32,000 nt of DNA from Rhodobacter capsulatus SB 1003. Lineage in GTDB: Bacteria; Pseudomonadota; Alphaproteobacteria; Rhodobacterales; Rhodobacteraceae. Below the pieces are notes generated by a model. It had not been told where the DNA came from, searched no databases, and saw nothing but the letters and a program-made list of their open reading frames with translations. Shown here piece by piece: positions 1 to 32,000 of this stretch. Each line of letters begins with the position of its first letter. The first letter of the stretch is position 1. The translations under genes were made by a program, and so were the position numbers. The stretch is from contig NC_014034.1 in assembly GCF_000021865.1 (NCBI RefSeq), positions 270,001 to 302,000 of the forward strand, given 5' to 3'.

Positions 1-8
1 GGGTGCTT

Positions 9-219
9 TGACCGAGGCCATCGCCGAGGTCACGCGCGACAATGGCCCCGTGACCGGCGAGGGCCCAAAGGCCCTCGGCCTGCGCCCGCCCCGCCATCGG
101 CGGGCGCTGTCGCGCCGCCGGGGCGGAGCGCAGGCCTCTGTTGCGCTTGGGGAAACGGTCTTGCGGCAGCCGTGGCGATACGGGCGGGGAAAGGCGGTGC
201 CTTTCCTTTTCCGCCCGAA
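9..219 (+). repeat. Family-1 ~210-bp multi-hairpin intergenic repeat, copy A (left boundary close to window edge)
   Basis: Aligns by eye along its length with 5488-5702 and 12461-12672. Hairpins: GACCGAGGC-CATC-GCCGAGGTC, CGAGGGCC-CAAA-GGCCCTCG, GCGCCCGCC-loop-GGCGGGCGC, and a terminal nested hairpin CGGGCGG/GGAAAGGC-GGT-GCCTTTCC/TTTT/CCGCCCG. Ends about 6 nt before the stop codon of the minus-strand CDS at 226. Confidence 0.85.
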
Positions 220-225
220 ACACGC

Positions 226-1245
226 TTAGGCCAGCATGTCCCGCACCATCGGCGCGACCTTGCTGCCGTAAAGCGCGATCGCATCGCGCAGATGCGCGGG
301 GTTTTGCGGCCCGGCCGAGTATTTCAGCGTGAACCGGTCCAGCCCCAGCGCCTTGACCGTGGTCGCGATCTTCTTCGCCACCGTCTCCGGGCTGCCGACA
401 TAAAGCGAGCCATGGGCGATTTCCGCCTCGAAGGCCGCCTTGGTGAAACGCGGCCAGCCGCGCGAACGCCCGATCAGATCGTGCATCGTGGCATAGGCCG
501 GGAAATAGCGTTCCTTCGCCTCGTCATCGGTCGCCGCGACATGGCCCGGCGAATGCACCGACAGCGGCAGCATCTGTGCCCCCATCCGCGCGCGGGTGTG
601 GCGGTAAAGATCGGCCATCGGGGTGAATCGGGCCGGATTGCCGCCGATGATCGCCATGACCAGGGGCATGTCCATCGCCGCCGCCTCCAGCACCGAGTCG
701 GGGCTGCCGCCGACCCCGCGCCAGACCTGCAGCGGCCGTTCCGGGCGCGGATAGACCGTCACGCCCTTCAGGGCCGGGCGGTGGCTGCCTTGAAAGCTGA
801 TCTTCTCCTGCGCCACAAGGCTTTGCAAAAGCTGCGCCTTTTCGGTGAAGAGCGTCTCGTAATCGTTCAGGTCAAAGCCGAACAGCGGGAAGCTTTCGGT
901 GAAGGATCCCCGCCCGATCGTCAGCTCCGCCCGTCCCGGCGCCAGCGCATCCAGCGTCGCAAGGCGCTGAAACACCCGGATCGGATCGTCCGAGGACAGC
1001 ACCGTGACCGAGGTCCCGGCATGGATCCGTTCGGTCGAGGCAAGGATCGCCCCCAAAAGCGGCTCCATTGCCGAGATCGCGAAATCCGGGCGGTGGTGTT
1101 CGCCCAGACCGATGTAATCCAGCCCGACCTGATCGGCCAGAACCGCCTCGGCCAGCGTGTCGCGGATCACCTGCGCGCCCGAGCGGGGCCCGATCGCATC
1201 GGCGGTGATGTCGCCAAAAGTATCAAGGCCGAATTCAAGCACCAT
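226..1245 (-). CDS. LLM-class (luciferase-like) flavin-dependent oxidoreductase
   Basis: Translation MVLEFGLDTFGD...GLGEHH...FTLKYS is typical of luciferase-like monooxygenases. Start moved to the internal ATG at 1245 because GGAAAGGAGG lies 4-5 nt upstream; the track ORF extends to 1281. Confidence 0.85.
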   Translation of the reverse strand: MVLEFGLDTFGDITADAIGPRSGAQVIRDTLAEAVLADQVGLDYIGLGEHHRPDFAISAMEPLLGAILASTERIHAGTSVTVLSSDDPIRVFQRLATLDALAPGRAELTIGRGSFTESFPLFGFDLNDYETLFTEKAQLLQSLVAQEKISFQGSHRPALKGVTVYPRPERPLQVWRGVGGSPDSVLEAAAMDMPLVMAIIGGNPARFTPMADLYRHTRARMGAQMLPLSVHSPGHVAATDDEAKERYFPAYATMHDLIGRSRGWPRFTKAAFEAEIAHGSLYVGSPETVAKKIATTVKALGLDRFTLKYSAGPQNPAHLRDAIALYGSKVAPMVRDMLA

Positions 1246-1341
1246 CGCAGGCCTCCTTTCCATTGCAGGAAAGATAGGCAAAGGGCGCCTGTGCGCCTAG
1301 GCACGAGGTCGCACAGGAATCCCCGCAGAAATGCGCAGATT

Positions 1342-2616
1342 TCAGCCGTTCTCGCGCAGGACCTGGCCTGCCAGATACAGCGAGCCGCAGATCAGCACCC
1401 GCGCCTGCGGGTCTTGTTGCGCAATCTGATCAAGGGCTTGCGTGACCGATCCGGCCTCGGTGACCTGCGCGAAGCCCGCCTTGCGGGCGGCCTCGGCCGT
1501 GGCCGTGCTGGGGAGCGTGTTGACCTCGTTCGGGATCGAAACGGCGGTCAGGCTTTGCGCCTGCGCGGCGAGCGGGCGCAGATAGCCCGCGATGTCCTTG
1601 GTGTTGAGCATGCCGCAAATCAGATGCGTCGGGCGTTGCACCATCCGCGACAGCGTCGCCGCCACAGCTTCGCCCCCGGCCGGATTGTGGCCGCCATCCA
1701 GCCACAGCTCGACCCCCGGCGCGCTTTGCGCGAGCGGCCCCTGCCGCAGGCGTTGCATCCGTGCGGGCCAGTCGGCTTTCGTTACCGCCGCTTCGCAGGC
1801 CAGATCGTCAAAGCCGAGCACCCGCAGCGCGGCAATCGCGGCGCCTGCGTTTTCGATCTGATGCGGCCCGGGAAGGTTCGGCAAAGGCAGATCCAGAAGC
1901 CCGGTCTCGTCCTGATAGATCAGCCGCCCGCGGTCTTCGAAAGCGTGCCAGTGCTGGCCGTGGACAAAGAGGGGCACGCCCAGCCGCGCGGCTTTTTCCT
2001 CGATCACGGCAAGCCCGTCCGGCTGCTGCGGCCCGACCACGCAGGGCACGGCCCGTTTCAGGATGCCCGCCTTTTCGCCCGCGATCTCGGGCAGGGTCTC
2101 GCCCAGATATTGCTGATGGTCGATCGAGACGGGCGTGATGATCGTCAGCGCCGGTTTCGCAATCACGTTCGTCGCGTCCAGCCGCCCGCCAAGGCCGACT
2201 TCCAGCAGGGTGAAATCGGCGGGCGTGCGGGCAAAGGCCAGAAAGGCCGCGACGGTGGTGATTTCGAAGAAGGTGATCGGCTGCCCGCCATTCGCCGCGT
2301 CGCAGTCGTCAAGCAGCGCCGAAAGCGCAGGTTCGGAAATCAGCGTGCCCGCCAGCCGGATGCGTTCGTGAAACCGCGCCAGATGCGGCGATGTATAGGC
2401 ATGGACCGTCTTGCCCGAGGCCTCGAGCCCGGCGCGGATCATCGCCTGGGTCGAGCCCTTGCCATTCGTGCCCGCGACATGGATCACCGGCGGCAGGCGG
2501 GTTTCGGGGTGATCGAGCGCGGCCAGCAGCCGATGCACCCGGTCGAGCGTCAGATCGATGATCTTCGGGTGCAGCCCCATCAGCCGCGCCAAGATTTCAT
2601 CGGAGGGTTGCGGCAT
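1342..2616 (-). CDS. folC: Bifunctional folylpolyglutamate synthase / dihydrofolate synthase
   Basis: 424 aa with the Mur-ligase P-loop HVAGTNGKGST and FolC-like architecture. GAGGAG lies 7 nt upstream of the ATG. Sits downstream of accD, the classic accD-folC pairing. Confidence 0.93.
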   Translation of the reverse strand: MPQPSDEILARLMGLHPKIIDLTLDRVHRLLAALDHPETRLPPVIHVAGTNGKGSTQAMIRAGLEASGKTVHAYTSPHLARFHERIRLAGTLISEPALSALLDDCDAANGGQPITFFEITTVAAFLAFARTPADFTLLEVGLGGRLDATNVIAKPALTIITPVSIDHQQYLGETLPEIAGEKAGILKRAVPCVVGPQQPDGLAVIEEKAARLGVPLFVHGQHWHAFEDRGRLIYQDETGLLDLPLPNLPGPHQIENAGAAIAALRVLGFDDLACEAAVTKADWPARMQRLRQGPLAQSAPGVELWLDGGHNPAGGEAVAATLSRMVQRPTHLICGMLNTKDIAGYLRPLAAQAQSLTAVSIPNEVNTLPSTATAEAARKAGFAQVTEAGSVTQALDQIAQQDPQARVLICGSLYLAGQVLRENG

Positions 2617-2641
2617 GCTGGGCTCCTCTCAGGCAAAGGCC

Positions 2642-2702
2642 GGGGGCGCTGCCCCGCCGGGGCAATGCCCCGGCCCCCGGGATATTGAGAGCAAGATAAA
2701 GG
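2642..2702 (+). repeat. Family-2 module (GC hairpins + CCCGGGATATTGAGAGCAAGATAAAGG) in the accD-folC spacer
   Basis: GGGGGCGCTGCCCC, then hairpin GCCGGGGC-AAT-GCCCCGGC, then CCCGGGATATT..GCAAGATAAAGG. Matches 28201-28250 and the arms of 30661-30789. Abuts the accD stop codon (2703-2705). Confidence 0.6.
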
Positions 2703-3635
2703 TTATTCCGCCGCAGGTTGGTCTGCGGGCGGGGCGGCCTCGGTCGGCGCGGGACCGGGGGGCGGCAGCTCGCCCCAGATCGGCGGCGGCAGGCGCATCA
2801 TCATGCGCAGGATCACGATCAGCTCCTCGCGCAGTTTCTTGCGATGCGTGACGCGGTCGAGCATGCCGTGATCGAGCAGATATTCGGCGCGCTGGAAGCC
2901 CTCGGGCAGGGTTTCGCGGATCGTCTGTTCGATCACGCGCGGGCCCGCAAAGCAGATGAGCGAATTCGGCTCGGCGATCTGCACATCGCCCAGCATCGCA
3001 TAAGACGCCGTCACGCCGCCCGTCGTCGGATGGGTCAGCACCACCACGTAAGGCAGCCCGGCATCTTTCAGCATCTGCACGGCGACGGTCGAGCGCGGCA
3101 TCTGCATCAGGCTGAGAATGCCCTCCTGCATCCGCGCCCCGCCTGCGGCGGAAAACAGCACCATCGGGCAATGCAGCTCGATCGCGCGCTGGGCGGCGGC
3201 GAGGATCGCATTGCCGACATACATCCCCATCGAACCGCCCATGAAGGAGAAATCCTGCCCGACGGCGACGATGCGGGTCTTGCCCACCTCGCCTTCGACG
3301 ACCAGCATCGCCTCTTTTTCGCCGGTCGATTTCTGCGCCGCCTTCATCCGGTCGGGATATTTCTTCTGGTCGCGGAAATGCAGCGGATCGGCGATCGGCT
3401 CGGGGACCTTCACCTCGGTGAAGGCGCCAAGGTCGAAAAGCGCCTCGAAGCGGTCCCGCGGCGTGATCGCCATGTGGTGATCGCAATTGGTGCAGACGTT
3501 CAGATTGTCCGTCACCTCGCGGTGGAACAGCATCGTTCCGCATTCGGGGCATTTCGTCCACAGGTTCTCGGGCATCTCGCGGCGCGAGAACAGCGAGTTG
3601 ATCTTCGGTCGGACGTAGTTCGAGATCCAGTTCAT
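2703..3635 (-). CDS. accD: Acetyl-CoA carboxylase carboxyltransferase beta subunit
   Basis: 310 aa. N-terminal zinc-ribbon CPECGTMLF...CTNCDHH followed by a carboxyltransferase domain (GGSMG, GGARMQEG). Confidence 0.95.
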   Translation of the reverse strand: MNWISNYVRPKINSLFSRREMPENLWTKCPECGTMLFHREVTDNLNVCTNCDHHMAITPRDRFEALFDLGAFTEVKVPEPIADPLHFRDQKKYPDRMKAAQKSTGEKEAMLVVEGEVGKTRIVAVGQDFSFMGGSMGMYVGNAILAAAQRAIELHCPMVLFSAAGGARMQEGILSLMQMPRSTVAVQMLKDAGLPYVVVLTHPTTGGVTASYAMLGDVQIAEPNSLICFAGPRVIEQTIRETLPEGFQRAEYLLDHGMLDRVTHRKKLREELIVILRMMMRLPPPIWGELPPPGPAPTEAAPPADQPAAE

Positions 3636-3710
3636 CGGGGGGCCCCTTGGTTTCCGCGACGTCGCTTTGCAAGCTTGCGCTCAGATAAGCCCGCGCGCGG
3701 GCAAATGCAA

Positions 3711-4589
3711 TCAGCGCCGCAGCCGCAGGCGGACCGCCAGCCAGAACGCCACGATCGCCAGCGCGTCAAGCGCCAGATAAGGCGCCATCGTGGCAAGGTC
3801 GCGGGTGTTCAGCACCAGCGTGTAAAGCGCCAGCCCGTCGAGCTGGCCATAAAGCCCGATCAGCAGCACCGCCGAGATGTTGTTGGCGAAATGCAGCGCC
3901 AGCGCCGGGCCGAGGTTGCCCGCCCTTGCGGTCAGATCGGCGGCAAGGCAGCCAAACAGCATCGCCCAGAGCGCGAAGAAGATCGCCGTCGCGCCGTTCT
4001 GGCCGGGCGCGTAATGCAAGGCGCCAAAGAGCGCCGCGGGCAGCACCATCCAGGCCAGCGGATGGCGGATCCGCGCGCCGATCTGCTGCAGCAGATAGCC
4101 GCGAAACAGCAGTTCCTCGGCGGCGATCTGCACGAAAAGCAGCGGCAGCGCGATCGGCAGCCAGGACAGCAGCACCGGCAGGGGCGTCGATTTGCCAAGG
4201 TTCGGATCAAAGGCCGAAGTGGCGGCGACCAGCCCCACCAGGGCGAGCAGGGGCGGAAACACCCGCAGGAAATCGCGCCCCGCCCCGGGGCCGAGCAGGC
4301 TGGAGAGGCTGCGCCGGTGCAGGAAGCGCGTCACCATGAGAACGCCAAGCGCAAGCGGCAGGAAGGTGGTCAGCACCAGCACCAGCCCGACCGCAGTGCC
4401 GCCGCGGTCCAGTTCCAGCATCACCGCGGTCAGAACGACATTGCCCGCCAGCGCCTGCACCAGCGCCAGCCCCCCCATCACCGCCACCCAGTAGAAGGCC
4501 GCGATCAGCACAAGGCCGATCAGGCTGCGCAGCCATTCCGCACGGGCGCGGGCAGGGGCCAGATAGGGGGCAAGGCGAGGATAGGGCAT
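3711..4589 (-). CDS. CPBP-family (CAAX-type) intramembrane glutamic endopeptidase
   Basis: Polytopic membrane protein with the signature motifs EELLFRGYL, FGALH and HFANN. GGAGA lies 5 nt upstream of the ATG. Confidence 0.8.
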   Translation of the reverse strand: MPYPRLAPYLAPARARAEWLRSLIGLVLIAAFYWVAVMGGLALVQALAGNVVLTAVMLELDRGGTAVGLVLVLTTFLPLALGVLMVTRFLHRRSLSSLLGPGAGRDFLRVFPPLLALVGLVAATSAFDPNLGKSTPLPVLLSWLPIALPLLFVQIAAEELLFRGYLLQQIGARIRHPLAWMVLPAALFGALHYAPGQNGATAIFFALWAMLFGCLAADLTARAGNLGPALALHFANNISAVLLIGLYGQLDGLALYTLVLNTRDLATMAPYLALDALAIVAFWLAVRLRLRR

Positions 4590-4719
4590 GGCGGTCTCCG
4601 GCTTCGGGCGGCGGGCCCGTCGGTCTGGCGGGTGACCCTAGCGGCGGCGCCCGGGCGGGACAAGCGGCTTTACTTTGTGCGGGCGCTGGCGGAAGAGGGA
4701 TCTCTGCCCCGGAGGATCC

Positions 4720-5478
4720 ATGTTCGAAGTTTCCCTTGATCTGGCCCTGTCGCTGATCGGCGCGGCCTTTGTGGCCGGGTTTGTCGATGCGATCGCGGGG
4801 GGCGGCGGGCTGATCACCCTGCCGGTGCTGCTGCTGGCCGGGGCGACGCCGTTGCAGGCGTTTTCGACGAACAAGGTGCAGGGCGCTTTCGGCGCGGCCA
4901 CCGCGGCCTTGACCTATGCGGCCAAGGGGCAGGTCAATCTGCGCGCGCAGCTGGGGGCGGCGTCGCTTGCGTTTCTGTCGGGGCTGGCGGGGGCGTTTCT
5001 GGTCTCGGTGCTGCCGACCGAGGCGTTGCGGCGGGTGCTGCCCTTCATCCTGATCGCGATCGCGGCCTTTTTCGCCTTGCGCAAGGGGCTTGACGACACC
5101 GACCGCGCCGAGCGGATCCGGCCCGCGGCCTTTGCCGCCTTTGTCGTGCCGCTGATCGGGTTTTACGACGGGCTGATCGGGCCCGGCGCGGGGGCGTTCT
5201 ACATGATCGGCTTCGTGATGCTGGCGGGCTATGGCGTGCTGAAGGCCACGGCGCATACGAAACTTCTGAATTTCGCCTCGAATCTGGGCGGGCTGGTGGC
5301 CTTTGCCGCGATCGGGGCGCCCTGGTGGGTGACCGGGATCGCGATGGGCCTGGCGCAGGTCGCTGGCGCCAGTCTGGGGGCAAGGCTGGCGATGAAAAAG
5401 GGGGCGCGGCTGATCAAGCCGCTGCTGGTCGTGACCTCGACCGCGCTGGCGGTGCGGCTGATCTGGCAGATGATCTGA
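4720..5478 (+). CDS. TSUP-family (TauE/SafE-like) anion exporter
   Basis: Hydrophobic protein with GGGGLITLPVLLLAG and TNK motifs. Start set at the ATG at 4720, which is preceded by GGAGG 5 nt upstream; the track ORF starts at 4675. Confidence 0.85.
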   Translation: MFEVSLDLALSLIGAAFVAGFVDAIAGGGGLITLPVLLLAGATPLQAFSTNKVQGAFGAATAALTYAAKGQVNLRAQLGAASLAFLSGLAGAFLVSVLPTEALRRVLPFILIAIAAFFALRKGLDDTDRAERIRPAAFAAFVVPLIGFYDGLIGPGAGAFYMIGFVMLAGYGVLKATAHTKLLNFASNLGGLVAFAAIGAPWWVTGIAMGLAQVAGASLGARLAMKKGARLIKPLLVVTSTALAVRLIWQMI

Positions 5479-5487
5479 GGCGGCTTG

Positions 5488-5702
5488 TCTTGGCCTCGGC
5501 CATCGCCGAGGCCATGCCGGACATCAGCCCCGTGACCGCCGAGGGCCCAAAGGCCCTCGGCCAGCGCCCGCCCCGCTCCCGGCGGGCGCTTCTCGCCCGC
5601 CGGGACGGGCGCCGGCCTTTGTTGCGCCTGGGGCTGCCGGTCCCGGTTGCGCCCTCCCGCTTTCGGGCGGGGAAAGGCAGTGCCTTTCCTGATCCGCCCG
5701 GA
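5488..5702 (+). repeat. Family-1 ~210-bp multi-hairpin intergenic repeat, copy B
   Basis: Occupies nearly the whole spacer between the convergent stops at 5478 (+) and 5717 (-). Hairpins: GGCCTCGGC-CATC-GCCGAGGCC (perfect 9 bp), GCCGAGGGCC-CAAA-GGCCCTCGGC (perfect 10 bp), AGCGCCCGCC-CCGCTCCC-GGCGGGCGCT (10 bp), and terminal CGGGCGG/GGAAAGGC-AGT-GCCTTTCC/TGAT/CCGCCCG. Confidence 0.9.
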
Positions 5703-5716
5703 CCGAGGTTGGCTCC

Positions 5717-6715
5717 TCAGCAAAACCCCGAGGCCAGCCGCATGCCGCCCGTGGCCAGCCCGCGCCAGTTCCGGCTGACCGGCGGCACCAGCTCCGCCAC
5801 TACCGGATGATCCGGGGCCAGCGCGCCCAGATGCACCAAAAGCGCGGTGATCGCCGCTTCCGAGGCCCGCGTGGCGCCATCGGTGATCTTCAGCGCCACG
5901 CCGCGGCCCTGCTCCGGCAGGATCGCGACGAAAACCCCCTCGGCCCCGGTCTTTACCGCGACCTTGCCGCCCATCGCCCGCATCAGCTTCGTGCAGGCGC
6001 GGTTTTCCCCCGCCACCAACTCCGGAAAGGTCGTCATCGCCTGCACCAGCTGCGCCGCGGCGCCCGCGCGCAGGCCGCCCTCGGGCCGGGCGGCGGCAAA
6101 GAAGTGCATCGCCCGTGCCAGCCCCTCCAGCGTGCAGGCGAAATTCGGCGCCGAACAGCCGTCGATCCCCCAGCCCGCCGCCGTCTCGCCCGTCACCTCC
6201 TCAAAGGCCGCGCGGGCGGCAAGCTGCACCGGATGGTCGATCTCGACATAGTCGGGCCCACCCTTCAGATGCCGGTTCAGCGTCAGGAACCCGGCATGCT
6301 TGCCCGAGCAATTGTTGTGCAGCTGACAGGGGCTTTCCCCCGAACCGCTCAGCCGCGTCGCCTCTGCCTTGTCAAAGGGCAGATGCGTGCCGCAGCGCAG
6401 ATCGGCCTCGCCGAGGCCCAGACCCGTCAGCCAGGCGCTCACCGCCCCCACATGCAGCGCCGCCCCGGAATGGCTGGCGCAAGACAGCGCCAGTTCCCGA
6501 AGCCCCAGCCCGGCGGCCTTTGCCGCCCCGCTTTCGAGCAGCGGCAGCGCCTGCACCATCTTGCAAGACGAGCGCGGAAAGACCACCGCCCCCGCATCCC
6601 CCCACACCCTTTCCACGCCCTGTGGCCCGTAAACGACCGCATGGCCGCTGTGCAGGCTTTCCGGCAAATCCCCGCGCCAGATCTCGATCAATGCCGCCGC
6701 TGCCATCCAATCCAT
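5717..6715 (-). CDS. Asparaginase-family protein (Asparaginase_II / PF06089-like)
   Basis: 332 aa with the characteristic PRSSCKMVQALP, HSGAALH and HNNCSGKHAG motifs. An alternative in-frame ATG lies 9 nt downstream. Confidence 0.85.
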   Translation of the reverse strand: MDWMAAAALIEIWRGDLPESLHSGHAVVYGPQGVERVWGDAGAVVFPRSSCKMVQALPLLESGAAKAAGLGLRELALSCASHSGAALHVGAVSAWLTGLGLGEADLRCGTHLPFDKAEATRLSGSGESPCQLHNNCSGKHAGFLTLNRHLKGGPDYVEIDHPVQLAARAAFEEVTGETAAGWGIDGCSAPNFACTLEGLARAMHFFAAARPEGGLRAGAAAQLVQAMTTFPELVAGENRACTKLMRAMGGKVAVKTGAEGVFVAILPEQGRGVALKITDGATRASEAAITALLVHLGALAPDHPVVAELVPPVSRNWRGLATGGMRLASGFC

Positions 6716-6868
6716 CCTTTCATGCGCGAAAAGCCGCCGGGGGGGCTTTCCCCAAACGCCACTTTTGCGTTATCACTGGAATATCGAGTTGAAATCAGGT
6801 CTGCCACAGTCAAGAAGGGCCGATAGCCTACGGGCGGACCAGAGGCACAGACAGCTGGAGGCTGTTCC

Positions 6869-7393
6869 ATGAAGACGATCATCACGAGCGTCGCAGCGGT
6901 TCTCGCCGCGTCGCTGGCACTTTCCCCTGTCGCCCAGGCGCAGGAAAGCTCGAACCGCGTCGCCGCGAAGACCGACTGGAGCGTCTTCGTCGAAGACAGC
7001 CCGAAAGAATGCTGGGGCGTGTCGCCGCCGAAAAAATCGGCTGCCAGCAAGGACGGCAAGCCGGTGCAGGCGCGGCGCTCGGAAATCCTGCTCTTCGTCA
7101 CCTTCCGTCCCGGCAAGGCCGGAGAGGTGATGTTCATGGCGGGCTATCCCTTTGCCGATGGCTCCACCGCCGATCTGAAGGTGAACACCGGCGCCAGCTT
7201 CACCCTGTTCACCAATGGCGAAGGCGCCTGGGCGGGCTCGCCCGAGGAAGACGCCAAGCTGATCGCGGCGCTGAAATCGGGGGCCGAGGTGACGATCTCC
7301 GGCCGGTCGGGGCGTGGCACCAAGACCGAGGACACCTTCTCGCTGATGGGCTTCACCGCGGCGATGGAAGAAGCGGCCAAGCGCTGCAAATAA
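6869..7393 (+). CDS. Invasion-associated locus B (IalB) family periplasmic protein
   Basis: 174 aa. Signal peptide ending AQA-QE, and IalB-like DWSVF...C...SPP core with a C-terminal Cys. GGAGG lies upstream of the ATG. Confidence 0.8.
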   Translation: MKTIITSVAAVLAASLALSPVAQAQESSNRVAAKTDWSVFVEDSPKECWGVSPPKKSAASKDGKPVQARRSEILLFVTFRPGKAGEVMFMAGYPFADGSTADLKVNTGASFTLFTNGEGAWAGSPEEDAKLIAALKSGAEVTISGRSGRGTKTEDTFSLMGFTAAMEEAAKRCK

Positions 7394-7412
7394 GCGATCC
7401 GACACAGGCGAC

Positions 7413-7444
7413 GGCCCCGGCATTGTCCGGGGTCTTTGCGTTTC
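7413..7444 (+). terminator. Putative intrinsic terminator after the ialB-family gene
   Basis: GGCCCCGG-CATTGT-CCGGGGTC stem (8 bp including one G-U) followed by TTTGCGTTTC. Confidence 0.45.
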
Positions 7445-7504
7445 GGGCTACCTTTTGCGCAACGAATCCCCTATATGCACGGCTTGCCCAACGCTGGACC
7501 TGCC

Positions 7505-8686
7505 ATGACCGAGCCGACTTCCCCGATCACCCAAGACGTGCTGACCCTGCCGCGCAAGCTGCCCGAGGGCGGCAAGGTCAATCTGGTCGGCCTGACCCGC
7601 GACCAGCTGCGCGATGCGCTGATCGCCGCGGGCACGCCCGAGAAACAGGCGAAGATGCGGGTCGGTCAGGTCTGGCAATGGATCTATCACTGGGGCGTGC
7701 GCGATTTCGGCGCGATGACCAATCTGGCAAAAGACTACCGCGCGCTGCTCGATCGTCATTTCGAAATCGCGCTGCCCGAGGTGGTGACCTGTCAGGTCTC
7801 GATGGATGGCACCCGGAAGTATCTTTTGCGCATCGCCGGCGGGCATGAGGTCGAGGCCGTCTACATCCCCGAGGAAAACCGCGGCACGCTCTGCATTTCC
7901 TCTCAGGTCGGCTGCACGCTGACCTGTTCCTTCTGCCATACCGGGACGCAGAAACTGGTGCGCAACCTGACCGCGGGGGAAATCGTCGGCCAGGTGATGG
8001 TGGCGCGCGACGATCTGGGCGAATGGCCGGTGCCGGGCGAGCCGAAGGATGAAACCCGGCTGATCTCGAACGTCGTGCTGATGGGCATGGGCGAGCCGCT
8101 TTACAATTTCGAAAACGTCCGCGACGCGATGCAGGTCGTCATGGACAACGAGGGGCTGACGCTGAGCCGTCGCCGGATCACGCTCTCCACCTCGGGCGTC
8201 GTGCCCGAAATCGCCCGCACGGCCGAGGAGATCGGCTGCCTGCTGGCGATTTCCTTCCACGCCACCACCGATGCGGTGCGCGACAAGCTGGTGCCGGTGA
8301 ACAAGAAATGGAACATCAAGACGCTGCTTGATGCCCTGCGCGACTATCCGCGGCTGTCGAATTCCGAGCGGATCACCTTTGAATATGTCATGCTCAAGGG
8401 CGTGAACGACAGCGACGACGACGCGCGCCGTCTGGTGCGGCTCATTCAGGGCATCCCGGCGAAGATCAACCTGATCCCCTTCAACGAATGGCCCGGCTCG
8501 CCCTATAAGCGCAGCGACTGGGAGCGGATCGAGGCCTTTGCCGATATCGTCTACAAGGCCGGGTATGCCGCGCCGATCCGCACGCCGCGGGGCGAGGATA
8601 TCATGGCCGCCTGCGGGCAGCTGAAATCCGCCACCGAACGGGCGCGGAAATCCAAGGCCGAGATCGACGCCGAAACGGGTCTTTAG
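7505..8686 (+). CDS. rlmN: 23S rRNA/tRNA adenine-C2 methyltransferase, radical SAM
   Basis: Radical-SAM cluster motif [11 protein letters not shown], a C-terminal catalytic Cys (MAACGQL), and overall RlmN layout. The start at 7505 gives 393 aa, typical for RlmN; the track ORF begins at 7436. Confidence 0.92.
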
Positions 8687-8701
8687 ATCCCCGCCGTCGC
8701 A

Positions 8702-8761
8702 AAGGGCGTATTTGCGCCAAGAAAAAACCAGCCAGCTTTTTCTTGGTCCAAATACGCCCTT
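8702..8761. repeat. 60-bp inverted repeat (25-nt arms), likely bidirectional terminator; related to the family-2 core
   Basis: AAGGGCGTATTTGCGCCAAGAAAAA / TTTTTCTTGGTCCAAATACGCCCTT with 2 arm mismatches and a 10-nt loop. Lies between the convergent rlmN (+) and LOG-family (-) stops. The core TATTTGCGCCAAG.AAA resembles GGGATATTTGCACCAAGGTGAAAG at 30688. Confidence 0.65.
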
Positions 8762-8767
8762 GCGTCC

Positions 8768-9598
8768 TCAGTCCCGGTCGTGCCCGTTGGCCCAGGTCTC
8801 GATCACCTCCACCGCTTCCTCGGCGGTTTCGACGAAGCTGATCAGCCTGATGTCCTCGGCGGCGATCGTGCCCGCCTCGGCCAGATAGTCCCAATCGACG
8901 ACGCGGCGCCAGAATTCCGCGCCAAACAGGATCAGCGGGATGCGTTTCATCCGCCGGGTCTGGATCAGCGTCAGAGTCTCGAACATCTCATCGAGCGTGC
9001 CGAAGCCGCCCGGAAAGACGCAGACCGCTTTCGCCCGCATCAGGAAATGCATCTTGCGGATGGCGAAATAGTGGAAGTTGAAGCACAGATCCGGCGTCAC
9101 ATAGGCATTCGGCGCCTGTTCATGCGGCAAGACGATGTTGAGCCCGATCGACTGTCCCCCGGCCTCGTGGGCGCCGCGGTTGCCCGCCTCCATCACGCCC
9201 GGGCCGCCGCCGGTGCAGATCACCCATTCCCGCCCGTAAGCCGCCATCGAGCGTTCCGTCATCATCCGCGCGAAGGTCCGCGCCTCGTCGTAATAGCGGC
9301 TGAGTTCGGCCAGAACCGGGGTTTTCGCCGTGTCCTTGCGCGCCGGTTCCGGGATGCGGGCGCCGCCGAACAGCACCACCGTGCTTTCCACGCCGCGTTC
9401 ATCCATGATCAGCTGCGGCTTGAGCAGTTCCAGCTGCAGCCGCACCGGGCGCAATTCCTCGCGCATCATGAAGCCGCCATCGGTGAAAGCGAGCTTGTAG
9501 GCGGGCGCCCGCGTCTGTGCGGTGGCGGGGATGTCCTGCGCCGTTTTTGCATCCATGATGCTGTCACGGAACGGGTGGGAACGGCTTTCGTCTTTCAT
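8768..9598 (-). CDS. LOG-family / TIGR00730 Rossmann-fold nucleotide nucleosidase-like protein
   Basis: Motifs TGGGPGVMEAGNRGA and PGGFGTLDE are LOG hallmarks. Start placed at the ATG at 9598 (alternative 9556). The track ORF upstream of this point is low complexity and overlaps dapD antisense. Confidence 0.85.
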   Translation of the reverse strand: MKDESRSHPFRDSIMDAKTAQDIPATAQTRAPAYKLAFTDGGFMMREELRPVRLQLELLKPQLIMDERGVESTVVLFGGARIPEPARKDTAKTPVLAELSRYYDEARTFARMMTERSMAAYGREWVICTGGGPGVMEAGNRGAHEAGGQSIGLNIVLPHEQAPNAYVTPDLCFNFHYFAIRKMHFLMRAKAVCVFPGGFGTLDEMFETLTLIQTRRMKRIPLILFGAEFWRRVVDWDYLAEAGTIAAEDIRLISFVETAEEAVEVIETWANGHDRD

Positions 9599-9677
9599 AT
9601 CCTGCTCATTGCGCGAGGGGCTTTCCCCAACTATAGGGGGAAAACCCATGAATGCCACTTGAAAGAGGACCGTTCCG

Positions 9678-10505
<828 letters not shown>

Positions 10506-10507
10506 TC

Positions 10508-10762
10508 ATGCTGTTGTCGCTGGGCGCCAGGGTGGTCGATGCGGTGCGCGGGGCGGCCCTGCCGCAACCTTTGCGCTTTGTGCTGATGGTGGCCGATCTG
10601 GCGATCCTCGGGCTTGCGACGCCGTTCGTGCTGACGCTTCTGGGCGAGATGGCGAAGGCGGCAGAGCCGGGGCAATGGTGGCCCGGCGCCGCCATCGGGC
10701 TTTATGTGCTGGTCGCGGCCTGGCTGGCCGTGACCTCGCTGCGGTCCTTGCGCCGCGGCTGA
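10508..10762 (+). CDS. Small hypothetical membrane protein (84 aa, two predicted TM helices)
   Basis: ATG 2 nt after the dapD stop (TGATCATG). Codon third positions are GC-rich like neighbouring genes. Two hydrophobic stretches (FVLMVADLAILGLATPFVLTLLG and AIGLYVLVAAWLAVTSL). No family recognised. Confidence 0.55.
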   Translation: MLLSLGARVVDAVRGAALPQPLRFVLMVADLAILGLATPFVLTLLGEMAKAAEPGQWWPGAAIGLYVLVAAWLAVTSLRSLRRG

Positions 10763-10775
10763 GAAGGGAAAACAG

Positions 10776-11129
10776 ATGACCGAGACGGCCGAGAAACCGG
10801 AAAAGGCGAAACGCCCGCAGCAGGTCTATACGCTGCTCGTGGAGGTGGGGCGGTCGGCCAATGACGGGCTGCCCAAGGGGTCCACCGGCGCGGGGCTCTT
10901 GTGCTATGCCTCGGGCGTCGACGAGGCCGAGGCCGTGCGCGAAACCGTGGCGATCCTGAAACAGGCCGAGATGGCGCCTTTGGACGTGACCGGCTACGGC
11001 ACTTTGGCCGAGCGCGAAAAGGCGGGTGACGAGATCGACGCCGCCGAGAAAGAGCTGATGCAACGGGCGCTGGATGAAAATTCGGTCGTCGTGGCGCAGA
11101 TGACGCCCTTTTACGACGCGAAGGCCTGA
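10776..11129 (+). CDS. Hypothetical acidic cytoplasmic protein (117 aa)
   Basis: GAAGGGAAA lies upstream of the ATG and codon usage is gene-like. No domain recognised from sequence. Confidence 0.65.
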   Translation: MTETAEKPEKAKRPQQVYTLLVEVGRSANDGLPKGSTGAGLLCYASGVDEAEAVRETVAILKQAEMAPLDVTGYGTLAEREKAGDEIDAAEKELMQRALDENSVVVAQMTPFYDAKA

Positions 11130-11199
11130 GCCAAAGCCGGTTTGCGCGACGGCCATTGCCTGCTAGACTGTTTGCAAAGAACGAACAGTCGGGCAGGCC

Positions 11200-12459
11200 A
11201 TGAAACACGCGTTGAAACCACTTCTTGTCACCCTTCTGGCCTTTTCGGCGCTGACCGCCTGCGGCGGGCCGCTGGATCGGGGGGGCGTTTCCATGAACAC
11301 GATCGAAGAGATCCCGCCCGTCGATGCCGCGACGCAGGCGGGGATGGATGCCTGGGTCGCGGGCTTCAAGCCCCGCGCGATGGCGGCGGGGATTTCCGAA
11401 GCCACTTGGAACCGCGCGATGCGGAACGTGCCCTATAACCCGAAGGTGATCGAGCGGCAGCAGTTTCAGGCCGAATTCGTCAAGCCGATCTGGGATTACA
11501 TGGACAGCGCGGCGTCGGAGGAACGCATCGCCAATGGCCGGGCGGCGCTGGCGCAATATGACGGCGTGCTGCGCGAGATCGAGGCCCGCTATGGCGTTGA
11601 CAAGGAAGTGGTCGTCGCCGTCTGGGGCATGGAAAGCCGCTATGGCGCCAAGCGCGGCAACACCCTGATCATCCCGGCGCTGGCGACCTTGGCGCATGAC
11701 GGGCGGCGGGCGCAGTTCTTCGAAAGCCAGTTGATCGGCGCCTTGAAGATCCTGCAGGCGGGCGACATCGACCCGGGCCACATGACCGGATCCTGGGCCG
11801 GGGCGATGGGGCATACGCAGTTCATCCCGACCTCTTACCTCGCCTTTGCGGTCGATTTCACCGGCGATGGCAAGCGCGACATCTGGTCGGACAATCCGGC
11901 CGATGCGCTGGCCTCCACCGCGGCCTATCTGGCGCGGTCGGGCTGGTCGAAGGGGCAGCCCTGGGCGGTGGAGGTCTCCCTGCCCGAGGGCTTCGATGTG
12001 GGGCTGGCGGGCAAGGGCACGAAGCGGTCGCCCGCCGACTGGGCGGCGCTGGGCGTGCGCGGCGTGAAGGGCGGGGTGGTGCCGAATTACGGATCGGCCT
12101 CGATCCTTTTGCCCGCGGGGCCGCAGGGTCCGGCGCTGATGATCTTTGGCAATTTCACCGCGATTTCGCGGTATAACAATGCCGATGCCTATGTGATGGG
12201 GGTCGGCCATCTGTCCGACCGGCTGAAGGGGCAGGGGCCGTTCGTGCATCCCTGGCCGCGCGAAGGCCGGGCGCTGACCGATGCCGAAAAGGTCGAGGTG
12301 CAGCGGCTTCTGACCGCGCAGGGCTATGACACCAAGGGCACGGATGGGCTGATCGGCGCGGGCACGATCGGCGCGGTGATGGATTATCAGCGCGACCACG
12401 GCATGACCCCGAACGGCTGGGTGACGATCAAGCTTCTGGAAAGCCTGCGCAAAGGTTGA
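11200..12459 (+). CDS. Lytic murein transglycosylase (MltB-like) lipoprotein with C-terminal peptidoglycan-binding domain
   Basis: Lipobox LTAC-G, transglycosylase core (WGMESRYG, GAMGHTQFIP), and a C-terminal PG_binding_1-like repeat (DGLIGAGTIGAVMDYQRDHGMTPNG). Confidence 0.9.
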   Translation: MKHALKPLLVTLLAFSALTACGGPLDRGGVSMNTIEEIPPVDAATQAGMDAWVAGFKPRAMAAGISEATWNRAMRNVPYNPKVIERQQFQAEFVKPIWDYMDSAASEERIANGRAALAQYDGVLREIEARYGVDKEVVVAVWGMESRYGAKRGNTLIIPALATLAHDGRRAQFFESQLIGALKILQAGDIDPGHMTGSWAGAMGHTQFIPTSYLAFAVDFTGDGKRDIWSDNPADALASTAAYLARSGWSKGQPWAVEVSLPEGFDVGLAGKGTKRSPADWAALGVRGVKGGVVPNYGSASILLPAGPQGPALMIFGNFTAISRYNNADAYVMGVGHLSDRLKGQGPFVHPWPREGRALTDAEKVEVQRLLTAQGYDTKGTDGLIGAGTIGAVMDYQRDHGMTPNGWVTIKLLESLRKG

Positions 12460-12460
12460 T

Positions 12461-12672
12461 CTGGCCGAGGCCATCGCCGAGGCCCTGCGGGACATCAGCC
12501 CCGTGACCGCCGGAGGCCCAAAGGCCCTCGGCCAGCGCCCGCCCCGCCCATGGCGGGCGCTTCTCGCCCGCCGGGACGGGCGCCGGCCTCTGTTCCCGCG
12601 TGAGACAACCGGTCTTGTGGCAATGCTGCGCCGCGGGCGGGGAAACGCCTTGCGTTTCCTTCTCCGCCCGAA
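12461..12672 (+). repeat. Family-1 ~210-bp multi-hairpin intergenic repeat, copy C
   Basis: Starts 1 nt after the mltB-like stop (12459) and ends about 9 nt before the nnrU-family stop (12682). The first ~120 nt differ from copy B at about 8 positions by eye. The terminal hairpin carries a compensatory change (GGAAACGC-CTT-GCGTTTCC). Confidence 0.9.
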
Positions 12673-12681
12673 CCGGCCGGT

Positions 12682-13365
12682 TTACGGCACCGGGCTGATC
12701 CCGATCACCAGCTCATGCAGATGAAAGACCGCCGCCCAGGCGAAGACGGCGATGGCGAGCCGGAGCGCTGACGGCCGCCCCCGCGGGCGCCAGCGGCCGG
12801 TCAGAAGCGCGGCAAAGGGGATCAGGCTGGTCCGCGCCGCAAGACGGTTGAACTCGGCCAGACCGATGCGGCGGATCAGACGCTTTTCCATCGCCCGCAT
12901 CCCGATCAGCGAAAACACCAGAAACACCCCGAACAGGATCGCATGCGCCAGATCGCCGTTCACCAAAAGATGCGCCGCCGCCCAAAGCACCAGCGCCCAG
13001 AGGAACGGTTGCCGCGTGATCCCCGCGATGCCCGGCCGGTCGGGGTCGAAGCCGCTCGCCCGCCCCTCGAAGGCGAAGGGGTTCGGCGCGGCGATCGCAT
13101 AGCTTGAAATCAGGATCACCAGCGGCATCACGATATTCGCGACCCAGCGCATCCAGATCTCTTGCGGCCAGAGTTCGATGAAAGGCGCCCGGGCGGCGGC
13201 CAGGATCAGCCAGTACAGCAACCCCAGCGCAAGGAGGCCAAAGGCGATGCCGTAGCCCGCGCGCCCAAGCGCGGCGACCAGCGGCGCCTTGATCCGCGGC
13301 GTGGCCGGGATCAGATGGGTCGCCATGAAGGCAAGGCCCGCCGCGGAAAACTCAAGCCAATCCAT
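12682..13365 (-). CDS. NnrU-family membrane protein
   Basis: 227 aa polytopic protein. N-terminus FMATHLIPATP and a WAAAHLLVNGD motif are typical of NnrU. Confidence 0.85.
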   Translation of the reverse strand: MDWLEFSAAGLAFMATHLIPATPRIKAPLVAALGRAGYGIAFGLLALGLLYWLILAAARAPFIELWPQEIWMRWVANIVMPLVILISSYAIAAPNPFAFEGRASGFDPDRPGIAGITRQPFLWALVLWAAAHLLVNGDLAHAILFGVFLVFSLIGMRAMEKRLIRRIGLAEFNRLAARTSLIPFAALLTGRWRPRGRPSALRLAIAVFAWAAVFHLHELVIGISPVP

Positions 13366-13368
13366 CGC

Positions 13369-14232
13369 TTACCTTTGTTTCGACAGCTGCACGGCCAGAA
13401 TGCCGCCGGTGATGATGACGACGCCCAGCAGATCCGGCAGGCCCAGCCGTTCGCCCAGCACCGCGGCCGCGATGGCGACGCCGAAGAACGGGTTGAGGAA
13501 ATGGAAGGTCGCGGCCTTGACCGCGCCGATCCGTCCAACGAGCCGGAACCAGATCCAGGTCGCCAGCAGCCCGGGGATCAGCGTCGTGTAAAGGAAGGCC
13601 AGCACGAGCCGGGTCGAGGGCACCACCTCCCAGGTTTCGGTCAGCGCCGACACCACCGCCAGCACCGCGGCCCCCACCAGCATCTGCAGGCCGACGATCA
13701 TCAGCACATTGCCGCCCGAAGACGCGCCCCGCACCGAGAGCGTGGCGATCGACAGCGCCAGAGCCGCGGCGAAGCAAAGGCTCAGCCCGACCGGATCGAC
13801 CCCGCCCGAGAGCCGCGCCCCCATGATGATCGCCACGCCGATCACCCCCGCCACCAGCCCGGCCAGGCCGAGCGGCCGCACCGTGTCGCCGTAAACGACG
13901 CGGCCCAGAAGCGCCACCATCAGCGGCATCGTCGAGGCGACGATCGAGGCGACCGAGGCCTGCACCCATTGCATCGCGACGAAATTGAGCCCGAGATAAA
14001 GCGCGTTCTGGCACAGGCCGAAAATCAGCGTCGCCTTCCATTGCGGGCGCGTCAGCCGCCAGCTTTGCCCCAGCGCCAGCGCGATGGCGACGCCCAGGCC
14101 CCCCGAGATCAGGAACCGCGCCGAGAGCGCCAGCAGCGGCGGCGCCTCGGCCACGATCATCCGGGCCGAGGTGAAGGCCGATGACCACATCAGCGCGAAG
14201 GCAAGGCCCATGACGATGGCGCGCAGATCCAT
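13369..14232 (-). CDS. DMT-superfamily (EamA-like) transporter
   Basis: About 10 TM segments in two EamA-type halves (LMWSSAFTSAR...). Start set at the ATG at 14232; the track ORF upstream of it is non-hydrophobic and Arg-rich. Confidence 0.85.
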   Translation of the reverse strand: MDLRAIVMGLAFALMWSSAFTSARMIVAEAPPLLALSARFLISGGLGVAIALALGQSWRLTRPQWKATLIFGLCQNALYLGLNFVAMQWVQASVASIVASTMPLMVALLGRVVYGDTVRPLGLAGLVAGVIGVAIIMGARLSGGVDPVGLSLCFAAALALSIATLSVRGASSGGNVLMIVGLQMLVGAAVLAVVSALTETWEVVPSTRLVLAFLYTTLIPGLLATWIWFRLVGRIGAVKAATFHFLNPFFGVAIAAAVLGERLGLPDLLGVVIITGGILAVQLSKQR

Positions 14233-14290
14233 TCCGTTCCCCCTGTCGGTGCGATTTCGAACAGCCAGAGCCGGAAACCGCCGCTTCCGA

Positions 14291-14319
14291 CAAGATAAAA
14301 CCTGTATGCGATACAGGTT
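14291..14319 (-). terminator. Intrinsic terminator (second of two) downstream of the HU gene
   Basis: Minus strand reads AACCTGTAT-CGC-ATACAGGTT (perfect 9-bp stem) running into TTTTATCTTG. Confidence 0.55.
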
Positions 14320-14346
14320 CTTCGCCCCGGGGCGGGTCCGGCCATG

Positions 14347-14377
14347 CAAAAGGCCGCCCTGCAGAGGCAGAGCGGCC
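14347..14377 (-). terminator. Intrinsic terminator-like hairpin immediately downstream of the HU gene
   Basis: Minus strand reads GGCCGCTCTGC-CTCT-GCAGGGCGGCC (11-bp stem, one mismatch) followed by TTTTG. Confidence 0.5.
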
Positions 14378-14409
14378 CGAATTCCGGCACCCTTGCGGGG
14401 CCTCGGGGA

Positions 14410-14697
14410 TCAGACGTTGACGCTGTCCTTGAGGGCTTTGGCGATCGTCACCTTCACCTGCTTGTCGGCCGGTTTCATCATCGTTTCCCCGGTGGCCGGG
14501 TTGCGCACCTGACGCTCCGGACGGGCCTTGCACGAGACCTTGCCGATGCCCGGCAGCGTCACCGACCCGCCCGCCGCGACTTCCTTCGTCACGACATCGG
14601 CGATGGCGTCGATGGCGGCGGTCGCGGTTTTCTTGTCCGACCCCATGGCTTCGGCAAGGGCTGCCACCAGCTGGGTCTTGGTCATCGGTTTCGACAT
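14410..14697 (-). CDS. HU-family DNA-binding protein
   Basis: 95 aa, MSKPMTKTQLVAALAE...RNPATGE..., the typical HU/IHF fold signature. GAGAGGAAG lies 5 nt upstream of the ATG at 14697. Confidence 0.9.
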   Translation of the reverse strand: MSKPMTKTQLVAALAEAMGSDKKTATAAIDAIADVVTKEVAAGGSVTLPGIGKVSCKARPERQVRNPATGETMMKPADKQVKVTIAKALKDSVNV

Positions 14698-14842
14698 GGG
14701 TCTTCCTCTCATACGCCCCGGGTGGAGGGGCCATCTTGATCCGTCTGCACGGTTTGATGCGCCCTCTAACACACGGTTTTTTCCAGCATGGCAAGCCTTT
14801 TCGGGCATGTTTTGCCGATTTTCCCGGCGTCAAGGCAGCGCA

Positions 14843-16318
14843 TCAAAGGAAGGCTGTTTCGTCGAAAGACCGCAGTTTCCGGCTGTGGATTCGCTCCAGC
14901 GGCATGGCCCGCAGCTTCTCCATCGCGCGCACGCCGATCAGCAGATGGCTGGCCACCTGGGTGCGGTAAAACTCGGTCGCCATGCCCGGAAGTTTCAATT
15001 CTCCGTGCAGCGGCTTGTCCGAAACACAGAGCAGCGTGCCATAGGGAACGCGGAAGCGGAACCCGTTCGCGGCGATGGTGGCGCTTTCCATGTCGAGCGC
15101 CACGGCCCGGCTTTGATTGAGCCGTTGCACCGGGCCGGACTGGTCGCGCAGCTCCCAGTTGCGGTTGTCGATCGTCGCCACCGTGCCCGTGCGCATGATC
15201 CGTTTCAGCTCGTAGCCCTCCAGCCGGGTGATCTCGGCCACGGCTTCCTGCAACGCCACCTGCACCTCGGCGAGCGCCGGGATCGGCACCCAGACCGGCA
15301 GATCGTCATCGAGCACATGGTCTTCGCGCAGGTAGGCATGGGCCAGAACGAAATCGCCCAGGGATTGCGAGTTGCGCAGCCCTGCACAATGGCCGACCAT
15401 CAGCCAGGCATGCGGGCGCAGCACCGCGATATGATCGGTCGCGGTCTTGGCGTTCGAGGGCCCGACGCCGATATTGACCAAGGTAATGCCGTTCCCGTCC
15501 GGCCGCTTGAGGTGATAGGTCGGCATCTGCGGCAGCTTCGCCAAGGGCGGGATCACGCCCTCGGCGGTGGTGATTTCCACATTCCCGGGCGCGACGAAAC
15601 TGCTGTAACCCTGCGCCGGATCGGCCAGCATCTGCCGCGCGACTTTCTCGAATTCGTCGACGTAGAACTGGTAGTTGGTGAAGAGCACATGGTTCTGGAA
15701 ATGCTCGGGCGCCGTCGCGGTGTAATGCGAGAGCCGGGCAAGCGAGTAATCGACCCGTTGCGCGGTAAAGGGCGCCAGATGCCCCGATCCATCCGGGTTC
15801 GGCTTCGCCGTGCCGTTCACGATATCGTCGTTCATGCTTTCGAGCGACGGCACGTCAAAGACATCGCGCAGCGAAATCGTCAGCGCGCCTTCCTGCGGGA
15901 TCGTCACCTCGGGCTGACCGGCCACGGCGAAATGCACCGGGATCGGCGTGTCCGAGGGGCCGATCTGCACCGGCACCCCATGGTTGCGCATCAAAAGCCC
16001 GATCTGCTGCGTCAGGTAATTGCGGAACAGATCGGGGCGGGTGATCGTCGCGACCTTGGTCCCGGGGGACGACACATGGCCGAAGCTCAGCCGGCTGTCG
16101 GCCTTCAGATGCGAGGTGACGGTGATCCGCACCTCGGGGTAAAAGGCGCGAAAGCGGGTATCGGCGCGGCCATTGGCCAGAACCTCGTTGAACTTCTGCA
16201 ACAGAAATCCGGTCGCCTCGGCGTAAAGCTGTTCCAGCCGGGCCACGGCGGCGGCCGGATCGGTGAATGTGTCATGCGCGGACGGCGGCGGGGTCAGGAT
16301 CGTCACGGGATCATTCAT
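14843..16318 (-). CDS. amn: AMP nucleosidase
   Basis: 491 aa. N-terminal regulatory domain plus a PNP/UDP-type catalytic domain with the Amn-like length and motif layout. The ATG overlaps the upstream ade stop (ATGA). Confidence 0.9.
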   Translation of the reverse strand: MNDPVTILTPPPSAHDTFTDPAAAVARLEQLYAEATGFLLQKFNEVLANGRADTRFRAFYPEVRITVTSHLKADSRLSFGHVSSPGTKVATITRPDLFRNYLTQQIGLLMRNHGVPVQIGPSDTPIPVHFAVAGQPEVTIPQEGALTISLRDVFDVPSLESMNDDIVNGTAKPNPDGSGHLAPFTAQRVDYSLARLSHYTATAPEHFQNHVLFTNYQFYVDEFEKVARQMLADPAQGYSSFVAPGNVEITTAEGVIPPLAKLPQMPTYHLKRPDGNGITLVNIGVGPSNAKTATDHIAVLRPHAWLMVGHCAGLRNSQSLGDFVLAHAYLREDHVLDDDLPVWVPIPALAEVQVALQEAVAEITRLEGYELKRIMRTGTVATIDNRNWELRDQSGPVQRLNQSRAVALDMESATIAANGFRFRVPYGTLLCVSDKPLHGELKLPGMATEFYRTQVASHLLIGVRAMEKLRAMPLERIHSRKLRSFDETAFL

Positions 16319-18117
16319 GCGAAAAGCTCGGTCAGTTGGAATTTCGTCACATCGACAAGGCCAAGGTCAGAGATGCGGATTTCCGGGATCACCACCAGCG
16401 CCAAAAGCGAATGCTGCATATAGGCGTTGTTGAGGCTGCAGCCGCAATCGGCCATCGCCTTGACCATCGCTTCGGCCCGCGCGGCGACCTCGGCGGCGGG
16501 GTCGTCGGACATCAGCCCCGCGATGGGCAGGGGCACGGCGGCCAGCTCGGCCCCGTCCTTCCAGACGCTGATGCCGCCGCCCATCTGCCCGAGACGGTTC
16601 GCGACGGCGGCCATCGCGTCGCGGTCGGTGCCCACCACGATCATGTGGTGGCTGTCATGCGCGACGGTCGAGCCGATCGCCATCGAGCCCTTGTAGCCAA
16701 AGCCCGAGACGAAGCCGTTCACCACCTTGCCGGTGCCCCGGTGCCGTTCGACCAGCGCGATCTGCGCCACGTCCTTGGTTTCATCGGGCTGCGCCAGCCC
16801 GTCCACCACCGCCAGCTCTGCGGTCAACGCCTTGGTCGGCGCCTGATTTTCGACGACGCCGATCACCCTTGCCGTCACCGTATTCGCCCCCTCGGGCGCG
16901 GGAATGGCGAAATCCGCAGGCTTGAGGGTCTTGCCCAGATGCACGGTCCTGCGCGCACTTTCGGGCCAGTCGTAATGCGGGCAGGCAACCTTGAGCGTGC
17001 CGTTTTCCGCCACCACCTGCCCCCGGGCGATCACCACCTCGACCGGCAGGGTGACCAGATCCGAGGTCAGGATCACATCCGCCCGCCGACCCGGCGCAAT
17101 CGAGCCCAACTCCCGTTCCAGCCCGAAATGGCTCGCCGTGTTCACCGTGCACATCTGCAGCGCGATCAGGGGATCGCAGCCGCAGGCGACGGCATGGCGG
17201 TAAGCGCGGTTCATGTGGCCTTCGTGGACCAGCGTGCCGGAATGGCAATCGTCGGTGCACAGAATGAAGTTGCGCGGATCGAGGCCGCGCTTCGTCACCG
17301 CGGTGATCTGGCTTTCGATGTCATACCAGGCCGAGCCCAGCCGCAGCATCGCCCGCATCCCCTGCCGCACCCGGGCCACGGCGTCTTCCTCGCAGGTGCC
17401 CTCGTGGTCATCGGCCGGACCGCCCGCGGCATAGGCGCGGAAGGGCGCCCCCAGATCGGGGCTGGCATAATGCCCGCCGACCGTCTTGCCCGCCCGCTGC
17501 GTCGCGGCGATCTCGGCCAGCATCTTGGCATCGGCGCCGATGACACCCGGAAAGTTCATCATCTCGCCCAGGCCCACGATCCCGGGCCAGGACATCGCCT
17601 TGGCCACATCCTCGGGGGTGATCTCATAGCCCGTGGTTTCCAGACCGGGGGCCGAGGGCGCGCAGGACGGCATCTGGGTGAAGATGTTGACGGGTTGAGC
17701 CATCGCCTCGTCATGCATCATCCGCACGCCCGCCAGACCCAGCACATTGGCGATTTCATGCGGGTCGGTGAACATCGTCGTCGTGCCATGCGGGATCACG
17801 GCGGCAGCGAATTCCGCGGGCGTCAGCATGCCGCTTTCGACATGCATGTGACCATCGACCAGACCCGGGATCATGTAGCGGCCCTGCGCCTCGATCACGG
17901 TGGTTTCCGGCCCGATGGCGGCGGAAAGATCGGGGGCGATGGCGGCGAAACGCCCCTCGGCAATCGCGATGTCGTAGCCGTCCAGCACTTCGCGGCTTTG
18001 GACGTTGACCCATTTGCCCTGCCGGATCACGCAATCGGCAGGCGAACGGCCCGCGGCGACGGCAATCAGACGCGGCGCGGCCTCGGGCCAGGTTTTGAGA
18101 GATGTCATATGTTCCAT
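16315..18117 (-). CDS. ade: Adenine deaminase (amidohydrolase superfamily)
   Basis: Motifs GLVDGHMHVESGMLTP and IPHGTTTMFTDPHEIANV are the Ade signature. The start is ambiguous between ATGs at 18117 and 18108; the track ORF starts at 18195. Confidence 0.9.
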   Translation of the reverse strand: MEHMTSLKTWPEAAPRLIAVAAGRSPADCVIRQGKWVNVQSREVLDGYDIAIAEGRFAAIAPDLSAAIGPETTVIEAQGRYMIPGLVDGHMHVESGMLTPAEFAAAVIPHGTTTMFTDPHEIANVLGLAGVRMMHDEAMAQPVNIFTQMPSCAPSAPGLETTGYEITPEDVAKAMSWPGIVGLGEMMNFPGVIGADAKMLAEIAATQRAGKTVGGHYASPDLGAPFRAYAAGGPADDHEGTCEEDAVARVRQGMRAMLRLGSAWYDIESQITAVTKRGLDPRNFILCTDDCHSGTLVHEGHMNRAYRHAVACGCDPLIALQMCTVNTASHFGLERELGSIAPGRRADVILTSDLVTLPVEVVIARGQVVAENGTLKVACPHYDWPESARRTVHLGKTLKPADFAIPAPEGANTVTARVIGVVENQAPTKALTAELAVVDGLAQPDETKDVAQIALVERHRGTGKVVNGFVSGFGYKGSMAIGSTVAHDSHHMIVVGTDRDAMAAVANRLGQMGGGISVWKDGAELAAVPLPIAGLMSDDPAAEVAARAEAMVKAMADCGCSLNNAYMQHSLLALVVIPEIRISDLGLVDVTKFQLTELFA

Positions 18118-18193
18118 GACCAAAGGTGCCAGAGCTTTTTGCCCTTCGCAAGTGACGACGTGATGACTAGGTTGCGAGCCGAAGGAGAAACCC

Positions 18194-19021
18194 ATGAAAA
18201 CGCTGCTCTCGATCGGTCACGGATATTCGGCGCGGGCGCTGGCGCGGTTGCTTTTGCCCGAGGGCTGGCGGATCATCGCGACGACGCGCAGCGCGGCGAA
18301 AGCCGAGATGCTGCGCGCCGAAGGGGTGGAGCCGCTGGTCTGGACCGGGGGGGAGTTGCCCCTTGCGGAAGCGACGCATCTGCTCACCTCGGTGGCCCCG
18401 GATGGCGCCGGGGACCCGGTTCTTGCTGCGCAGCGAAACGCGATTGCTGCATCGCGGCATCTGGAATGGGTGGGCTATCTGTCCACCGTCGGCGTCTATG
18501 GCGATCATGGCGGCGGCTGGGTGGATGAGGACACGCCGCTGACCCCCAGCACGACGCGCGGCCTGCAGCGTGTGGCGGCCGAGGCGGCTTGGCAGGCTTT
18601 GGGCCTGCCGCTGCATGTGTTCCGGCTGGCGGGGATTTACGGCCCCGGCCGCGGCCCGTTCGAAAAGGTCCGCGATGGCACCGCGCGGCTTGTGATCAAG
18701 CCCGGGCAGGTGTTTTCCCGCATCCATGTCGAGGATATCGCGCAGGTTCTGGCGGCCTCGATCGCGCGGCCAAACCCCGGGCGGGTCTACAACGTCTGCG
18801 ATGACGCGCCGTCCCCGCCCGAGGATGTGCTGGCCTATGCGGCGGAGCTGCTCGGCCTGCCCCGCCCGCCCGAAGTGCCCTTTGACCCGGCCAGCATGAC
18901 CCCGATGGCGGCGAGTTTTTACGCCGAAAACAAGCGGGTGCGGAATGACCGGATCAAGACGGAACTGGGGGTAACGCTGCGCTACCCCGATTACCGCGCG
19001 GGACTTGAGGCGATGCTTTGA
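18194..19021 (+). CDS. NAD(P)-binding Rossmann-fold (SDR/epimerase-like) protein
   Basis: 275 aa. N-terminal LSIGHGYSARAL nucleotide-binding-like turn and an epimerase-like C-terminal part. GAAGGAG lies 6 nt upstream of the ATG. Confidence 0.75.
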   Translation: MKTLLSIGHGYSARALARLLLPEGWRIIATTRSAAKAEMLRAEGVEPLVWTGGELPLAEATHLLTSVAPDGAGDPVLAAQRNAIAASRHLEWVGYLSTVGVYGDHGGGWVDEDTPLTPSTTRGLQRVAAEAAWQALGLPLHVFRLAGIYGPGRGPFEKVRDGTARLVIKPGQVFSRIHVEDIAQVLAASIARPNPGRVYNVCDDAPSPPEDVLAYAAELLGLPRPPEVPFDPASMTPMAASFYAENKRVRNDRIKTELGVTLRYPDYRAGLEAML

Positions 19022-19031
19022 TCCGGGGGCT

Positions 19032-20267
19032 TCAGGCCGGTTGCGCCTGAAGCGCGCGGTCCTTCACCGGCAGATGGACAAGGGCCGAAAACGCCCCCAT
19101 GCCGACGCCGACCCACCAGACCAGCGTGTAATCGCCCGCGATGTCATAAAGCCGCCCGCCCAGCCAGACGCCGAGGAACGCGCCGAGCTGGTGGGAAAAG
19201 AACACGACGCCATAAAGCGTGCCCATGTAGCGCAGCCCGTAAAGATCGGCGATCAGCCCCGAGGTCAGCGGCACCGTCGCCAGCCAAAGCGCCCCCATCA
19301 CCAGCGAGAAGACCAGAACCGTCGCAGGCGTCATCGGCGCCAGGATGAAGGCGGCGGCGGCGATGGTGCGCAACAGGTAGATGATGGCGAGCGCATATTT
19401 CTTCGAATAGTGCCGCCCGGCCCAGCCGGCAAAGATCGTGCCCGCGATATTGGCCAGACCGATCAGCGAGATCGCCACGGCGCCCAAGGTCGAGAGGCTT
19501 TCGATCCCCACCGCGGCGAGCAGCGAGCCGGGGGGAACGGCGCCGCACATCTCGGTCACCATCGCCGGGAAGTGGGCGGTGATGAAGGCCAGCTGATAGC
19601 CGCAGGAAAAGAAGCCCAGAAAGATCAGGGTGAAGGACGGGTCCTTCAACGCGCGTTTCAAGACCGTGCCCATCGGTTCGGTTTGACCGTGATGGGCCGT
19701 GCGGGCGGGGCTGCGCAGAAGCGGCAGGGCCAGAAGCGCCAGCAGGATGGTGACGGCAAAGATCACGAAAACGGTCTGCCAGGGGAATTGGCTCAGCAGC
19801 GCCTCGGCCACCGGCGCGCCGAAGACTTGGCCTGCCGAGCCCGCGGCGGTGGCGATGCCAAGGGTCAGCGAGCGGTTTTCATCCGACGCCGCGCGGCCGA
19901 CGACGGCCAGAATCACGCCAAAGCCGGTGCCCGCGATGCCGAAGCCGACGAAGATTTCCAGCAGGTCATGCTGCCAGGGCTGGGTGGCAAAGGCGGAAAG
20001 CACCAGCCCCAGCGCATACATGAGCGCACCCAGAACGATCGCCTTGCGGTCGCCGAATTTCTCGGCAATCGCGCCGAAGATCGGTTGCCCGATCCCCCAG
20101 GCCAGGTTCTGAATCGCGATGGCCAGCGAAAATTCCGCCCGCGGCCAGCCGAATTCAGTGGCGATCGGGATCTGGAACACGCCGAACGAGGCGCGGATGG
20201 CGAAGCCAAGCATCAAGATGATGGCGCCGCCCACAAGGACGGGGGTGATCAGGCGGGTCTGGGTCAT
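19032..20267 (-). CDS. MFS transporter
   Basis: 12 predicted TM segments and an MFS loop motif (GAIAEKFGDRKAI). Start at the ATG at 20267, preceded by GAGGGAGA. Confidence 0.85.
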   Translation of the reverse strand: MTQTRLITPVLVGGAIILMLGFAIRASFGVFQIPIATEFGWPRAEFSLAIAIQNLAWGIGQPIFGAIAEKFGDRKAIVLGALMYALGLVLSAFATQPWQHDLLEIFVGFGIAGTGFGVILAVVGRAASDENRSLTLGIATAAGSAGQVFGAPVAEALLSQFPWQTVFVIFAVTILLALLALPLLRSPARTAHHGQTEPMGTVLKRALKDPSFTLIFLGFFSCGYQLAFITAHFPAMVTEMCGAVPPGSLLAAVGIESLSTLGAVAISLIGLANIAGTIFAGWAGRHYSKKYALAIIYLLRTIAAAAFILAPMTPATVLVFSLVMGALWLATVPLTSGLIADLYGLRYMGTLYGVVFFSHQLGAFLGVWLGGRLYDIAGDYTLVWWVGVGMGAFSALVHLPVKDRALQAQPA

Positions 20268-20316
20268 TTGGTCTCCCTCGCAAGGCGGCCAGTTCGCCAT
20301 GCGGGGGGGGGCTGCG

Positions 20317-21498
20317 TCAATCTGTCGATTGTGCCCCGAACAATCGCGCCGCCGCCTGCCCGGCGACGCGGCCCGTCGCCAGACAGCCGGTCAGCAGATA
20401 GCCGCCCGTCGGCGCCTCCCAATCCAGCATCTCGCCCGCGGCAAAGACCCCGGGCAGGGCTTTCAGTTCAAGGCTTTCGGTCAGGCCGGTTTCGGCAATG
20501 CCGCCCGCCGAGGAAATCGCCTCGGAGAGCGGACGGGGGCCAAGGTGGCGCACGGGGAGCGCTTTCAGCTTGCGGGCCAGCGCCAGCGGATCGGTGGGCA
20601 GCGGCCGCCCCCATTCCTGCAAAAGCGCGAGCTTCACCGGATCGAGCCGCAGCGCCTTGCGCAGCCGGTTGGGCAGGCTGTCGCGGGCGGGCGTGCGGGC
20701 AAGTCGATGCGCGATGTCGTCCACCCGCAGATCGGGCGCAAGGTCGAGCGCCAGCGGCGCGCCGTCGCGCACCGAAGCGGCCACGGCATAGATGCCGCCG
20801 CCTTCCAGCCCCCGGGCGGACAGCACGAATTCGCCCCGGCTGATCTGCCCCGGTGTCAGCAGCGCCGCGCCCTTGACCGGCTGGCCCAGATGCGGCGCCA
20901 TATGGGGCGACCAGTCGACGACCAGCCCCATGTTCGCGGGCTTGAACGGGGCGAGGGGCACGCCTTTGTCCGCAAGCCACGGCACCCAGGCGGCATCGGA
21001 ACCCAGCCGCGGCCAGCTGGCGCCGCCCAGCGCCAGAACGGTGACGGCGGGCGTCAGCACTTGCGCCCCCTCGGGCGTCTCGAAGGCGAAAGCCTCGCCC
21101 GCGAAGCCGGTCCAGCGCCAGCGGGTGCGGACCTCCACCCCCAGATCGGCCAGCCGCCGCGCCCAAAGCCGCAGCATCGGCGAGGCTTTCATCTCTACGG
21201 GAAACACGCGGCCCGTCGAGCCGGTGAAGAGATCGACGCCAAGACCGCGGGCAAAATCCTTGACCGCATCAGGGCCGAAACCGGCCACATGCGGGCGGAT
21301 CCAGGCGGGCGAATAGGCGTCCAGAAATTGCGCAAGCGGTTCGTCGCGGGTCAGGTTCAGCCCGGATTTCCCCGCCATCAGGAATTTCCGCGCCAAGGTC
21401 GGCTTCGCCTCGGTCAGCAGCACCCGGACCCCGGCGCGGGCCAGTTCCTCGGCGGCCATCATCCCCGCCGGACCGCCGCCGATCACCAGCGCCGTCAC
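20317..21498 (-). CDS. HI0933/BaiN-like flavoprotein (TIGR03862-type)
   Basis: N-terminal FAD fold VIGGGPAGMMAAEELARAG, LMAGKSGLNLT, and a C-terminal GEMLDWEAPTGGYLL motif. The GTG start overlaps the holA stop (GTGA). Confidence 0.8.
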   Translation of the reverse strand: MTALVIGGGPAGMMAAEELARAGVRVLLTEAKPTLARKFLMAGKSGLNLTRDEPLAQFLDAYSPAWIRPHVAGFGPDAVKDFARGLGVDLFTGSTGRVFPVEMKASPMLRLWARRLADLGVEVRTRWRWTGFAGEAFAFETPEGAQVLTPAVTVLALGGASWPRLGSDAAWVPWLADKGVPLAPFKPANMGLVVDWSPHMAPHLGQPVKGAALLTPGQISRGEFVLSARGLEGGGIYAVAASVRDGAPLALDLAPDLRVDDIAHRLARTPARDSLPNRLRKALRLDPVKLALLQEWGRPLPTDPLALARKLKALPVRHLGPRPLSEAISSAGGIAETGLTESLELKALPGVFAAGEMLDWEAPTGGYLLTGCLATGRVAGQAAARLFGAQSTD

Positions 21499-22520
21499 AG
21501 CTTCGCCGCCAAGGAAGCCAGCCGCATCAGCGCCCGTTCGATCACCGCCATCTGCGGTGCTTTCGACGCCGAGCGCAGCGTCAGATCGGCCTCGATCAGC
21601 ACCTTCAGCGCCTCTTCCAGCCGCATCATCCCCCAGCGGCTGGCCTGCCGCTGCAACACGTCGCGGCGCGGGCCAAAGACCGGCGGGCGCAGCTTGCCAA
21701 TCCCCGCGCCCACCCCGCCGGGATCGGACGCCGCCATGTGCAGGGTCCGAAAATGCCGCGTCGCCATGATGGCGAGCGTCACCGGCTGCACCCCTTGCCC
21801 CTCGATCCGGCGCATCATCCGCGCCAGGTCCAAGGGGCGGCCGTCGGCCACCAGCTCCAGCACCTCGTCGATCTCTGCCTCGACCGTGCTGGGCGCCGAA
21901 AGCGCCACCTCGGCCGGGGTCAGCGGGCTCATATCCCCATGTTTGTAAAGCGCGATCTTTTCGATCGTCTGGCGGAAATCGCCCGGGTCGAGCGCCTTCG
22001 AGAGCGCCAGAACATCGGTCATCGTCTCGTTCGGGATCGCCCGCAGACCGGCCTTTTTCAGGATCTCCTCGATCTCCTCGCGGCTGGGCGGGTCGTCGTA
22101 AATCCCGATCGCATAGGCATTGGGGTGGTTTTCGAAAATCTTGCGCAGCGCCGATTTCGCGGTCAGCGCGCCCGCCGTGACGATGATCTGCGCATCGCCA
22201 TGGGTCCAGGCCTTGACCGCCGCGTCAAAGGCCGGGGCGGTGGTGTCGGTCGCCTCCTCGACGAAGACAACCCGGGGGCCGGGGAAAAAGCCGATCTCCT
22301 TGATGCCGTCGATCACCTGCGAGGCATCCTTGCGCAGATCGGCGCCCGAAAGCCGCGTGAGCCGCATCTCGGCCTCGCCCTCGGGGCCGATCAGCGCCGC
22401 GATCACCTCTTGCCGCCGCAGGGCCACCCGCATCGCATCGGCGCCATAGATCAGAAGCCCCAGCCGCGCCGGATCGGGCTTGCCGAAATAGCGCGTCGCG
22501 GCGATGCCGGCGAGTTTCAT
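21495..22520 (-). CDS. holA: DNA polymerase III delta subunit
   Basis: 341 aa in the conserved position after lptE, with HolA-like length and N-terminal pattern. The ATG overlaps the lptE stop (ATGA). Confidence 0.88.
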   Translation of the reverse strand: MKLAGIAATRYFGKPDPARLGLLIYGADAMRVALRRQEVIAALIGPEGEAEMRLTRLSGADLRKDASQVIDGIKEIGFFPGPRVVFVEEATDTTAPAFDAAVKAWTHGDAQIIVTAGALTAKSALRKIFENHPNAYAIGIYDDPPSREEIEEILKKAGLRAIPNETMTDVLALSKALDPGDFRQTIEKIALYKHGDMSPLTPAEVALSAPSTVEAEIDEVLELVADGRPLDLARMMRRIEGQGVQPVTLAIMATRHFRTLHMAASDPGGVGAGIGKLRPPVFGPRRDVLQRQASRWGMMRLEEALKVLIEADLTLRSASKAPQMAVIERALMRLASLAAKL

Positions 22521-23011
22521 TTCGGCAGCGTGCTCGCCTGCGCCAGCAGACGGGTGACGATCTGATCGGCCAGCATCCGCATCAGGCGGCGATGCGCGTC
22601 ATCCTCGGCCGAGGAGGTCGCGACGACCGAGCCCGAGGCCGACCAGGAAGTAAAGCTGCTCACCTTGCCCGCCAGCAGCACGGCTTCCGAGCGGCTGTCC
22701 TGCAGCCGATACTCGACCTGCCCGGTCAGCGAATAGCGCGTGGTGGCGCCTTCGGGGGTGATCGCCTGGCCCAGAACATCGGTGGTCACGGTGTAGGACA
22801 GCCGATACCGGGCCTTCTCGACCGGGCCGAGCCGTTCCGACAGCCGCCGCACCAGCGCGAAATCGTCGGGCGTCTGCGGCATGTCGGTTTCGACGCGGCC
22901 CAAAAGCCCGGCCGCGCCGCCCTTTGGCCCATAAGCCGGGGTGAAGCCGCAAGCCGAAAGCGTTGCGGCGCCGATCAGAGCCAAAAAGGACCGACGGTCA
23001 GATGACCACAT
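22517..23011 (-). CDS. lptE: LPS-assembly lipoprotein LptE
   Basis: Lipobox [11 protein letters not shown] in the conserved leuS-lptE-holA order. The ATG at 23011 overlaps the 3' end of leuS by 14 nt. Confidence 0.8.
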
Positions 23012-25553
23012 TGACGATGCGCCCCGGCACGACGATGAGCTTTTTCGGCTGGCCACCGGCCAGAACCTTGATCACAGTCTCGTCCGCCAGCACGAGCTTT
23101 TCAACCTCGGAAACGGGCATGTCCTTCGGCACGGTGACCTCGGAGCGGCGCTTGCCGTTGATCTGGATGGGCAGCGTGACCGTATCTTCGACCAGCATCG
23201 CCGGATCGGCCTTGGGCCAGGGCGCGCGCACCACCAGACCTTCGCCGCCCTGATGCGCCCAGACATCCTCGGCCAGATGCGGCACCATCGGCGCCATCAG
23301 CTGGGCAAGCGTGCGCATCGCCTGTTGCCGGACGGGTTTCGAGGCATCAGATTTCGCCAGCGTGTTGGTGAATTCGTAAAGCTTCGCAATCGCCTTGTTG
23401 AAGGCGAAATTCTCGATCGAGAAGGTGACATCGGCAATCGCCCGGTGCATGGCGCGCAAGAGCGCCTCATCCTCGCGCGGCGGCAGGTCATCGGGCAGCG
23501 ACGCGATGCGGTCGCACAGGTTCCAGACCCGGGTGAGATGCTTGCAGGCGGCCTCGGCCCCCGAGGCGGTCCATTCCACGTCCCGCTCGGGCGGGCTGTC
23601 CGACATCACGAACCAGCGCGCGGTATCGGCGCCGAATTGCGCGATGATGTTCATCGGATCGACGACGTTCTTTTTCGATTTCGACATCTTGGCCGAGGGG
23701 ATGATCTCGACCTTTTCGCCCGTCGCCTTCAGCGTGCCGGTCTCAAGGTCCACCTCTTCGGGCAGGTGCCAGACCGGACGGCCATTGGCGTCGGTGGTCT
23801 TGTAGATCTCGTGCGTCACCATGCCTTGGGTGAAAAGCGCGTCGAAGGGCTCGATCGCCTTCGCGGGCAGGTGCCCGGTCTTCGCCATCGCCCGGGCGAA
23901 GAAGCGCGAATAGAGCAGGTGCAGAATCGCATGTTCGATGCCGCCGATATATTGATCGACGTTCATCCAGTAATCGGCATCCTCGGCCACGGTCGGGGTC
24001 GTCGCATGCGGCGCGGTGAAACGGGCGTAATACCAGGACGAATCGACGAAGGTGTCCATCGTGTCGGTTTCCCGCCGCGCCGGTGCCCCGCATTTCGGGC
24101 AGCTGCAGTCGCGCCAGGTCGGATGCCGGTCAAGCGGGTTGCCCGGCTTGTCGAAGGTGACATCATCGGGCAGCCGGATCGGCAGGTTCTCTTTCTTCTC
24201 GGGCACGACACCGCAGCTGGCGCAATGCACGACGGGAATCGGGCAGCCCCAGTAGCGTTGCCGCGACAGGCCCCAGTCGCGCAGGCGGTATTTCGTGACG
24301 CCGGTGCCCCAGCCCTGCGTTTCCGCCACGGTGATGGCACTGGCCACGCCGTCTTCGCCGGTCTGCACTTCGGCCCCGGCAAAGCCGCGGATGTAGCGGA
24401 CGGGTTCCGATTTCATCGGCACGAAGGCCTCGGTCAAGGCGGCTTCCTCGGCGCCTTCCGCAACGAAGACCGGGTTGATCGGCAGGGCGTATTTCGTGGC
24501 GAATTCGAAGTCGCGCGCATCATGCGCCGGGCAGCCGAAAATCGCGCCGGTGCCGTAATCCATCAAGATGAAATTCGCGATCCAGACCGGCAATTCCCAA
24601 TTGGGATCAAGCGGATGCTTGACACGGATGCCGGTGTCCAGGCCGATCTTTTCCGCCGTCTCGATCGCTTCCTCGGTGGTGCCGCCCTTGCGGCATTGGG
24701 CGATGAACTCGGCCATTTCCGGGTTCGCCGCTTCCAGCACCTTGGCCAGCGGATGATCGGGCGAGATGCCGACGAAAGACGCCCCCATCAGCGTGTCCGG
24801 CCGGGTCGTGTAAACCTCGATCTTGCCGAAACCCTCGGGCGCGTCGACGGTGTCGAAGCTGAATTGCAGCCCGCGCGACTGGCCGATCCAGTTCGCCTGC
24901 ATCAGCCGCACCTTTTCCGGCCAGTCCTTCAACCCATCGAGCGCCGCCAGCAATTCGCCCGCGTAATCGGAAATCTTGAAGAACCACTGCGTCAGTTCCT
25001 TGCGCTCGACGAGCGCGCCCGAGCGCCAGCCGCGCCCGTCTTCGACCTGTTCGTTCGCCAGAACCGTCATGTCGACCGGGTCCCAGTTCACCACCGCATT
25101 CTTGCGATAGACCAGACCGGCTTCGAGCATGTCGAGGAACATCGCCTGCTGCTGGCCGTAATATTCCGGGTCGCAGGTGGCAAATTCGCGGCTCCAGTCG
25201 ATCGACAGGCCCAAGGGCTTCATCTGCGCGCGCATGTCGGCGATGTTCGAATAGGTCCAGTCCTTCGGATGGCCACCCCGTTCGATCGCGGCATTTTCCG
25301 CGGGCATCCCGAAAGCATCCCAGCCCATCGGGTGCAAGACGCTGAAACCGCAGGACATTTTATACCGCGCCACCACGTCGCCCATGGTGTAGTTGCGCAC
25401 ATGGCCCATGTGGATGCGCCCCGAGGGATAGGGGAACATCTCGAGCACGTAATATTTCGGCCTTGCGGGATCCCGCCGCGCGGTGAACACGCCTGCCGCC
25501 TCCCAGGCGGCTTGCCATTTCTGTTCGCTCTGGCTCGGTTCGTAACGCGACAT
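22998..25553 (-). CDS. leuS: Leucine--tRNA ligase
   Basis: 851 aa with class I signatures ([12 protein letters not shown] and KMSKSKKN) and overall LeuS architecture. Confidence 0.97.
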
Positions 25554-25630
25554 CTGGCCCCTCGTTCGTCATCGGTCGCGGGTTTGCTACACCGCGCGGG
25601 GCCGGAAGGTCCAGTGATCAGCACGGACAA

Positions 25631-25669
25631 GTGACAAAATATCCCCGCCGCGGGACGGCCCGGGCGGGG
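25631..25669 (-). terminator. Intrinsic terminator after the DUF3576 gene; degenerate family-2-like tail
   Basis: Minus strand reads CCCCGCC-CGGG-CCGT-CCCG-C-GGCGGGG followed by ATATTTTGTCAC. The GGGGATATTTTG tail resembles the family-2 core. Confidence 0.55.
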
Positions 25670-25690
25670 AGAGGGCCCTTGTCGAAAGGC

Positions 25691-26200
25691 TCAGAGGCCC
25701 GAGTCGCGAATCCGCAGCTGCCGGGCCCGGGTCAGGATCGCATCCTCGACCGCGCGGACGGTTTCGGGCGCCACCGTGCCGCCGCGGCTTTCCAGCGACA
25801 CCTTGAGCGAGCGCGCATCCAGCGCCGGATCGGTGACATGGATCGTCGCGCGATAGGCCTTGCCGCCGCCGGGCGGCGTGCCGTAGCCGGTCATGATCAG
25901 CCCCGAGAACGGATCGACCGACTGGATCGGCAGGAAGTCGAGCACTTCAAGCGAGGCCATCCAGAGATACTTGTTGACCCCGATCGAGACATTCGGGTCG
26001 GCATTGTTCGAAAACAGATCCCAGACCGAGGATTGCTTGGGCTCGGCCTTGAACTTGTCGATGGCGGTTTCCTGCTTTTGCGGCGCGGGCCGGGCCGGGC
26101 CGCCCCAGTTGAACAGTTTGCCGCTGGAGGTGCCGCAGCCTGCCAGACCAAGCGCGACCGTCATCACCAGACCGGTGCGCAAAGAGGTTGCTTTCTTCAT
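25691..26200 (-). CDS. DUF3576-family lipoprotein
   Basis: Start at MKKATSL with lipobox LAGC. The conserved block VNKYLWMASLEVLDFLPIQSVDPFSGLIMTGY is typical of DUF3576. The track ORF extends to 26434 but that part is low complexity. Confidence 0.8.
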   Translation of the reverse strand: MKKATSLRTGLVMTVALGLAGCGTSSGKLFNWGGPARPAPQKQETAIDKFKAEPKQSSVWDLFSNNADPNVSIGVNKYLWMASLEVLDFLPIQSVDPFSGLIMTGYGTPPGGGKAYRATIHVTDPALDARSLKVSLESRGGTVAPETVRAVEDAILTRARQLRIRDSGL

Positions 26201-26482
26201 ACGATCGACTGCCCCCGCAGGCTGAACCCATTGGCTTTTCCTGTCTCTAGCCGATGGCCGGGGGGGCGACAAGATTTTTCCCCCCGCGGGACCGCCCGCG
26301 GCGGGGCGCAACCTCCCGCCGGTCCCCAGCGGGGGACTGTGGCAAAGCTGCACCACGCGGTTTCGCTTTGGCCGCTTCGGTCCCGTTTTCGTTGCAATAT
26401 GAGGCGTGGCGAGAGAAAAAGCCTTCATACCCACCTCGGATTCCCCCTGAGTTGGGGCTTACCTTAGCAAAATGAGGGAAAA

Positions 26483-27433
26483 ATGAAAAAGCTTCTCATC
26501 GCGTCGACCGCGCTCGTCATGGTCGCTGGCGCCGCCGCCGCCGAAGTGAAACTCTCGGGCGACGCCCGCATGGGTGCTGTGTACGACAGCGAAGACTGGA
26601 ACTTCTCGAGCCGCGCTCGCGTTCAGTTCACCCTCTCGGGCACCACCGACTCGGGCCTCGAGTTCGGCGCGAAGTTCCGCACCTCGGACATCCGCAACGC
26701 TGAAGATCCGCGCAACGGCAACCGTGGCACCGTCTTCCTGTCGGGCGCTTTCGGCAAGATCACCATGGGTGACATTGCTTCGGCCTCGGAAGAACTCTTC
26801 GGCGACCTGGCCGACGTCGGCTACCTCGGCGATGACCAAGGGACCGCGGGTATCACCTTCGCTGGCCTGGGCACCAACGCCATCCCGTACCTGACGCTCG
26901 ACAACGAAACCACCTCGGGCCTGATGTACACCTACAGCGCCGGTGCGTTCTCGGTCGCCGCGGCGATGACGGACGGCCATGGCTACGGTTCGCTCGCTGC
27001 CGGCACCTTCGAAGCCGACACCCAATCGTACTCGGTCGCCGCTGCCTACACCTTCGGCAACTACACCGTCGGCCTCGGCCACGAGATCCTCGACCGTGAT
27101 GGCGCTGGTCTCGACATGAGCCAAACCGAACTCGCCGGCATGGCGAAATTCGGCAACACCGACGTCAAAGGCTACTACGCCATCGGCGGCGACGAAAACC
27201 CGGTTGACGACGCGATCGGCCTGAGCGTTGCCTCGGCCTTCGGCGCGACCACCGTCAAAGGCTACGTGCAAAAAGTCGACTTCGTCGCGGCTGGTGTTGA
27301 CAGCGTGACCTGGTACGGCCTCGGCGCCGACTACGACCTGGGCGGCGGCGCGATCCTCGCGGCCGGCATCCAAGACGACGACGTGGACGGTTCGGATCCG
27401 GTCGCCAACATGGGTGTGAAATTCAAGTTCTGA
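26483..27433 (+). CDS. Outer-membrane general porin (Rhodobacter-type 16-strand porin)
   Basis: Signal peptide ...AGAAAA-EVKLSGDARMG. Strong resemblance to the R. capsulatus porin along the protein, including YTYSAGAFSVAA, AAAYTFGNYTVGLG and the C-terminal GVKFKF. GAGGGA lies upstream of the ATG. Confidence 0.93.
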   Translation: MKKLLIASTALVMVAGAAAAEVKLSGDARMGAVYDSEDWNFSSRARVQFTLSGTTDSGLEFGAKFRTSDIRNAEDPRNGNRGTVFLSGAFGKITMGDIASASEELFGDLADVGYLGDDQGTAGITFAGLGTNAIPYLTLDNETTSGLMYTYSAGAFSVAAAMTDGHGYGSLAAGTFEADTQSYSVAAAYTFGNYTVGLGHEILDRDGAGLDMSQTELAGMAKFGNTDVKGYYAIGGDENPVDDAIGLSVASAFGATTVKGYVQKVDFVAAGVDSVTWYGLGADYDLGGGAILAAGIQDDDVDGSDPVANMGVKFKF

Positions 27434-27454
27434 TCTCTCGGAACCTGATTGGGA

Positions 27455-27488
27455 AAGAGCGGGCCTTGGCCCGCTTCTTTTCTTTTTT
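27455..27488 (+). terminator. Rho-independent terminator of the porin gene
   Basis: AAGAGCGGGCC-TT-GGCCCGCTTCTT stem followed by TTCTTTTTT. Confidence 0.8.
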
Positions 27489-27526
27489 GCCACCTTGTGC
27501 TCGATTGCGCCGCAAAGGAGATCGCC

Positions 27527-28189
27527 ATGGGATTGCAGGAGATTCAGACCCGGATTGCGAAGGCGACCCGGGCCGCGGGCCGGGCCGAGGGGGCGGTGCG
27601 GCTGATCGCCGTGTCGAAGGTGCAGCCGCCCGAGCGGGTGCTGGCGGTGCTCGATCAGGGGCAACGGCTGTTCGGCGAGAATTACGTGCAGGAAGCGGCG
27701 GGCAAATGGCCCGACTGGCGGGCAGAGTTCCCGGGCGTGGCCGTGCACATGATCGGGCCGTTGCAGACGAACAAGGCGAAACAGGCGGTGGAGCTGTTCG
27801 AGGCGATCCACACGCTTGACCGGCCCTCGCTGGCGGTGAAGCTGGCGTCTTTGGCGCAGGCGCGGGGGGCAAGCCCGGATCTTTTCGTGCAGGTCAACAC
27901 CGGGTCCGAGCCGCAAAAGGCGGGCGTGCTGCCCGAGGCTTTGGATGCTTTCGTGGCCGAGGCGCGGCGGCTGGATCTGCCGGTGGTCGGGCTGATGTGC
28001 ATTCCGCCGGAAGCCGAAGACCCGGCCCCGCATTTCGCCATGCTCGCCGGGATGGCGGCGCGGAACGGGCTGACCGGGCTTTCGATGGGGATGAGTTCGG
28101 ATTTCGAGGCGGCGATTGCCGCCGGGGCCACGCATGTGCGGGTGGGCTCGGCCATTTTTGGCGCGCGCGATTATGGGGCGCGCGCCTAG
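27527..28189 (+). CDS. yggS: YggS-family pyridoxal-phosphate homeostasis protein
   Basis: 220 aa with the VSK lysine motif (LIAVSKVQP), FGENYVQE, and GLSMGMSSDFEAAI. AAGGAG lies 7 nt upstream of the ATG at 27527. Confidence 0.9.
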   Translation: MGLQEIQTRIAKATRAAGRAEGAVRLIAVSKVQPPERVLAVLDQGQRLFGENYVQEAAGKWPDWRAEFPGVAVHMIGPLQTNKAKQAVELFEAIHTLDRPSLAVKLASLAQARGASPDLFVQVNTGSEPQKAGVLPEALDAFVAEARRLDLPVVGLMCIPPEAEDPAPHFAMLAGMAARNGLTGLSMGMSSDFEAAIAAGATHVRVGSAIFGARDYGARA

Positions 28190-28740
28190 GCCTTGTCGGC
28201 GGACCGGGGCGCTGCCCCGGACCCCGGGATATTTTTCGCAAGATAAAAGCAGGAAAGCGGCGGGATCAACAGCTCGGTGCCGGGTTTCAGGCGGCGCGCG
28301 AGTTTGATCAGGTCGGCACGGCCAAGCGCAAGGCAGCCTGCCGTGGGGTAGCCCAGGCGACGGCGCTGATGCAGGAAGATCGCCGAGCCCTTGCCGGGGG
28401 TGGCTTTCGGATAGTTCCAATCGGTGATCAGCACGATGTCGTAAAGCGGATCGCGGCGGGCCATGCGTTCGTGGCTGGCCTTGAACGGCGCGCGGACGGG
28501 CTGGTTGTAGGCGGGGTGGCCGGGATCGTCGCACCACAGATCCTGCGGGCCGATCGGCTTCGCCCAAGGGGCGGGGCGGGGCAGGCGGTCGGCGCGGTAC
28601 AGCAGGCCGACGATGCGCAACCGGCCCACCGGGGTGGCGCCGTCGCCTTCGCGTTTGGTGGCGGAGAGCCCGCCGCGGCCGATCTGCACCGGATGGCGGC
28701 GGCCGTGGAACAGAAGCCCGGTGGCGGTCAGACGGATCAC
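28186..28740 (-). CDS. L,D-transpeptidase (YkuD) family protein
   Basis: Catalytic-region pattern GSAIFLHQ...PTAGCLAL. The ATG overlaps the ribA stop (ATGA). The last ~22 codons are encoded by the family-2 repeat at 28201-28250. Confidence 0.78.
28201..28250 (+). repeat. Family-2 module; acts as the likely yggS terminator
   Basis: CCGGGGC-GCT-GCCCCGG hairpin followed by ACCCCGGGATATTTTTCGCAAGATAAAAG. Matches 2642-2702 and the arms at 30661-30789. Confidence 0.65.
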
Positions 28741-29816
28741 AGCAGATGCCCCGATTTCGCCGCCTTGGTGGCAAGATAGGCTTCGTTGTGGCGGCTTTTG
28801 CCGACCTTGAGCGGCACCCGTTCGCGCACCGCAATGCCGTGGGTTTCCAGCATCCGCACCTTGGCCGGGTTGTTGGTCAAAAGCCGCACCGAGCTGAAGC
28901 CGAGCTTCTTCAGCAGCGCCGCACCGATGCGAAAATCGCGTTCGTCATCCTCGAAGCCCAGCCGGTGGTTCGCCTCGACCGTGTCAAAGCCCTGATCCTG
29001 CAGCGAATAGGCGCGCATCTTGTTCGCCAGCCCGATGCCGCGGCCCTCCTGATTGAGGTAAAGCAGCACGCCCGCCCCCTCGGCCCCCATCTGATGCAGC
29101 GCGGCATCGAGCTGCGGGCCGCAGTCGCATTTCAGCGAGCCCATCACGTCGCCGGTGAAACAGGCCGAATGCAGCCGCGCCAGCACCGGCTGCGCCCGGT
29201 CGGGGGAACCGATCTCGATCGCGTAATGTTCGGGGCCGCCATCATCGGGGCGGAAGATGTGCAGCCGCCCGCGCTCGGCCGCCCGCATCGGCACCCGCGC
29301 GGCGGCGACGGGGGCAAAGGCGGCTTCGGAGGACAGCAGCTGCAGCACCTGCGGGGCCGCCAGCGCCGTCAACCCTTCGGGCGCGGGGGTGGGCAGCGGG
29401 GCGAGCAGCGCGGCGGGCAGAAGCTGCGCCGTCTTGCACAGGCCAATCGCGGCCCGCGCAAGGGTGGCATCGCCGTCGCGCAGGCTGGTCAGCGGGCCTT
29501 TCATCGGCACGCGCAGGTCATCGGCCGGATCGGCCAGCGCCCGCAGCCAGGCCAGATCGGCCTCTTCGGGAACGGCGATCCGGGCAAGATCGTCATCATA
29601 AACCCGGGCCTTCAGCGTCTCGGCCCGCCAGGCGGTCAGCGCGAGCGTCAGCGGCCCCAGACGGCGCAGCGCCTCCAGCCGTTCGGGCGAAAGCGTCTCG
29701 ACCGCGACGGCCAGCATCTGCCCCGAGAGCACGACGGGAAGCCCGAGCCGCAGATCGGCGCGGGCGCGGTTGATCAGTTCAAGGGGGCTCGGGCCGAGAA
29801 AGACAGGCGTTTCCAT
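28737..29816 (-). CDS. ribA: GTP cyclohydrolase II with an N-terminal ~150-aa extension
   Basis: Zinc/GTP motifs [18 protein letters not shown] and [27 protein letters not shown]. Start at METPVF (29816). The track ORF continues to 30557 only as antisense of the response-regulator gene. Confidence 0.88.
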
Positions 29817-29835
29817 GGCCGGAAGATAGCGGCGG

Positions 29836-29853
29836 TTGAAACAGATTGAAACA
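29836..29853 (+). promoter_or_regulatory. Tandem direct repeat TTGAAACA-GA-TTGAAACA (10-bp register), candidate regulator binding site
   Basis: Exact 8-mer repeated with one helical turn of spacing, in the divergent ribA / response-regulator intergenic region. Confidence 0.3.
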
Positions 29854-29960
29854 CTTCCCCGCTCTGCGTCACCCTTGCGTGAGAAAGATTTCACCTCCCT
29901 TGCCGCAGTCGTGATGAGGGTCCAGCTTGACACGAACCGCAACGAGACCGGGAGGCAAAG

Positions 29961-30647
29961 ATGGCCGGGCTGAAGAAAATTCTTCTGGTGGATGATGACA
30001 GCGACCTGCGCGAGGCGCTGGCCGAGCAGCTGATCGCGACCGAGGAATTCGACGTGTTCGAGGCGGGTTCGGGCGCCGAAGGGGTCGAAAAGGCCAAGGG
30101 CGCGCTTTACGATCTGGTGATGCTCGATGTCGGCCTGCCCGACACCGATGGCCGGGAGCTGTGCAAGAAGCTGCGCAAGCAGGGGGTGAAATGCCCGATC
30201 ATGATGCTGACCGGCCATGACACCGATGCCGACACGATCCTTGGGCTGGACAGCGGCGCGAATGATTACATCACCAAGCCCTTCAAGTTCCCGGTGCTGC
30301 TGGCCCGCATCCGCGCCCAGCTGCGCACGCATGAACAATCGGAAGATGCGGTGTTCCAGCTCGGCCCGTATACGTTCAAACCGGCGATGAAGATGCTGAT
30401 CGACGCCAAGGACCGCAAGATCCGGCTGACCGAAAAGGAAACCAACATCCTGAAGTTCCTCTATCGGGCGCAGGACGGGGTGGTGGCGCGCGATGTGCTC
30501 TTGCACGAGGTCTGGGGCTACAACGCGGGGGTGACCACGCATACGCTGGAAACCCATATCTACCGGCTGCGCCAGAAGATCGAGCCCGATCCGTCGAATG
30601 CGCGGCTTCTGATCACGGAATCGGGCGGCTACCGTCTGGTCGCCTGA
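29961..30647 (+). CDS. OmpR-family response regulator (possible CenR orthologue), no adjacent histidine kinase
   Basis: Receiver domain (LLVDDD...[11 protein letters not shown]...KPF) plus a winged-helix output ([12 protein letters not shown]...[15 protein letters not shown]). GGGAGG lies 6 nt upstream of the ATG. The CenR assignment is from memory of alphaproteobacterial CenR sequences and is tentative. Confidence 0.9.
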
Positions 30648-30660
30648 TACCGCGCAGGAG

Positions 30661-30789
30661 CGGGGGTTTCACACCCCCGCGCCCCCGTGGGATATTTGCA
30701 CCAAGGTGAAAGGGCACCCCGGGATCTGCTTTCACCTTGGTGAAAATATCCCGGGGGGAGTCCGCTTGCGGACGGGGGGCAGCGCCCCC
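30661..30789. repeat. Two head-to-head family-2 modules forming a ~130-bp palindromic element; likely bidirectional terminator
   Basis: 24-nt arms GGGATATTTGCACCAAGGTGAAAG (30688-30711) and CTTTCACCTTGGTGAAAATATCCC (30728-30751) with 1 mismatch. Flanked by GC hairpins GGGGG-TTTCACA-CCCCC and GGGGGG-CAGCG-CCCCCC. Fills the spacer between convergent stops at 30647 (+) and 30791 (-). Confidence 0.75.
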
Positions 30790-30790
30790 C

Positions 30791-31135
30791 CTACACCGTC
30801 GGATTGATGCCGTCCTCGGCTTCTTCCAGGCTGATCCCCATCGCATTCAGACCGTCTTCCAGGTAATCGGCCAGCATCGGGATGCCGAGAAGGTAATCCT
30901 CGGTCGGCGCGGTCGCCTCGGCCTTGGCGGTCTCGAAGGCCTCGTCGAATTCCGCGGCCTGGAAGGTCTCGCGGCCGATCCACATCAGCGCGGTCAGCGC
31001 CGCCTGTTCATCCTCGTTCAAGGCCGCGATGAAGGCGCGCAGCTCGCGCCCCTGACCGGATCCGGGCACTTCGGCGTCGAATTTCCGGGCGCGGATGATC
31101 ACATGGGCGATTTTCGACGGGCTGATCGGCAGCAT
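30791..31135 (-). CDS. DUF3775-family protein
   Basis: 114 aa. ISPSKIAHVIIRARKFDAEV...LNEDEQAALTALMWIGRE is typical of DUF3775. AGGAGG lies upstream of the ATG at 31135; the track ORF extends to 31381. Confidence 0.8.
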   Translation of the reverse strand: MLPISPSKIAHVIIRARKFDAEVPGSGQGRELRAFIAALNEDEQAALTALMWIGRETFQAAEFDEAFETAKAEATAPTEDYLLGIPMLADYLEDGLNAMGISLEEAEDGINPTV

Positions 31136-31193
31136 GACACGTCCTCCTGTGATCCCACTCTCGTCCCGGACGGGCCGCGACGCAAGCGCCATC

Positions 31194-32000
31194 TCAGCTT
31201 TCGACGGGAAGCCGCAAGGGCGGTTCCGGGGCCAGCTCCTCGAAGTCGAAATTGTCGAGCCGATGCGCCCGCTTGCCCGCCTTTTCGGCGGAGGTCCGGA
31301 TCTCCTCGATGTCGCGCGCGGCCATGCCGAAATGGCGATCAAGGTTCGCCACCCGCTCGCCCAGCCGCCCGACATCGGCATGCAGCGCGGCGAGTTCGCG
31401 CCGGATCGCCCCCGCCTGCGCCCGCATCCGCGCGTCTTTCAGCACGGCGCGCATCGTGTGCAGCGTCGCCATGCAGGTGGTGGGCGAGACGATCCAGACC
31501 TTGGCGGCGAAACCCTCGCGCACCAGTTCGGGGAAATTCGCGTGCAGTTCCGCATAGACCGCCTCTGACGGCAGGAACAGCAGCGCGCCATCGGCGGTCT
31601 CGCCCTCGATGATGTAGCGATCCGCAATGGCGCGGATATGCGAGCGCAGGGAAATCCGCATCATCCGTTGCGCCTCGATCAGCTGGCTTTGATTTTCGGC
31701 GCGGCGCAGGGCCTCGTAAGCCTCCAGCGGGAATTTGCTGTCGATCACCATCGGCCCTGGGGGATGGGGCAGATGGATCAGGCAATCGGCGCGGCGTCCG
31801 TTCGAAAGCGTCGCCTGCATCGTATAGGAATCGCGCGGCAGCGCCTTTTGCACGATGTCATGCAGCTGGATCTCGCCAAAGGCGCCGCGGGTCTGCTTGT
31901 TCGAGAGAATGTCCTGCAATCCCAGCACATTGCCCGAAAGCTTCTCGATATTCGCCTGGGCCTTGTCGATGGCGGCCAGACGCTGTTGCAGATCGCCAAG
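31194..32000 (-). CDS. rmuC: DNA recombination protein RmuC (C-terminal part; N-terminus beyond the window)
   Basis: RmuC core LSNKQTRGAFGEIQL...DCLIHLP...VIDSKFPLEAY...LFLPSEA. The frame stays open from 31929 to the window end. Confidence 0.88.
   Translation of the reverse strand, partial: LGDLQQRLAAIDKAQANIEKLSGNVLGLQDILSNKQTRGAFGEIQLHDIVQKALPRDSYTMQATLSNGRRADCLIHLPHPPGPMVIDSKFPLEAYEALRRAENQSQLIEAQRMMRISLRSHIRAIADRYIIEGETADGALLFLPSEAVYAELHANFPELVREGFAAKVWIVSPTTCMATLHTMRAVLKDARMRAQAGAIRRELAALHADVGRLGERVANLDRHFGMAARDIEEIRTSAEKAGKRAHRLDNFDFEELAPEPPLRLPVES

Follow-up and report, generated by a model that had tools for sequence, protein, structure and literature searches.

An undescribed hairpin repeat of about 212 nt at gene 3′ ends in Rhodobacter capsulatus and its relatives

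Between the stop codons of a TauE-family gene (plus strand) and an asparaginase II gene (minus strand) of Rhodobacter capsulatus SB 1003 lies a cluster of hairpins that recurs twice more within the same window (the whole stretch of 32,000 nucleotides analysed, contig NC_014034.1), raising the question of what this repeat is, how it reached its sites and why it has been kept there. A sequence-only reading had placed three copies in the window (Table 1), and these were confirmed with both a covariance model and nhmmer. The covariance model, sequence-only and trained on four copies, matched the window solely at 2-224, 5483-5708 and 12454-12677 on the plus strand (~180 bits, E ~1e-53), while the nhmmer cores begin at 8, 5490 and 12462. 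Copies B and C had been described as close and copy A as more diverged; over the first 133 nt, repeat finding gave 92% identity for B and C and 76% for A and B. The 3′ hairpin was returned by the repeat finder as a 42-nt family with 83-86% identity among copies, and mean column identity in a three-way alignment of A, B and C is 83% over ~215 nt.

A gap of ~12 nt separates the TauE stop from copy B, and one of 14 nt lies between copy B and the asparaginase II stop. Copy C is separated by 2 nt from the stop of an SLT-domain transglycosylase gene (plus strand) and by ~9 nt from that of NnrU (minus strand), and the 3′ end of copy A is 6 nt from the stop of a luciferase-like monooxygenase gene; these five gene names were assigned via Pfam. 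Sequence beyond the window edge (locus L001) puts the 5′ end of copy A ~20 nt past the stop of a plus-strand gene, which is read as putatively AFG1/ZapE-like by its LWGGVGRGKSMLMD Walker A motif. As A, B and C each lie 1-20 nt from both flanking stops, all three fill convergent spacers; the distances proposed for B and C were thereby verified, and copy A, whose left flank lies outside the window, follows the same arrangement. The asparaginase II protein is identical to one in GCA_000506565.2, and the best-matching named homologues of the neighbouring proteins are those of Rhodobacter capsulatus.

Table 1. Copies of the repeat in the window and the modules of copy B
Feature	Position	Strand	Description
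Copy A	8..220	+	~212 nt; TTTGACCGAGG...CCGCCCGAAA; AFG1/ZapE-like gene (putative) to the left, luciferase-like monooxygenase stop at 226-228 (minus strand) to the right
Copy B	5490..5702	+	Spacer from TauE stop (5476-5478) to asparaginase II stop (5717-5719)
Copy C	12461..12673	+	Spacer from SLT-domain transglycosylase stop (12457-12459) to NnrU stop (12682-12684)
H1 of copy B	5491..5514	+	10-bp hairpin with CATC loop; 5/10 pairs changed on both sides
H2 of copy B	5538..5561	+	10-bp hairpin with invariant CAAA loop; most conserved module between orthologues (0.9% substitutions)
H3a of copy B	5563..5590	+	10-bp GC hairpin, AGCGCCCGCC / GGCGGGCGCT, with variable 8-nt loop; closing pair covaries from A-T to T-A
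S3/S4 of copy B	5591..5617	+	GC-rich, CGCCCGCC...GGGCGCCGGCC; alternative pairing with the H3a arms
Linker and variable segment of copy B	5618..5663	+	Variable segment of ~22 nt; differs by locus and marks the copy lineage
H5 of copy B	5664..5700	+	Nested terminal hairpin; outer stem CGGGCGG/CCGCCCG, inner stem GGAAAGGC/GCCTTTCC

The order of modules recognised by eye, namely a CATC-loop hairpin, a CAAA-loop hairpin, a GC hairpin with an 8-nt loop, a variable stretch and a nested terminal hairpin, was recovered throughout: the four hairpins H1, H2, H3a and H5 form a fixed directional mosaic whose linkers evolve freely. H5 of copy B possesses a 3-nt loop and a one-sided internal loop of 4 nt. 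In most copies the H1 stem contains a tandem G.A/A.G mismatch, which has become Watson-Crick pairs in eight of 40 Rhodobacter copies and is so paired in copy B. Of these 40 copies, 21 have G-C and 16 have A-T at one H1 pair, and one inner pair of H5 is G-C in 27, C-G in nine and A-T in four, without mismatch; the latter pair is nearly mismatch-free in the larger set of copies as well.

Compensatory change of this kind was also apparent from an unbiased mutual-information scan of 183 unique copies, in which the top-ranked pairs are those of H5, H1 and H3a. A model-built alignment of 101 distinct sequences has 95.4% of its cells paired and shows two-sided change at 15 pairs; shuffles give 7.3 +/- 0.9 such pairs (0/500 reach 15), and slid partners give at most seven. 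RNAalifold independently recovered H3a, H5 and part of H2. Pairing of S3/S4 with the arms of H3a yields the long hairpin of the single-sequence minimum-free-energy fold, with weaker covariation support than H3a has (67% against 97% paired). A long-range outer stem around H3 (H3c) was considered and rejected, as it is 67% paired against 97% for the local H3a. Folding is far more stable than in shuffled sequences, with z-scores of -6.8 and -6.5 for the RNA of either strand and -7.9 for single-stranded DNA, and the G.T and A.C exceptions are about balanced (31 against 24 in H1, 18 against 12 in H3a), so that neither strand is favoured.

Alignment of 43 copies with their flanks revealed sharp ends, 5′ (T)TG[G/A]CCGAGGCCATCGCC... 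and ...TCCGCCCGAA(AC) 3′, which may also be written 5′ TTGRCC... and ...CCGCCCGAA 3′. H1 begins 1-3 nt from the 5′ end and H5 stops 2-6 nt from the 3′ end; H1, with its CATC loop and G.A mismatches, is unlike H5, which is nested with a 4-nt internal loop. There are no terminal inverted repeats in this alignment, as TTGRCCGAGG... and ...CCGCCCGAA are not complementary. Nor do the aligned copies share a head motif before the hairpins or a conserved tetra- or pentanucleotide 5′ of the left end, where the flanks read GATC, GATT, GTCT, CGAC, GCCA and others. A scan for terminators returned weak partial matches at 5599-5616 and 12637-12653, both without a T-run, and no U-run follows any hairpin; classical intrinsic termination is therefore not predicted, in keeping with the earlier judgement that the repeat is no plain intrinsic terminator. 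A conserved promoter-like or terminator-like signal was not found in the unit. The possibility that H5 is a separate abundant REP-like hairpin was dismissed, with only four unrelated solo matches outside copies in ~0.45 Mb.

That the family extends beyond the window, for which a wider search had been proposed, was readily established: the unit occurs at at least 28 loci in R. capsulatus lineages and R. viridis (43 copies grouped into 28 loci, eight of them common to two or more genomes). An exact 19-mer of hairpin 2 was located in 51 stretches (one genome per species), 38 of which belong to Rhodobacter (DSM 1710, 15; SP108, nine; SP36, three; SP18, five; R. viridis, six). The element is present in all 38, full-length in 36 and truncated in two (L028 and L030), and the remaining 13 stretches, in unrelated taxa, match the hairpin only (at most 17 bits; the 43 full-length Rhodobacter copies score 135-187 bits). 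Because exact 19-mer and 26-mer seeds were employed, these copy numbers are lower bounds. The motif of the terminal hairpin H5 was identified in at least 120 freshwater metagenome contigs, and nhmmer gave at least 254 matches in the metagenome contigs listed. One array host encodes a protein 93% identical to one of "MAG: Rhodobacter sp." and ~70-75% identical to Cereibacter and Tabrizicola proteins. Eight copies lie on complete chromosomes, spread over two chromosomes.

The unit had not been recognised as a described family, and the searches performed agree with this. No Rfam 15 family reached its gathering threshold in the window, and a relaxed search of 5400-5800 (E up to 10) gave only chance-level matches of at most 17 bits; a scan for tRNA and tmRNA found none, and blastn against 72,556 plasmids returned no match. 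Three motif strings of the unit do not occur in the literature searched by exact string, no account of it was found in the literature on R. capsulatus repeats, REP/RAYT and IS200, and 79 supplementary files of a paper related to the R. capsulatus sRNA survey contained no match. We therefore describe it as an undescribed family, an intergenic repeat of ~212 nt belonging to the R. capsulatus complex, R. viridis and uncultured freshwater Rhodobacter-like bacteria.

The placement of the family relative to genes is markedly uneven. Flanking ORFs of 41 Rhodobacter copies were called by their GC3 > GC1 > GC2 signature, and 29 of these copies are convergently placed, 1-20 nt from each stop. Among the metagenome matches listed, both flanking genes were called for 33 copies or arrays, of which 19 are convergent, six sense, eight antisense and none divergent, and the array of L107 also lies between convergent genes. 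Copies thus sit at gene 3′ ends, mostly at convergent stops and never between divergent genes; the lack of divergent placements indicates that the element avoids promoter regions. The six sense and eight antisense cases in co-directional contexts (metagenome matches listed) indicate that the element is oriented without regard to which way the genes are transcribed.

Orthologous loci, obtained via NnrU homologues, allowed the comparison of empty and occupied sites that the sequence-only reading had recommended, and both kinds of allele were found at sites B and C. SP18 has no element at site B, its TauE and asparaginase stop codons overlapping as CTAG (ATGATCTAGCAAAACC). L054 carries a copy there that is oriented as in the window, and DSM 1710 (L006, L053) and SP108 (L044) carry one that faces the other way; filled alleles read ATGATC TGA, 11-15 nt, element, 17-21 nt, TCA GCAAAACC. 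Site C is empty in SP36, in which the SLT/NnrU spacer is 15 nt long, and in SP18 a 55-nt spacer at this site holds a short H5-like hairpin only. Site A carries the element in the same orientation in SP108 (L044) and SP36 (L005) and in the opposite one in DSM 1710 (L014). No target duplication distinguishes filled from empty alleles at sites B and C, which, along with the alignment of copies and flanks, upholds the earlier view that the repeat is without terminal inverted repeats and flanking duplication. The empty sites may either never have been filled or have been precisely deleted; that orthologous sites occur in both states supports past mobility of the unit.

At five of the eight shared loci, copies from different genomes face opposite ways between the same neighbouring genes, so the uniform orientation that had been noted holds within the window (3/3 copies) but not beyond it. 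L053 and L054, for instance, represent two all but identical strains, with flanks 97-100% identical, and have opposite orientations at site B. Flipped copies have unrelated variable segments, differ in their junction bases and are ~80% identical, as are any two paralogues, from which it follows that they are different copies and not one copy inverted in place; simple in-place inversion was rejected as their source on these grounds. One site can thus be empty, filled, or oppositely filled by an unrelated copy. Remnants of the other orientation adjoin the 5′ end of the resident copy at site A (TTTCGGG) and site B (TTCCCCGCCCG), and reverse-complemented 3′ ends adjoin it in the same position in L017 and L033, which suggests that new copies land beside old ones and then replace them. 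Paralogues are 71-90% identical and no near-identical pair was found within a genome; hence nothing indicates that the family is active in R. capsulatus today.

Resident copies have not simply decayed. In a rate test on eight independent pairs of orthologous same-orientation copies, with both flanking genes, the copies diverge by 7.3% (123/1690) against 14.5% (277/1906) for flanking third codon positions (Fisher p = 3e-12), a conservative comparison since all third positions were used instead of fourfold-degenerate sites. Divergence of the element is lower at six of the eight loci, and the other two, site C (16.6% vs 17.7%) and L008/L009, are without excess conservation. Substitutions between orthologues amount to 0.9-4.3% in H1, H2, the H3 domain and H5 and to 10.7-15.7% in the linkers and variable segment, the latter segment evolving at about the neutral rate. 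The resident hairpins are under purifying selection, with nearly all constraint residing in the hairpins, and in this they are unlike decaying selfish copies. As the paralogues show no near-identical pair at 71-90% identity, concerted homogenisation does not explain the constraint, and selection on the copies makes some function of the hairpins likely. The low divergence of GC-rich palindromes could in part result from biased repair or intra-hairpin correction and not from selection for a host function.

Arrays of 2-8 units account for 42 of 125 occurrences among the metagenome matches listed, in which adjacent units lie on the same strand in 81 cases and on opposite strands in one; the arrays are strictly head-to-tail. 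Units are mostly spaced by 20-30 nt, and in some lineages they abut exactly, CCGCCCG(nn) being followed directly by TTGRCC. An IS5-like transposase gene interrupts one array and is the only transposase seen beside copies. Clustering of 624 ORFs from ~0.65 Mb of metagenome flanks, which constitutes a weak test, identified no recurrent transposase family beside copies, the largest clusters consisting of the repeat's own ORF artefacts and generic ABC transporters. A parent insertion sequence with ends matching the unit was likewise not found.

Several repeat families described in other bacteria resemble the unit in part. With the REP/BIME/REPIN sequences of gamma-proteobacteria, which are mobilised by RAYT Y1 proteins, it shares GC-rich extragenic palindromes located at gene 3′ ends with convergent enrichment, long persistence at orthologous sites, occurrence in clusters and the lack of terminal inverted repeats of the MITE type; for REP/BIME, protection of mRNA 3′ ends and binding of gyrase or IHF have been proposed (PMC3184786, PMC2817692). 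However, their palindrome is 20-40 nt with a GTAG-type head, whereas the unit described here is ~212 nt with four different hairpins in fixed order; their doublets are alternating or inverted, whereas units here stand head-to-tail by 81 to 1 (matches listed); and there is no sequence similarity, nor was a RAYT gene seen near copies. A classical MITE differs in that the unit is without terminal inverted repeats and target-site duplication. SPRITE and BOX of Streptococcus pneumoniae are, like the unit, modular structured intergenic repeats, and SPRITE shares with it the 3′-end and convergent bias, stem-loops and persistence (PMC3184786, PMC2817692). Yet SPRITE resembles a Rho-independent terminator, while the unit is without a U-run, the number of modules varies within a BOX unit, while module order is fixed here, and both belong to another phylum and are without sequence similarity to the unit. 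CIR of Caulobacter and RIME of Rhizobium are intergenic repeats of alpha-proteobacteria, >100 bp in length, with palindromic parts and tens of copies (PMC3184786). The unit is similarly a long intergenic repeat with palindromic parts in alpha-proteobacteria, but conserved CcrM (GANTC) sites are the defining mark of CIR, and none were seen by eye in the unit consensus, CIR and RIME being compared by description only. As the defining features of REP/BIME, classical MITEs, PATEs (see below) and intrinsic terminators are not those of the unit, it is classified as a structured intergenic repeat outside any named family, closest in behaviour to REP/BIME/REPIN and the pneumococcal SPRITE.

If the unit was mobile, it may have been a purely selfish non-autonomous ssDNA transposon, whether an IS200/IS605-type PATE, REP/RAYT-like or otherwise HUH-mobilised. 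A Y1/Y2 transposase encoded elsewhere would then recognise the subterminal hairpins H1 and H5, cut the element at its ends and paste it beside a hairpin foot, and conservation would reflect the needs of movement only. Much of the anatomy agrees with such a process: like IS200/IS605-derived PATEs, the unit is directional, has neither terminal inverted repeats nor target duplication, bears covarying subterminal hairpins near both of its ends, and forms exact right-end to left-end array junctions, as would be found in an excised circle junction. The position of new copies just 3′ of H5-like remnants, the very stable fold as single-stranded DNA, and presence, absence and both orientations at orthologous sites are also what would be expected. 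The hairpins at the two ends of IS200/IS605 elements, however, are alike, whereas H1 and H5 are dissimilar, and the conserved left-flank target of PATEs has no counterpart in the bases 5′ of the unit. Further against it are orientation, which in PATEs is uniform and tied to the target strand or the replication direction but here is not uniform and even takes both states at one site, purifying selection on resident copies, unexpected of a decaying selfish copy, the lack of near-identical paralogues and, though the test is weak, the absence of a recurrent transposase family from the ~0.65 Mb of flanks. The Y1-type non-autonomous element put forward in the sequence-only reading accordingly stands as regards multiple copies, hairpins, ends without inverted repeats or duplication and past mobility, but not as regards orientation, the unlike end hairpins, the missing target motif and the absence of REP-type inverted doublets. 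A Y1/HUH link is possible, and the purely selfish transposon is considered somewhat unlikely.

Selection on the hairpins could alternatively act through a strand-specific structured RNA, either an sRNA gene family (sometimes arrayed) or a 3′ UTR element of the upstream mRNA. Strong covariation, the conserved loops CAUC and CAAA, the purifying selection itself, the resemblance of the tandem arrays to known sRNA arrays and the fact that 3/3 window copies follow a plus-strand gene in sense are all compatible with an RNA of this type. It is opposed by the flipping of orientation against flanking genes at orthologous sites, by the near-equal sense and antisense counts (six and eight, metagenome matches listed), by the lack of a conserved promoter-like or terminator-like signal, by the balance of G.T and A.C exceptions between strands and by the lack of an Rfam match even at E up to 10; the accessible part of an R. 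capsulatus sRNA survey paper mentions no repeat family. Given this random orientation with respect to transcription, the strand-specific RNA (3′ UTR or sRNA) that had been left open is judged very unlikely. A DNA architectural site would be indifferent to orientation: a hairpin or cruciform cluster binding a nucleoid protein or DNA gyrase would relieve or insulate positive supercoiling where genes converge. The convergent and never divergent junctions, the arrays and the equally good folding of both strands fit this proposal, and BIMEs of E. coli are reported to bind gyrase and IHF (PMC3184786). No protein-binding motif was identified in the unit, though, covariation keeps pairing and not sequence, which argues for a folded single strand over a duplex binding site, and cruciform extrusion of 10-bp GC stems would presumably be energetically costly. 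This proposal is regarded as quite unlikely.

The explanation to which we give about an even chance is that the unit is a mobile mosaic of hairpins, similar to REP/BIME yet distinct, which settles at gene 3′ ends and is kept for an orientation-independent function. It would be, or would once have been, non-autonomous mobile DNA, moved by a putative enzyme acting in trans that reads folded single-stranded hairpins, and new copies would preferentially enter beside the base of an H5-type hairpin already present. The hairpin cluster would then be retained for serving both converging transcription units whichever way round it lies, its most likely role being that of a barrier to read-through and to 3′-to-5′ RNA decay for both mRNAs. 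GC-rich stem-loops are established as such a barrier for the puf mRNA of R. capsulatus. Both this function and the mobilising enzyme are what we infer from sequence, and a DNA-level role in binding or topology, inseparable from an RNA barrier by sequence alone, is a live alternative.

A bolder version, which we think unlikely, holds that the unit is a new kind of mobile DNA specialised for gene convergence, ssDNA-moved, homing and domesticated as a bidirectional insulator. A putative host-encoded enzyme would move it as folded single-stranded DNA, and its targets, in either orientation, would be the base of an H5-type hairpin or stop codons that abut or overlap; such homing would explain both the re-occupation of sites and the head-to-tail arrays. 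Once domesticated, the unit would end or protect both transcripts without a U-run terminator.

The family offers a natural system for studying how repeats without transposase genes, inverted ends or duplications spread and why they persist. One and the same convergent junction is available in empty, forward and reverse states among close strains of a genetically tractable bacterium, and the constrained hairpins, together with the arrays of up to eight units (matches listed) in relatives, make direct tests possible. U-run terminators are scarce in GC-rich alpha-proteobacteria, and if it is true that the unit ends or stabilises both transcripts, this would explain how genes with abutting or overlapping stops avoid transcriptional interference. 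The ~212-nt stretches occupied by the unit are at present left blank by annotation pipelines.

The size of the arrays deserves separate mention. Arrays of up to 8 units (matches listed) exceed what a terminator or decay barrier would need, which speaks against a barrier role, and fit selfish amplification better.

The intergenic unit of about 212 nt also occurs in head-to-tail arrays on freshwater metagenome contigs, and the array of contig L068 contains an IS5/IS1182-like transposase gene with repeat units flanking it on both sides (see table); arrays can therefore be targeted by other insertion sequences. Tandem units of one freshwater lineage are longer, at about 240 nt, and carry an extra conserved piece of about 30 nt (GGATGGGCGAAAGCACCTTCACCGCTGCAA) 3' of the nested terminal hairpin H5, a piece not found in the R. 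capsulatus copies. Decay of the unit was seen in two forms: the R. viridis copy was shortened by a deletion between CGCCCG direct repeats, while the site-C copy of L054 differs by its internal deletion from that of the nearly identical strain DSM 1710 (L053), to which it is otherwise identical.

Gene content near the sites varies by lineage, as shown by comparison of strain SP36 (L057, 16439-17983) with L053, L054 and L058. A Hint_2-domain gene in SP36 occupies the place of asparaginase II in the other three, and a gene for a 213-aa hexapeptide-repeat protein is present in L054 and L057 and absent from L053 and L058.

Coordinates of the features described, in the window unless a contig (L-number) is named
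Feature	Location	Details
IS5/IS1182-like transposase gene	L068 583-1827	Within head-to-tail array; L074 is the same region
~240-nt tandem unit	L124 (whole contig); L107 8864-9933	One freshwater lineage
Decayed R. viridis copy	L028 2678-2775	First ~98 nt only remain
Decayed site-C copy	L054 10689-10885	Internal deletion of 23 nt
Second-family palindromes	2657-2700; 28204-28252; 30683-30758	Repeat finder D13 (direct), I7 and I8 (inverted)
25-nt inverted repeat AAGGGCGTATTTGCGCCAAGAAAAA / TTTTTCTTGGTCCAAATACGCCCTT	8702-8761	I16; 92% complementary, perfect-looking; arms 10 nt apart
28-nt GC-rich inverted repeat CCCCGCCGCGGGACGGCCCGGGCGGGGA / TCCCCCCGCGGGACCGCCCGCGGCGGGG	25643-25670; 26279-26306 (arms)	I18; 82% complementary
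AFG1/ZapE-like ATPase reading frame	L001 16730-17810	Minus strand in L001; just left of window position 1, upstream of copy A

A second repeat family, unrelated to the ~212-nt unit, consists of palindromes of the type CCCCGGGATATTT..CAAGGTGAAAG / CTTTCACCTTGG..AAATATCCCGGGG; the family is also present in L007, upstream of that locus's ~212-nt copy. The TATTTG..CAAG core of the inverted repeat I16, located in the spacer after an RlmN-like gene, resembles this family. The arms of I18, separated by 608 nt, bracket a short ORF region.

Assembly GCA_000506565.2 lacks an annotated gene for the AFG1/ZapE-like frame, so that a 1.4-kb "gene-free" gap remains there. The C-run gccccccccgagcc points to either a frameshift or a mistake in the assembly.
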